Below are positions 1 through 64,000 of a stretch of 64,000 bases of DNA, one piece after another. The stretch spans positions 1 to 64,000 of the forward strand of contig JBDTZG010000021.1 in the NCBI GenBank assembly GCA_040005235.1. Reading direction: 5' to 3'. The DNA comes from Acidobacteriota bacterium. Lineage in GTDB: Bacteria > Acidobacteriota > Thermoanaerobaculia > Multivoradales > UBA5704. The notes below the pieces were generated by a model that ran no database searches, had not been told where the DNA came from, and saw only the letters and a program-made list of their open reading frames with translations. Every line of letters starts with the position of its first letter. The stretch's first letter is position 1. The position numbers were made by a program, and so were the translations under genes.

Positions 1-212
1 ACGGCGATGGCACGGGCATCTTCGAGCGGCAGTTTGCGGCGGACGGACGACGCCTGGGCAACGAGACCCGGATCAACCTCGCCCGCGCGGGCGATCAGTT
101 TTCGCCCGCTGTGGCGCTCGCCCCGAACGGCCGGGGGATCGTCGCCTGGACCGGGCCGGATGGCGAAGGCGGGGGCATTTTCGCCCGGCGCTTCGCGCCG
201 CCGGCCCGCTGA
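1..212 (+). CDS. 3' end of a secreted repeat protein (partial)
   Basis: Frame from nt 3 reads GDGTGIFERQF...GDQFSPAVALAPNGRGIVAWTGPDGEGGGIFARRF to TGA 210-212, a repeat style typical of extracellular beta-propeller-like proteins. Confidence 0.65.
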   Translation, partial: GDGTGIFERQFAADGRRLGNETRINLARAGDQFSPAVALAPNGRGIVAWTGPDGEGGGIFARRFAPPAR

Positions 213-234
213 TCCGCTTCTCTACCGCCGCGCC

Positions 235-825
235 TCACCAGCCCAGAGCGGTTTTGAGCGCCTGGAGCCCAAACGCATGGCCGAGGGCGAGAGACGGAAG
301 CCCGAGCCCGAGAATGGCGACTCGGAAGGCGATCGTTCGCTGCGCAGCCCAGCCCCAGAGCAGCAGGAACCCGACGGCGAGCGTCGGGTAACCAACCAGG
401 GCGATCCAGGGGACGCCGAGCGTCGAGCGGGTGCCCTCCTGCCAGCGCGCCATGCCGACGTGGGCGAGGAACGGCTCGTAGAAACCGACCAGCGCGATCA
501 TGAACAGGGCGACCGCGCCGAGCGCCCGGGCGGGAGGGATGCGCCGGCCGATCGGCTCGCCGACGACCTCTTCGGCAAAGACCAGCGCGGCGTAGATCGA
601 GAACCCCCAGATGATCGTCGCGATCAACGGCGCCCGGCCGAGATGGAGCGTAAGCGGCGCGAAGTCGTAGAGCAGCGCGCGGATCGCCACCGCGTTCTCG
701 CGCAAAAGGCCGAGCAAGAAAAGGGTTGAGATCAGACCTACGCCGGAACGTCCGCGGCTCCATGCGGCATGCCCAAAGATCGCGAGAAACGAAGCGAGCG
801 TAAACAGCTCAATGAAGAGATGCAT
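235..825 (-). CDS. integral membrane protein, possibly CruF/DUF422 (carotenoid biosynthesis)-like
   Basis: 196 aa with about 6 hydrophobic segments; GRAPL..IW and LGVPW motifs. Confidence 0.55.
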   Translation of the reverse strand: MHLFIELFTLASFLAIFGHAAWSRGRSGVGLISTLFLLGLLRENAVAIRALLYDFAPLTLHLGRAPLIATIIWGFSIYAALVFAEEVVGEPIGRRIPPARALGAVALFMIALVGFYEPFLAHVGMARWQEGTRSTLGVPWIALVGYPTLAVGFLLLWGWAAQRTIAFRVAILGLGLPSLALGHAFGLQALKTALGW

Positions 826-828
826 GGC

Positions 829-1011
829 TCAGGTAGCGGTGCGGCGGGGCCGGAGAAGCGCCCAGCCCAGGAGCAAGGCGAGCGGCAGCTTGGGCAGCCA
901 AAGCACCGCGCCGAAGCGGAACGCTTCGATTCCGATCGCGATCGCGAGCATCGCCGCGAGGAGAGCGAGTGGAGCCCGTTGCAGAAGTCGAACTCTGCTC
1001 GGATCAGTCAT
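829..1011 (-). CDS. small membrane protein (60 aa)
   Basis: MTDPSRVRLLQRAPLALLAAMLAIAIG...; two TM segments; tightly packed between neighbouring minus-strand genes. Confidence 0.45.
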   Translation of the reverse strand: MTDPSRVRLLQRAPLALLAAMLAIAIGIEAFRFGAVLWLPKLPLALLLGWALLRPRRTAT

Positions 1012-1798
1012 GGGTCGCGGGTCGAACCGATATGGCCTGGAGGAGCGCCGCAAGAATCTCGGTGATCGCGAGGAAGCCGCAGAGGCAGCCGAACATGAAA
1101 ATCGGTTGGCCGACCTCCGGCCGTAGACGCATGCCGAGCACGCTGCCGAAACCGGCGAGGATTCCCAGGCCGAGGGCGATTTCGAGCATCCGGCTCGCGC
1201 GAGGCTCGTCGGCGCGCCAACGCCGCTCCAAATAGAGCAGCAGAGCACCGCCGGCCAGAGCGGCCGCAGTATGAACGCCGAGCCAGACTGAAAAGCTCGC
1301 CCGCTCTGCAGCGAGGCGCGCCGGGACCACAGAGAGAGTGCTGAAGCCCGAATCGATCGCGTACCCCCCGAGCGCCGCGGCGAGCATTGCAAGCGCCAAC
1401 CGATCGTTACCTTTCCGACGGGCGAGGGCTGCCGCGACCCCAGCCGCGGCGAGCGCCTGGAGCGCGGCGTACAGATGGGTGACCAGGCCGCCGTTGTTGA
1501 GGCTGAACAGAGCGTCCTCGGGCAGCAGGCCACCGACCATCGCGATCGCGAGGTCGAGCACCACCAGGATGCGAATCAATACCCCAGCCCATCCGGCCGG
1601 AAGCGGCAGCCCCGGACCGCGTCGCGGAGCTCGCGTGAGCCAGCCGAGCGCCAACGCCTGGACGATCGGGATCGCCACCATCGCCAGGATCGAGATCTCC
1701 CCCTGGTCGATGCGGCCGAGGGCGATCGTCGAAAGCGTCGCGGTCGCCGCCCAATAGGCGCCGAGGAGTGCGAGCCAGAGGTAGAGAAGGCGGCGCAC
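1004..1798 (-). CDS. multi-pass membrane protein, unknown function
   Basis: Hydrophobic ORF; likely GTG start at 1798 (VRRLLYLW). Confidence 0.6.
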   Translation of the reverse strand: MRRLLYLWLALLGAYWAATATLSTIALGRIDQGEISILAMVAIPIVQALALGWLTRAPRRGPGLPLPAGWAGVLIRILVVLDLAIAMVGGLLPEDALFSLNNGGLVTHLYAALQALAAAGVAAALARRKGNDRLALAMLAAALGGYAIDSGFSTLSVVPARLAAERASFSVWLGVHTAAALAGGALLLYLERRWRADEPRASRMLEIALGLGILAGFGSVLGMRLRPEVGQPIFMFGCLCGFLAITEILAALLQAISVRPATHD

Positions 1799-1959
1799 GA
1801 TGAGGAAGGGATCTCCAGGCGTGTAAAGGTCGAACGAGAAACGGCTTTGAGCTCGCTTTTCGGATTCTATGCCGGGAGCGATCCCGCCCGCCTGGTAAAC
1901 TCCTGCCGGTTCGGGCGGCTCCGTTCCGCCGCTCGAAAGCTCACGGAGGTCGGTACCCC

Positions 1960-2688
1960 ATGCGCAAGCTCTTCCGTCCAAGTCTCCTGCTCGTTTTCGG
2001 CCTCGCCGCCGCCCTGCCCGCCGCGGCGTGGGATGTCCGCGGCAATGCCTCCACCGCCGATTTTCGCGACTTCGCGCGCCGCTTCGCCTCGGCCGCCTAC
2101 GCCTATCCCGGCCATCCGGCCAAGGCGCTTGGGGTCACCGGATTCGAGGCGTACGCTGAGGCGTCGTACGACGACACGTTCGACGAGCAGCCGTTCTTCG
2201 CCGGAGCGGTCGACGGCGACCTCGACGGAGGTTTTCTCTCGATCGCCCGGGTGGGGATTCGCAAGGGGCTGCCCGGGCACGTCGATCTCGGCGTCTCGCT
2301 CGCCGAGGCGGTCGGCACCGATCTGCGGCTCGCAACCGCCGAGGTGCAATGGGCCTTCTTGGACGGCGGCACGGTCTCGCCCGCCGCGGCGCTGCGGATT
2401 ACCGCGACCCGGACGCAAGGGGGCGGCGGGTTCACGCTCGACCAGGTCGGTATCGAGGTGCTCGCGAGCAAGGGATTTCCGCTGCTCACGCCGTACATCG
2501 GCGCGGGCGTCGTGGCGAGTCGGGCGCGGCTCGATCGGACGGGACCTCTTTCCGATCTTTCCGACACCCACACCCAACCGATCGCCTACGCCGGCCTGCG
2601 GCTCTCCCTGCTGATCCCCAAGATCACCGCCGAGATCGAGCGCGGCGAAACGACGCAATACGCCTTGCGCGTGGCGCTCGGGTTCTAA
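1960..2688 (+). CDS. predicted outer-membrane beta-barrel protein
   Basis: Signal peptide, alternating beta-strand pattern, C-terminal YALRVALGF beta-signal. Confidence 0.7.
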
Positions 2689-2692
2689 ACCC

Positions 2693-3742
<1,050 letters not shown>

Positions 3743-3783
3743 GCGAAAAGCTTCCGGAAGCTTCCGACGGTCCCCTTCCCGGC

Positions 3784-4206
3784 CTACATCGCCCCCTGAT
3801 TCAGCAGGTCCGCCCCCGCCTTGGCGATCAACCCATCTTCATTCGCCTGGACGCCGGAGACTCCGATCGCGCCGATCACTGTGCCTTCGTGGATCAGGCG
3901 CAGGCCCCCTTCGAGCGGCACGGTGCTTGGCAGGCCGAGGATCACCAGGTTGCCCTGTTTCAGCAGCGCTTCGTGGTACTGGGTGTCGCGGCGGTAGTTC
4001 GCGGAATGGGCGGCTTTGGCGAGGGCGATTTCGACGCTCGCGTTGGTCGAGCCGTCCATTCGGCGGAAATACATCAGCCGGCCCGATTCGTCGACGATCG
4101 CGATCGAGACGTTCCAGCCGTTCTTTTGCGCCTCGACCTCCGCGGCCAGGGCGATCTCCTCTGCGGCCGCGAGGGTGAGGGTGGTCTTCTGGGCGAGCTT
4201 CGGCAT
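3784..4206 (-). CDS. GlcG/HbpS heme-binding family protein
   Basis: VSIAIVD, IALAKA, GAIGVSG..A..D motifs. Confidence 0.85.
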   Translation of the reverse strand: MPKLAQKTTLTLAAAEEIALAAEVEAQKNGWNVSIAIVDESGRLMYFRRMDGSTNASVEIALAKAAHSANYRRDTQYHEALLKQGNLVILGLPSTVPLEGGLRLIHEGTVIGAIGVSGVQANEDGLIAKAGADLLNQGAM

Positions 4207-4228
4207 GGCGTTTCTCCGTCGCGTGGAG

Positions 4229-4621
4229 TTAGGGGATTCGGGCGATGAAGTCGATTTCGACCAGCGCCGCCTTCGGCAGTGCCGCGACCTGGACCGTCGA
4301 GCGGGCCGGCCGGTGGTCGCCCATGTGCTCGGCGTAGATCTCGTTCAGCTTGGCGAAGTCGGCGAAATCTTGGATGAACACCGTCGCCTTGAGCACGTCG
4401 GCAAACGAGCAGCCGGCGCTCTTGAGCACCGCATCGAGGTTCGCGAACACGCGTCGCGCTTGGGCCTCGAATCCGCCCTCGACGAGCGCGCCGGTCGCTG
4501 GATCGAGCGCCACCTGGCCCGAGGTGTAAAGCATTCCGCCCAGCGAGACCGCTTGCGAATAGGGGCCGATCGCGGCCGGGGCGTCGTCGGTGTGGTGATA
4601 ACCAATCTTGTCGGTCGTCAT
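4229..4621 (-). CDS. ridA: RidA/YjgF enamine-imine deaminase
   Basis: APAAIGPYSQA, SGQ, RPARSTVQVAALP..ALVEI. Confidence 0.93.
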   Translation of the reverse strand: MTTDKIGYHHTDDAPAAIGPYSQAVSLGGMLYTSGQVALDPATGALVEGGFEAQARRVFANLDAVLKSAGCSFADVLKATVFIQDFADFAKLNEIYAEHMGDHRPARSTVQVAALPKAALVEIDFIARIP

Positions 4622-4625
4622 GGGT

Positions 4626-5159
4626 TCACTCCTGGACGGGACCTTCATAGACCCCGATGTAAGGCAGGTTGCGGTAGCGCTCGGCGTAGTCCAGCCCGTA
4701 GCCCACGACGAACAGGTTTTCGATCGGAAAACCGCAGTAATCGATCGGCACCTCGATCTTCCGGGCTTCCTTTTTGTCGAGCAGGGTGCAGAGCCGGACG
4801 CTCCGGGCGCGGCGGAAGTGGAACAGGTCGAGGATCGTCCGCAGGGTGTAGCCGCTGTCGACGATGTCCTCGATCAACAGCACGTCCTTGTCGCGGATCG
4901 ACAGGTCGATGTCCTTCTTGATCCGCACCTCGCCGGGGCTGGTGCTGCTGCCGTAGGAGGAGGTCTGGAAGAAGTCGATCGCGCAGGGAATCGTCAGCCG
5001 CTTGAGCAGCTCGACCATGAAGAAGACCGAACCCTTGAGCACGCCGACGCAGATCAGCCGGTCGCTGGTCGCGAAGTCGCGATCGATCTCTTTGGCCATC
5101 TCGGTGATCCGCTTCTCGATCGCCTCTTGGGAGATCAGCACCCGCACGTCGTGTCCCAT
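4626..5159 (-). CDS. hpt: hypoxanthine phosphoribosyltransferase
   Basis: VLKGS, VLLIEDIVDSGYT, FVVGYGLDYAERYRNLPYI; RBS AGGAGG. Confidence 0.96.
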   Translation of the reverse strand: MGHDVRVLISQEAIEKRITEMAKEIDRDFATSDRLICVGVLKGSVFFMVELLKRLTIPCAIDFFQTSSYGSSTSPGEVRIKKDIDLSIRDKDVLLIEDIVDSGYTLRTILDLFHFRRARSVRLCTLLDKKEARKIEVPIDYCGFPIENLFVVGYGLDYAERYRNLPYIGVYEGPVQE

Positions 5160-5220
5160 CCCGGACCTCCTGAAGTAATATGACTTGGCTCGTCCAACGT
5201 ACCCGAACGGAACTTCGCAC

Positions 5221-6765
5221 ATGCCCAGCGTTCCAGAGCTTCAACTTCTCCATCGGCGCTATACCGACCTGTCGAATCGCTTCCGGGCGGCCTGGACGTT
5301 CCATCAGTTTCTGCAGGGACTGGCGAAAACCGTCCTCGATCGTCTGGGCGCGGACCACTCGACCGCGTTTCAAGACCTGTACAACGAGCTCAAAGAGATC
5401 TCCCAGGACTTGAACGCCGCGGCGGGCGACCTGCTGAAAGTGCGGCTCGACGCCGTCGACCGCCGGCTCTCCGACCTGATCTCTGCGCTGGAGGCGGAGG
5501 ATAGCAAAGTCGGGGCGAACTCCCTGCGCCAATTCTTCAAGCGGGTCCGCGGCTACGACGAGAAGATCCTCACCCAGCTGGTCAAGTTTTACCTATTCGC
5601 GCCGCGCCGCGAAGGCTGGCCGCCTGCGCGGCTGGACAAGGTCGACTTCCTGCTCGCCCGCCTGTCGGAAGAGGATGGCGAAGGGCAGCTCGGCCAGGGT
5701 CTGCGCCTGCGCGACACCCGCCATCTGCTGGAGATCTTCGACGGCCTCTGGATGCTGCTCGGCGCGCCGCCGCTCGCCCCCGAGGTGATCGCCTACCGGC
5801 GCGACGAGGTGGAATCGCTCCGCGCCGAAATCCAGGCGGTCGAAGGGCTGGACCAGCTCTACGAGCGCGAGGTGATCCAGCGCTTCCGCGAGCTGAAGCA
5901 CGGCCTCGCCGATTTCTACTTCGAGCCGTCGATCCTGATCTCCGTCCAGGCGACGAACCTGGTGCTCCGGGCGCGCATCCAAGAGCTCTACCAGCGCGAG
6001 GAGCGCCGGTTCATCTCGGAATACCAGCGCATCTTCGAGCTGGAGCGCCAGGTCTCGGGGAACGAAGAGCTGGATCAGGATCTCACCGCGTTCCGCGAGC
6101 AGATCGAGCGCTTCGAGCAGCGCATCCGGAGCGACGAGTTCAAGCTCGAAGACCTCGCCCAGATCCGCGAGAGCGTGCGCCACCTGCTGCCCCGGCTCGC
6201 CGAGGCGGGCGGCAAGGACCCCGCGCGGATCTTAGAGGACACGGGAGAGATCGAGCGGGCGGCGGCCGGCTCGGCGGTCGCCTCGCACTTCGAGCTGATC
6301 GCCGACCACTTCAAGCGCCTGGTCGACGCGATCCAAGACTTGTCGCCCACCACCGGGCCGCGGGAAGCGACTCTCACCCCGGACGTCTTTCCCCTCCGCC
6401 TGGAGGCCCGGGAAGTCCTCGCCTGCCGCCGCGTCTGCGGCGGAGACGATTCCGCCGCATCGATCGAGCGCTTCATCCTCGAATCCGCGGCGCTCCGCCT
6501 GCGCACCAACGAACAGGCCCAAGAAATCTCCGGCCTGCTCGACGAAACCGCCCGCACGGGAGCCTCGCCGATCTTCGATCAGGCCCGCGAGACCTGCCGC
6601 GTCGCCGACCTCTTCCTCTTCCGCTTCGACCACGAAGTCCACCAGGCCGTCCTCCGCTCCGACCTCGCCGGAGCCCGCGACCTGGAGCTGCTCCGCATGC
6701 GCCTGATGCGCGACTACTCGGGCCTCTGGCTGCTCGCGTATCGGCCGGAATTTTCTATGCGGTAG
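5221..6765 (+). CDS. hypothetical alpha-helical/coiled-coil protein
   Basis: 514 aa with strong GC3 codon bias; divergent from hpt. Confidence 0.75.
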   Translation: MPSVPELQLLHRRYTDLSNRFRAAWTFHQFLQGLAKTVLDRLGADHSTAFQDLYNELKEISQDLNAAAGDLLKVRLDAVDRRLSDLISALEAEDSKVGANSLRQFFKRVRGYDEKILTQLVKFYLFAPRREGWPPARLDKVDFLLARLSEEDGEGQLGQGLRLRDTRHLLEIFDGLWMLLGAPPLAPEVIAYRRDEVESLRAEIQAVEGLDQLYEREVIQRFRELKHGLADFYFEPSILISVQATNLVLRARIQELYQREERRFISEYQRIFELERQVSGNEELDQDLTAFREQIERFEQRIRSDEFKLEDLAQIRESVRHLLPRLAEAGGKDPARILEDTGEIERAAAGSAVASHFELIADHFKRLVDAIQDLSPTTGPREATLTPDVFPLRLEAREVLACRRVCGGDDSAASIERFILESAALRLRTNEQAQEISGLLDETARTGASPIFDQARETCRVADLFLFRFDHEVHQAVLRSDLAGARDLELLRMRLMRDYSGLWLLAYRPEFSMR

Positions 6766-6779
6766 GGGAGGGGGCGGGA

Positions 6780-7085
6780 TCAGCCTCTGCGGCGCCAGCC
6801 TTCCGGATCACGGCTCGCGTGGTAACAGGCGACGACGATCAATTCGTTGTCGCCCAGCCGGAAATAGAGACCGTAAGGGAAACGCCTCAGGAGTGCTCTG
6901 CGAGTGTTTCGATGCACTCGCGGACAGGCCAGAGGAAGAGCGGCAGCAAGATCTTCGGCTTGTTTTAAGCCTGTGAGGAAATCTTCTCCCAGGCCTGGCC
7001 TTTGTTCCTCATACCAGCGGTAAGCTTTCTGAACGTCTGTACTGGCTCGGCGCTGGTAGGTAACCTCGCGGCGCTCAGGCGCCAC
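6780..7085 (-). CDS. RelE/ParE-family toxin
   Basis: AYRWYEEQRPGLG..F, RRALLRRFPY.LYF, VVACYHASRDP. Confidence 0.9.
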   Translation of the reverse strand: MAPERREVTYQRRASTDVQKAYRWYEEQRPGLGEDFLTGLKQAEDLAAALPLACPRVHRNTRRALLRRFPYGLYFRLGDNELIVVACYHASRDPEGWRRRG

Positions 7086-7293
7086 GCCGCGCTTCCTTCA
7101 CCACGTCGTTCCAGGTCAGACCGTCGGGACCGTCGCGCTCCAGCTCATTCAGCCGATCGTCGAGGTCCTGCCGCTGCGTGCCGGTTAGCGCCATCGCTTC
7201 AGGCTGATGGCTCAGGCTCTCCCAGAGGCGTTCGATCAATCCGAGACGCTCTTCGGTGGAAAGCTCTTCGAAGTCGATCGCCGGTAGTGCCAT
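7075..7293 (-). CDS. addiction-module antitoxin (TIGR02574-like)
   Basis: LSTEERLGLIERLWESL...LDDRL...LTW; overlaps the toxin start. Confidence 0.88.
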   Translation of the reverse strand: MALPAIDFEELSTEERLGLIERLWESLSHQPEAMALTGTQRQDLDDRLNELERDGPDGLTWNDVVKEARRGA

Positions 7294-7641
7294 GGGCGAA
7301 GTATGCCATGTCACGCTCCTGATCGAAACCGTTGATCCAGCCTCGCCTCGACCGTCAGCGTGAACGAGCCCGCTCCGCCCTTTGTGCGAAATAGGACCTG
7401 AAAAACTTGGTCCTGCAGAAGGGGGTTGGACGATGCGAGGCGTCGCCGGGTTGTTTCTCGCCGCTGTTCTTGGCGCCGGCAACCTCGCCTGCGGTAAACC
7501 GTTGGCGCCCTTCTCGGTCTTTTTCGTCGACCGCTCGGTGGGCTCTTCCGCTTATCCTCTCGCCGTGAACCCGGCAAAGGTCGGTCCTTCCCCGGTCACA
7601 CCAAGTCCGGCGCGGGCGTGTTCTACGACGAAGTTTTGGGT

Positions 7642-7895
7642 TCCCGGTCTGGACCGCCGTCGCATCGGACGGCTCGGTCGACGAGACCAACTACACTCCC
7701 GTCAACTTCGCCTTCACCGGCGCGTCCCTGGGCTTTCTCGGGGCCTCGATCAACCCTTCGATCGTGGCCCACTACAACGTGACCAATCTCGCCGGCGCCG
7801 CCAATCCGGCCTGGACCACCCTGGAGCTCGGCGCGATCGATACCTTGGGCGTCGCGGGCTCCAGTCGACTGCCGAGCCGGACCGTCCCACCCAAG
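7642..7895 (+). pseudogene. degraded partial duplicate of the 14019-14531 gene and its 3' flank
   Basis: 7642-7853 aligns with 14089-14303 (mostly synonymous changes, one 3-nt indel); 7861-7895 matches 14569-14603 at 31/35; no start codon or signal peptide. Confidence 0.8.
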
Positions 7896-8033
7896 CCCGC
7901 CAAACGCAAGCGCTCCCTTCCGCTCATCCTCTCGCCGTGCAACCGGCACGAGTTGTTTTCATCCCAGGTCGAGCCGGAAAGATGTAAGAGCGCTCTCCCC
8001 AAGGATCGAGGAGAGCGCATCGGTCTCTTGCTT

Positions 8034-8837
8034 CTAGTGCCAGCAGTTACCTCCGGGCTGGTCATTGATGTGAACCCAGAATCGGTGGGTTGGGTCCCCG
8101 ATTCCGCCATAAGCCTGGAAGTACCAGCCCCAGCCGTCGTGGAATTCCGCTACGCGCCAGTTGATGCCGAGTTCTCTGGCGCATATGGCGTTGGCCTCGA
8201 AAAGGCTCTCGGGCGGGGTCGTGGCGCTTGTGGTCGCGACAACGCCACCCGACCACTTGTTGTAGATGTTGGAGTTGTTCACATTCGAAGGAAGCCGGAG
8301 GGGGAATCCAGCTCCGCTTTTCCGGATGCAGAGAATCGGCAGTGACTCCGTGCAGGGCGTATCCCCGTGGCGCGGGTCGCAGCCGGCGCAGCCGACTCGA
8401 ATCGTTCCTGCTGCCGAAGTAATTGGCGTGGCGAGGACCCAAGTCATCCCCTTGCGCCCTGGCACGCAGTCGGGCGCGATCACAGAGTAGCTTGCTTGAA
8501 AAGCAGAGTCACTTACCGTGACGGTGTAGGCGCCAGGTGTGACAGAGAAGTAAAGGATGTTGCCGCTCGGAGGGTTCGGGAATGATGCCGAGGTGGCTGG
8601 CAGGGGAGCGAAGCGATATCCAACGTCTGAAACCGACCAGCCAGAGCTTGTCGTGGCGACTACGTTGTAGGTAACGCCCTCGACCATCACGCATTGCCCC
8701 ACGACATTTCCGCTGTAGTTCTGCCTGGCCTCCGCCGCCGGAAGTGTCAGGAGAGGCGTCAACAGGCCCGGCAAGGCGAGCATCAACAGGCGGCGTAAGG
8801 ATGCTCGTGAAATCTTTCGGTTACCGACTACTCGCAT
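8034..8837 (-). CDS. secreted protein with a C-terminal Cys/Trp-rich domain
   Basis: RBS CAGGAGA; signal peptide; KGMTW...GC..CDP..GDT.C...LPILC...WSGG...C....G.NWRVAEFHDG.GW...FWV.INDQ..NCW. Confidence 0.8.
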   Translation of the reverse strand: MRVVGNRKISRASLRRLLMLALPGLLTPLLTLPAAEARQNYSGNVVGQCVMVEGVTYNVVATTSSGWSVSDVGYRFAPLPATSASFPNPPSGNILYFSVTPGAYTVTVSDSAFQASYSVIAPDCVPGRKGMTWVLATPITSAAGTIRVGCAGCDPRHGDTPCTESLPILCIRKSGAGFPLRLPSNVNNSNIYNKWSGGVVATTSATTPPESLFEANAICARELGINWRVAEFHDGWGWYFQAYGGIGDPTHRFWVHINDQPGGNCWH

Positions 8838-9345
8838 GATAATTCTCCTGTTGTTACCGCGATATCGACTTTGACCGGTAGGCCCGAATGGTTTTCCGGC
8901 AATTGTCTGGGGCGGTGCTACTGAACACAGGATGATTAGGGCAAGCTCAATGCCAGATGGAGAGAATCTCAAAAGGGATCTAGATTCAAAGAGTTGCGTT
9001 TAACACTCAGGACCGATGGGGCCCGCCGCTGGGGGTACGAATACCATAGCTATGGCAAAGGCACCGCAGACCCGGGAGGCTCGTTTGGCGCTCTGGACGC
9101 CGTAAGCCGCGACTGCCCCTCGGGCGAGAAGTGCAAGACGCCGATCACCGGCCAGAACCGCTGCGAGTAGACCGCCTCGGCGGAATCGTCCCACACCTGT
9201 TCTCACTCGGCGTGTCTTAGTAAAAGTTCGAGGTTGGGCAGCGCCGCCCGTTTTGGGCGGTCGCCTCAATTTTCGGCAATCGGGATCTCGTTGAACCGGA
9301 TTCTTCAGTCCGCTGAGGGATCGTCCAATAGATCGGAGTCACCCC

Positions 9346-11787
9346 GTGGCCACGCGTTCATTTCTCCCCCTTCTTTTGAGCTCGGCACTGGCGCTTGCCT
9401 TCCAGGGCTTCCCGCTCGCAGCCCGGGCGGACCAAGGCCCCCGGCTCGTGTCCGAGGTTCAGCTTTCTCCGACGGAGAAAATAGCCACCATCACAGGGCT
9501 ACCAAGCCACCGCGCGAGCGGCCCCCTGTACGCAGAAGCCCCTCCCGCTCCGGAAGGCTTTGACCTTGAAGAGAACGAGGAGGACGAGCAGCTGGGGGCG
9601 CCCGTCCTTCAAGATGCGCTCTCCCTTCCGTCCGAGCAAAGGGTGGAAACCAAGAGCGCCCTCATCAATGATCAGATCCACGTGCCCGGCACGTTCGTCG
9701 TCCTGCGCAACACGACGATCACGCCGAACAATGGCCTCATCAGCAATGTCAACGAGCCCAACGTCGGAAGCCAGGGGGACGGGATCTTTACCAGCTTCAA
9801 TTGGTACGCCGCGGTTTCGACCAACAACGGCAGCTCGGTCTCCTATGTCAGCCCGTTTTCGACGTTTCCGAGCTCTCCCAGCGCTTTTTCCGCCGGCTTC
9901 TGTTGCGACCAGCGGGTGGCGCAGGACTCCTCCCGCAACCTGGTTTTCTGGTACATGCAGTACCTCAAGACCGGCAGCACGTCCACCAGCACGAACGGCG
10001 TGCGCCTGGCTTTGGCCCATGGGCAGGCGGGGCTCGGAGCCAATGCGTGGACGTACTACGATTTCACCCCTTCGCTTCTCGGGCTTCCTGCCGGGACCTG
10101 GCTCGATTCGCCGCACCTGCAGACGAGCGCAAACTACCTGTATTTCACCACCAATGTATTCAACGCGGCGGGCGACTCGTACTATGGCGCGTTGATCGTC
10201 CGGCTTTCTCTGGCCCAGCTCGACAGCGGAGCCCCCCTCACGTTGAACGTCTTCACCGTCGTGGGCTCGTACGGCAGCATCATGCCGGTCAACGGCGCGG
10301 GGGCAGAGGGTACCCGCCCCGGGCGGACGACCATGTACTTGGGTGCGGTCTATTCGACGACATCGATCCGAGTGCTCACCTGGCCCGAGTCGAGCACCTC
10401 GCCCACGGTCGACGCGGTCAGCGGCCTGGCCACCACGTTCAACTCCTTCTTTACCTGTTCGGGTCCGGACGGGCTGGACCCTTGCACTCGGGGCAACGTC
10501 CGGATGCAGACGGGATGGATCACCAACACGGAGCTGGGTCTCATGTGGAACTCGTCGCAAGACGACGAGGAAATCTCCCGGCCCTATCCATTTATTCGCA
10601 CGGTCCTGCTCAACCCGACGACGCTGGCCGTCCTGGCGCAGCCGGACATCTTCAGCTCGATCAGCGCCAGCCTCTATCCGGCGATGTCGGTGAATGAACG
10701 AGGACACCTGGGCGGCACCGTCGACTTCCTGGGCGGCGAGCGATTCCCGACCATCGTTGCCCTCATTCGAGACGATCTTTCCCCCGATCCGGCGACCAGC
10801 GGCTGGGAGGCCTACGGGATCGCCGCCAGCAACTTCGGGACTCCCGGGCGGTATGGCGACTACAACGGCGCGATGCCGCACGAAAAGTATCCGAAGACCT
10901 GGCTGGCCGTCGGCCACCGGCAGGTCGGAGGCAGCGCCAACGCCAACAGCGTGACCCACAACTATTGGTTCGGCCGCGAACGCGACAATCCGGCGCCCAC
11001 GGCCTGCACGAGCTTCGCGATCAGCCTGCCGGGAGCCAACCCCACGGCGGCTGGCGGCTCTCAAACCATCATGGTCGCCGGCTCGCCCGGTGGATGCGTG
11101 AGTAGCTGGTCGGCCACCGGCAACGGTTCCTGGCTCACGGTGTCTCCGGCCGGCAGCACGGGCTCGGACTTCGTCACGATCTCCTGGGCGCAAAACACCT
11201 CCCCGTCGAGCCGATCGGCCTCGGCAACGATTGCGGGCAGGAGTTTTCTCGTCAACCAGGCAGGTGCTCCGCCGGTCTGCTCGAGCTTCTCGATCAATCC
11301 GACCGGCGCCAACCCTTCCTCGGCCGGCGGCTCCGAATCCGTCACGATCACCGGCTCTCCCTCCGGGTGTTTGGGGGGCAACTGGTCGGCCGCCGGCAAC
11401 GGCTCTTGGATCACGGTGTCCGAAAGCGGCGGAACGGGGTCCGGCACCGTCACCGTTTTCTGGGCGGCCAACGGTATCCCGGAGAGCCGGTCGGGCTCGG
11501 CGACGATCGCGGGCAATAGCTTCGCCGTCAACCAGGCGGCCGGGGCCGGTCCTACTCTGCCGAAGGCTCCCGCCGACTTCGACGGCGACGGCATTTCCGA
11601 CTGGGTGGTCTACCGCAACGGAACCTGGCTCTATTTCGGTCCCTGCCTCCATCCTCTGAACGAAATAGGAGCCGTTTTGAATCCAGCTTGCAGCCGCTGC
11701 GTCGCGACGATCTGCGCCGCCGATTCCTACTGTTGTGCGACCGGCTGGGACAGCATCTGCGCCGGCGAAGTGAGCCTCTGTCAATGA
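9346..11787 (+). CDS. large secreted protein: N-terminal beta domain, two BACON-like domains, one FG-GAP-like motif, Cys-rich tail
   Basis: Signal peptide; duplicated W.A.GNGSW.TVS...R....TIAG..F.VNQAG units; PADFDGDGISD; ICAADSYCC...WDSIC tail. Confidence 0.85.
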   Translation: MATRSFLPLLLSSALALAFQGFPLAARADQGPRLVSEVQLSPTEKIATITGLPSHRASGPLYAEAPPAPEGFDLEENEEDEQLGAPVLQDALSLPSEQRVETKSALINDQIHVPGTFVVLRNTTITPNNGLISNVNEPNVGSQGDGIFTSFNWYAAVSTNNGSSVSYVSPFSTFPSSPSAFSAGFCCDQRVAQDSSRNLVFWYMQYLKTGSTSTSTNGVRLALAHGQAGLGANAWTYYDFTPSLLGLPAGTWLDSPHLQTSANYLYFTTNVFNAAGDSYYGALIVRLSLAQLDSGAPLTLNVFTVVGSYGSIMPVNGAGAEGTRPGRTTMYLGAVYSTTSIRVLTWPESSTSPTVDAVSGLATTFNSFFTCSGPDGLDPCTRGNVRMQTGWITNTELGLMWNSSQDDEEISRPYPFIRTVLLNPTTLAVLAQPDIFSSISASLYPAMSVNERGHLGGTVDFLGGERFPTIVALIRDDLSPDPATSGWEAYGIAASNFGTPGRYGDYNGAMPHEKYPKTWLAVGHRQVGGSANANSVTHNYWFGRERDNPAPTACTSFAISLPGANPTAAGGSQTIMVAGSPGGCVSSWSATGNGSWLTVSPAGSTGSDFVTISWAQNTSPSSRSASATIAGRSFLVNQAGAPPVCSSFSINPTGANPSSAGGSESVTITGSPSGCLGGNWSAAGNGSWITVSESGGTGSGTVTVFWAANGIPESRSGSATIAGNSFAVNQAAGAGPTLPKAPADFDGDGISDWVVYRNGTWLYFGPCLHPLNEIGAVLNPACSRCVATICAADSYCCATGWDSICAGEVSLCQ

Positions 11788-11837
11788 TAAGTCAAACGAA
11801 TGGCGCCCGCATCAACCCGGTTAGGAGAGGTGAGCTT

Positions 11838-12641
11838 ATGTTTCGGAAGCTGCAAGTTTCGATTGTCGCCCTGGCTATTTCCGCGGTCGCTTTCTCGCCG
11901 GCCGCGCTCTACGCCACCTTCCCGGTGTTCACGGGAGGCGACCCAAGCTGCATTCCCGCACCCGGGGATTACGACGGCGACGGGGACCTCGATTTCGCGC
12001 AGCTCTGCGGCGCGGCCTGGCACTTCTACAACCCGGACGGCTCCTACATCAAAGGCATTTTCGTTGGTGTCACGGGAGGAAAACCCGTCCCCGCGGACTA
12101 CAACGGCGACGGCAAGACCGACGTGGTGCTGTTCAACGGCGGGGCGTGGCACTTCTACGATTATTCGACGGGAGCCTACCTCGCGGCGTCCAGCGTCTTC
12201 GTCGGAGGAAACGGCCTTCCCGTCCCGATGGACTACGACGGCGACGGAACGGCGGACTTCACCCAATACGCCAACGGCGCCTGGCACTTCTACAACGACA
12301 ACGGCTCGTACAACCGGGGCCTCTGGCTGGGGAACACCCCGGGAAACGTCCCCGTGCCGTTCAACCGGGACATCGACCGGGCGGAAGAGGTCGTCCTATT
12401 CAACAACGGCGTCTACCACTTCTTCGACTTCGACACCCTGACCTACCAGGGAGGGGTGGCCCTGGGAACTTTCAGCCAACCGGTGCCCGCGCCGATCGAC
12501 CTCGACGGCGACGGCATCCTGGAGTTGGGAGTTTTCACCGCGGGCACTTGGCACTTTTACTCCAGGACAGGGGCCTATCTAGGAGGCGTCTCTACAGGGA
12601 ACGCCACCGACAAGCCGATTTCGCGGAGGCTGCTGCCGTAG
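11838..12641 (+). CDS. FG-GAP/VCBS-like repeat secreted protein
   Basis: Signal peptide; five P.P.DYDGDG..D.....GAWHFY repeats. Confidence 0.85.
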   Translation: MFRKLQVSIVALAISAVAFSPAALYATFPVFTGGDPSCIPAPGDYDGDGDLDFAQLCGAAWHFYNPDGSYIKGIFVGVTGGKPVPADYNGDGKTDVVLFNGGAWHFYDYSTGAYLAASSVFVGGNGLPVPMDYDGDGTADFTQYANGAWHFYNDNGSYNRGLWLGNTPGNVPVPFNRDIDRAEEVVLFNNGVYHFFDFDTLTYQGGVALGTFSQPVPAPIDLDGDGILELGVFTAGTWHFYSRTGAYLGGVSTGNATDKPISRRLLP

Positions 12642-12722
12642 GGATCACAGGGCGGGGCAGAATCCTGCTCCGCCTTCGTCGAAGTCTCCCCCGAAGTCCC
12701 AATCCTCGCGAACCCCTACGCG

Positions 12723-13320
12723 AAACCACGCAGGGATGGCAGTGAAACCACGCGGATCGGAGGGCCGAACCACGCTAAATGAGGTTGAAACCACGCAAAA
12801 TGCCCAAAAGGGGCCGGAATGGCCCACCAAACCACTCAGAAAATCATTGGGGCCACACAGAAATTCACTCGAGCCACGCAGTCGACCCGCCGAGCCACGC
12901 AGCCAACGGTTCGAGCCATGCAAATCAAGGGTGGAGTCACTGAGAAAATCACCGCGGCGAACCGAAAGTTCGGTCGAATCACCGACGAAGAGGGTCAACT
13001 GTATGACTTGGACGATTTTCTGGGTGACTTGAGGGGATTCGTAGGTGGCCTCACCCAATTTCTGGGTGGCGCGAGCGAATTCCTGTGTGGCTTCAGCGAT
13101 TTTCTCAGTGGCTTCAATGATTTTCTCGGTGGTTCCAGCGAATTTCTCAGTGGCTTCGGCGTTCCGGGCGGCCGCTTGAGCGTTCTTCTCGGTGACTTCA
13201 CCCTTCGGCTCGTCGGCTCCAGCGATTTTCCGCCTGGCTTAAACCCTCATGCGGATCAACTCGGCGCTTTCCTCGGCGGCAGGAGCACGCTATTCGGCGG
13301 CTTCGGGGATTTTCTCGCAG
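12723..13320. repeat. degenerate 21-bp-period tandem array in two inverted arms
   Basis: CCAC-like cores at 12832, 12853, 12874, 12895, 12916, 12937, 12979; GTGG-like cores at 13024, 13045, 13066, 13087, 13108, 13129, 13150, 13192; the arms are imperfect reverse complements. Confidence 0.85.
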
Positions 13321-13799
13321 AGCTTACGGTAGCGGAGACGGAATCGACCGCTTTCGCTATCCACCGGAGCGAGGACGCCGTCCTCGATCAGCAGCTTGAG
13401 GTTGCGCCGCGCGGCGCCGCGATCCAACGGGTGGCCGAGCGCGCGGTTGAGATCCTCATGATCAAAGACCTCGGGCAGATCTTCGTAGACCCGTTCGATG
13501 TCCTCGATCACGCCCCAGGCGCCGCGCCGCGGAGGCCCGGCCGGAAGCTCCGCGGGTACCACCGGCGCGGCCACGTTCCCCGCCGCGGCGGAACCGTCCC
13601 CCAGAAACCGAGTCGGCGCGGCAAACGCCAGACCCTCGATCTGCGGCAGCAACGGCACGCCCCCTGCGCCGGAAGCCAGCCACACCAAATCCAGCGCCCG
13701 GATCTGCGCCAGCCGCGCCGCGTCGGAAAGCGCGATCGTCGTCTGATGCTGCTCGTCGATTCGCCGCCGGTGCTCCTCGTACTGTTCGCGGGTCAACAT
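13290..13799 (-). CDS. hypothetical protein with a probable C-terminal winged-helix domain
   Basis: N-terminal helix MLTREQYEEHRRRIDEQ; C-terminal LPEVFD..DL..ALG...DR.A.RRNL..L..DG.L wHTH-like pattern. Confidence 0.65.
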   Translation of the reverse strand: MLTREQYEEHRRRIDEQHQTTIALSDAARLAQIRALDLVWLASGAGGVPLLPQIEGLAFAAPTRFLGDGSAAAGNVAAPVVPAELPAGPPRRGAWGVIEDIERVYEDLPEVFDHEDLNRALGHPLDRGAARRNLKLLIEDGVLAPVDSESGRFRLRYRKLCEKIPEAAE

Positions 13800-14018
13800 T
13801 GACGGCGGATTGCAGCACAAAGCGCCGAGCGGCGGCAAATCACCTCTCTGACGAGTCTGCCGATGGTTCGAATACCCAATCAGGATCGCCGACTGTCCCT
13901 TCCGAGAAAGCCCGCGCACATAGTTAAGTAGGAATGCCGTGATTCCTGGATCGACCGTTCTCGTCTACGAGCCTCGGCGCATTTCCGTGCCAAGGTCCCC
14001 TGGAATGGAGGTACACCC

Positions 14019-14531
14019 ATGCGCTTTGCAATTCGCTGGATCACCGCCCTGACTCTTCTCTGCTTCCCTCTCTCGCTCTCTGCGCAGATCCCGGCCTGGA
14101 CCGCCGTCGCCTCGGACGGCTCGGTCGACGAGGCCAATTACACGCCCGCTGTGAACTTCGCCTTCACCGGAGCGTCCCTGGGCTTTCTCGGTGCCTCGAT
14201 CAACCCTTCGATCGTGGCCCACTACAACGTGACCAATATCCCCGGCGTCCCCAATCCCGCCTGGACAACTCTGGAGCTGGGGGCGATCGATACCTCGGCC
14301 GTCCTGAACAACCAGGTCTCGGCGACCTTGATCCGCGTCACCCGCTGCACGGGAGCACAGCTGGCGATTTGCACCGCGACCAGTGTCACCACCACCGTGG
14401 GCGTCTGCACGCCCTGCACTTTTCCGCCGAACACCTTCGACTTCAACCAGTTCCTCTACTACGTGGAAGTGAGGATCAGTCGTACCGCCTCGACCGTCAC
14501 CGAGCAGGCCACGACGCTACGGATCTTCTAG
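14019..14531 (+). CDS. secreted beta-rich hypothetical protein (170 aa)
   Basis: RBS GGAGG, signal peptide, four Cys in the mature region, coding-like codon bias. Confidence 0.8.
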   Translation: MRFAIRWITALTLLCFPLSLSAQIPAWTAVASDGSVDEANYTPAVNFAFTGASLGFLGASINPSIVAHYNVTNIPGVPNPAWTTLELGAIDTSAVLNNQVSATLIRVTRCTGAQLAICTATSVTTTVGVCTPCTFPPNTFDFNQFLYYVEVRISRTASTVTEQATTLRIF

Positions 14532-14782
14532 AGTCGGCTCTGGGTGGGGCGTTTGCTCGGAATCGGCGCCAGGCGACCGCCAAGCCGGGCCGTCCCACCC
14601 AAGTCCTCGGATTCTGCGATTGATCTCCCGAGCCCATGAGAGGGTGCGGCTGGCCATGTTCAATTTCAACATCCTCGTTTCCTGGGAACAGAACAACACT
14701 CCGTTTAGCCGATCTTCGCTCTGAGTACGGCGTCGTTGCGTGCCGAGATTGAGAGATTCAGAACGGCACGTTGGAGTACACT

Positions 14783-15025
14783 ATGAGTATGGCTACGACG
14801 CTTACCCTGTCCATCCCCACGGACGAAAAGCTGCACGAGGCCCTCCAGGCGCGGGCGTTGCTGCAAGGCAAGACCGTCCCGGATCTGGTGCAGGAAATCC
14901 TCAGCGAAGCATTGCAGGAGCGCTCGCTGGGGGAGCGAATCGGGCATCTTCGAGGGCAGCTTCTGCTCCAGCAGGATTCCGATCCCTGGCGCGAGCACCT
15001 TCGGAAGAGTAACTTTCGTCCTTGA
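14783..15025 (+). CDS. orphan RHH-type antitoxin-like protein
   Basis: TLTLSIP.DEKL.EAL..RA...GKTV.DLV.EIL ribbon-helix-helix pattern; no toxin follows. Confidence 0.6.
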   Translation: MSMATTLTLSIPTDEKLHEALQARALLQGKTVPDLVQEILSEALQERSLGERIGHLRGQLLLQQDSDPWREHLRKSNFRP

Positions 15026-15107
15026 GAGCCTGGATCCTCCCTCGGCCGGGTCGGCTACTTCATCTACTATAAGGTTGAAGATGACACTCTCCCCGCCATG
15101 GAGACCG

Positions 15108-15761
15108 ATGAAGATCCTCAACGACCTTCTGAAAACGGATGAATCTGCGATCACGCTCGTACGGGAGTGGGTCGCCGAAGCGGAGGTTCAGTGCGAGATC
15201 CTGCCGCCCGGCGAGAACCGGGCCGACATTTTGGTCGCGCTTCAGATCACAACTCGGGCTCCCCTCGGCGCGCTCGCCTACGAAACCGGAGGAGTGCTCA
15301 TTGATCACGGCTGGTTACGATGTCTCGGCTCCGGCCATCCACGTTTGCCGCGCGATCTCCATTCTTGGAACGCCGGCCGTAGCGACGGCTTCTTGCTGGT
15401 CGCCGACGATGTTGTGGGAGGGTTTTTCGCCCTCAATGGCGGCGCTCTAGGACCCGATCTTGGACAGCTCTACTACTGGCCTCCGGCCGACCTCGATTGG
15501 ACCGCGCTCGACATGGGTTTCACAGAGTTCTTTCAATTTTGCCTTTCCGGCCGACTCGCGGCGTTCTACGAGAGTCTGCGGTGGCCCGGCTGGGACCGCG
15601 ATACGGCCACCCTCGCCGGGCACGCCTGTTTCGGTTTCTATCCGTTCCTCTGGACCCGCGAGGGTTCGAAGGAGGGCAGCCATCGAGCTGCACTGCCCGT
15701 CGCGGAGGTGTTCGATCTCAAGGTGGATTTGGTGAGGCAGCTCGGCGCAGAGGGGGCCTGA
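15108..15761 (+). CDS. DUF2625 (YbfG-like) family protein
   Basis: LQITTR.PLGA.AYETGG.LID.GWLR.LGSG, LVADDV.GGFFALNGG. Confidence 0.85.
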   Translation: MKILNDLLKTDESAITLVREWVAEAEVQCEILPPGENRADILVALQITTRAPLGALAYETGGVLIDHGWLRCLGSGHPRLPRDLHSWNAGRSDGFLLVADDVVGGFFALNGGALGPDLGQLYYWPPADLDWTALDMGFTEFFQFCLSGRLAAFYESLRWPGWDRDTATLAGHACFGFYPFLWTREGSKEGSHRAALPVAEVFDLKVDLVRQLGAEGA

Positions 15762-16098
15762 ATTCAGCTCCTACGGCGCAGGCCTTCAAAGCGCCTAAAG
15801 GAGCTGGGGTCGAGATGCCGTTCGAGACCTTCCAACTCGTTCCGGTCGCCCAATTCAGGCACCTAGGAGACGATCGAGGGAACCCGGATCGCACCTGAGA
15901 GAGAGAGAGCTGCGCCACCTCGGAGAAGAGTTCGGCGGCCGGCGGTTCGCGGAAGCCGAGATCGTGGTTGTACGAGAACATCGCGCGGCGGTAGGCCGCT
16001 GCAACGGCAACAGAGCGGCGCTGCGCCCCATGCTATGTTGTGAAGCCCTGCCGGGGCCTCGGCACTGGTGCCATCTCCCTTAAGGAGGAGAAATTCGG

Positions 16099-16533
16099 AT
16101 GAGATTGTCTGCGAGCGCCGGCCTTGTGATCGCAATCGGACTGCTGGGTTTGCCGTCGCTGGCGGAAGCCGCGGATCCCGCCTCGAATATGCCTTCGAAT
16201 ACGGTGAGGCCGCAGCCGGTCCTGCGGGAAGTCGTCAAGGGCATGCCGAAGGGGGAATCTCAGGAGGTGAGCGTCTTCACGGCGAGCTTCCAGCCGGGCG
16301 ACAAGACGATGTTTCATACACACCGATTTCCGGTGACCGTCTACATCCTGGAAGGCGCATTCACGCTGGAGTTGGAAGGGCGCGAGCCCGTGACGGTCAA
16401 AGCAGGGGAGGCGCTGGTGGAGCCGCCGGGCGTGCAGATGACCGGTTATAACAGGAGCGCCACCGAGCCGTTGCGGCTGGTGATTTTCTATACCGGCGAT
16501 CCGGGCACGCCGTTTCTCGACCTCGTCCACTGA
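16099..16533 (+). CDS. secreted cupin-domain protein
   Basis: Signal peptide; HTH.FP...YILEG cupin motif; RBS AAGGAGG. Confidence 0.85.
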   Translation: MRLSASAGLVIAIGLLGLPSLAEAADPASNMPSNTVRPQPVLREVVKGMPKGESQEVSVFTASFQPGDKTMFHTHRFPVTVYILEGAFTLELEGREPVTVKAGEALVEPPGVQMTGYNRSATEPLRLVIFYTGDPGTPFLDLVH

Positions 16534-16756
16534 CCGGCGCGGTCCTCGCACCTACTCGGGGCCGAAGGCTGCGAGCAATATTCATCTCCCGGGTGAACCG
16601 CCACCGATTGCGCTAGAGGTTGTCGCACGAGGGGCGGGACCAGCGCCTGATCCCGGCCGTTGGATCTCTCGCGCCAGTGCCTCCGGGTATAATCCGGCCC
16701 TGGCGGTCGGGCCCATTTCGCGCGAGAGGCATGCACAGGAACTCTAGGAGTTGCAG

Positions 16757-16966
16757 ATGACGAGAGTCGAAGCCATCGAAAATGAGATCCAGATGCTAAG
16801 CCGGGAGGAGTTTGTCGAGTTGCGAGATTGGCTGGTCGAAGAGAACTGGGCCGGATGGGACCGGCAGATCGAAGAAGACGCGGCGGCCGGGAGGCTTGAG
16901 AAACTCGATCAGCTCTTTGAAACGGCCTTGGCCGACCATCAGGCAGGCAAGAGCCAGGAGCTTTGA
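16757..16966 (+). CDS. putative antitoxin (small helical protein)
   Basis: VEAIE.EI..LS.EE...LRDW......WDRQIEEDAAAGRL..L pattern typical of antitoxins upstream of ParE-like toxins. Confidence 0.75.
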   Translation: MTRVEAIENEIQMLSREEFVELRDWLVEENWAGWDRQIEEDAAAGRLEKLDQLFETALADHQAGKSQEL

Positions 16967-17005
16967 GGCACTTCACGAGCCCGGGGTTCTGGGAGCTTTT
17001 CGCGA
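16963..17005 (+). pseudogene. N-terminal remnant of a ParE/RelE-like toxin
   Basis: TTG start overlapping the antitoxin stop; reads MRHFTSPGFWELFA, after which the family-like sequence is lost. Confidence 0.55.
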
Positions 17006-17042
17006 ACGCGGTAGAATGCTCCCTATTCTACAGGCGAGCAGA

Positions 17043-17423
17043 TCATGCTCCGGGTTCCGCTTGGTGCAACCATCCGCGGTCCTGTGCGGCGGCCGTCAAC
17101 TGCTTCGATTTCTTTTTAATCTGCCCTTCTTCGGATCCGGAAAAATCAATGAAGGCATGCTCCGGAAAGGGGGTTGGATCTGCCTGGACGGCTAGGTCGA
17201 GGCGAAGGCACTCACTTCGAGTCACGGCCAAGACCCCTACCGAGGCGTACCCTAAGCCTTCGGTAAAGTGGCGCCATGAATCCGCGGCGCTGATTTGATC
17301 ACCATCGTAGACCGATAGGCGCTTCTGATCCTTTGGAGTAGGGCGAAACACCTGCGAGGTCACACGGTTGAGTTGGACCCATGACGGATGGACTTGGCGC
17401 AAAAGCAGGGTCTCGTTCTTCAT
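17043..17423 (-). CDS. putative ADP-ribosyltransferase-fold protein
   Basis: LLRQVH...SQVFRP...LSV...EHAFI (R-S-H pattern); ATGA coupling with the upstream gene. Confidence 0.6.
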   Translation of the reverse strand: MKNETLLLRQVHPSWVQLNRVTSQVFRPTPKDQKRLSVYDGDQISAADSWRHFTEGLGYASVGVLAVTRSECLRLDLAVQADPTPFPEHAFIDFSGSEEGQIKKKSKQLTAAAQDRGWLHQAEPGA

Positions 17424-18547
17424 GCGGTCCCGCCCGGGATCCGGCGGAGCCTATCGGCGAGCCACTTCCATCCGTCGGGCTTATCAAGCGGCAGGTCTCT
17501 CTGTTCCTCCGCCTCCGTTTTCAGTTCGAGCTCGTGCCATTCGCCCTTGCGTCCGGCGAGGTCAATCTCCAATGTGATCTCGAACGGTGGAAGAGACCAT
17601 TCGGCCTGTACCCCGCCCTCGGCAACCGGGTAAAGGTAGGGCAGTCGAAGATCATCCGGGAAATGCTCCGAGAATGCCTGCGAAAGCCAGTCGAGCCCTC
17701 CGAGACTCGGAGCAGTGCCCTTTCCATTGAGCCAGCCGTCCTTTAGGATTCGGAGCTGGTCCAGCCGAGCGGGCACATCCAGCGGATCGAGGAGGGTTAC
17801 ATGCTCGACGGACTCAAAACTCTGGAGGTTCGCGCCTCGGCTGAAGTTGCCGACACCCTGGACCAGTACCCGCGAGCCGTTCTTGTAGCCGATGAAAGCT
17901 TCCAGGACGGCTTCAAGTGTCTGGGGCTCGAGCGGCGCCTTTATCTTTCGGCCGTCAACCAACTGAATCTCAAAGGTCTTGTCATCCTGGTCTGCTTCAG
18001 GAATAAGCCCGCGAATGGCAGTTTCTTCCGTAAGACTCACGGTTGAGGCCGGAGCGAATACGAGCTTCCTCCGGGTCTCTCTGGTCAGCCGGGCAGGAGC
18101 TGGCTGGAGGGGCGTCGTGAATTCCATCGCTTCACCATCGCGTAGGCTTCGTCCAATCCGATCAAAATAGCTTAGAGCTTTGTCGGGCAGATGAGCTCCA
18201 ATCGCTTTGTTCTGCTCGGCCGCACCGATGGCACCGACGATCGCTTCCCTGGCCTCTTCGAAGTAGTGCTGGCTGTCCGGCGGGAAGAGGAGGGATGATG
18301 CCAGAAAGAGGCTGATGACCGGTACGGCGCTCCCTTCCTCCACTCCAGTCAGCTTGAGCTCGATGCCCTCGGTGAACCTTCTTGGCGAACGTCGCCTCTC
18401 GGGGTGTGCGCATAGGAACTTCCACTTGGCAACCTCAATGACCATCTCCTCAATAACCGCCAAGTCCTTGAGAACTTCAAGTGGAATCGCGCGATTCTCA
18501 AAGCGAGGCCCTATCAACCGAGGACGCAGGAAAGGAATCTCCGTCAT
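17420..18547 (-). CDS. hypothetical multidomain protein with an antitoxin-like C-terminal domain
   Basis: 375 aa; atypical codon usage; C-terminal RL..L..L.DGW..G.G..P...P.LYP..EGGVQAEW. Confidence 0.7.
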   Translation of the reverse strand: MTEIPFLRPRLIGPRFENRAIPLEVLKDLAVIEEMVIEVAKWKFLCAHPERRRSPRRFTEGIELKLTGVEEGSAVPVISLFLASSLLFPPDSQHYFEEAREAIVGAIGAAEQNKAIGAHLPDKALSYFDRIGRSLRDGEAMEFTTPLQPAPARLTRETRRKLVFAPASTVSLTEETAIRGLIPEADQDDKTFEIQLVDGRKIKAPLEPQTLEAVLEAFIGYKNGSRVLVQGVGNFSRGANLQSFESVEHVTLLDPLDVPARLDQLRILKDGWLNGKGTAPSLGGLDWLSQAFSEHFPDDLRLPYLYPVAEGGVQAEWSLPPFEITLEIDLAGRKGEWHELELKTEAEEQRDLPLDKPDGWKWLADRLRRIPGGTA

Positions 18548-18660
18548 CGGGCTATCTCTCGGGAAAAGCCGGGCGGAGCGGGCATTGAACGGTTTCGAGA
18601 TACAGGGTTTTCACAGACGAAATCTACCATGGGCTCTCCTGTTTGCGTCGGAAGCCGCCC

Positions 18661-19509
18661 CTACCCCTCCAACCCCGAATCCTCCAAAAGCGCCTCCAAC
18701 AATCGCGCCAACTTCGCCGCCGCAGCCTTCCCAGCCGTCAGCACCTCGTGGTGATCCACCGGCCCATCCGTAAGCCCCGCGGCGGCGTTCGATACCAGCG
18801 ACAGTCCTAGGCAGCGCAAGCCCATGTGCCGGGCCGCGATGACCTCTAGGACCGTGGACATTCCTGTCATGTCGCCGCCGAGCTGGTGGTAGGCGCGGAC
18901 TTCGGCGGGGGTTTCGTAGCAGGGGCCGGAGACGCCTAGGTAGTTTCCTTCTCCGATGTGGATGCCGAGGCTGCGGCCGGTTTCTTGGGCTCGCTCGCGG
19001 AGGTTGGCGTCGTAGGCGTCGCCCATGTCGGGGAAGCGGGGGCCCCAGGCGGGAGGGAGGTCGCCGCGGAGGGGGTTTAGGCCGGAGAGGTTGATCTGGT
19101 CGCGGATCGCGAGGAGATCGCCCGGGCGGAGGGCGGGGTTGAGGCCGCCGGTTGCGTTGGTCAGGATCAACACCCGGGCGCCGAGCAGGCGGCCTAAGCG
19201 GATCGGGAAGGCGACTTCGTGCGCCGAGTAGCCCTGGTAGCTGTGGAGCCTGCCGCGGTAGTAGAGGACCGGGCGGTCAGGGAGCGGTGCGAGGATCTCG
19301 ACGGTATGCGGGTGCCCCTCGATCGCGTGGATCGGGAAGGGCATCAGGTCGGCAAGGGGGACGGGGCCGTAGGCAGGCTCGCCCAGATCGACCGCGAGAC
19401 CGGAGCCGGAGACCAGGATCACGCCCGGCCGGGGCCAGCCTTTCGCGTCCCAAGCTTCGACCGAGGCGTCGAGCTCGGCGCGGTAGTCGTAGGTATCGGA
19501 TGTGGACAT
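18661..19509 (-). CDS. punA: purine-nucleoside phosphorylase
   Basis: GSGL, GRLH.YQG, TNA.GGL, GP.YETPAE, GMSTV.E, N.AAG. Confidence 0.93.
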   Translation of the reverse strand: MSTSDTYDYRAELDASVEAWDAKGWPRPGVILVSGSGLAVDLGEPAYGPVPLADLMPFPIHAIEGHPHTVEILAPLPDRPVLYYRGRLHSYQGYSAHEVAFPIRLGRLLGARVLILTNATGGLNPALRPGDLLAIRDQINLSGLNPLRGDLPPAWGPRFPDMGDAYDANLRERAQETGRSLGIHIGEGNYLGVSGPCYETPAEVRAYHQLGGDMTGMSTVLEVIAARHMGLRCLGLSLVSNAAAGLTDGPVDHHEVLTAGKAAAAKLARLLEALLEDSGLEG

Positions 19510-19625
19510 GGGGGCCGATAGTAGCGCAGGTGTGGGCTGCGGCCGGGCGCGTTCCCTTGCTTCGGTCGCACTCCTTCTTTAGGGGAGATGACAATTTCGT
19601 CAATCCTGGGAAAAAGGAGACTTCG

Positions 19626-19988
19626 ATGTCGAATCCGATGAGTAGCAAGGTGTTCGGACGTTGGAGTGGCGGAGCTCTGGTCCTTGGTCTTGCGGTCCTG
19701 ACTGCGATTTGGGTCTGCGCTCCCGCGAAGGCGGAAAGTCAGCCGAGCCACTTGAACTGGGTGGCGGTGGATGCCGTGCCAGCGGGGGTCTGCGCGGCGG
19801 CCACGGCCCCGCTCACCCTTCCTGAGCCAATCCAGCTGGCGACCCAGAAGTGTTGTCTCGACGACTGGCAGCCGGGTCCGTGCAACCCGGTGACTCAGAA
19901 ATACTTCGCTTTATGCACGACCGGGTCGGCATGCTCGGTGTGCGGCACGTTCAGCTGCGTGCCCAACACGACGTTCTGCCTCCGATAG
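19626..19988 (+). CDS. small secreted Cys-rich protein
   Basis: RBS AAGGAGA; signal peptide; Pro/Ala linker; C-terminal domain with 8 Cys. Confidence 0.8.
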   Translation: MSNPMSSKVFGRWSGGALVLGLAVLTAIWVCAPAKAESQPSHLNWVAVDAVPAGVCAAATAPLTLPEPIQLATQKCCLDDWQPGPCNPVTQKYFALCTTGSACSVCGTFSCVPNTTFCLR

Positions 19989-20112
19989 ATCCCTCCGTTT
20001 CGAGCCCCGGCCGGCTTCTTTTCGACCCGGGCGCCAAACTGAGCTATCGTTCGCGCCACACCTGCGGGGCCGATTCCATCGACCCCGCGTTCACTCCTGC
20101 CGAAGAGTCCCC

Positions 20113-21606
<1,494 letters not shown>

Positions 21607-21618
21607 GTCGGGTTCGGT

Positions 21619-21636
21619 CTTTACACAAGCTTTACA
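21619..21636. promoter_or_regulatory. CTTTACA direct repeat (11-bp period), possible OmpR/PhoB-family site
   Basis: ctttacacaagctttaca in the short AT-rich gap before lolC/E. Confidence 0.35.
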
Positions 21637-21662
21637 TTCGTGGACTTCCGGAGATTTTTCGC

Positions 21663-22864
21663 TTGGCTTCTCGCCTGCTGCTTCGTCCCTGGCCGTTTCC
21701 CTGGCTGCTTGCGCTCCGCTATTTGAAGAGCACGCGGCGCGACGCGTTCGCTAGCTTTCTGGCGGCGGTGGCGGGGTTGGGGATCGCCGTGGGCGTTGGA
21801 GCGCTGATTCTTTCGCTCGCGGTGATCTCGGGGTTCCAGGAGGCTCTGCGCGGCGAGCTTTTATCTCGCACGCCGGAGATCCTGATCGATCTTCCTCCGG
21901 GGGCCGACGCCGAGGCGGCGAGAGTGGTGGTCGCCGGGGTCGCGGGAATCCGCTCGGCGCGGATCGAAGTGCGGGGGAGCGGCTGGATCGTCGACGGCGG
22001 CAAGGTCCAGCCGGTGGAAATGGTCGGCTTCGAAGGACCGGTGCCGCAGTTTTTTCCCGGCGCGGCGGGGAAGGCCGCCGGCCTCTATCTGCCCGAAGGA
22101 CTTAGCACCCGTTGGGGGTTGCGACCGGGCGAGGTGATCGACGTCGTCTCCCCCAAGCCGACGCTCGCGCCGTTCGGCGGCCCGGTGCCGCGGGTGCGGA
22201 GCCTGCCGCTCTCCGGCACTTACGCTTCGGGCAAAACGCAGGAAGAGCGGGAGCGGATCGGCTTGCCGCGCGATGTGGCCGAAAGCCTTCTCGGTTCAGC
22301 GAATCGGAAGATCGAGGTGGCGGCAGGCGGGTTGGATGCCGCTCTCGCCGCTGCGCCGGGTTTGGTCGCCGCCCTCACTCCGGTCGCTCCCGGAAGCGTT
22401 GTGCGCACCTGGGCGGATTTGAACCGGCCGCTGCTGTTCGCGCTGCGGCTGGAAAAAACGCTCACCTTCGTCGCCGTGTTCCTGATCGTCCTGGTCGCAA
22501 CGCTTGCGCTCGTCGCCTCGCTCTCCCTGGTGATCGCGAGCAAGCGGGCCGAGATCGGTATGCTGGGCGCGATGGGAGCCACGGGAAAGAGTTTGGAGCG
22601 GGCGTTTCGGACCCTCGGCGGACTGATCGCCGGAATCGGCTTGGCTGTCGGCGCTTCCGGGGGCGTGGCGATCGCCTGGGTTCTCGATCACTACAAGCTG
22701 GTGCCGGTGCCCGGCCGGGTCTATTTCCTGGAGTACGTGCCGTTCCTGGTCCAGGGGCGCGATCTCGCCTGGGTGCTGCTGCTGACGTTCGGCTTAGCTC
22801 TCGTCGCCTCGACCTGGGCGGCGCGCCGCGCGGCGGCCCTCGATCCGCTGGACGCCATCCGTCG

Positions 22865-22868
<4 letters not shown>
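21663..22868 (+). CDS. lolE: lipoprotein-releasing ABC permease LolC/E
   Basis: LALRYL, GIAVGV.ALI..L.V.SGF, EIG.L.AMGA, VYF. Confidence 0.88.
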
Positions 22869-23620
<752 letters not shown>

Positions 23621-23660
23621 ACGGCAATCGATCGGGAAATTGATCGGGAGAAGGCCGCGC

Positions 23661-26087
23661 ATGTTTGAGAAGTACAACGAAAAAGCGCGCCGCGCCCTGT
23701 TCTTCGCCCGCTACGAGGCGAGCAAGCTCGGCAGCCGCGTCATCGAGTCCGAGCACATCCTGCTCGGCATTCTGCGCGAAGGCGAAGAGACGGTGGCGGA
23801 GATCTTCCGCCGGCTTCAGGTGAAGCCCGAAGAGGTCCGTCGCGAGATCGAAGGGGAGCGCGTGTTCGTCGAGCGCATCTCGTCGACCGCCGAGCTGCCC
23901 CTGTCGGAAGAATCTAAAAAGATCCTCGCCTATGCCGCCCACGAAGCGGAGAGCATGCTCCATCCGACGGTTGGCTCCGAGCATCTGCTGATCGGCATCC
24001 TGCGCGTCGATGGCTGCCTCGCCCAGCGCATCCTGTCCCACCACGGTTTCGACGTGTACACGGTGCGCGAAGAGGCGCTCGCGATCGCCAAGGAGCGCGA
24101 GGCGTCGCAGCAGAAGAAAGAGCTGCCGTTCCTTTCCGAATACGGCCGCGACTTGACCTCGCTCGCCGCCGAAGGGGCGTTCGATCCGCTGATCGGCCGC
24201 GAAGACGAGGTCGACCGGATCGTCCAGATCCTCTCGCGGCGAAGCAAGAACAACCCGATTCTGCTCGGCGAGCCCGGCGTCGGCAAGACCGCGATCGTCG
24301 AAGGGCTGGCGCAACGGATCGTCGAAGGGCGGGTGCCGATCTTCCTCGCGAACAAGCGGATCGTGGGCTTGGACCTCTCTCTGATCGTCGCCGGCACCAA
24401 ATACCGCGGCCAGTTCGAGGAGCGGTTGAAGGGGATTCTGAAGGAGCTCAAAGAGAGCCGCGATCTGATCGTTTTCATCGACGAGATCCACTCGCTGATC
24501 GGCGCCGGCTCGGCCGAAGGGTCGCTCGACGCGGCGAACATCTTGAAGCCCGCGCTCTCGCGCGGCGAGGTCTCCTGCATCGGAGCGACGACGCTCAAGG
24601 AGTACCGGAAGTACATCGAGAAAGACCGGTCGCTGCTGCGCCGCTTCCAGTCGGTGCAGGTACTGCCGCCCACCCCCGAGCAGACCGAGCAGATTCTCGA
24701 AGGGATCAAGGATCGCTACGAGTCGTTCCACAAGGTGCACTACCAGGACGATGCGATCCGCACCGCGATCCATCAGTCGAACCGCTACATTCCCGACCGC
24801 CATCTGCCGGACAAGGCGATCGACCTTCTCGACGAAGCCGGGGCCAGGGTCAAATTGCGCCGGGTGCGCGACACCCAGAACCTGCGCCGGCTGGAGCAGG
24901 AGATCGGCCTGGTCGTGAAGGAAATGAAGGTCGCGATCTCGGACAAGGATTTCGAGCGCGCCGTCTACCTGCGCGAGCGGGAGATCGAGCTGCGCGAGGA
25001 CCTCGAACGGATGACCCTCACCACAGACGAGAACAGCATCGTCGAGGTGACGCGGCGCGACATCGAAGAGGTGATCGCCTCGTGGACGGGCATTCCGGTC
25101 GCGAATCTGCAAAACGAAGAGGCCGAGCGGCTGATCCAGATGGAGCAGACGCTGGCGCTCCGAGTGGTGGGGCAGGAGCGGGCGATCTCGGCGATCAGCC
25201 GGGCGATCCGCCGCTCGCGTTTGGGCGTCGCGAACCCGCAGCGGCCGATCGGCTCGTTCGTCTTCTTGGGCCCTTCCGGCGTCGGCAAGACCGAGGTCGC
25301 GCGCCAGCTCGCCGATTTCCTGTTCGGCAGCCAGCGCTCGCTGGTCCGCTTCGATATGAGCGAGTACATGGAGAAGCACGCGGTCTCCAAGCTGATCGGC
25401 TCGCCGCCCGGCTACGTCGGCCACGAGGAAGGCGGTCAGTTGACCGAGCGGATTCGCCGCCAGCCCTACTCGTTGATCCTGTTCGACGAGATCGAAAAGG
25501 CGCATCCGGACATCGCGAACCTGTTGCTCCAGATCCTCGAAGACGGCTTGCTCACCGACGCCTACGGCAACCAGGTGGACTTCAGGAACACGCTGGTTTT
25601 GATGACCTCGAACATCGGCAGCCGGCTGGTCGTCCGCGGCGGTCGGATGGGCTTCGGCGATGCCTCGGCCGAAGCTGATTACCGCCGCGTGGAAGAAGAA
25701 ATCCTCGCCGAGCTCAAGCGGACGTTTTCCCCCGAGCTGATCAACCGGCTCGATGAGGTGATCGTGTTCAACCCGCTGGGCGAAAAAGAGCTGCATGCGA
25801 TCGTCGACATCCTGCTCGACGACGTCAATCGAACCCTCTCCAGCCGCGGTTTCACCGTCGCGGTGACCCCGGAGGTCAAGCTCTGGCTGCTGGAACGGGC
25901 GGGGCTCGATCCGTCGACCGGTGCGCGGCCGCTGCGGCGCACGATTCAGCGACACATTCAGGATGCGGTGTCGGAAATACTGATCCATCAGCTCGGCGGT
26001 ACGATTGAACGGATCGACGTCGAGATCGACGGAAGCGAGCTGCGCTTCCATACCCGCGCGCAGGAGATCTTGGCGCCGCAGTTGTAG
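23661..26087 (+). CDS. clpC: ATP-dependent Clp protease ATPase subunit
   Basis: Clp-N repeats, two AAA+ modules (GEPGVGKT, GPSGVGKT), UVR-like middle domain, MGF loop. Confidence 0.95.
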   Translation: MFEKYNEKARRALFFARYEASKLGSRVIESEHILLGILREGEETVAEIFRRLQVKPEEVRREIEGERVFVERISSTAELPLSEESKKILAYAAHEAESMLHPTVGSEHLLIGILRVDGCLAQRILSHHGFDVYTVREEALAIAKEREASQQKKELPFLSEYGRDLTSLAAEGAFDPLIGREDEVDRIVQILSRRSKNNPILLGEPGVGKTAIVEGLAQRIVEGRVPIFLANKRIVGLDLSLIVAGTKYRGQFEERLKGILKELKESRDLIVFIDEIHSLIGAGSAEGSLDAANILKPALSRGEVSCIGATTLKEYRKYIEKDRSLLRRFQSVQVLPPTPEQTEQILEGIKDRYESFHKVHYQDDAIRTAIHQSNRYIPDRHLPDKAIDLLDEAGARVKLRRVRDTQNLRRLEQEIGLVVKEMKVAISDKDFERAVYLREREIELREDLERMTLTTDENSIVEVTRRDIEEVIASWTGIPVANLQNEEAERLIQMEQTLALRVVGQERAISAISRAIRRSRLGVANPQRPIGSFVFLGPSGVGKTEVARQLADFLFGSQRSLVRFDMSEYMEKHAVSKLIGSPPGYVGHEEGGQLTERIRRQPYSLILFDEIEKAHPDIANLLLQILEDGLLTDAYGNQVDFRNTLVLMTSNIGSRLVVRGGRMGFGDASAEADYRRVEEEILAELKRTFSPELINRLDEVIVFNPLGEKELHAIVDILLDDVNRTLSSRGFTVAVTPEVKLWLLERAGLDPSTGARPLRRTIQRHIQDAVSEILIHQLGGTIERIDVEIDGSELRFHTRAQEILAPQL

Positions 26088-26162
26088 CCCGCGGGCTGCC
26101 GATTTGCCGCGGCCCCGGCTATGCTCGGGGCCGTTTCCACTGACGAACTTGGGAGAAGCCTG

Positions 26163-28604
26163 GTGACCGAGACGCCCCTTCGTAAGCAGCGCCCGTTTGG
26201 CCCCGGGGCCCTCGCGGCCCAAGCCGCTCTCTGGCGCCGTTGCCTCGCGCTTCTGATGTTGCCGCTCCTGCTCTCCGCCGGACGGCCGATGGGCGCGCAG
26301 GACGCCGCTCCCAGAACCATTGAGGCAATCGAGACGAAAGGCCTTGCAACCCTGTCGGAAGAGACGCTGCTCTTCTATCTCGGCCTCGAAGTCGGCCAGC
26401 CGCTTTCCGAGCGCGATCTCGACGAGCGGATCAAGCAGCTGTGGGAACGGCGCCTGGTGGACGACATCCAGGTCGATGCCGAGCCGGGAAGCGCCGGCGG
26501 GTCGATCAAGCTGGTGATCACCGTAGTCGAACGGCCGATTCTGCGGTCGATCGACTTCCAGGGGCTGAAGCGGGTGTCGAAAACCGACGTCCAGGACAAG
26601 ATCGCGACCCAGCGCATCCAGGTGCGCGAGAACGATCCGGTCTCTCTGGGCGAGCTGCAGCGGGTGAAGACCTTGATCGAAGAGCTGTACAAGGAAAAAG
26701 GCTACCGCTTCGCTCAGGCCCGCTACACGATCGACGACGTCGGCCCGAACGAAAAGCGGGTGACCTTCTCGGTCGACGAAGGCAACCGGGTGCGGATCGC
26801 CGATCTCAACTTCGAAGGCAACACGGTCTTCAACGACCTCCGCCTGCGCCTGGTGATGAAGAAGACCAAGCAGACGAACCTAATTTCCCGGCTGTCGAAG
26901 CACGACATCTACAGCCCGGCGACGCTCCAGGAAGATCTCGACAAGGTCCGCGACCTCTACCGCGGCGACGGCTACAAGAACGTGGTTTTGGGAGAGCCGA
27001 AGATCGAGGTCAAGGCGAAGCATCCGAACGCCCCGACCGCAAAGCAAAAGCGCCAGATGTACGTGACCATCCCGATCGACGAAGGGGAGCGCTGGAAGTT
27101 CGGCGAGGTGAAGATCGAAGGCAACAAGGTCTACACCGAGGCCGGCCTGCTCCGCCTGCTCCATCAGCGGCCAAACTCCTGGCTGCGGAGCAAGCTCTTG
27201 GACGACGGGGTCAAAGCGATCGACGACGTCTACCGCAACAACGGCTACATCTTCGCGCGCATCGAGCCGGAGGTGATCGAAAAGCCCAACAACGTCGCGG
27301 ACGTGGTGATCCGGGTCACCGAGGGCGATCAGTTCAAGGTCGGCCGGATCGAGTTCGACGGCAACGAAAAAACCCGCGACCGGGTGCTGCGCCGCGAGCT
27401 TCGCCTCCAAGAGGGGAGCGTCATCTCGATCGCCGGGGTGAAAAATACGGTGACCAAGGTCAACCAGCTCGGCTACTTCAAGCTGAACGAGGAAGATCCG
27501 GTCGACATCGACTACGACAGCGCGAACAAGAAGGTGAACCTGGTGTTCAAGGGGCGCGAATCCGAGCGCACCGAGTTGCAGTTCGGCGGCGGCTGGAGCG
27601 AGGTCGACAAGTTCTTCGGCCAATTTTCGGTCAACACCAAGAACTTCCTCGGCCGCGGCGAGCAGGTCGGCCTGTCGGTGCAGACCGGCGGCACGCGCCA
27701 AGCGTTCGACCTGTCGTACTACGTCCCCTGGCTGCGCGACAAGCCGCAGAGCTTGGGGCTGCGCCTGTTCAACCAGGATCTCGATTACGAGGTGTTCACC
27801 GATCAGCGCCTGCAGCGCAAGTCGAAAGGCGCCGTGCTCACCTACGGCCGTTCTTTCGGCCTGTTCCACCAGGCGAGCATCGCCTACAGCCGCGGCAAGT
27901 ACGACGACCAGCAGAGCTTCACCGACGCGATGGGACTGCCTCAGACGGTGCGGTTGAAGATCGACAACTCGTCGCTCAAGCCGTTCTACCTCTACGACAG
28001 CCGCGACAATCCGTTCGAGCCGGTGCGCGGCAAGAAAATCAGCTTGAGCCTAGAGTACGCCGGCGGCTTCCTGGGCGGCGATAACTATTTCTTGCGCCCC
28101 GAGGCGGGAATCAGCTATTTCCATCCGATTTTCCGCGGCTCGGCCAAGACGATCTTCGCCACCAACGTCGAAGCGGGCCTGATCCACAACCTGGACAAGT
28201 TTGCCCTCCCGTTCAACGAGCTCTACCGGCTGGGCGGCGACAACAGCATCCGCGGCCACTCGTTCGGCTCGATCCTGGCCTTGGGCAAGAACGGCGGGCC
28301 GCTGGTGTCCTCCGACGGCATCGTGCTCGGCGGCGATCGGTATTTCCAGGCAAACGTGGAATACCAGTGGCTGCTCGGCGGACCGTTCCGGGTTCTGGCG
28401 TTCGTCGACGCGGGCAACACCTGGAACACCGAGTTCGGCGCCGGGGTCGATTTCAGCACTCTGCGCTACACCACCGGCTTGGAGCTGCGGGTATTGCTGC
28501 CGGTCTTCGGCGCGCCGCTGCGCTTCATTTACGCTTTCAACCTCAACGAGAAGCCGAACGATCGCTTCCAGCGGTTCCAATTCAGCGTCGGCACCAGCTT
28601 CTAG
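26163..28604 (+). CDS. bamA: outer membrane protein assembly factor BamA
   Basis: POTRA repeats, GN.KT.D.VLRRE, NFLGRG, IRG motif, C-terminal FQFSVGTSF; start 26163 (GTG, RBS) or 26121. Confidence 0.95.
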   Translation: MTETPLRKQRPFGPGALAAQAALWRRCLALLMLPLLLSAGRPMGAQDAAPRTIEAIETKGLATLSEETLLFYLGLEVGQPLSERDLDERIKQLWERRLVDDIQVDAEPGSAGGSIKLVITVVERPILRSIDFQGLKRVSKTDVQDKIATQRIQVRENDPVSLGELQRVKTLIEELYKEKGYRFAQARYTIDDVGPNEKRVTFSVDEGNRVRIADLNFEGNTVFNDLRLRLVMKKTKQTNLISRLSKHDIYSPATLQEDLDKVRDLYRGDGYKNVVLGEPKIEVKAKHPNAPTAKQKRQMYVTIPIDEGERWKFGEVKIEGNKVYTEAGLLRLLHQRPNSWLRSKLLDDGVKAIDDVYRNNGYIFARIEPEVIEKPNNVADVVIRVTEGDQFKVGRIEFDGNEKTRDRVLRRELRLQEGSVISIAGVKNTVTKVNQLGYFKLNEEDPVDIDYDSANKKVNLVFKGRESERTELQFGGGWSEVDKFFGQFSVNTKNFLGRGEQVGLSVQTGGTRQAFDLSYYVPWLRDKPQSLGLRLFNQDLDYEVFTDQRLQRKSKGAVLTYGRSFGLFHQASIAYSRGKYDDQQSFTDAMGLPQTVRLKIDNSSLKPFYLYDSRDNPFEPVRGKKISLSLEYAGGFLGGDNYFLRPEAGISYFHPIFRGSAKTIFATNVEAGLIHNLDKFALPFNELYRLGGDNSIRGHSFGSILALGKNGGPLVSSDGIVLGGDRYFQANVEYQWLLGGPFRVLAFVDAGNTWNTEFGAGVDFSTLRYTTGLELRVLLPVFGAPLRFIYAFNLNEKPNDRFQRFQFSVGTSF

Positions 28605-28625
28605 AAAATCAGGAGATCGAACCGT

Positions 28626-29180
28626 ATGTCGCATGCCACTCGCACCGCCCTCCGTCGCGCCGCTCTGGCGTCGGCGCTCGTCCTACTCGCCGGTCCGGCC
28701 CTCCGGGCGCAGGCCACGTCGCCGAAGTTCGGGGTGATCGACGTGCAGGAGATCGTCACCGAATCGGAGACCGGTAAAAAAGTCTTCGCGCAGCTCGAAA
28801 CGTTCGGCAAGGACAAACAGACCGAGCTGGACGGCAAGAGGAAAGAGATCGAAGATCTGCGCGCGAAGCTCGAAGCCGGCAAGAACACGCTCGCCGAGGC
28901 GAAGGTCAAGGAAATGGCCGACCAGATCGAGCAGAAGGGGATCGCGCTCGATCGCGCGCTCGACGACGCGAAGCGCGAGTTCAACCGCCGCCAGCAGGAG
29001 CTGCTCGGCCAGATCGAGCAGAAGGTCTTGCCGATCATCACCCAGATCGGCAAAGAGGGCGCCTACACCTTCATCTTCCGGAAGTTCGACAGCGGACTGA
29101 TCTATGCGGAAGACACCGCGGACATCACCAAGACGGTGATCCAGAAGCTCGACGCCGCGCAGGCCGCGGCCGGCAAATAA
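28626..29180 (+). CDS. skp: Skp/OmpH periplasmic chaperone
   Basis: KFGVIDVQ, coiled coil, DIT..VI..L; follows bamA. Confidence 0.92.
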   Translation: MSHATRTALRRAALASALVLLAGPALRAQATSPKFGVIDVQEIVTESETGKKVFAQLETFGKDKQTELDGKRKEIEDLRAKLEAGKNTLAEAKVKEMADQIEQKGIALDRALDDAKREFNRRQQELLGQIEQKVLPIITQIGKEGAYTFIFRKFDSGLIYAEDTADITKTVIQKLDAAQAAAGK

Positions 29181-29184
29181 CCGG

Positions 29185-30285
29185 GTGGCGATCCGTCTCC
29201 GCGATCTCGCCGCCCAAGTCGGAGGGCGCGTCGAAGGCGACGGGGAGCTCACCGTGTCCGGAGTCCGGCCGCTCGCCGAGGCGGCGGCCGAGCACCTTTC
29301 CCTCTGGAACCATCCGCGCTACCGAGCCGACGCCGAAGCGAGCGGGGCGGGCGCGCTATTGACCACGCCCGCTCTGGCTGCGCAACTGGCTGAGCAGCCG
29401 CCCGAGCAGTTGCCCGAAAGATCGGGGCGAAACCTGTTGCTGGTGGACGACGTGTCTTTCGCTTTGGCCCGGGTGCTCGCACTGCTCCATCCGGAGCGGT
29501 CGCGTCCGCCGGGTATCGCCCTTACGGCGATCGTCGATCCGAGTGCCGAGGTCGATCCTTCGGCGTGGGTCGGCCCCTATGTGGTGATCGAGGCGGGAAG
29601 CCGGATCGGCGCGGGCGCCGCGGTGCATCCGTTCGTCGCGATCGGCCGGGATTGCACGGTGGGCGAGGGAGCGATCCTCTATCCGCACGCGGTGCTTTAC
29701 GACGGCACCGAGATCGGCGCGGCGTCGATCGTCCATGCGGGAGCGGTGATCGGAAGCGACGGCTTCGGCTACGCCACCCATGGCGGCGTGCACCACAAAG
29801 TGCCGCAGGTCGGGCGCGCGGTGATCGAGGCGGAGGTCGAGGTCGGAGCGAACAGCACGATCGACCGGGCGACGCTCGGCGAGACCCGGATCGGCCGCGG
29901 CACGAAGGTGGACAATCTGGTCCAGGTGGGGCACAACGTGAAGGTGGGGGACCGGTCGATCCTCTGCGGCCAGGCCGGCATCGCCGGCTCGACCGAGCTC
30001 GGCCGATACGTCGTGCTCGCGGGCCAGGTGGGGGTCTCCGGCCACCTCGAAGTGGCGGAAGGCACCCAGGTGGCGGCAAAATCCGCGGTGCTCCGCTCGG
30101 CGGAGGTGAAAGGACAGCAGATCGGCGGCATCCCGGCCGTGCCGATCGGCGAGTGGCGCCGCCAGGCGGCCGCGACCGCCCGGCTGCCGGAGGCGATCCG
30201 GCGCCAGAATGATCTAGCGCGCCGGGTGGCGCGGATCGAGGAACGGCTCGACGCGTTCGGCCGCACAGAGGAGGGGGAGGAATGA
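29185..30285 (+). CDS. lpxD: UDP-3-O-acylglucosamine N-acyltransferase
   Basis: Hexapeptide repeats; GSDGFGY, KVPQVG, KVDNLVQVGHN. Confidence 0.96.
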   Translation: MAIRLRDLAAQVGGRVEGDGELTVSGVRPLAEAAAEHLSLWNHPRYRADAEASGAGALLTTPALAAQLAEQPPEQLPERSGRNLLLVDDVSFALARVLALLHPERSRPPGIALTAIVDPSAEVDPSAWVGPYVVIEAGSRIGAGAAVHPFVAIGRDCTVGEGAILYPHAVLYDGTEIGAASIVHAGAVIGSDGFGYATHGGVHHKVPQVGRAVIEAEVEVGANSTIDRATLGETRIGRGTKVDNLVQVGHNVKVGDRSILCGQAGIAGSTELGRYVVLAGQVGVSGHLEVAEGTQVAAKSAVLRSAEVKGQQIGGIPAVPIGEWRRQAAATARLPEAIRRQNDLARRVARIEERLDAFGRTEEGEE

Positions 30286-30752
30286 GCAACCAAGTCCCGG
30301 ACGCCGAAACGGAGGCGCCGAAGCGCGACATCGACTGGATTCTCTCGATCCTGCCGCACCGGTATCCGATCCTGCTGGTCGATCGGGTGCTGGAGCTCGA
30401 ACCCAAGCAGCGGATCGTGGCGATCAAGAACGTGACGATCAACGAGCCGGTCTTCCTCGGCCATTTCCCGCAGAAGCCGGTGATGCCGGGCGTGTTTCTG
30501 ATCGAGGGTCTCGCCCAGGCGGGCGGCCTGCTACTGCTCTCCGAGATGCCCGACCGCGACCGCAAGCTTTTGTTCTTCGCCGGGATCGAGGAGGCGAAGT
30601 TCCGCCGTCCGGTCGTTCCCGGCGATCAGATCCGCTACGAGGTGGAGGTCCTGCGCCTGCGCTCGACCTTCTGCCGCTTCTCCGGCAAAGTCCTGGTCGA
30701 CGGCCAGATCGCGGCCCAGGCGATCCTCTCCTCGGCGATGGTGGATCGCTGA
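30282..30752 (+). CDS. fabZ: 3-hydroxyacyl-ACP dehydratase
   Basis: LPHRYP.LLVD, GHFP..PVMPGV..IE.LAQ. Confidence 0.97.
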   Translation: MSNQVPDAETEAPKRDIDWILSILPHRYPILLVDRVLELEPKQRIVAIKNVTINEPVFLGHFPQKPVMPGVFLIEGLAQAGGLLLLSEMPDRDRKLLFFAGIEEAKFRRPVVPGDQIRYEVEVLRLRSTFCRFSGKVLVDGQIAAQAILSSAMVDR

Positions 30753-31606
30753 TGACGGCGCCAACCCCCAAGGCTTCGGGCATCCACCCTCAGGCGATCG
30801 TCGATCCTTCCGCCAAGCTCGCGGACAGCGTGATCGTCGGGCCGTTCGCGGTGATCGGTCCGGAGGTCGAGATCGGCGAAGGAACCGAAATCGGCGCGAG
30901 CGCCCAGGTCTACGGCCCCACCAAGATCGGCCGCGAGAACAAGATCTATCCGCATGCCGCGATCGGCTTCGATCCGCAGGATCTGTCGTTCAAAGGCGAG
31001 ACGGTGTCGCTCCAGATGGGCGATCGCAACGTGGTGCGTGAGTTTTCGACGATCCACCGCGGCACCACCAAAGGGGGCGGCCTCACCCGGGTGGGCAGCG
31101 ACAACCTGTTCATGGCCTACACCCACATCGCCCACGACTGCACGGTTGGCGACCGGACGATCTTCGCCAACAACGCGACTCTCGCCGGCCACGTCGAGGT
31201 CCATGACGACGCGACGATCAGCGCGTTTTCCGCGGTACACCAGTTCTGCCGGGTCGGGCGCCATGCCTACATCGGCGGCTTCTCCGTGATCGTGATGGAC
31301 GCCCTGCCGTTCGCCAAGAGCGTCGGCCAGAAGCCGGCTTTTTACGGCTTGAACGCGATCGGCCTGCGGCGCAAAGGCTTCGACCGCGAGGCGATCAAAA
31401 ACCTCGACCGGGCGATGAAAATCCTGGTCGAATCGAAGCTGAACACGACCCAGGCGCTGGTGCGGCTGCGCGCCGAGCTGGCCGGCGACCCGAACGTCGA
31501 CTACCTGATCGATTACGTCGAGACCGCGAAACGCGGCTATTACCGGAGCCTGCCCGGCCGCCGGTCGGGCCGCGGAGGGGGGACTTCTGAATCCGCAACG
31601 GAGTAG
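30752..31606 (+). CDS. lpxA: UDP-N-acetylglucosamine acyltransferase
   Basis: IG.DPQDL.FKGE, IHRGT, HIAHDC, LAGHV, HQF. Confidence 0.96.
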   Translation: MTAPTPKASGIHPQAIVDPSAKLADSVIVGPFAVIGPEVEIGEGTEIGASAQVYGPTKIGRENKIYPHAAIGFDPQDLSFKGETVSLQMGDRNVVREFSTIHRGTTKGGGLTRVGSDNLFMAYTHIAHDCTVGDRTIFANNATLAGHVEVHDDATISAFSAVHQFCRVGRHAYIGGFSVIVMDALPFAKSVGQKPAFYGLNAIGLRRKGFDREAIKNLDRAMKILVESKLNTTQALVRLRAELAGDPNVDYLIDYVETAKRGYYRSLPGRRSGRGGGTSESATE

Positions 31607-32561
31607 CGCCCTCTCTGGGTCAGCCGCGCCCCGACTGAAGATTGGCGTAGTCGGCACCGGCTCGCTCGGCCGGCACCACGTGCGTATTCTGGCCTCGTTG
31701 CCGGGTGTGGAGCTGGTGGGGATCGTCGACAGCCGCTCCGAGGTGGCCGAAGCGCTCGCCGCCGAGCATGGCACGGTGGTTCTGCCGTCGATCGAGGCGC
31801 TCGCGGATCTTGCGGAAGCGGCGGTGGTGGCGGTACCCACCGTGGCGCATGCCGAGATCGGCTGCTTCCTCGCCCGACGCGGGCTGCATTTGATGGTCGA
31901 AAAGCCGATCGCCGGCTCGCTCGCCGAAGCCGACGAGCTGATCGCGGCGGCGGAGGCTGCGGGAAAAGTCCTCGCGGTCGGCCATGTCGAATTCCACAAT
32001 CCGGCGGTGCAAGCTCTCTCCGGCATCGGCGTGCCGCCGCGCTTCGTCGAAATCGAACGGCTGGGAGTCTTTTCGCCGCGCAGCTTGGACGTCGACGTAG
32101 TGCTCGACCTGATGATTCATGATCTTCAGATCCTCCACTCTCTCGACCCCTCCCCGGTGGCCGAAGTCCGGGCGACGGGAATCTCGGTGCTCTCGCCGAA
32201 GATCGACATCGCGAACGCCCGGATCGAGCTTAAGTCCGGATGCGTCGCGAACCTGACCGCCTCGCGCGTCTCGGCGGAGCGGGCGCGGAAGCTGCGTGCC
32301 TTCCTTCCCAGCCGCTATTACTCGCTCGATTACCAGGCGCAGGAGATCAAAGGCTACCGCCTGATCGACGAGGGCGGCAAGCGGCGCATCCAGAAAGATG
32401 ATCTGCCGGTCGAGAAGGCCGAGCCGCTCAAATGCGAGCTGCAGGCGTTCGTCGCCGACTGCGCAGGCCACTCAGGCGACAGCCCGGCCCGCTCGGTCTC
32501 GGGCCGCCAGGGGCGCCGGGCGCTCGAATCGGCGCTCGCGGTGGTGGCGGCGATCGGCTGA
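31587..32561 (+). CDS. Gfo/Idh/MocA oxidoreductase, GnnA-like
   Basis: GVVGTGSLG..H lies upstream of the track's start, so the ORF extends to CTG 31587 after GGAGG; EKP, DVV.DLMIHD, ASRVS motifs. Confidence 0.85.
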   Translation: MNPQRSSALSGSAAPRLKIGVVGTGSLGRHHVRILASLPGVELVGIVDSRSEVAEALAAEHGTVVLPSIEALADLAEAAVVAVPTVAHAEIGCFLARRGLHLMVEKPIAGSLAEADELIAAAEAAGKVLAVGHVEFHNPAVQALSGIGVPPRFVEIERLGVFSPRSLDVDVVLDLMIHDLQILHSLDPSPVAEVRATGISVLSPKIDIANARIELKSGCVANLTASRVSAERARKLRAFLPSRYYSLDYQAQEIKGYRLIDEGGKRRIQKDDLPVEKAEPLKCELQAFVADCAGHSGDSPARSVSGRQGRRALESALAVVAAIG

Positions 32562-32663
32562 CCCATGGGCGCACTGCCGTAACTTTATTTCACTCCCCGC
32601 GTACAATTCGCAGCGCCGGATCGTATGGGCGGCGCCCTTCCCCACTTTCCCGATAGGTGACCC

Positions 32664-33902
32664 GTGAAGAAGAAACTGATCTGGGCGTTCGTGATCCTGG
32701 TGGTGGTAGCGGTCGTTGCGGGCATCGCGATCAAGAATAAGGGGCCGAAGCCGACCGAAGTGCAGGTCGCAAAGGTCGGCCGCGAAGATCTACAGGCCAA
32801 AGTGAGCGCCAACGGCAAGATCCAGGCGCAGAAGAAAGTCGACGTCTCGGCGACCGTCGCCGGCCAGATCACCCATATTGCGGTCGAAGAGGGCGACTCG
32901 GTCAAGAAGGGCCAGTTGCTCGCCCAGATCGACCCGGTTTCGACGCGCGCCCAGGTGCGCGGCAGCGAAGCCTCGATCGATGCGCTACGGCGCGACGTCG
33001 ATTCGGCGCGCGCGAGCGTCGCGCAGGCGCAGGCCGATTTCCGCCGTTCCGAGGCCAATTTCAAGGCCGGTATCGTCCCTGCCGCCGACATGGAGCGGAC
33101 CAAGACGGTGGTCGCGACGGCCGAGGCGACGGTCAAGGCCGCGGAGCGCCGGGTGGTCCAGGCGAGCGCCGGCCTCGAAGGGACGCGCGACCTGCTGGCG
33201 AAGACGACCATTCGCTCGACCATGGACGGCATCGTCACCGCCCGGCGCGTGGAAGAGGGTGAGGTCGCGGTGGTCGGCATCCAGAACAGCCCGGGGACGG
33301 TGCTATTCCAGATCTCCGACATGTCGGTGGTCGAGGCCGAGCTGGAGGTCGACGAAACCTCGATCCCCAACGTCGTGCTCGGCCAGGAGGCGCGCGTCCG
33401 GCTCGACGCCTATCCGAACAAAACCTTCCGCGGCACGGTGACCGAGGTCGGGTCGAGCCCGATCCTCTCGGGTTCCAACCTGGCGATCAAGTTCAGGGTC
33501 AAAGTCCGCCTCGACGAGCCGCCGAAGGGGATCAAGCCCGGCCTTTCGGCCCGCGCCGACATCCTCACCGGTTTCCGCGGCGATGCCCTGGTGGTGCCGC
33601 TCCAGGCGCTGGTGGTGCGCGAGATCGAACGCAAGCCGGGCGTCAAGGCCGATCCGAACGCACCGCGCGACCAGGAGGGGGTCTACCTGATGGAGAACGG
33701 CAAGACCCGCTTCCAGCCGATCACCACCGGCATGATCGGCGAGCTGTCGATCGAGGTCGTTTCCGGGCTCAAAGGGGGCGAGACGCTGATTACCGGACCG
33801 TTCAAGGCGCTGCGCGAGCTCGAACCCGGAGGGGCCGTGAAAGTCGAGGACCCGAAGAAGAAAAAGCTGGGCGAGGGCTCAGTCGGGAACGGCAAAGGCT
33901 AG
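32664..33902 (+). CDS. efflux membrane-fusion (MacA/HlyD-like) adaptor
   Basis: N-terminal TM, lipoyl halves, coiled hairpin, VDE, PG.SA. Confidence 0.9.
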   Translation: MKKKLIWAFVILVVVAVVAGIAIKNKGPKPTEVQVAKVGREDLQAKVSANGKIQAQKKVDVSATVAGQITHIAVEEGDSVKKGQLLAQIDPVSTRAQVRGSEASIDALRRDVDSARASVAQAQADFRRSEANFKAGIVPAADMERTKTVVATAEATVKAAERRVVQASAGLEGTRDLLAKTTIRSTMDGIVTARRVEEGEVAVVGIQNSPGTVLFQISDMSVVEAELEVDETSIPNVVLGQEARVRLDAYPNKTFRGTVTEVGSSPILSGSNLAIKFRVKVRLDEPPKGIKPGLSARADILTGFRGDALVVPLQALVVREIERKPGVKADPNAPRDQEGVYLMENGKTRFQPITTGMIGELSIEVVSGLKGGETLITGPFKALRELEPGGAVKVEDPKKKKLGEGSVGNGKG

Positions 33903-33915
33903 AGGGCGAAAAAGA

Positions 33916-35136
33916 ATGAGCCTTTCCGAGCTGCTCGCCGAAGCGTTCGCCGCGATGCGCAGAAACAAGCTGCGCAGCTTTCTCACGTTGCTCGGCATCG
34001 TGATCGGGGTGGCGACGCTCGTGGGCGTGGTCTCGGTGATCTCCGGCCTCAACGCCTACGTCCGCGACAAGTTGTTCGCCCTGTCGCCGGACGTCTACAT
34101 CGTCACCAAATTCGGCATCATCCAGGGGCACGACGAGTTCCTCGAAGCGCTCAAGCGGCCGGACATCACCCAGGATGATTTCGATCGCCTCAAGAGCGTG
34201 CTCAATCGGGCCGAGCGGATCGGCGCATCGATCGAAACCCGCGCGCCGGTCACGTTCGGCAGCCTGCGCCTGGGCAACGCGCGGATCGATGGCACCAGCG
34301 CCACCTATTCCGATCTGATCAACTTGGACCTCGCTGCCGGCCGGTTCTTCCTGGACAGCGAGGCGCGCGCCGCGCAGCAGGTGGCGGTGATCGGCTGGGA
34401 CGTCAAAGACGAATTGTTCCCGCATCTCGATCCGATCGGCCGGACCATCGCGATCGGCGGACTGCCGTTCCGAGTGATCGGCCTGATCGCCCAGCAGGGA
34501 AAGACCCTCGGTCAGAGCCGGGACAATTACGTCTACGTGCCGATCGACGCCTATCGCCAGATGTTCGGTTCGCGCGATTCGCTCGACATCTTCATCAAGG
34601 CCAGCGGCGGGGTGGCAGGGGTAGACGACTCGGCCGACGAGGCGCGCTCGGTGCTTCGCGCGCTGCGCCATACCGATTTTCGAGCCGGCGATCCCTTCGG
34701 CATCGTCACTGCCGAAGCGCTCCAGGACATCTGGAAGCAGGTTTCGGCGGCGGCTTTCCTGCTCATGATCCTGATCGCCTCGGTCTCGCTCGGCGTTGGC
34801 GGCATCGTGATCACCAACATCATGCTCGTCGCGGTGGCGGAGCGGACCCAGGAGATCGGCCTTCGCCGCGCGCTCGGCGCCCGCCAGGCGGACGTTCGCC
34901 GCCAGTTCCTGCTCGAAGCGGCGCTGCTCGCTCTGGTCGGCGGAGTGATCGGCGTCGCCGGAGGCGGCCTGATCGCGCTAGGAGTCGATCGGATCGCCCA
35001 TTTCCCGGCGCAGCTCACCCCCCCGATCGTCGCCGCCGGGCTCGCGCTGTCGGTGGTCGTCGGGGTGACGGCCGGCTACTGGCCGGCGGTCTCGGCTTCG
35101 CGCCTCGAAGTGGTCGACGCGCTGCGTTCGGAATGA
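33916..35136 (+). CDS. MacB/FtsX-like ABC permease
   Basis: NKLRSFLTLLGIVIG; VGGI...NIMLV.V.ERT.EIG. Confidence 0.92.
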   Translation: MSLSELLAEAFAAMRRNKLRSFLTLLGIVIGVATLVGVVSVISGLNAYVRDKLFALSPDVYIVTKFGIIQGHDEFLEALKRPDITQDDFDRLKSVLNRAERIGASIETRAPVTFGSLRLGNARIDGTSATYSDLINLDLAAGRFFLDSEARAAQQVAVIGWDVKDELFPHLDPIGRTIAIGGLPFRVIGLIAQQGKTLGQSRDNYVYVPIDAYRQMFGSRDSLDIFIKASGGVAGVDDSADEARSVLRALRHTDFRAGDPFGIVTAEALQDIWKQVSAAAFLLMILIASVSLGVGGIVITNIMLVAVAERTQEIGLRRALGARQADVRRQFLLEAALLALVGGVIGVAGGGLIALGVDRIAHFPAQLTPPIVAAGLALSVVVGVTAGYWPAVSASRLEVVDALRSE

Positions 35137-35151
35137 GGACCTAGTCTCGCC

Positions 35152-36441
35152 ATGGCAATCTCTCCGACCTCCAAGCCGCCGGTACCGCGATTCCGGCTCT
35201 CGTGGACCGAAAACGTCCGCTTCGCTCTAAATGCCATGAAGGCGCAGAAGCTGCGCACCTTTCTCACGCTCCTTGGGGTCGTCGCCGGAGTCGCCACGGT
35301 GATCATGATGGTCTCGTTCGTAGTCGGCTTTGACCGCTCGATCACCGCGGCGTTTACCAGTTTCGGCACCCATCTGGTCCAATTTCAGAAATGGGAGAAC
35401 CGCTTCGGCGACGACTCCGACATGCCGGAAGAGGAGCGCCACCGGAAGAACCTGGAGATCGACGACGCCAAGGCGCTCAAGCGGCTCGCGCCGCTTGCCG
35501 CCGCGGTCTCTCCCGAACGCTATTACTTTCAGCCTCTCGAAGTGGGGTCCGGGCGAAGGCAGGCGAACAATCCGATCGTGGTCGGCGTGACCCCGGATTA
35601 CCTCACGGCGAACTCCTCGGTGATTGGAGACGGCCGATTCTTCACCGATGCCGACGTGCGCCACGCCGCGCGGCTCGCGGTCGTGGCCCCCGACGTCGTC
35701 GAAGCGCTGTTTCCCCAGCAGGACCCGATCGGCCGGACGATCCGGATCTCCGCCTGGAGCTACCAGGTGATCGGCGTACTGGAGAAGAAGGGCGCGTTCC
35801 TAGGCGGCGGCGCCAACAATTTGATCCTGATCCCGATCGCCGCGTTCGACGAGATGCTGCCGGACGTGAAGAACGGCGAGGGCGACACCCTCCACATCGC
35901 GACCGTGCCGCGCCGGCCGGAGGACGTGGACGCCCTGGTCGAGCAGGAAACGGCGATCCTGCGCGCCCGGCGCCAACTGCGCCCCAATCAGCCGAACGAT
36001 TTCGCGGTCTTTACCAGCGTCGGCCAGCTCAAGAACTTTCAGCAGATCACCGGCGGCATCGCCGCGGTGATGATCCTGATCGCCGCGATCGCCCTGGTCG
36101 TAGGGGGCGTGGGCGTGATGAACATCATGCTGGTGAACGTCACCCAAAGAACGCGCGAAATCGGATTGAGAAAAGCCCTCGGCGGCACCCGCCGCGACAT
36201 CGCGATCCAATTCCTTTCCGAAGCGATCACGCTCACCGGCATCGGAGGAGCGATCGGCATCGCGATCGGCCTGGGGGTGGCGCTACTCGCCCGAGTCGTC
36301 TTCGACTTCCAAGCCGCGGCGCCCCTCTGGTCGGTCTTTCTAGGCTTCGGAGTCTCGACCACAGTAGGCCTCGTCGCCGGCCTCTGGCCGGCGCTCAAGG
36401 CGGCGCGCCAGGATCCGATCGAGGCGTTGCGGTACGAGTAA
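35152..36441 (+). CDS. MacB/FtsX-like ABC permease
   Basis: KLRTFLTLLG; VGGVGVMNIMLV.V..RTREIG; DPIEALRYE. Confidence 0.92.
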   Translation: MAISPTSKPPVPRFRLSWTENVRFALNAMKAQKLRTFLTLLGVVAGVATVIMMVSFVVGFDRSITAAFTSFGTHLVQFQKWENRFGDDSDMPEEERHRKNLEIDDAKALKRLAPLAAAVSPERYYFQPLEVGSGRRQANNPIVVGVTPDYLTANSSVIGDGRFFTDADVRHAARLAVVAPDVVEALFPQQDPIGRTIRISAWSYQVIGVLEKKGAFLGGGANNLILIPIAAFDEMLPDVKNGEGDTLHIATVPRRPEDVDALVEQETAILRARRQLRPNQPNDFAVFTSVGQLKNFQQITGGIAAVMILIAAIALVVGGVGVMNIMLVNVTQRTREIGLRKALGGTRRDIAIQFLSEAITLTGIGGAIGIAIGLGVALLARVVFDFQAAAPLWSVFLGFGVSTTVGLVAGLWPALKAARQDPIEALRYE

Positions 36442-36452
36442 GGGCGCTTTTC

Positions 36453-36549
36453 CTGGGCGCGCCAGGCTCCAGCCTGGCTTTTTTCGCTGCGAGGCAGAGA
36501 CTCGGTGGATCGAGTCCAAAAGCGCCACGCTGGAGCGTGGCGAGCCCGG
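36453..36549. repeat. inverted REP-like pair (REPIN-like) between convergent genes
   Basis: ctgggcgcgccaggctccagcctggc (36453-36478) and the imperfect reverse complement gccacgctggagcgtggcgagcccgg (36524-36549); internal hairpin at 36499-36516. Confidence 0.65.
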
Positions 36550-36561
36550 GAAGCTCTTCGA

Positions 36562-38361
36562 TCAGCGTTTGGCGCCGAGCGTCGCGTTGCCCTCCATCAC
36601 CCGAAACACCGGCATCAATCCAATCGTCTCGTCCCAGTAGGGCGTCCGGCGATACCACCAGGTATACCGGGCCTGCGGGTCGTTCGCGAGCTTCTCGTCG
36701 CGGAGGGCTGCTTCCCACTCTTTGGCGATCTGTGGATCTTTCAGGCGTTTCCGGATCATCGGTTCGAGCACTTTAGGGTCGATGTATTCCTTCCCTTCAA
36801 AGAGGGTCGAGAGCAGGCCCCAGGAGAGCAGCGAATCTGGGGCGTCGGGCTCCAGGAGCTGGGCGGCGACTTCGAAGTCGGGTTGATCGGCGGGGACCCA
36901 GAGCGCTCCGGCCGGGATTTTTCGGGTCTCTCGGCGGCGCTCGACTTTGATCTCCGTCACGCTGGTCAGCCCCTGATACGTGGATTCGGCGTATTTTGCT
37001 TCGGACAGGCGCGCCACTTCGACCTCGATTTCGAGCGGCGCGGCGACGCGAGAAAAACGTAGGCCCTGCGCCGCGAGGCGCTCTTCGATCTGCGGCCAGC
37101 CGGGCATCACGACGTAGGCGCGCGGACGAGGCACCGAGAGGGTGGATTTCGAGCCGTGAACCCAGGGCACCTCGATCGTCTCCGTTCGAGCTCGATCGAA
37201 CAGCGTCACCGGTTTACCCGTGACGACCGACGCTTCGGAGTGCGAGGCATAGACCGGCCAGCGGTAATGATCGCCCGTGTCGCTCTCTGCCCAATGCAGG
37301 GCGATCTCGGACGGCGGCGCGCCGGGGCGGCCGATCTCGATCTCGTGCGCTTCGGCCGCCGCGACCGCGTCGATCAAGCCGCGCGGATCTTTGTTCACCT
37401 CCGCGAGCAGTCCGGCGAGGAATGCGCGGACCGAAAGCACCCGGTCGCGATACGGCTTGTAGGAGTGGGTTTCGATCAAAATCGAAGGGCGGTTGCGCAG
37501 CGCGAAGTAGCCGGTGGAATACCGGGCGCCGCCGACCCAGGAGGTGAAGCCCTTGGTAACGTCGGTCCGATCGAGCAGATCGACGTACGGCCCGGCGGGA
37601 TATCCCGCGCTCTCTACCGAGGCGACAGCGGCCGGAACGTGCGCCTTCATCCAGGCATCGACGGGGGCCGGCAGCTGAGGCGCTTCGACCGCCGTCCAGG
37701 TGAACACCGCCGGCATGTCGACCCCGTCGGTGACGTGGATGTCGACGTGAAGGTGCGGCCGCCAGGTATTGACCAGGGCGACCAGGGCGCGCGCTTCGGG
37801 GCTCGCGAGCTTTACGTGGTCGCGGTTCAAATCGAACCCCTGTGCTGTGCTGCGGAAGCCCATGCCGTCGACCGGTCCGTTCTGGTTCGGCCGGTTGTAG
37901 GGAGAGATCCGCTCGTGGCCGTCGGCGTTGTAGATCGGCAGGAACAGGAAGGTGGCACCTTCCATCAGCTCGCGATTCTTTCCCGCTGCCCAGTCGGCGA
38001 GCAGCAGCATCGTCGCGTCCTTGCCGTCGATCTCTCCGGCGTGAATGCCGCTCTGGATTAAGAGGATGGGCCGGGTCGGCTTCTCGCCGGGCTGCGGCGG
38101 ATCGAACTTTCGATCCTTGGCCACGATCACCAGCGGAAGCTCGCGGCCGGCCGCCGAATGGCCGAACGTGGTGACCTTCATTTCGGGGAAGTGCGCGGCG
38201 AGTTGATGCAGCCAGGCGATCGTCTCGTCGAACGTCGGCGTGCGCCGGAAATCCGACGCTTCGATCGGGGTCGCCGCGCGGTCTGAGGCGGCAGCCGGCA
38301 CGGCGGGGAAAATCGCTGCGAGAAGCGTTGCGACGAGGGTCGAGCGGAGGTCGTGTCTCAT
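36562..38361 (-). CDS. M14-family zinc carboxypeptidase
   Basis: Signal peptide; GIHAGE, N.DG, DLNRD, DIH. Confidence 0.9.
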   Translation of the reverse strand: MRHDLRSTLVATLLAAIFPAVPAAASDRAATPIEASDFRRTPTFDETIAWLHQLAAHFPEMKVTTFGHSAAGRELPLVIVAKDRKFDPPQPGEKPTRPILLIQSGIHAGEIDGKDATMLLLADWAAGKNRELMEGATFLFLPIYNADGHERISPYNRPNQNGPVDGMGFRSTAQGFDLNRDHVKLASPEARALVALVNTWRPHLHVDIHVTDGVDMPAVFTWTAVEAPQLPAPVDAWMKAHVPAAVASVESAGYPAGPYVDLLDRTDVTKGFTSWVGGARYSTGYFALRNRPSILIETHSYKPYRDRVLSVRAFLAGLLAEVNKDPRGLIDAVAAAEAHEIEIGRPGAPPSEIALHWAESDTGDHYRWPVYASHSEASVVTGKPVTLFDRARTETIEVPWVHGSKSTLSVPRPRAYVVMPGWPQIEERLAAQGLRFSRVAAPLEIEVEVARLSEAKYAESTYQGLTSVTEIKVERRRETRKIPAGALWVPADQPDFEVAAQLLEPDAPDSLLSWGLLSTLFEGKEYIDPKVLEPMIRKRLKDPQIAKEWEAALRDEKLANDPQARYTWWYRRTPYWDETIGLMPVFRVMEGNATLGAKR

Positions 38362-38403
38362 AGGGGCCGATGCTAGCAGGTGCCCTCTTCTATACTGGCC
38401 GCC

Positions 38404-40401
38404 ATGACCTCCCCTCCGGAGTCTTTCCTTCGCCGGCTGGCCGCCCGGCTTCGGCCGCGCTTGCTCGCCCGGACTCTCCTCGCTCTGGGCGCGGTGGGCC
38501 TTCTGCCGCTCGGCATCGTCTCGTTCGGTCTTGCGGATCTGAACCGCGGGGCGATCGAAGATCAGGTGCTGCGCACCCACGCGCTCGCCGCCAACACGGC
38601 CGCGGAACGGGTGGCCTCGTTCCTGGCGGTCCGCCGATCGCTCGCCGAAGGGATGGCCGGAAACCCTGCTTTGGCCGAGCCGACCTCCCCCGAAGCGCAG
38701 GACCTGTTGCGCCAGAATCTCGGCGCTTGGGCGGACCTCGGGGTGCTGGCGATCGCGATCGTCGACCGCGAAGGGCGCGAGGGCTTGAGGGCGCAGATCA
38801 AGGGGGCCGACCGGGTACGGATCGATCGGGCGCTCGCGGCGGGAGGCGCCGGGGCCGCGGGAGGAACGGGGGCGAGGGAGCCGATTCCGGTGATGAGCCC
38901 GCCCGGTGATTTGAGGGGGCTCACCGTGGTGCTGACCGCGCCGCTGCCCGGAGCGGTGGGCGCCGAGGGGCTCTCGGTTGGCGCCGTCCGGCTGGTCTGC
39001 GACGGGGAAGCGCTGGTCGACATCGCGCAGCCCAACGAAATCGGCGAAGAGGCCGATCTGTTGATCATCGATCGGGCGCGGCAGCCGATCGTCGCCTCCG
39101 GCACGCCGCTCGCGGGGTTTCCGGAAGAGCTGGTCAGGAATGCCACCTCTGGCAAGCTCGGTGGCGCCCGTCGTTTCCGCGACGCTTCGGGCGAGACGAT
39201 TCTCGGAGCCTACGCGCCCGTGCCGCGTTCGAGCTGGTCGGTCCTGTCGCGGCAGCCGGCGCGCGTGGCCGACGCGGTGGCGAATCGCCTGCGCCGTCGC
39301 GCTTTCCTTGCGATCGGTGCCGCCCTGGCGTTGATCGCGGCGCTCGGCGGCTTGGCGTACTGGACCGTCATCAAACCGCTGCGCGATCTGGTCCGCGCGC
39401 AGCGACGACTCGCGCGGGGGGGAGCCTTACGAAGCGGCGACGAGATCGCCGATCTCAAAAATGCGTTTTCGCTGCTCGAAAGAAGCGTTTCGGACCGCGA
39501 AGCGCTGGCCCAGATCTTCCTCGGCCGCTACCAGGTGATCGAGCTGCTCGGTTCGGGCGCTATGGGCTCGGTGTTCCGCGGCTGGGACCCCCGGCTCGAA
39601 CGGGCGGTGGCGCTCAAGACCGTGCGCCTGGGCGACCTGCCCAGCTCGGAGTCGCGCTCCAAACAACTGCAGACCTTGCGGCGCGAGGCGATCACCGTCG
39701 CGCGCCTGAACCATCCGAACATCGTCGCGGTTTACGACGTAGAGGACGCGGTCGAGGCGGCGTTCATCGCGATGGAGCTGGTCGACGGCGCGAGCCTCGA
39801 AAGCCTGTTCTGGAACCGTGGCAAGCTCACGGCCGAAGAGGTGATTCCGCTCGGCGCGGCGATCGCCAGGGGGCTCGCGGCGGCGCACGAACGGGAGATC
39901 CTTCATCGCGACGTCAAGCCGGCGAACCTGCTGCTCGGCCGCGATGGGGCGATCAAGATCACCGATTTCGGAATTTCCGAGCTGGCCTCGGTCTCCGAGC
40001 GCGGCGGGGCTTCGATCTTCGGCACGCCCGGCTACATTCCGCCCGAGACGCTGCGCGGTGAAGGGTATGGCCCGAAGGGGGATCTGTTCGCCTTGGGCGT
40101 CGTGCTCTACCACGCCCTCGTGGGTAAGCGGCCGTTCGCCGGAGGGACGGTGAGAGACGTGGTGCGGGCGACCCTCACCGATCAGCCCGTGCCGCCGAGC
40201 CAGCGGGTGCAGGGCCTGCCGGAGCCGCTCGACGCCCTGGTGCTCTCCCTGCTCGCCCGCGATCTGGACGGTCGGCCGGAAAGCGCCGCAGCGGTTGCCG
40301 CGACGCTCGAAAGTCTGGCCGCCGAGCTGCGCCTACGGTGGCGCTGGCGGCCGGAATACGAATCGACCCAGACGCAGGAGATCGTCAAGCTGGCGGCCTA
40401 A
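38404..40401 (+). CDS. membrane Ser/Thr protein kinase with a Cache-like sensor and HAMP-like linker
   Basis: Two TM segments; LGSGAMG.V, VALK, HRDVKPAN, DFG, GTPGY.PPE. Confidence 0.9.
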   Translation: MTSPPESFLRRLAARLRPRLLARTLLALGAVGLLPLGIVSFGLADLNRGAIEDQVLRTHALAANTAAERVASFLAVRRSLAEGMAGNPALAEPTSPEAQDLLRQNLGAWADLGVLAIAIVDREGREGLRAQIKGADRVRIDRALAAGGAGAAGGTGAREPIPVMSPPGDLRGLTVVLTAPLPGAVGAEGLSVGAVRLVCDGEALVDIAQPNEIGEEADLLIIDRARQPIVASGTPLAGFPEELVRNATSGKLGGARRFRDASGETILGAYAPVPRSSWSVLSRQPARVADAVANRLRRRAFLAIGAALALIAALGGLAYWTVIKPLRDLVRAQRRLARGGALRSGDEIADLKNAFSLLERSVSDREALAQIFLGRYQVIELLGSGAMGSVFRGWDPRLERAVALKTVRLGDLPSSESRSKQLQTLRREAITVARLNHPNIVAVYDVEDAVEAAFIAMELVDGASLESLFWNRGKLTAEEVIPLGAAIARGLAAAHEREILHRDVKPANLLLGRDGAIKITDFGISELASVSERGGASIFGTPGYIPPETLRGEGYGPKGDLFALGVVLYHALVGKRPFAGGTVRDVVRATLTDQPVPPSQRVQGLPEPLDALVLSLLARDLDGRPESAAAVAATLESLAAELRLRWRWRPEYESTQTQEIVKLAA

Positions 40402-40404
40402 GCC

Positions 40405-42228
40405 TCAGCGCCGCACGATCTTCCAAGTTCTCGTGGCCGAGTTGCCGACCAGGTCCTGCGCCTCGACTTCCAACAGAGCCGCGGCGTTCGAATCGGCGGG
40501 AGCCACCTTGGCCCGGTAGATCAGCTTGGCGATGCCACTGCCGAGATCGTCTCCGGTCACCCAGAGCAGACGATCACCGGTCAACGCATTGCCGTCGTCT
40601 CCGACGAGTTGCCAGCCCTGGCCGGCGAAGAAGACCTGTGGATGGTTCGCCGTGGCGGTGCTTTCCGACCAGACGCCATTGCTGGGCGCGGTCCGATCGC
40701 CCCAGACGAGGGGGAGCCAGCGCCGGCCGTCGGCCGACCAGACGATTGCGCCGCCGCGCTCCGGCTTCCAGTTGCTCGGGGTCCGCCGACGCCCCCGGTC
40801 GGGCTCACCGTGGTCGTCGTAGACGTTGGCGTCGACCGCCTGCGTGCGCAGAGTCGGCGCCTCGGCGTCGATCGTGAAGGCGAACGGCCCGACGGTCGTC
40901 GATTGGCCGCAACCGTCGGTGATCACCACCTCGGCGACCCGGGCACCCGGCGAGGGGGCGGTCCATGCCGACTCGCTGACTTCCTGGCCGTCGAGCCGGT
41001 AGGTCCGCTGCGCGACGCTGCAGGAGGTGCTCTCGTCCCGGATCTCCAACTTCGTGGCGCCGCTGCCGAACAGGACCTCGGCGACCCCGACCTGGACTCC
41101 GGCCAGGCCCAGACGGGCAGATGGCGGCGGCCCGGCCGCCACGGCCGGCGTGACTTCGACCGCCGACCCGGCGCTCGGATAGCCATCGAGCCCCGAGGCG
41201 CTACGCGCGGTCACCCGCCACATGAGCTTGCCGAGGGGCAACGCCGCGGCAGGCCGCCACGAGGCGACCTGAATGCCGGTCGCGCGATCGATCATTTCGC
41301 CGCAGGCCTTGTCGCGGCAGACTTCGACGACGTAGGTCGCCGCCCCCGGGACCTCTTCCCATTGCATCTTCGTTCGGTTGAGCGGCACTCTGGCATCGAC
41401 CTTCGGGGCGGTGAGCGCCGGAGCGGGGAGAAGCTTCTCCGGCGGACCGGGCGCAGCGCCCTCTTCGACCGACGTTCCCATTCCTTCCGCCACCGCGACC
41501 TGGGAGCCTCCCGAGGCGACCTCCCCCTGGCCGCCGTACATCATCACTTTGGCAGCCCCCTTTTCCGCCTTCCGTGCCCGCGCCTGGGAGACCCCTTTGG
41601 CGTTCGGCCGGGCCTTCGCGCTGGTGCCGCCGATCAGAATTTCGACCTCCGAGGCGCGCGAAGAGGCCGCCACGCCGCCGATTTCGAACTCCGCCTGCCC
41701 CTCGACGATCTCGACCGCCTTGCGCTCGACTCCGGAGAGGGCGCCTCCTGCCCGATGGAGGAAGACGAGCGAATCTTCGGTGACGCCGAGCCGTGTGCCG
41801 TCGGTGAAGCGCAGCTCCGCCGAGGACTTCGGGTAGGTCCGCATGCCGTCTTTTTCGACCAGCAAATCGCCGAGCTGCGCCTCGCCCCAAGGGATCGGAG
41901 CCGGTCGTTCGTCCACTCGTCGCGACAGGAGGGCCACCTGCGCCGCGGGCTCCGCCCGGGCGCCCGCGACGGCGATCCGGATGCGCTGGCCGGGCTCGAT
42001 CAGGTCGGGATTTGCGATGTTCTCGTTCAACTTGGCGAGCTGTTGCCAATAGCGGGCGTCGCCCAGGTAGCGCTGGGCCAAGTTATGCAGGGTCTCACCC
42101 GGCCGGACCACATGCCAACCCTTGCTCGATCCGGCTGGCAGAGCCGTTTGCCCGGCGGCCCATGTGGGGCCGACCAGGGCGAGCGAAGCGCCCACCAGTC
42201 CTCGAACCACGGCGCGTTGAAGAGTCAT
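40405..42228 (-). CDS. LysM + FecR-domain secreted protein
   Basis: HVVRPGETL..LA..YLG...W..L...N..I.NPDLI.PGQ; FecR-like SAELRF.DGT; Ig-like domains. Confidence 0.85.
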   Translation of the reverse strand: MTLQRAVVRGLVGASLALVGPTWAAGQTALPAGSSKGWHVVRPGETLHNLAQRYLGDARYWQQLAKLNENIANPDLIEPGQRIRIAVAGARAEPAAQVALLSRRVDERPAPIPWGEAQLGDLLVEKDGMRTYPKSSAELRFTDGTRLGVTEDSLVFLHRAGGALSGVERKAVEIVEGQAEFEIGGVAASSRASEVEILIGGTSAKARPNAKGVSQARARKAEKGAAKVMMYGGQGEVASGGSQVAVAEGMGTSVEEGAAPGPPEKLLPAPALTAPKVDARVPLNRTKMQWEEVPGAATYVVEVCRDKACGEMIDRATGIQVASWRPAAALPLGKLMWRVTARSASGLDGYPSAGSAVEVTPAVAAGPPPSARLGLAGVQVGVAEVLFGSGATKLEIRDESTSCSVAQRTYRLDGQEVSESAWTAPSPGARVAEVVITDGCGQSTTVGPFAFTIDAEAPTLRTQAVDANVYDDHGEPDRGRRRTPSNWKPERGGAIVWSADGRRWLPLVWGDRTAPSNGVWSESTATANHPQVFFAGQGWQLVGDDGNALTGDRLLWVTGDDLGSGIAKLIYRAKVAPADSNAAALLEVEAQDLVGNSATRTWKIVRR

Positions 42229-42417
42229 GTAGCGTCCTCCATCCTGGAATCAGAATCGTCACCGCAATGCTGCCGCGGATTGTTTGGATACCGGCGAGTC
42301 TATCCGGCATTTTGCCTTGCGCAATGCGTAGAACATGCCAGAAGAGCCAAGATGCCCGGGCGTTGTGACCGGTGCCACGAATTCGGCCCCCGTGCGGTGT
42401 CCGCCCCCCTGGGTTAG

Positions 42418-44295
<1,878 letters not shown>

Positions 44296-44298
44296 CAC

Positions 44299-44357
44299 TT
44301 TGGAGTGCGGCGCCACGTCGCCGCGATCAAAGCGCCGACTCGTCGGCGCACTCCAAA
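44299..44357. repeat. GGAGTGCG-type REP palindrome pair
   Basis: tttggagtgcg...cgcactccaaa with internal hairpins; overlaps the stop of the convergent gene. Confidence 0.75.
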
Positions 44358-45358
44358 CGGGAAGGCCCGGCTTTTACTTTTCTCCGCATCACCAGAGCGA
44401 TCCCTATTCCAAGCATCGGAACCAGCACCCAGCTCCCCTCCGGGCCGTAACTGCCGCCGGTCCAGGCTTCCGGGCCGGTCAATCGGGCGTTGAACAGGCG
44501 AAAGATCTCGATTCCTGACACCGGCAGCGAGAGCAGGCCTCCGATCGCGAAGTTCCAGACTCCGTGGACCCAGGTCGGCGCCCAAAGGCTGTCGGTTCGC
44601 TCGAACAGGGCGCAGAGCAGGACTCCGGCGAGAAAGGTGTTGAGGCCGCCCGCCAAGGTAAAGCCTGGATTTCCGGCATGGGCCAGCGCGAACAGACCGG
44701 AGCTGACGATCGCCGCGGCGGCGGGGGAGAGGGCGCGGCGGAGCAGGCCGTAGAAACCGCCGCGCAGGACCAGCTCTTCGAGCCCGCCTTGGATCAGGAA
44801 GGCGCCGAACAACAGGGCGAGCGCGCCTAAGTCGTGCGCCTCGAATCCGCCGGGGGCGACCGCGGGGCTCCAGCCGAGGATCGAAAAGCGCCCTTCGATC
44901 TCCGCGCCGCCGAGCCAGAGGGCAAGAAAGGCGAGGGTTGCGAGGCTCGACAGCACCGCTTGTCGGGCGATCGGGGGGCGGCCCGCGGCGGAGGTTTGGG
45001 GCCAGCCGAGCCCCAGAGCGGCCGGTGGGCGCCGATCGATCCAGCGGGAATAGAACAGCGCGTAACCGACGATGAACGGCAGGCAGGCCACGCGGCTGAG
45101 CAGCAGGCGGTCGCCCTCCATCGGGAAGAAGTCCGCCATGGCCTCCACCCAGCGGCGGAAGGTGTACCAGAGGAGAATCTCGACCGCGATGTAGCCCAGC
45201 AGGAAGAGCGCGGCGAGGCCGATCGCTTGAATTCGCGGATGCCCTTGCCAGAACGGGAGCTGTGGGGCGACCGGTTCAGGGGAAAACGGAACGAGCGAAA
45301 GCCTTTCGACGACGAGCGCCGGTTCGTCGGAAGCCGGCGGCGAGGGCATGTCTTCCAT
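44327..45358 (-). CDS. CPBP (CAAX protease/Abi) intramembrane metalloprotease
   Basis: EELVLRG, FALAH, HGVWN motifs. Confidence 0.9.
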   Translation of the reverse strand: MEDMPSPPASDEPALVVERLSLVPFSPEPVAPQLPFWQGHPRIQAIGLAALFLLGYIAVEILLWYTFRRWVEAMADFFPMEGDRLLLSRVACLPFIVGYALFYSRWIDRRPPAALGLGWPQTSAAGRPPIARQAVLSSLATLAFLALWLGGAEIEGRFSILGWSPAVAPGGFEAHDLGALALLFGAFLIQGGLEELVLRGGFYGLLRRALSPAAAAIVSSGLFALAHAGNPGFTLAGGLNTFLAGVLLCALFERTDSLWAPTWVHGVWNFAIGGLLSLPVSGIEIFRLFNARLTGPEAWTGGSYGPEGSWVLVPMLGIGIALVMRRKVKAGPSRLECADESAL

Positions 45359-45490
45359 TGCGGGCGATTCTCTCCCGGATTGCCTCGCTCCGGCGTTCGG
45401 GGTCTCGTCTGGACGGTTTTCCGACACTCTAGGAGGGTGTCGGCGGTATCTTGGCCGGCAGGATCTTCCGTTTCTTCTTCGAGGTGCCGC

Positions 45491-46363
45491 ATGGAAATCA
45501 AAACGGTCGGCGTGGTCGGTGCCGGCGTGATGGGGGTTGGGGTCGCCCAAAATCTCGCCCAGACGGGGCATCGGGCACTCCTGGTCGACGTGAGCGACGA
45601 GATTCTGGACCGGGCGCGCGGTGCGATCCGCCAGGGGCTCCGTTTCGGCCAGATGTTCGACAAGAGCGGCGCCGCGGCGCCGCGGGAGAAAGCGGCCGAC
45701 GTGCTGGCGCGGATTTCGTTCTCGACCGATCTCGACACCCTGGCCGAGGCCGATTTCGTGGTCGAGAACGTGATCGAGAAGTGGCCGATCAAAGAGCCGA
45801 TCTACCGCCGGTTGGACCAGATCTGCCGCCCAGAGATCTGTTTTGCAGCGAACACCTCGGTCATCTCGATCACCAAGATCGGTGGCGCCACGAACCGGCC
45901 GGACAAAGTGCTCGGGATGCACTTCATGAATCCGGTGCCGCAGAAAGATACGGTCGAGGTGATCCGCGGCCACCATACGAGCGAGGAGACGCTCGGCGTC
46001 GCTCGTAAGTTCCTCGCCCAGATGGGCAAAGAGGGGATCGTGGTCAACGACGCCCCGGGTTTCGTCTCCAACCGGGTTCTGATGCTCACCGTGAACGAGG
46101 CGATCTTCCTGGTGCAGGACGGGGTGGCTCCCGTCGAAGACGTCGACCGGCTGTTCAAGAGCTGCTTCGGCCACAAGATGGGGCCGCTCGAAACCGCGGA
46201 CCTGATCGGATTGGATACCATCCTCTACTCAATCGAGGGGCTCTACGAGCAGTTCGCCGACAGCAAGTTCCGTCCCTGCCCGCTGCTGCGCAAAATGGTC
46301 GACGCGGGGCTCCACGGCAGGAAGAGCGGCAAGGGTTTCTACGACTACGGCACGGGGAGCTAG
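45491..46363 (+). CDS. 3-hydroxyacyl-CoA dehydrogenase family, FkbK/ZmaG-like
   Basis: GAGVMG, NTS, GMHFMNPV, GFVSNR, MGPLETADLIGLD; gene context. Confidence 0.88.
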   Translation: MEIKTVGVVGAGVMGVGVAQNLAQTGHRALLVDVSDEILDRARGAIRQGLRFGQMFDKSGAAAPREKAADVLARISFSTDLDTLAEADFVVENVIEKWPIKEPIYRRLDQICRPEICFAANTSVISITKIGGATNRPDKVLGMHFMNPVPQKDTVEVIRGHHTSEETLGVARKFLAQMGKEGIVVNDAPGFVSNRVLMLTVNEAIFLVQDGVAPVEDVDRLFKSCFGHKMGPLETADLIGLDTILYSIEGLYEQFADSKFRPCPLLRKMVDAGLHGRKSGKGFYDYGTGS

Positions 46364-46370
46364 AGGCGAG

Positions 46371-46610
46371 ATGGACGAGACGCAAACCAAAATCAAAGAA
46401 TTCCTGTCGCGGTTCTTCAAGAACCACGATCTTCAACCGGGCGAAGACATCTTCTCGCTCGGGTTCGTCAACTCGCTGCTCGCGATGCAGCTGGTTGCCT
46501 TCGTCGAGAAAGAGTTCGGATGTACGGTCGAGGACGAAGATTTGGATCTCGACAACTTCCGTTCGATCGATGCGATTTCCGCGCTGATCGCAAAGAAGCG
46601 CGGCGCGTGA
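46371..46610 (+). CDS. acyl carrier protein, FkbJ/ZmaD-like
   Basis: GFVNSLLAMQLV.F.EKEF; DNFRS. Confidence 0.9.
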   Translation: MDETQTKIKEFLSRFFKNHDLQPGEDIFSLGFVNSLLAMQLVAFVEKEFGCTVEDEDLDLDNFRSIDAISALIAKKRGA

Positions 46611-47740
46611 ATCTCGATCTCACCCCCGAGCAGCGGGCGGCGCGCGAACGGTTCCGGGCTTTCGCGAACGAACGGATCGTGCCGTTCGCCGACGCTTGGG
46701 ACCGGCAAGAGGCGATTCCGCGCGAGCTGATCGCGGCGCTCGCGGCACAAGGCTGGCTCGGCTCCCTGCTTCCGCCGGAAGTCGGCGGCGCGGGGCTCGA
46801 TCGAATCACCTACGGCCTGTTGATCGAAGAGATCGGCCGTGCCTGCTCGTCCACCCGATCGCTCCTCACGGTCCACGACATGGTCGGTCATGCCGTTCGC
46901 CGATGGGGAAAGCCTGAGGTCAAAGAGCGTCACCTTTCAGCTCTTGCTAAGGGTGAGCGGATCGGCGCGCTCGCGCTGTCGGAACCGAACGTCGGCAGCG
47001 ACGCGGCCTCGATCGAGACCCGGGCGGTCGAAGACGGCGAAGGTTTCGTGCTTTTCGGCCGCAAGAAGTGGACGACGTTCGGCCAGATCGCCGATCTGTT
47101 CCTGGTCTTCGCCAAAGTCGCCGGCCAGCCCGCGGCTTTCCTGGTCGAGCGGAACGCGCCGGGTCTTTCCGTCGTGCCGATCCATGGCATGCACGGCACC
47201 CGCGCCGCAATGCTCGCGGAGCTTCATTTGGACGGTTGTCGCGTTCCGCGCGCCGCGATGCTCGGCCGGCCCGGATTCGGCATTTCGCACGTGGCGGCGA
47301 CCGCCCTGGAGCTGGGCCGCTACAGCGTCGCCTGGGGCTCCGTCGGCATTCTCCAAGCGTGCCTGGAGGCGTCGCAAAAATACGCCGCGGAGCGGGTGCA
47401 ATTCGGCGCGTCTCTGATCGAGCATCCGCTGATCCGCTCGATGCTCGCCGAGATGATCGCCAACGTCCGTGCGGGCCGGCTGCTCTGCCTGCGGGCTGGA
47501 TTCCTTCAAGAGCGGAGCGATCCGGCGGCGTTTGCCGAGACGATGCTCGCCAAGTACTTCTGTTCGGTCGCGGCAGCCAAAGCGGCGAGCGACGCGGTGC
47601 AGATCCAAGGGGCGAATGGCTGCGCCCCGGATTCTCCCGTCGCCCGCTATCTGCGCGACTCGAAAGTGATGGAAATCATCGAAGGCTCGACCCAGATTCA
47701 ACAGCTCGCGATTCCCCGATTCGACTTCCCGGAGCTTTGA
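46607..47740 (+). CDS. acyl-ACP dehydrogenase, FkbI/ZmaE-like
   Basis: ALSEP..GSD, KKW.TFG, R.QFG, QI.GANG, MEIIEGSTQIQ. Confidence 0.9.
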   Translation: MNLDLTPEQRAARERFRAFANERIVPFADAWDRQEAIPRELIAALAAQGWLGSLLPPEVGGAGLDRITYGLLIEEIGRACSSTRSLLTVHDMVGHAVRRWGKPEVKERHLSALAKGERIGALALSEPNVGSDAASIETRAVEDGEGFVLFGRKKWTTFGQIADLFLVFAKVAGQPAAFLVERNAPGLSVVPIHGMHGTRAAMLAELHLDGCRVPRAAMLGRPGFGISHVAATALELGRYSVAWGSVGILQACLEASQKYAAERVQFGASLIEHPLIRSMLAEMIANVRAGRLLCLRAGFLQERSDPAAFAETMLAKYFCSVAAAKAASDAVQIQGANGCAPDSPVARYLRDSKVMEIIEGSTQIQQLAIPRFDFPEL

Positions 47741-47742
47741 GC

Positions 47743-48789
47743 ATGGGCAAACCAGGCTCGATTAAGTGCGTGATCTGGGATCTCGACCATACGGTCTGGG
47801 ACGGCATTCTGCTTGAAGATGCAGACGTCCAGGTCAGGCCCGGAGTGCGAGAAGCGATCGAGACGCTCGACGGGCGCGGCATCCTTCATTCGATCGCCAG
47901 CCGCAACGATCGCGCGACGGCGCTCAGAAAGCTTCGCGAGGTGGGCCTCGAAGAGTACTTTCTCTATCCGCAGATCCACTGGAATCCGAAAAGCGGCTCG
48001 GTCGAGCAGATCGCCAAGGATCTGAACCTGGCGCTCGACGCCTTCGCCTTCATCGACGATCAGCCCCACGAGCGCGACGAGGTGGCGTTTTCGCTGCCGC
48101 AGGTGCTCTGCGTCGACGCCGCGGACGTTCTCCGCTTGGCAGACATGCCGGAGCTGACCCCCCGGTTCATCACCGAGGATTCCCGCCAGCGCCGCCGGAT
48201 GTATCAGGCCGACATCGAGCGGAACCAGGCGGAAGGGGAGTACGTCGGAGCCAAAGAGGAATTCCTCGCCACCCTGGGGATGAAGTTCGGAATAGTCCCC
48301 GCGCGCGAGGAAGACTTGAAGCGTGCCGAAGAGCTAACCGTCCGCACCCATCAGCTCAATACCACGGGCTATACCTACAACTACGACGAGCTGGACGCCT
48401 TTCGCCGCTCGCCCGATCACCTGCTGCTGGTCGCGAGCCTGGTGGACAAATACGGCACCTACGGCAAAATCGGCCTCGCCCTCCTGGAGCTGGGCACGGA
48501 AGCCGACCGCAGCTTCTGGACCGTCAAGCTGCTCTTGATGTCCTGCCGCGTCATGTCCAAAGGCGTGGGCACCATCCTGGTCCACCACATCCTCGATCGA
48601 GCCCGCCGCTCCGGGGTTCGCCTGCGCGCCGAATTCGTCAGCAACGACCGCAACCGGATGATGCTCGTCACCTACAAATTCGCCGGCTTCAAGCAGATTG
48701 AGCGCCGCGGCGAGGTAGCCGTCCTCGAAAACGACCTCTCGAGCATCCAGCCGTTTCCGCCCTACGTCGAGGTCGAGATCGAGGGGTAG
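47743..48789 (+). CDS. FkbH/ZmaN glyceryl-ACP synthase (HAD-IIIC + GNAT-like)
   Basis: WDLDHTVW.G, SIASRN, FIDD...ER.EV, RTHQLN, LMSCRV. Confidence 0.93.
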   Translation: MGKPGSIKCVIWDLDHTVWDGILLEDADVQVRPGVREAIETLDGRGILHSIASRNDRATALRKLREVGLEEYFLYPQIHWNPKSGSVEQIAKDLNLALDAFAFIDDQPHERDEVAFSLPQVLCVDAADVLRLADMPELTPRFITEDSRQRRRMYQADIERNQAEGEYVGAKEEFLATLGMKFGIVPAREEDLKRAEELTVRTHQLNTTGYTYNYDELDAFRRSPDHLLLVASLVDKYGTYGKIGLALLELGTEADRSFWTVKLLLMSCRVMSKGVGTILVHHILDRARRSGVRLRAEFVSNDRNRMMLVTYKFAGFKQIERRGEVAVLENDLSSIQPFPPYVEVEIEG

Positions 48790-48880
48790 AGAGAGGAGCG
48801 GCCGGCTTCGGGATCGGATATCCTGTTTTTCCCCAGACTAAGTCGTTGCCGGGCTGTGGGATCGCGTTCGGAGAGCATGG

Positions 48881-50170
48881 ATGTTCGATTCGAAAGAAGA
48901 GCTTCTGGAAAAGATCCGGTTGGGTGAGGACAACCTCCTCGAGCTTAAATCGGTTCGGTTCGCGGGCAACAAGGTCAAGGGACCGGCGCGCGACGATCTC
49001 GCCGACGAGATTGCGGCGATTGCCAACACACGAGACGGCGTTCTAGTGCTAGGTGTCGATGACAAGAGCCGGGAGATCGAAGGAATTCCGATCGAGAAGC
49101 TCGACTCTGTCGAGGCATTGGTGCGGGACGTGGTCCGCGACAGCATCACGCCGCCGGTCAATGCGTTCATCATCCGCATGACCTTGCCGGATACCGCAGG
49201 TACCGAGCAAGCGATCCTTAGAGTCGACATTCCGAGGAGTCTTTTCGTTCACCAGAGCCCTGGCGGTTACTGCCATCGCGTGGGGAGCTCAAAGCGGCCC
49301 CTCCGCCCGGAAGTCTTGGCGCGGCTATTCCAGCAGCGGAGCCAGACCCGGATCATCCGTTTCGATGAACAGGCGGTTTCGGGAGCGACGCTCGATGATC
49401 TCGACGCTGCGCTCTGGGAGCGATTCCGGACCTCGCGGACACAGGGGGATCGAGAGGAATTCCTTGAGAAGCAGGGCATGGCGCGACGCGATGAAGATGG
49501 TGTTTGGAGGCCGACGGTGGCGGGAGTCCTTCTTGCGAGTCGCGCGCCTCGCCAATTCCTCCCGAACGCCTTCGTTCAAGCGGTTGCGTACGCGGGAACC
49601 ACTTCCGTGCCCGTCAGCGCCGGAAGCCCTTATCAAATCGACGCCAAAGACTTTGCGGGACCGCTCGACGAGCAGATTATTGAGGCCTGCCGGTTCGTCG
49701 CGCGGAATTCACGGGTCGCGGCGCGCAAGGACGGCGGACGGATCGACCTGCCCGCCTTCGATTCTTCGAGCGTGCTTGAGGCCGTGGTCAATGCGGTTGC
49801 ACATCGCGACTATTCGATCTACGGCTCCAAGATCCGCTTGCGCCTCTACGAAAATCGAATGGTTCTCTACTCGCCGGGAAGTCTACCGAACACCATGGCC
49901 GTCGAAGGCATGCGCTATCGGCAGTCGGCGCGCAATGAAGTGATCACCAGTCTTCTCGCTCGGTGCCCGGTTCCAGACGATCCCTGGTTCCAAACCGATC
50001 GTAAGACCTTGATGGATCGCCGTGGCGAGGGCGTACCGATCATCCTCGACCGCAGCGAGGCGATCTCGGGTCGACGGCCCGAGTATCGCCTGATCGACGA
50101 TGCAGAGCTGGAGCTGACTATCTACGCGGCCAATCCCTTTGCGGCACCTTCTCCGGCCATGAAGGTCTGA
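48881..50170 (+). CDS. AlbA_2/Schlafen-like + HATPase_c_4 (RecG C-terminal-like) protein
   Basis: GE...ELK, AIANT.DG.LVLGV.D, EAVVNAVAHRDYS, SPG, RN, GEG. Confidence 0.85.
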   Translation: MFDSKEELLEKIRLGEDNLLELKSVRFAGNKVKGPARDDLADEIAAIANTRDGVLVLGVDDKSREIEGIPIEKLDSVEALVRDVVRDSITPPVNAFIIRMTLPDTAGTEQAILRVDIPRSLFVHQSPGGYCHRVGSSKRPLRPEVLARLFQQRSQTRIIRFDEQAVSGATLDDLDAALWERFRTSRTQGDREEFLEKQGMARRDEDGVWRPTVAGVLLASRAPRQFLPNAFVQAVAYAGTTSVPVSAGSPYQIDAKDFAGPLDEQIIEACRFVARNSRVAARKDGGRIDLPAFDSSSVLEAVVNAVAHRDYSIYGSKIRLRLYENRMVLYSPGSLPNTMAVEGMRYRQSARNEVITSLLARCPVPDDPWFQTDRKTLMDRRGEGVPIILDRSEAISGRRPEYRLIDDAELELTIYAANPFAAPSPAMKV

Positions 50171-50178
50171 GGAAGCTT

Positions 50179-52086
50179 CTAGTCCGCCCGCACCACCAGC
50201 ACCGGGATCTTCACCCGGTGGCGAACCGGTTCGACCGTCGAGCCGAAGAAGATGTCGCCGATCAGGCGGTGGCCGTGGGAGCCCATGATGAGCAGATTTA
50301 CGCCTTCTTCTTCCACCGCTTTCGGGATCTGGACTACCGGATCGCCGTAGAGCAGCCGAACGCGGGCCGGGACGCCGAGCTTTTCGACCGCCAGGCGCGC
50401 CCGTTCAAGGTACTTGGCGTCGTCGCGGGTCTCTTCATCGGTCGATTCGCCGCCGAAATAGCGCGGGCCAAAACCTTCGGCGACGTGGAGCAGCAGCAGC
50501 TCCGCCTTTTGCGCCCGGGCGAGCGAGAGACCATGGTCGAGGATCCCTTGATCGTGGCTGTCGACCGCGAGGGCGACCGCGATGCTCTTGTAGCCGAGGT
50601 TTTCACGCAGCACTGGCGCTTGGGGCACGATCGCCTCGGCGCGGCCGATGCGCCGGAGCTTCTTTAAGGAAGGATGGAGCGCGACGTAGAGCAGCAGCAG
50701 TCCGATCGCGACGAGGCCGGCGATCACAACGATCCGGACCAGGGGATTGACTCCGGCGCCGAGCCATTCACCGGTCACTCCGATCACCAGCTGGATGTTC
50801 AGGCCGATGATGATCAGCGCGGTCAGCCAGGCGAGGATCTTCATCCAGACCTTGTTGGCGAACTCGCCCATCCGGCGTTTGTCGCTGGTCAGCTGAACCA
50901 GCGGAATCACCGCGAACGGCAGCTGCATCGACAAGATCACCTGGGAGAAGATCAACAGCTTGTAGGTGGCGTGGTCGCCGAGCACCGCGATGGTGATCAC
51001 CGCCGGGATCAGCGCGAGGCCGCGGGTGAGCAGGCGGCGCAGCCAGGGGCGCATGCGGAAGTCGAGGAATCCTTCCATCACGACCTGGCCGGCGAGCGTG
51101 CCGGTGAGCGTCGAGCTCTGGCCCGCGACCAGCAGGGCGATGGCGAACGCGGTGCTCGCGACCGCAGTGCCGAGGAGCGGCGCCAGCAGCTTGTGGGCTT
51201 GGCCCAACTCGGTCACCACGACGCCGTTCCGGTGGAAGGCGGAGGCGGCGAGGACGAGAATCGCGGCGTTGACGAAGAACGCGCAATTGAGCGCCACGGC
51301 CGAATCGATGAAGTTGTAACGGTTCGCCTGGCGTTTGCCTTCCACGGTACGCGGCACCTGGCGGGTCTGCACCAGCGCGGAATGGAGATAAAGATTGTGC
51401 GGCATGACGGTTGCGCCGAGCATGCCGATCGCGATGTAGAGCGCCTCGGTCGACTGGAGATGCGGCCGGAAGCCGGCAAACAGCGGCGCCCAATCAGGTC
51501 TAGCAAGGAAGATCTCGAGGATGTAGCAGCCGCCGATCGTGGCGACGAGGATCAGGATGAACGCCTCCATCTTGCGAATGCCGAGCCGCTGCATGGCGAG
51601 CAGCAGGAAGACGTCGAAAGCGGTGATCAGCACGCCGGTCATCAGGTCGATGCCGAACAGCAGCTGAAGTCCGATCGCCGTGCCGAGCACCTCGGCGAGA
51701 TCGCAGGCGCCGATCGCAAGCTCGCAGAGTAGCCAAAGTGCCAAGGCCACCGGTTTGGGATAGGCGTCGCGGCAGCCCTGGGCGAGGTCGCGGCCGGTGA
51801 CGATGCCGAGACGGGCCGAGAGCGTCTGGAGCAGGACCGCCATCAGATTCGACATCAACAATACCCAGATCAGTTGATAGGCGAATCGCGATCCCCCTTC
51901 GATGTCGGTCGCCCAGTTGCCCGGGTCCATGTAGCCGACGCTCACCATGTAGGCCGGGCCGGAGAACGCCAGGAGGCGCCGCCAGAAACCGGGGCTCTTG
52001 GGAAGGCTCACGCTCCGATGGACTTCCTGCAGCGATTGAGAGCCCCCAGGAGGCGGGGCGGTGGGCAGCGGATCTCGGAAAGTCAT
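50179..52086 (-). CDS. mntH: Nramp Mn2+/Fe2+ transporter fused to a USP domain
   Basis: GYMDPGNWATD, GATVMPHNLYLHS; C-terminal LLHVAE...MGSHGH...FGST. Confidence 0.95.
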   Translation of the reverse strand: MTFRDPLPTAPPPGGSQSLQEVHRSVSLPKSPGFWRRLLAFSGPAYMVSVGYMDPGNWATDIEGGSRFAYQLIWVLLMSNLMAVLLQTLSARLGIVTGRDLAQGCRDAYPKPVALALWLLCELAIGACDLAEVLGTAIGLQLLFGIDLMTGVLITAFDVFLLLAMQRLGIRKMEAFILILVATIGGCYILEIFLARPDWAPLFAGFRPHLQSTEALYIAIGMLGATVMPHNLYLHSALVQTRQVPRTVEGKRQANRYNFIDSAVALNCAFFVNAAILVLAASAFHRNGVVVTELGQAHKLLAPLLGTAVASTAFAIALLVAGQSSTLTGTLAGQVVMEGFLDFRMRPWLRRLLTRGLALIPAVITIAVLGDHATYKLLIFSQVILSMQLPFAVIPLVQLTSDKRRMGEFANKVWMKILAWLTALIIIGLNIQLVIGVTGEWLGAGVNPLVRIVVIAGLVAIGLLLLYVALHPSLKKLRRIGRAEAIVPQAPVLRENLGYKSIAVALAVDSHDQGILDHGLSLARAQKAELLLLHVAEGFGPRYFGGESTDEETRDDAKYLERARLAVEKLGVPARVRLLYGDPVVQIPKAVEEEGVNLLIMGSHGHRLIGDIFFGSTVEPVRHRVKIPVLVVRAD

Positions 52087-52102
52087 GAAAATCCCTCGGA
52101 GT

Positions 52103-52118
52103 TTTTGAGTGCCCAAAA
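52103..52118. promoter_or_regulatory. palindromic operator, DtxR/MntR-like
   Basis: TTTTG-agtgcc-CAAAA about 17 nt upstream of the mntH ATG. Confidence 0.55.
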
Positions 52119-52260
52119 TTTACTCTACGAACGACCCAATGTCCAGAGGGGGTGTTGTGACAGCCGGCGCGTGGGGCTTGTCAGCGGGCGCCAAACCGTG
52201 GATCATCGAATGCACTTTGGCCCCGGAGGTCCGGGGCCTTTCGATTCGGAGGGCGGTCCC

Positions 52261-53586
52261 TTGCCGGAGATTGATCATCAGCTATCGGCCGAAGAGCTCG
52301 AAGAGGCGTGGCAAATCCTCGCCACCGAAGACCGCGTCGAGGGCTTCGAGCTCCTGACGCGGGAAGACGCCGAGGAGTTCCTGCTCAATCTCTCACCCTA
52401 CGAGCAGGCAATGCTGCTCGCCTCGCTGCCGCTGGTCGAGCGGCGGCTGTGGATGCGCTCCTACGAGCCAGACGACGCGGCCGACCTGTTGCAGGAAGCG
52501 CCGGCCGAGCTGCGCGATGAGCTGATCTCCCTGCTCGATGAGGTCGCCCGGCGCGAGGTCCGCGCGCTGCTTGCCTACGCCGAGGACGAGGCGGGCGGCC
52601 TGATGAGCCCGCGCTACTCCCGCGTGCGTCCCGACATGACGGTCGAAGAGGCGCTGCGCTACCTGCGCCGCCAGTCGCGAGATCGGACCGCCCTGATCTA
52701 TTACGCCTACGTGCTCGACGCCGAACAGCGCCTACTGGGCGTGGTGTCGTTCCGCTCCCTGTTCGCCGCCACCGGCGAGGTGCTGGTCCGCGACCTGATG
52801 GTGCCGGCGGACGACCTGGTGACGATTCCGGAGGAGACGGATCAGGAAGAGGTCTCCCAGATGTTCTCGCGCTACGACCTGATCGCGATTCCGGTCGTCG
52901 ACAGCGAGCAGCGGATGAAAGGCATCGTCACCTTCGACGATGTCGCCGACGTCGCCGAGGAAGAGGCGACCGAGGACATCCAGAAGTTGGGCGGCCAGGC
53001 CGCGCTCGACGAGCCGTACCTGCAGATCGGCTTCTGGGCGATGGTGAAAAAGCGCGCCGGCTGGCTCTCTGCGCTGTTTCTGGGCGAGATGCTGACGGCG
53101 ACCGCGATGGCGTTCTACGAAAAAGAGATTGACAAGGCGGTTGTGCTCGCGGTTTTCCTGCCTCTGATCATTTCGAGCGGCGGCAATTCGGGCTCGCAGG
53201 CTTCGACGTTGGTCGTCCGCGCGATGGCGCTCGGCGAAGTGCGCCTGCGCGACTGGTGGCGGGTCGTCCGCCGCGAGCTCTCGGCCGGTCTGGTGCTTGG
53301 CACCGTGCTCGCGGTGATCGGCTTTACCCGCATCCTCGCTTGGCAGAAGATCTTCGGCAGTTATGGCCCGCACTACCTGCTGATCGCGGCGACCGTTGCT
53401 TTCAGCCTGGTGGGCGTCGTTCTGTTCGGCACGATCTGCGGCTCGATGCTGCCTCTGGTCCTCAGACGCTTGGGCTTCGACCCCGCCAGCGCCTCGGCTC
53501 CGTTCGTCGCCACCCTGGTGGACGTGACGGGCCTGGTCATCTATTTCACGATGGCGAGCCTGCTGCTGCGCGGTACGCTGCTGTAG
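52261..53586 (+). CDS. mgtE: magnesium transporter
   Basis: AGGLM, CBS pair, EEATEDI, SSGGNSGSQ, DPA.ASAPFVATLVD; start TTG 52261 or ATG 52210. Confidence 0.95.
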   Translation: MPEIDHQLSAEELEEAWQILATEDRVEGFELLTREDAEEFLLNLSPYEQAMLLASLPLVERRLWMRSYEPDDAADLLQEAPAELRDELISLLDEVARREVRALLAYAEDEAGGLMSPRYSRVRPDMTVEEALRYLRRQSRDRTALIYYAYVLDAEQRLLGVVSFRSLFAATGEVLVRDLMVPADDLVTIPEETDQEEVSQMFSRYDLIAIPVVDSEQRMKGIVTFDDVADVAEEEATEDIQKLGGQAALDEPYLQIGFWAMVKKRAGWLSALFLGEMLTATAMAFYEKEIDKAVVLAVFLPLIISSGGNSGSQASTLVVRAMALGEVRLRDWWRVVRRELSAGLVLGTVLAVIGFTRILAWQKIFGSYGPHYLLIAATVAFSLVGVVLFGTICGSMLPLVLRRLGFDPASASAPFVATLVDVTGLVIYFTMASLLLRGTLL

Positions 53587-54259
53587 CGGCCAGAACCTCC
53601 GCCGGGATGCCGTGGGCGACGATCCGTCCCCGCTCCAAGCGTAACGCCTCGTCGCACAGCGCCAGGATCTCCTCCGGCTCGTGGCTGACGTAGAGCATCG
53701 GCACCCGCAGCTCGTCGCGGATGCGGGCGAGGACCGGCAGGATTCGACCGCGCAAAGGGCGATCGACCCCGGCGAACGGCTCGTCGAGCAGCAGCAGCTC
53801 CGGCGCGGCGAGCAGTGCGCGTCCGAGTGCCACCCTCTGGCGCTCGCCGCCGGAGAGTCCGGCGATGCCACGATCGAGCAACGACTCGATCTCCAGCACC
53901 GCGGCGATCTCGGCGAGCCGGTTCTTTCCATCGCCCGTCGGATCGCCATAGGGCGCGCCATAGAGAAGGTTTCTGCGCACCGAAAGATGGGGGAACAGCG
54001 CGCCGTCCTGCGGTACGTAGCCGATTCTCCGCCGCTCGGGCGGCACGAAGCTGCGCTCCGCCGCATCGGCGAGCCGTCTTCCTGCAAGGTGCACGCTCCC
54101 CGCGGTCGGCCGCCGGAGGCCGACGATCAGCTCCAAGAGCGAAGTCTTGCCCGCCCCCGAGGCTCCGAACAGACCGGCGACGCGGCCGTGCAGCTCCAGG
54201 TCCACCTCCAGGGTGAAGCGGGGGAGCGGCAGACGGAGGCCGCGGAGCGCGAGCTTCAC
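53546..54259 (-). CDS. modC: molybdate ABC transporter ATPase
   Basis: GASGAGKT, GYVPQD..LFPHL, LSGGERQR, YVSH. Confidence 0.9.
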   Translation of the reverse strand: MKLALRGLRLPLPRFTLEVDLELHGRVAGLFGASGAGKTSLLELIVGLRRPTAGSVHLAGRRLADAAERSFVPPERRRIGYVPQDGALFPHLSVRRNLLYGAPYGDPTGDGKNRLAEIAAVLEIESLLDRGIAGLSGGERQRVALGRALLAAPELLLLDEPFAGVDRPLRGRILPVLARIRDELRVPMLYVSHEPEEILALCDEALRLERGRIVAHGIPAEVLAATAAYRAAAGSPS

Positions 54260-54924
54260 GAGGTCCTCCGGCGGAACAGGCGCTCGCTGGTAAACAACGC
54301 GACGAAAGCGAGAATCGCCGCGGCCAGGCAGAACCGGAGCGCGGCGTCGTCGCGGCCTAGTTGGATCAGCTGATAGATCGCAAGCGCGAGGGTCTGGGTG
54401 CGCCCCGGGATGTTGCCCGCGACGACGATCGTCGCGCCGAATTCGCCGAGCGCCCGGGCGAACGCGAGCAGCAGGCCGGCCGTGAGCCCTCGGGCTGCGA
54501 GCGGCAGGGTGATCGTGACGAAAACCCGGGCGGGCGAGGCGCCGAGCGTGCGGGCGATCTGTTCGAGCCGATGGGGAACCTCTTCGAACGCCACCCGCGC
54601 ACTGCGCACGAAAAGCGGCAGCGACATCACCGCCATCGCGAGCAGCACGCCGCGCCAGGTGAAGATCACGTCGAGATCCAACCGGTCGTGGACGAACCGC
54701 CCGAGCGCGCTCCGGCGGCCGAACAGGCGGAGTAGAAACAAACCGGTCGCAACCGGCGGCATCACCAGCGGCAGGGCGACGAGCGTTTCGACCGCCGCCT
54801 TGCCCGGAAAATTACGCCGGGCGAGCAGCCACGCGAGCGCCAGGCCGGGCGGCAGGATGGCGACCATGGCGAGCGCCGCCATGCCGAGGGTGAAGCCGAG
54901 GATCTGGAGCTCTTCGCCGGACAA
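54256..54924 (-). CDS. modB: molybdate ABC transporter permease
   Basis: LPLVMPPV.TG, FARALGEFGATI..AGNIPG.TQT. Confidence 0.95.
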   Translation of the reverse strand: MSGEELQILGFTLGMAALAMVAILPPGLALAWLLARRNFPGKAAVETLVALPLVMPPVATGLFLLRLFGRRSALGRFVHDRLDLDVIFTWRGVLLAMAVMSLPLFVRSARVAFEEVPHRLEQIARTLGASPARVFVTITLPLAARGLTAGLLLAFARALGEFGATIVVAGNIPGRTQTLALAIYQLIQLGRDDAALRFCLAAAILAFVALFTSERLFRRRTS

Positions 54925-54943
54925 ATTGCCTCTCGCGCCGGAG

Positions 54944-55720
54944 TCAGGGATGAGTGGCCGGGCCGGAGATCACCAGGAAACCGAAGCGGCGGAAGACGTC
55001 GAGCGCGGGCGGGGAAGCGAGGTAGGCCAGGAACCTGCGCGCCTCCTGCGGATGTCGGCTCGCCGCGAGGGCGGCGAACGGGTAGGAGATCTTCGGTCCT
55101 TCGGCTTCAGACACGGCGTACGCCACTTTGACCTTATCCGAGATCTCGGCGTCGGTCTTATAGACGATTCCCGCGTCGGCGTTACCCGATTCGACCGCGG
55201 CGAGCGCCGCGCGAACGTTCTCGGTCGGCACCACGCGATCGATCACCTTGCGCCAAAGCCCCAGCTTTTGCAGGTACTCCTTGGCATAGATCCCCGCCGG
55301 CACGGTCTGCGGCTCGGCAAGGGCGAGCGCGCGAATCGACGACGAGGCAAGGTCCGCGGGTGCGCCGATCTTCAGCTTCGAATCGAGCGGAACCACGACC
55401 ACTAGCGTATTGCCGAGCACGCTTTTCCGGGTCCCGGCGAGCACCAGACCCATCTTCGCCAAGGAATCCATTTTCGCCTCGTCGGCCGAGAGGAACAGGT
55501 CCGCCGGGGCGCCCTCCTCGATCTGGCGGGCGAGCAGGCTCGACGCGCCGAGATTGAGCAGGATGTGATCTCCGGAAGACGCCTCGTAGGTGTGGGCGAT
55601 CTCCTGAAGCGCATCGGTCAGGCTGGCCGCAGCGGAGACGTTGAGCTCAACGGCGGCGGTCGGAACTGCGGGGAGAACGAACCACGCGCCGAGAGCAAGA
55701 GGGAGAAGAAGTCGCTTCAT
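54944..55720 (-). CDS. modA: molybdate-binding periplasmic protein
   Basis: AAASL, GASS.LA.QI..GAPAD.F.SA, VPAG.YA, GIVY.TD. Confidence 0.95.
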   Translation of the reverse strand: MKRLLLPLALGAWFVLPAVPTAAVELNVSAAASLTDALQEIAHTYEASSGDHILLNLGASSLLARQIEEGAPADLFLSADEAKMDSLAKMGLVLAGTRKSVLGNTLVVVVPLDSKLKIGAPADLASSSIRALALAEPQTVPAGIYAKEYLQKLGLWRKVIDRVVPTENVRAALAAVESGNADAGIVYKTDAEISDKVKVAYAVSEAEGPKISYPFAALAASRHPQEARRFLAYLASPPALDVFRRFGFLVISGPATHP

Positions 55721-55746
55721 GGTTACGCTCCCTTCGGCCGATCGGC

Positions 55747-56862
55747 TCAGAAGATGACCTGCAATCGGGCCAGCGCCTTGTCCTGGTCCGGCTCGCGATT
55801 GGCCTGGACGCGCAGGTAGTCGACCATCAGCTTGAGGTCATGTCCCTTGAAGTACCAATTGACCCCCGCGGTGTCGGTCGTCGTGGTGTCGCCGGAATGG
55901 TCGGTGCGGGGATCGAACGTCTCGGATTTGAGCACCACCTGGAGTCGGTCCGGAACGACGAAGTATCCCGCCTGAGCGTACCAACCGGTCGATTCGACCA
56001 CCGCGCCCGGCCGGCGGGAAGTAGGTTCCCACCGGCTACTCAGGTACTCTCCCCAGAGCTCGAACCGGCCGGCCGAAAATTGGCTGTCGAGGCCCCAGCC
56101 GCGGCGGTCGCCGGAGAAGATGGCGTCCCGGTCGGGGGTGGCGGGCGTGGAATCGAAACCGAATTCCGACCCTTGCGGCACGTTCGTGTCGGTCGACCGG
56201 TAACCGTTCGCGCCGACCGTCCAAGCGGCCGAGGTCCCCCACAGCTTGCCGCGCCAAGGAACGCCGGAGCCGCGAGCGGAGACCAGAAATCGGTCGTCAT
56301 CATTGAAGTTGTTGTTCGTGCCGTTGCCGTTGAAGGCGCCCACCGCGTAACTGACTCGCTTGTCCAGCAGATCGCCGCCCACCTGAACGCCGATCTGGCG
56401 GCCTAGGGTGAGCCGGTCGTTCACCAGGCTGCGCTCCAGAGTCAGCAGCTTGGGATCGCCGTAGAGTTGCTCGAAGCCGAACGGCGTCTTGAATTGGCCG
56501 AATCTTACGTTCGCTTCCGGGTGGCGATTCCAGGTGATGAAGGCATCGGTCGCCTGCGCGCGCAGCGCCGAGGTGTTGGTCAAGCTGCCGGCGAGATCAA
56601 TCTCCAATCGGAAGTCGAACTCCTCCAGAAACTTACCCGTCGCGTTCAAACGTGCCCGCCGCAGGTAGAAGCGGTCGTTGTCGTTGGTGAAGCGCGAGTC
56701 GCCGCGATCGCCGAAATCGGCCTGGGCCTGAATCAGCCCGCCGATCGCGAGCGTCGGCTCCCGCCCGCCCGGCTTGACCACCGCGTTCGGGCTTGGTTGG
56801 GCGAAGGACGGAGTCATACCTGTCAGCACCGCAAGGGTGAAGCCGAGAAGGGGCAGCCGCAC
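55747..56862 (-). CDS. OprO/OprP-like anion-selective porin
   Basis: RBS AAGGAGG + GTG; LRRARL, GQFKTPFG.E, ER, GVNWY, C-terminal ARLQVIF. Confidence 0.85.
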   Translation of the reverse strand: MRLPLLGFTLAVLTGMTPSFAQPSPNAVVKPGGREPTLAIGGLIQAQADFGDRGDSRFTNDNDRFYLRRARLNATGKFLEEFDFRLEIDLAGSLTNTSALRAQATDAFITWNRHPEANVRFGQFKTPFGFEQLYGDPKLLTLERSLVNDRLTLGRQIGVQVGGDLLDKRVSYAVGAFNGNGTNNNFNDDDRFLVSARGSGVPWRGKLWGTSAAWTVGANGYRSTDTNVPQGSEFGFDSTPATPDRDAIFSGDRRGWGLDSQFSAGRFELWGEYLSSRWEPTSRRPGAVVESTGWYAQAGYFVVPDRLQVVLKSETFDPRTDHSGDTTTTDTAGVNWYFKGHDLKLMVDYLRVQANREPDQDKALARLQVIF

Positions 56863-56906
56863 TCGAACCTCCTTGATCGAAAAGAGCAGGCGGACCCTAG
56901 CAACCC

Positions 56907-56930
56907 CGATATATCCCGTCAAGTAGTTCG
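56907..56930. promoter_or_regulatory. ModE box
   Basis: CGATATAT-N8-GTAGTTCG fits the CGnTATAT-N8-ATATAnCG geometry (right half degenerate); lies between modE and porin-modABC. Confidence 0.6.
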
Positions 56931-56944
56931 GGGGCTGCTCCGGA

Positions 56945-57307
56945 CTACTCCGCGAGCAGTTCGACCAACTCGCGCCAAGCCGGCTCCGCCGCCTGCCGGC
57001 AGGCGGCATCCATCTCTTGGTAGAGCGCGAGCACCCGCCGGCCGGTTTCGGTGAGCTGGACCCGGCCGTGCTCCGCCCCGCCCCGCGAGGCGACCGCGAG
57101 CGGAGCGCGAAAGCTCGCGTTCATGGTCTGGAGCAGCTTCCAGGCGCGCATGTACGACATGCCGAGCTGGCGCGCCGCCTCGGCGAGCGTGCCGGCCTCC
57201 GCGACCGCGGCGAGGAGCTCGGCCTTGCCTGGGCCGAATGCGATCTCGGCACCCTTCATCACCCGGAGGCGGGGATGAAGGCTCGCCGTGTCAGCTTGCT
57301 TCGACAT
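56945..57307 (-). CDS. modE: ModE-family regulator (wHTH domain only)
   Basis: FGPGKA.LL..V...G....AA..LGMSY.RAW, RGG...G...LT..G. Confidence 0.9.
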   Translation of the reverse strand: MSKQADTASLHPRLRVMKGAEIAFGPGKAELLAAVAEAGTLAEAARQLGMSYMRAWKLLQTMNASFRAPLAVASRGGAEHGRVQLTETGRRVLALYQEMDAACRQAAEPAWRELVELLAE

Positions 57308-57403
57308 TGGGGTTTCTCTTGCGGCCATTATCCTACGCCGCCCCCGGCCAGAAAAAAGTGGCTCTCACTGCTCATCCGGATCACTTTCCGCTGCCTGCCA
57401 GTC

Positions 57404-58186
57404 TCACCCCCGCAACCGAGACCGCCCGGTGGGCGCCAGCCGAAAAACCTCCGGCGACCGCTTTACCCACCGTCCCAACCCACTCTCAACCTCCACCTGC
57501 CACCGTTCCGACCGGCCCAGTGCCGCAACGCACTCCGCATACTCTGCCGCACCTCGATACATCGCAAACCAGACGAACACCTGCTCGCCCTCCCGAACCG
57601 GCAATTGCGGATAAGTGTTCGGGCTCCCCTCGGTCACGAATGACGCCAGAGCTTGAACGCCGCATTCAGCCGCCACCGGCGTCGCGGTGTTCTCGAAGAA
57701 ATCGATCAGCTCCGGGCCGGCCGGTGCTTCCAAGGGGTAGATCGTCGCCACCAGCAGGCCCTCGGCCGACTCGAAGGAGTCGATCGAAAGTCGCTCGCGC
57801 ACTTCGGTGGGGAATCCAGATCCCGGCGGTGCGGGGTGGAGAAGCAGCACGTCGTCGGAGTCGATCATCGTGGCGTTCGCGGCTTCGCGATGGGTTTTCC
57901 ATGCCGGTCCGGAGTAGAAGGCGGTGAGCGCCTCAAGCCGGGACTCCATGTCCGAGAAGCCACGAAGCCAGACGAAGTAGTCCGGTCGGTCGAGATCTCG
58001 GAACTGACCGATGACCCGAATGCCAAGGGCTTCCTGAGGCTCGATGAATTCTCGATCGAAGAGGTCGATCAAAACGTCGCGTTGGCCCGGGTGGAGGGTG
58101 TATTGGCGAAGCTCAACGATGGGGCAGCAGGAGGATGTCGGGTCCGTGGCGGGGGACTCCGAGGGTTCGGTCGGGGGTGGGGTCAT
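57404..58186 (-). CDS. NIPSNAP-family protein
   Basis: IVELRQYTLHPG.RD.LI.LF, FVWLRGF.DM, FY.GP.W..HR.AAN.TM. Confidence 0.88.
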   Translation of the reverse strand: MTPPPTEPSESPATDPTSSCCPIVELRQYTLHPGQRDVLIDLFDREFIEPQEALGIRVIGQFRDLDRPDYFVWLRGFSDMESRLEALTAFYSGPAWKTHREAANATMIDSDDVLLLHPAPPGSGFPTEVRERLSIDSFESAEGLLVATIYPLEAPAGPELIDFFENTATPVAAECGVQALASFVTEGSPNTYPQLPVREGEQVFVWFAMYRGAAEYAECVAALGRSERWQVEVESGLGRWVKRSPEVFRLAPTGRSRLRG

Positions 58187-58354
58187 GTTCAGTTCTCCGT
58201 AGGGGAAGCGCCGAGGGGATGGAGGACTGTAGCGGGCGATTAGGTCGAAAGCGGTCCTAAAGAGGGTCGGGGTCAATAGGGGATGACCGAGCTTGACGCC
58301 GCCGTTCGCACCGGCCACGATAGTCGGGATGCCACTCAACCAAGGAGGCTCCCC

Positions 58355-59122
58355 ATGGAGACACGTCTTCGGAAACCGGGCGAATTCTGTTGGATCAACA
58401 TGTTGACGCCGGAGCCGGAGGTGGCGCGGGAGTTCTTCGCCAGGCTGCTGCGTTGGGAGTATGCCGAAATGCCGGGGATGGGCCATGTGGTGAAGGTCGG
58501 AGGACGGCCGATTGGCGGACTGTTCGATTTGGCATCGCCGCAAACCCCTCCGGGGACTCCGCCGCTGATCGGCGTGATGGTGAAGGTCGAAAGCGCCGAG
58601 GCGACCTGCGAGAAGGCCGTGGGGCTCGGCGGCACGGCGAAGCCGGGGTTCGACATCGCCGAGCAGGGGCGGATGGCGGAGTGCTTCGATCCGAACGGCG
58701 CGGAATTCGACCTATGGGAGCCGAAAAAGGGCCAAGGCACGGATGTCGACGTCACCCTGCACGGTGCGCCGAGCTGGTTTGAGACCATCACGTCCGATCC
58801 GGCCCGCGCCAAGAGGTTCTACTGCGATCTGTTCGGGTGGACCGCCGAAGACAACGTGAGGCCGGAGCTCACCTATACGAGCTTCCAGCTCGACGGCGAA
58901 TACGTCGGGGGGATGATGCCGTTCCTGCCGAAGATGGGGGGCGTCCATCCCCATTGGGGGGTGTATTTCACCGTTGAGGACGTCGACGAGACCGCGCGTT
59001 TGGCTGGCGAGTTGGGTGCGAAGGTGTTCATTCCGGCGCAGGACATCCCCAGAGTCGGCCGGTTCTGCGGCATCTATTCGCCGCAGGGCGTGATGTTCTA
59101 CGCCATTCGATACAACGCCTGA
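58355..59122 (+). CDS. VOC/glyoxalase-family protein (two domains)
   Basis: PG.FCW, APSWFE, FY..LFGW, W.VYF.V.DVD; RBS AAGGAGG. Confidence 0.9.
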   Translation: METRLRKPGEFCWINMLTPEPEVAREFFARLLRWEYAEMPGMGHVVKVGGRPIGGLFDLASPQTPPGTPPLIGVMVKVESAEATCEKAVGLGGTAKPGFDIAEQGRMAECFDPNGAEFDLWEPKKGQGTDVDVTLHGAPSWFETITSDPARAKRFYCDLFGWTAEDNVRPELTYTSFQLDGEYVGGMMPFLPKMGGVHPHWGVYFTVEDVDETARLAGELGAKVFIPAQDIPRVGRFCGIYSPQGVMFYAIRYNA

Positions 59123-59258
59123 GGCGTTCCAGACGGCCGTTTAGAACGGAGACGCGCATTCAGTTCTCCAGCGCACTATAGGTGGCAGAGGCCACCTTGC
59201 ACGCCGGGACTCCGCTCGGTGTTCTTTGGAGGCCCTCTTCCAACGATCAGGAGATGAA

Positions 59259-59426
59259 ATGAAGAAGAAAAACCAGAAAATCATGCTCCACAAAGAGACG
59301 CTACGCGCCCTCGATATGCGGGCTCTGGATCCCGCGGCGGCTGGCGTCTAGACCCTTCGCTGTCAGTACAGCGGCTACGGTACCTGTGGCACCTGTGCTG
59401 AGACCTGCACCACGAATTACTGCTAG
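59259..59426 (+). CDS. RiPP (lanthipeptide-like) precursor interrupted by an in-frame TAG at 59349-59351
   Basis: RBS AGGAG; MKKKNQKIMLHKETLRALDMRALDPAAAGV*TLRCQYSGYGTCGTCAETCTTNYC*; too short for the ORF track. Confidence 0.8.
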
Positions 59427-59438
59427 ACATTGACTCGT

Positions 59439-59464
59439 GACCGGCCCACTGCGGCGGGCCGGTC
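59439..59464. terminator. GC-rich hairpin between convergent genes
   Basis: gaccggccc-N8-gggccggtc, 9-bp perfect stem. Confidence 0.6.
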
Positions 59465-59476
59465 GTCCTTCTCGCC

Positions 59477-60637
59477 CTAGAACGACTTCTGGCCGAAGTT
59501 CATCGCCAGCGCCGCGAGGTCGAGGCCGTCGACGATGTCGTTGCCGTCGAAGTCCGCGGCTCGGAGGAATCGCGTCTCGCCGCGGCGGGCGCCAAAGGAG
59601 AGTGCGAGCGAGATCAGATCCAAACCGTCGACACGGCCATCCTGGTTCAAGTCGCCGGTGAGGAACTTGGTGCCGGCGATGATGAAACGGGTGACTTCGC
59701 GATCGACGGTGTTGGCCGGGCTCGCGAGATCGCGGGAGCGGAAAGCGACTGTGACCACGCCGGTGAAAGGATTCGTCGGACGGTAACTGATCTCCGCCCG
59801 CTGGGCGTCGCCGGAGACGAGTGCGCCCACCTCTTGGCCGTTCACCACCAGGCGGGTCGAGGCGAGGTCGATCCCCTTGCCGAAGTCGAGCAGCGCAAGG
59901 CGGACCGTCACGTCGGCCGGGACGTCCCGGGATTGATCGGCGGGCGCGATCGAACCGACGACCGGCGGGACCTTGTCGGTGGCGGTCAGCTGGTCTGCCC
60001 AAACCTCCGCCATCTTGTCGTAGCCCGCAGCATTCGGATGGAGCTTGTCCAGGCCGCCGCCGTAGAGCGTGGTGAAGGCGTTCGGGGTTTGCCAGAAGAA
60101 GACTTCGAATTGATCGGCGAGCGAGCGCTTCTCGCTCCAGGCGAGGTTACGCAGCGAAGCGGCGAGTTGGGCGGCCACCTTGTTGTCGGCGTCCCGATTC
60201 GCGCTCGGCAGGCGTGGAATGACCGAGGCGTGCACGACTTTGAGCCCGAAGGCCTCGGCCTTGGTGGCGATGCGCTGCAAATTGAACGTGATGGTTTCAA
60301 TCGACACCTGGGCGTTGATGTCGTTCGTCCCTTCCATCAGCAGCAGCTTGTCGGCCGGGTTGTTGCGCAGCACCTGGTCGATGCGGGTGACCCCCTCCGT
60401 GGTCGCCTCGTTGCTCAATCCGGCGTTGATCACCTTTGCGTCGGTCTGGCCGCGCGCGATCAGCAGGTCGTCCAGCCGGCCGGGATAGCCCAGCTCGGAC
60501 AGCGGGCGGGTCGAGGCGTCGCCCACCCCGAAAGTGATGCTGTCGCCGAACGCGATGTAGCGGTTCTGCGCCTGCGCCGCGGCCGGAAGCAGCAGCGCGG
60601 TGGCGATCAGGCCGAGAGAGAGCCCGCGGGCGCGCAT
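59477..60637 (-). CDS. SGNH/GDSL hydrolase with Ig-like and dockerin-like domains
   Basis: FGDSIT, GTND, D.LHPN..GY; GDLNQDGRVDGLD and ADFDGNDIVDGLD. Confidence 0.88.
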   Translation of the reverse strand: MRARGLSLGLIATALLLPAAAQAQNRYIAFGDSITFGVGDASTRPLSELGYPGRLDDLLIARGQTDAKVINAGLSNEATTEGVTRIDQVLRNNPADKLLLMEGTNDINAQVSIETITFNLQRIATKAEAFGLKVVHASVIPRLPSANRDADNKVAAQLAASLRNLAWSEKRSLADQFEVFFWQTPNAFTTLYGGGLDKLHPNAAGYDKMAEVWADQLTATDKVPPVVGSIAPADQSRDVPADVTVRLALLDFGKGIDLASTRLVVNGQEVGALVSGDAQRAEISYRPTNPFTGVVTVAFRSRDLASPANTVDREVTRFIIAGTKFLTGDLNQDGRVDGLDLISLALSFGARRGETRFLRAADFDGNDIVDGLDLAALAMNFGQKSF

Positions 60638-61671
60638 CACGGCTCCTGCCTCCAGCGCGCGGAGAGCTCTGACGGCACGCTTTTTCCTTCGGAGAGCCAA
60701 CGAAACGTGAGAGCGCCCGACGCGGTGGGCATCAGTCGCGGTCGGTCCGCGCGATCGGCGGCGGGGGAGTCGGCGGTCAAGATCGCCGCGCGGCGGAGCG
60801 GTTTGCCCGTGGCATCCGTGTCGATCGCCTCCCAACCGCGCGGCGCGGCGGTGCGGAAGAGAAGTCGAATGCCGTCGGCGGTCTTATCCAGCGTTGGGAA
60901 GACGGATCCCTTCGGTCCCACCGTGCGCGGCGCGGACCAGCGGTTGGCTTGCTCGGTGGATAGCACGGCGGTCATCACCCGGTAGTCGTTGCCGTCGAAG
61001 CTCGCCCAGGAGAGCAGCGCCCCGGAGTCGGTCGAAACGAGCGCGGGCGTGATGTCGGGCACCCTGTTGCCGGGGGCCACGGGATGCGGAGGAGTCCAGG
61101 CGCCGCCCGGCCGGCCGCGGCTCCAGAGGATCTCGTCGTCCTCGCCGTCGAAGGCGCTCCAGGCAAGGACGTAGGAGCCATCGGCGAGGCGCGCCGCAGC
61201 GAGCGCGAGCTGGCTGCCCGAACCGGGAGGCGAAATCGTCCGCGATGCCGACCATCGGCCGTTTTGGAACCGCGCGGCTTTGACCGCTAGCGACCGTTCG
61301 TCCGTCCCTTCAAGCCAGGCGAGCCCGGCGAACCGTGCACCGGCGAGGAGGGCGATCGCGTGCTCCTGAACCGGGGCCGAGGCGGGAGGACCAGAGAGGA
61401 AGCGACGGGGACCGGCGGTGCCCTGGCCGAGAAGGACGAACAGCTCCCGCAGGTCGCCGTGCGGGCGCGTGCCGAGCGCGATCCAGGAGGCATCGGTTCC
61501 CGCGACCGATTCGAGCGCCGCGCCGGCCGGAAGCCGCGGATCGACGATTACGCCGGAATCGAGTGCCAGCCGCTGACCGTCGCGGCCGGCAACCAACGTC
61601 GGCGCGGCGTACGCGGTCGCGGCACTGGCCGCGAGGAGGCAGAAAATCCGGAGCGATTTGGCCTGGAGCAT
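60637..61671 (-). CDS. secreted hypothetical protein
   Basis: Signal peptide; repeated W.AFDG.D motif; coupled to the SGNH gene. Confidence 0.7.
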   Translation of the reverse strand: MLQAKSLRIFCLLAASAATAYAAPTLVAGRDGQRLALDSGVIVDPRLPAGAALESVAGTDASWIALGTRPHGDLRELFVLLGQGTAGPRRFLSGPPASAPVQEHAIALLAGARFAGLAWLEGTDERSLAVKAARFQNGRWSASRTISPPGSGSQLALAAARLADGSYVLAWSAFDGEDDEILWSRGRPGGAWTPPHPVAPGNRVPDITPALVSTDSGALLSWASFDGNDYRVMTAVLSTEQANRWSAPRTVGPKGSVFPTLDKTADGIRLLFRTAAPRGWEAIDTDATGKPLRRAAILTADSPAADRADRPRLMPTASGALTFRWLSEGKSVPSELSARWRQEP

Positions 61672-61753
61672 GGAAGCGCGATCCTATGAGGCGCTAGAGT
61701 TCCCGTCAACGCGTTCGGCCCCCGGGGAAAGGGCTATGGTAACTTTCGCCGCC

Positions 61754-62032
61754 ATGAGCGATTTGACCCTGGAGACGCCGACCGCCAAGGCGTCCATTTC
61801 GGAGCTGCGCCCGGCCCTCGAGGCGGCGCTCAAAGCCCAGTTTCCCGGCGGGATGCTCAAGTGGAGCTGGGACGGCGATGTCTGCAACCTCACTGGCCCC
61901 GGGGCGAAGGGGACGATCGTGCTCGAAGAGGGCAAACTGGTCGGCCGTGCCCACCTGGGGCCTCCCGCGAGCATGATGCGCGGCGTGATCGAGCAGAAGA
62001 TCACCGCGGCGATGAAAAAGGCCGGCGGGTAA
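61754..62032 (+). CDS. polyhydroxyalkanoic acid system (PHA_gran_rgn)-like protein
   Basis: W.WDGD...L.G.GA.G...L...P......IE.KI pattern. Confidence 0.6.
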   Translation: MSDLTLETPTAKASISELRPALEAALKAQFPGGMLKWSWDGDVCNLTGPGAKGTIVLEEGKLVGRAHLGPPASMMRGVIEQKITAAMKKAGG

Positions 62033-62047
62033 GCCCGTCCCCCCCCG

Positions 62048-62890
62048 ATGCTCCCGCCATCCGGGCCGCTCGGAGCGCTCGCGCACCGGGCGGTCGAAAC
62101 GCCGGAGCGGCCCTTTCTCTTCTTCGTTCGCGGGCTCGATTGGCGTTGGCTCTCCTATAAGGAAGCGGTCGAGCGGATCGGCGGCGTCGCCGCGCGCTTC
62201 GATCGCCTTCCCGCGGGGGCGCGCAACGCTTTTCCTTCGACCGCCGGGCTTTCGTCCCTTCTTCTCGACCTCGCGATCCGCTCGACGGATCGAATCGCAG
62301 TGCCGATCGGCCCGCTCTATGCCGAAGCCGAGCGCGACCCGGAGCTGGCGCGGCTCGGGGCCGAGGCCTTCGCCTCCCTGCCCGGATTTGCGCCGAGCCG
62401 GACGCTGCCGACCGTCGAGATTCCCGATCCGTTCATTCTCTCCGGCGCGTGGCCCGGAGGAGAGGGGGGCGTTTTGATCGAAGTGGCCGGAGTCCCCCGG
62501 ATCGTCCTCCCGGACGAGATCGCCGCGGCAAGCGAGCGCTTCAATTCGAAGCGGCCCGCTCGCGAGATCGTCCTGGTCGGCCCTCCATCGCGGATTTTGA
62601 TCGAGCGGGCGTTCGCGGATGTGGCGTTTCGTACCGGCGCCGCCTGTCTGTTCGAACCCGACCCGTCGGCCCGCGCGGCGAGCGCCGCCTGGGGCCGGGT
62701 GACGATGCACGCGGGAAGCGCCTCGGAGCTGGCGGAGCTTCTTGGCCGGGCGAAGCGCGCGCAGCGGGTGCCGCTCTCCCGGGCGCGGTTGCCGTTCGGC
62801 CGGCTGCACACCGTTTTTTGCACCGACGGGCAAGGGCTCGCCTCGGCCGCGGCCGAGGCGTGGCGCGCGTTAGGGGTAGCGGTCGGATGA
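62048..62890 (+). CDS. degenerate AMP-binding-like protein
   Basis: LA.RA..TPERP.LF.....W.W.SY.E resembles acyl-CoA synthetase N-termini; no TSGTTG.PK motif. Confidence 0.5.
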   Translation: MLPPSGPLGALAHRAVETPERPFLFFVRGLDWRWLSYKEAVERIGGVAARFDRLPAGARNAFPSTAGLSSLLLDLAIRSTDRIAVPIGPLYAEAERDPELARLGAEAFASLPGFAPSRTLPTVEIPDPFILSGAWPGGEGGVLIEVAGVPRIVLPDEIAAASERFNSKRPAREIVLVGPPSRILIERAFADVAFRTGAACLFEPDPSARAASAAWGRVTMHAGSASELAELLGRAKRAQRVPLSRARLPFGRLHTVFCTDGQGLASAAAEAWRALGVAVG

Positions 62891-63813
62891 CGCCGCGCGA
62901 GATCGCCGAACGGTTGAAGGCCTGGGCGCTCGAAGCCGGCTTCGACCGCGCAGGGGTGGCGAGCCTCGAACCGCTGGAGCATGGACCGGCGTTGGTCCGT
63001 TGGCTCGAACGGGGCGAGCAGGCGGGGATGGCCTGGATGGCCAACAAGCTGGAGGCGCGGCTCGATCCCTCGCAGTTCTTTCCTGGGGCGAAAAGCGCGC
63101 TCTGCGTCGCGCTCCACTATTGGCCGCTCGCCGGTCAAGACGATCCGGAAGGGGACCTCTGGCCGCGCGTGGCCCGCTACGCCCGCGGGGTGGACTACCA
63201 CGACCTGATGGCGCGGTGGATGAAGCCGCTGTGCGACCGGATCGAGGCGGAGCTCCCGGGCTCGAAGGCCCGCTACACGATGGACACCGGGCCGGTCTTG
63301 GAACGCGAGTTGGCGGCCCGCGCGGGTCTTGGAGCGGTGGGGAAGAACACTCTGCTGCTCCACCCGGAGGCCGGTTCTTGGTTTCTGCTCGGCGAGATCT
63401 TCACCACGCTCGATCTGGCCCCCGACCAGCCGCTCGCGGATCTCTGCGGCAGCTGCACCCGCTGCCTCGAAGCCTGCCCCACGGGCGCTCTGGTCGAGCC
63501 CTACCGGTTGGACGCGAACCGCTGCATCAGCTACTGGACGATCGAGCACCGCGGGGAGTTTCCGCCGGGGGTGCCTGAGTCCCTCGACGGCTGGGTGTTC
63601 GGCTGCGACGCCTGCCAGGACGCCTGCCCGTGGAACGCGGCGCCGCCGCCGGCCGACCATCCGGAGTTTCAACTACCGTCCGAGCGCGCCGCGCTCGATC
63701 TCGCCGGGCTGCTCGGGCTCGATCGGGAAACGTACGTCGCCCGCTTTCGCGGCAGTCCGCTCAAAAGGGCGAAACTGGAAGGTTTACAGCGAAACGCGCG
63801 AGCGATTTCTTGA
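62887..63813 (+). CDS. queG: epoxyqueuosine reductase
   Basis: ARYA.G.DYH, DTGPVLER, GKN, CGSC.RC..ACPT, CISY.TIE, FGCD.CQ..CPWN. Confidence 0.96.
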   Translation: MTPREIAERLKAWALEAGFDRAGVASLEPLEHGPALVRWLERGEQAGMAWMANKLEARLDPSQFFPGAKSALCVALHYWPLAGQDDPEGDLWPRVARYARGVDYHDLMARWMKPLCDRIEAELPGSKARYTMDTGPVLERELAARAGLGAVGKNTLLLHPEAGSWFLLGEIFTTLDLAPDQPLADLCGSCTRCLEACPTGALVEPYRLDANRCISYWTIEHRGEFPPGVPESLDGWVFGCDACQDACPWNAAPPPADHPEFQLPSERAALDLAGLLGLDRETYVARFRGSPLKRAKLEGLQRNARAIS

Positions 63814-63817
63814 GGCC

Positions 63818-64000
63818 CTACGCGAACCGCGAACCGATCACCGGCAGCTCGCGGCGGTGCAGCCAGGTGATGATTGCGCCGCCGACGAAGCAGGTGATCG
63901 CGAGACCGAACAACAAGCCGCCGTCTCCTTGGACTTCGATGCCGAGCTTCGTCAGGTGGGAGAAAATCGCTCCGGCGAGGACGCCCATCGTGATCACCCC
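63818..64000 (-). CDS. DoxX-family membrane protein (3' part, partial)
   Basis: ...MGVLAGAIFSHLTKLGIEVQGDGGLLFGLA...RFA* ending at TAG 63818-63820. Confidence 0.75.
   Translation of the reverse strand, partial: GVITMGVLAGAIFSHLTKLGIEVQGDGGLLFGLAITCFVGGAIITWLHRRELPVIGSRFA

Follow-up and report, generated by a model that had tools for sequence, protein, structure and literature searches.

A premature TAG codon between the leader and core of a class I lanthipeptide precursor gene in Acidobacteriota: probable recent inactivation of one copy in a dispersed precursor family

The locus considered here raises the question of why a small gene with the layout of a lanthipeptide precursor carries an amber codon at the very point where its leader should pass into its core. 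It lies in a stretch of 64,000 nucleotides, referred to below as the window, which belongs to a MAG of the phylum Acidobacteriota comprising 6.22 Mb in 140 contigs, with a G+C content of 65.9% and a completeness of 100% by marker genes. The first-pass annotation of the window offered four explanations for the codon, namely stop readthrough or recoding, a leader-only peptide acting in trans, a recent nonsense mutation, and a sequencing error. From the comparisons of sequence described here, the window ORF is probably a class I precursor gene (LanA) that has recently lost its function through a TAC-to-TAG nonsense mutation, and thus an ordinary pseudogene; the rival readings of a leaky allele, an artefact or minor variant, a leader-only function and programmed recoding are unlikely even when the four are taken together. 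The features of the locus are as follows.

58283-59122, plus strand: glyoxalase/VOC-family gene, conserved flank (Pfam)
59118-59459, no strand: variable intergenic slot with the precursor cassette (flank alignment to relatives)
59249-59253, plus strand: Shine-Dalgarno-like AGGAG, 5 nt before the ATG at 59259
59259-59348, plus strand: leader coding part, 30 codons, MKKKNQKIMLHKETLRALDMRALDPAAAGV, with an IxLxKx5L motif (IMLHKETLRAL)
59349-59351, plus strand: premature TAG at the putative ancestral Tyr codon, TAC in the two closest homologues
59352-59423, plus strand: core-peptide remnant, predicted to be untranslated, 24 in-frame codons, TLRCQYSGYGTCGTCAETCTTNYC, family-invariant positions kept, no indel
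59424-59426, plus strand: original stop codon TAG of the precursor gene; the same aligned codon ends the homologues
59439-59464, plus strand: GC-rich hairpin between the convergent genes, centroid -22.7 kcal/mol, z -1.89
59477-60835, minus strand: GDSL-lipase/dockerin gene, conserved flank, convergent (Pfam)

Every coordinate given at first pass for the ribosome-binding site, the ATG, the 30-codon leader, both TAG codons, the 24-codon segment and the hairpin is correct, and a recount in the translation of the post-stop segment TLRCQYSGYGTCGTCAETCTTNYC again gives 5 Cys, 7 Ser/Thr and three TC pairs. By eye, a purine-rich AGGAG- or GGAG-like stretch precedes the ATG by about 5 to 9 nt in most of the 11 homologues whose upstream regions were printed. 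The mini-ORF ATG-AAA-TGA that had also been pointed out does exist at 59254-59262 and overlaps the start, but it is missing from all 11 of these printed upstream regions and is for this reason treated as a chance occurrence. The hairpin at 59439-59464 has no T-tract, and 7 of 200 shuffles fold equally well; a consensus scan of 59000-59600 for promoters and terminators returned none of either and did not call it. It may be a terminator that lacks such a tract. A GC-rich upstream element (…cggcgcg…gccggcat…gccgc…), 70 nt 5' of the ATG, is common to the loci L058, L059, L060, L061 and L030 and may be a regulatory hairpin or a promoter-proximal element; the window copy does not possess this element of its close homologues.

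The codons behind the stop belong to the same gene as those in front of it. When leader and core are searched together against the genome by tblastn, as had been proposed at first pass, paralogues are matched across the stop. The read-through frame aligns with the paralogue C121:19168 at E 3e-16 over 56 columns and with the paralogue C98:31516 at E 2e-13, and weaker matches are found on C115, C29 and C21. A profile of three intact relatives matches the window frame from position 1 to 55, a span that includes 1 TAG, with 93.8 bits (E 4.1e-26). Because the read-through frame matches both the paralogues and the profile across the stop, the post-stop segment is homologous and not a chance resemblance. 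In an alignment of seven rows (A1), the window copy agrees with each of the 18 invariant columns (M1, L10, E13, T14, L15, L18, C35, S38, G39, T42, C43, T45, C46, T49, C50, T52, N53 and C55) and shows no indel relative to its two closest homologues. The homologues end at the codon aligned with the second TAG of the window copy, which is TAG in L022, L023 and L026 and TGA in L014, L021 and L027.

The codon expected at the site of the premature stop is indicated by the nearest homologues. Two of these, of the same genus and the same length (G003:C14 and G004:C13), carry TAC exactly at the position of the window's TAG. Mutual identity among the two and the window copy is 69-76%, and the flanking codons align one to one, with …GTC TAC ACG… and …GCC TAC ACG… against …GTC TAG ACC… in the window; in the codon-by-codon comparison the TAC-bearing aligned loci are L021 and L026. 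A search of 5.8 billion proteins found four nearest intact proteins (P0002-P0005) that are 60-67% identical, and all four have Tyr at the stop position, in a junction of the form GG-Y-T-[LAP]-[RH]-CQYSGYGTCGTC…TNYC. The core remnant of the window is identical to the core of P0002 at 22 of 24 positions by our own count. Tyr is also seen by eye in more distant genera (L064, L066, L067 and L076), where GG is followed directly by YT[LA]RCQYSGY, and in some relatives the residue at this position is Phe, Val, Leu or Thr. As the nearest homologues have TAC or Tyr, one C-to-G substitution in a codon for Tyr explains the TAG. No syntenic precursor was found in the slot of 40 relatives by DNA search and flank alignments; since this slot holds other DNA in the relatives, the orthologous codon is not readable and the closest homologues were used, so that the step from TAC to TAG is drawn from paralogues and homologues 60-76% identical rather than from an orthologue. 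No near-identical intact allele is present among the 5.8 billion proteins, in which only a leader-only product and the relatives at 60-67% identity were found. These comparisons support the first-pass suggestion of a recent nonsense mutation, with the correction that the source codon would be TAC (Tyr) and not TCG.

The stop is confined to this copy. A leader HMM, constructed from 24 of the genome's paralogues and used in the search for paralogous precursors that had been recommended, finds 38 distinct leader frames. In 37 of them leader and core form one uninterrupted ORF, 18-52 residues following the leader, as against 0 residues in the window copy. Among the 150 matches listed from 92 genomes of the taxonomic family (312 further family matches lie beyond these 150), the window copy alone has an internal TAG; no homologue has an in-frame TAG at the same site, the nearest having TAC or Tyr and no other TAG being found among the 150 listed. 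Selenocysteine was considered separately for five matches with one TGA, together with a tRNA-SeC, and was rejected, the TGAs being the natural stops of shorter cores.

This distribution bears on the possibility that the 30-residue leader is made deliberately, as a trans activator of, or decoy for, the shared LanB/LanC or the exporter. In vitro, lanthipeptide enzymes can be activated by a leader provided in trans. The leader ORF and its ribosome-binding site are intact, and one LanB apparently serves many precursors, so that a competitor could in principle matter. However, the leader-only form is found in just 1 of 38 frames here and in none of the other 149 listed matches, hence it is not conserved, and the intact homologous core downstream marks a broken full-length gene. 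A leader-only function is therefore highly improbable, and the trans-acting leader suggested at first pass finds no support in a stop unique to this copy.

The base itself is found in more than one assembly. A contig from a soil sample (X1, word depth 16.1) has 0 differences over 58900-59800, and a contig from a root sample (X2, word depth 10.7) has 0 differences over 58900-59522. X1 and X2 are two samples of one study, assembled separately, and either is possibly the source of the MAG. The cassette lies outside the coverage of two further runs, X3 and X4, from which its absence does not follow. The protein collection contains a 30-residue leader-only product (P0006) that is found on 2 contigs. 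An artefact or minor variant, in which the G at 59351 would stem from a faulty assembly or consensus, or would mark a variant strain, while the dominant allele is intact, would agree with the nature of the record as a MAG, with a check made at contig level only, and with X1 or X2 having possibly supplied its DNA. As the two assemblies agree but contigs represent the consensus only and hide minor alleles, random error is ruled out, while a low-frequency intact allele is still compatible. Against this reading stand the 0 differences in both the soil and the root contig at their respective depths, the occurrence of the leader-only P0006 on 2 contigs, and the lack of any near-identical intact protein in the collection, and only a scant probability is assigned to it. 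A sequencing error, also raised at first pass, is likewise unlikely when the contigs of two runs carry the TAG.

Programmed recoding of UAG, by pyrrolysine or by a dedicated suppressor, would open the core with a special residue, and the only observation in its favour is an in-frame TAG with an intact downstream frame. The genome gives no sign of the machinery. None of its 55 tRNAs has a CUA anticodon, and the profiles of PylS_Cterm (TIGR02367) and PylB (TIGR03910) have no match in it, a Methanosarcina control scoring over the cut-off for both; tRNA genes may be missing from a MAG of 140 contigs. Release factor RF1 is present, with 497.5 bits (cut-off 423). TAG is, moreover, a frequent stop, ending 1341 of 3989 open frames of at least 400 residues by a crude count in which non-coding frames are included, and it serves as the gene's own terminator, while the homologues have Tyr at the premature site. 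The searches for PylS, PylB and a CUA tRNA had been recommended at first pass, and with none of them found and a sense codon in the homologues, the recoding alternative is refuted by the criteria set at first pass; the chance left to programmed recoding is vanishingly small. Two tRNA-Tyr(GUA) genes are found in the genome. The ARAGORN predictions also include a tRNA-SeC (TCA) and, in addition to the usual tRNA-His (GTG), another tRNA-His whose anticodon is ATG.

A leaky allele differs from programmed recoding in that near-cognate decoding of UAG would give some full-length precursor, with the ancestral residue regained wherever tRNA-Tyr did the decoding. Bacteria show a basal level of UAG readthrough, and the gene retains its ribosome-binding site, its 24 downstream codons, its frame, its original stop and its invariant residues, in a genome with the two tRNA-Tyr(GUA) genes; the intact downstream core would also fit continued use by leaky readthrough. 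A young mutation, however, predicts the same intact core equally well. RF1 is present, no suppressor tRNA was found among the 55 tRNAs, and the stop appears in no other family member, whether among the 150 listed matches or the 38 frames of the genome, with no sign of selection for it. This reading keeps a slim chance. A very slim one is given to the notion that the amber codon acts as a switch, by which either a trace of lanthipeptide would be made through tRNA-Tyr or a leader-only competitor of the 37 precursors for LanB would be released.

The inactivated gene can be assigned to a family by its leader. In library scans, only the NCBIfam model NF038153 (lant_leader_L1a, class I lanthipeptide) gave a meaningful match; with it the window leader scores 19.1 bits (E 0.0011), just short of the cut-off of 22. 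Applied to the 24 paralogues, the same model matches 16 at E<=0.1, of which 3 are over the cut-off. The genome's own leader HMM, made from these 24 paralogues, gives the window leader 38.0 bits (E 7.8e-9), and Pfam has no match for the precursor or for two paralogues. The LxLxKx5L leader motif is found at residues 8-18 as IMLHKETLRAL, with Ile at the first place. Leaders of relatives end in GG directly before the core, and a recurring core of the form Y-T-x-R-C-Q-Y-S-G-Y-x-T-C-x-T-C-x-x-T-C-x-T-N-Y-C is present in several genera. Leaders with LxLxKx5L that end in Gly-Gly and a C39 protease are described by Walker et al. (2020, PMC7268733) for the class I precursors of Bacteroidetes, pinensin being one of this group. 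The call of a class I pinensin-like precursor made at first pass therefore holds, by the leader motif, the match to NF038153 below its cut-off, and the LanB, LanC and C39-ABC genes of the genome.

These enzymes are encoded away from the window. It had been remarked at first pass that the precursor is an orphan with no modifying enzyme, which is true of the window but not of the genome. The search for LanB and LanC that had been advised yields one LanB and three LanC genes. The LanB is a full-length ORF of 1125 aa on C66, located amid unrelated genes and possessing both domains, PF04738 (Lant_dehydr_N) with about 569 bits and PF14028 (Lant_dehydr_C) with about 220-224 bits; PF04738 has only this one match in the genome. 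Of the three LanC-like genes (PF05147), those on C35 and C115 are directly beside paralogous precursors and that on C8 is elsewhere. A C39-peptidase/ABC exporter of 795 aa is encoded at C66:91769-94153. The LanM dehydratase domain PF13575 has no match in the genome, though the control genomes are silent too, and the enzymes found are of class I. No maturase flanks the cassette, no LanB or LanC match occurs on the contig of the window, and none of six loci of intact homologues in other genomes has a lanthipeptide enzyme within 6 kb.

The third LanC-like gene (G000:C8:30078-31193; L057:7055-8341, minus strand) has no precursor beside it and abuts a gene for a 950-aa M1-family peptidase. This peptidase, which has HEAT repeats (L057:8341-11190), is a candidate leader-trimming protease.

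The precursors themselves are scattered. The 38 leader-bearing small frames, with hypervariable cores rich in Cys, Ser and Thr, lie on about 30 contigs as against the single LanB; examples are C8:154990 and 155328, C18:27157, 27905 and 72418, C35:40922, 41257 and 46520, C121:19168 and C98:31516. Of the 92 genomes of the taxonomic family, 84 contain a LanB match, and 72 contain a precursor match by a profile that represents a single subfamily of cores. LanB accompanies the precursor in every one of these 72, none of the 8 genomes without LanB shows a precursor match, and 12 genomes possess LanB but no match to this profile; related genomes are not independent, so that 72/72 and 8/8 represent a consistent pattern and no statistical test. 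This co-occurrence, along with the adjacency of LanC to other paralogues, suggests that LanB and LanC act on these precursors. No description of a dispersed class I family in Acidobacteriota was found in the literature within reach of the search, beyond which lie most subscription journals, and such precursors might be present in the supplementary tables of Walker et al. 2020. A literature search for broken precursor genes found nothing.

A multi-copy repeat family was encountered as well. A short sequence of about 100-350 bp from L030:11300-11800 matches internally repetitive arrays on more than 15 contigs of the genome (G000) at 70-84% identity, for example at C56:53722-53925, C82:130713-130970, C118:19383-19562 and C75:101-282.

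The surroundings of the window gene show that its presence varies among close relatives. In G003, of the same genus, the alignment to the window, at 93-96%, breaks off after 59117 and resumes at 59460, with 1160 other bases in between, and G007 has 983 other bases in the same slot. The contig of run X4 skips 59114-59476 and has about 1.16 kb between the flanks. Elsewhere, the G003 homologue of the precursor is carried in a 507-bp segment (L028:5829-6336), in place of which the genome of the window has about 26 bp (G000:C112:50146-50172), while the C121 paralogue has a 93%-identical orthologue in G003. As the contents of the slot and the presence of the G003 segment differ in this way, precursor cassettes are gained and lost between species of one genus. 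The slot 59118-59459 looks like a hot spot of cassette exchange, and a young nonsense allele fits the birth-and-death turnover of such cassettes. Regarding the other contents of the slot, that of G003 (L007:2336-3495) includes ORFs of 74 and 96 aa that by eye resemble an addiction-module pair, and that of G007 (L008:2336-3318) includes ORFs of 134 and 167 aa.

With the window ORF read as a recently inactivated LanA copy, the following course of events may be proposed. A large dispersed LanA family would be served in trans by the single LanB, the three LanC and the one C39-ABC exporter, and its intact members would be dehydrated by LanB, cyclised by LanC, and exported and cleaved by the C39-ABC transporter. 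In the window copy, a single C-to-G change would have turned the Tyr codon (TAC) at the first core position into TAG. RF1 would terminate translation at this codon, so that the product would be at most the 30-residue leader, with the core left untranslated, and the copy would be non-functional. The mutation appears to be young, because the 24 downstream codons keep the invariant residues, the frame and the original stop.

Several consequences follow for the study of these peptides. The idea of a non-standard residue placed by an amber codon in a RiPP core does not hold for this gene, a point worth settling to spare others the pursuit. The genomes of this family of Acidobacteriota contain dozens of unclustered class I precursors, a useful background for natural-product mining; tools that rely on gene clusters will overlook them, since a precursor is adjoined by LanC at best, and not in every case. 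The turnover of the precursors is rapid, as seen in slot-specific cassettes, in presence or absence between congeneric species, and in at least one fresh nonsense allele. Finally, the shared Y-T-x-R-C-Q-Y-S-G-Y core is a concrete target for expression with the LanB and LanC of these genomes.

Three known systems invite comparison. With the pyrrolysine type of amber recoding, known from pylTSBCD and the methylamine methyltransferase genes of Methanosarcina, the window gene has in common an in-frame TAG followed by an intact frame. It differs from that system in that PylS, PylB and a tRNA with the CUA anticodon were not found, and in that the premature TAG is not conserved, TAG being also the ordinary stop of the same gene.

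Resemblance to the pinensin-type class I precursors includes the type of leader motif, the GG end of the leader in relatives, and the LanB, LanC and C39-ABC genes of the genome. By motif and genome content, the assignment of the window gene to these Bacteroidetes/pinensin-type class I precursors is supported. Pinensin, according to Walker et al. (2020, PMC7268733), involves a split LanB, as opposed to the full-length LanB found here. The host belongs to Acidobacteriota rather than Bacteroidetes, the precursors are dispersed and not clustered, and the window copy itself is below the cut-off of NF038153 and interrupted by a stop, unlike pinensin-type precursors.

In genome layout, there is a likeness to the prochlorosins and synechococsins, for which many precursors with a shared leader and hypervariable cores, scattered among unrelated genes, are described along with a single modifying enzyme (PMC10783134). 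As in the ProcM and SyncM systems, tens of dispersed shared-leader precursors stand beside a single dehydratase, here 38 frames and one LanB, and by this analogy the LanB of C66 would be promiscuous. The prochlorosins, however, are class II lanthipeptides of marine picocyanobacteria with Nif11-type leaders and a bifunctional LanM, whereas LanB and LanC are separate here. Independently of the stop codon, the acidobacterial family is reminiscent of the combinatorial library of the prochlorosins, transposed to class I enzymes.
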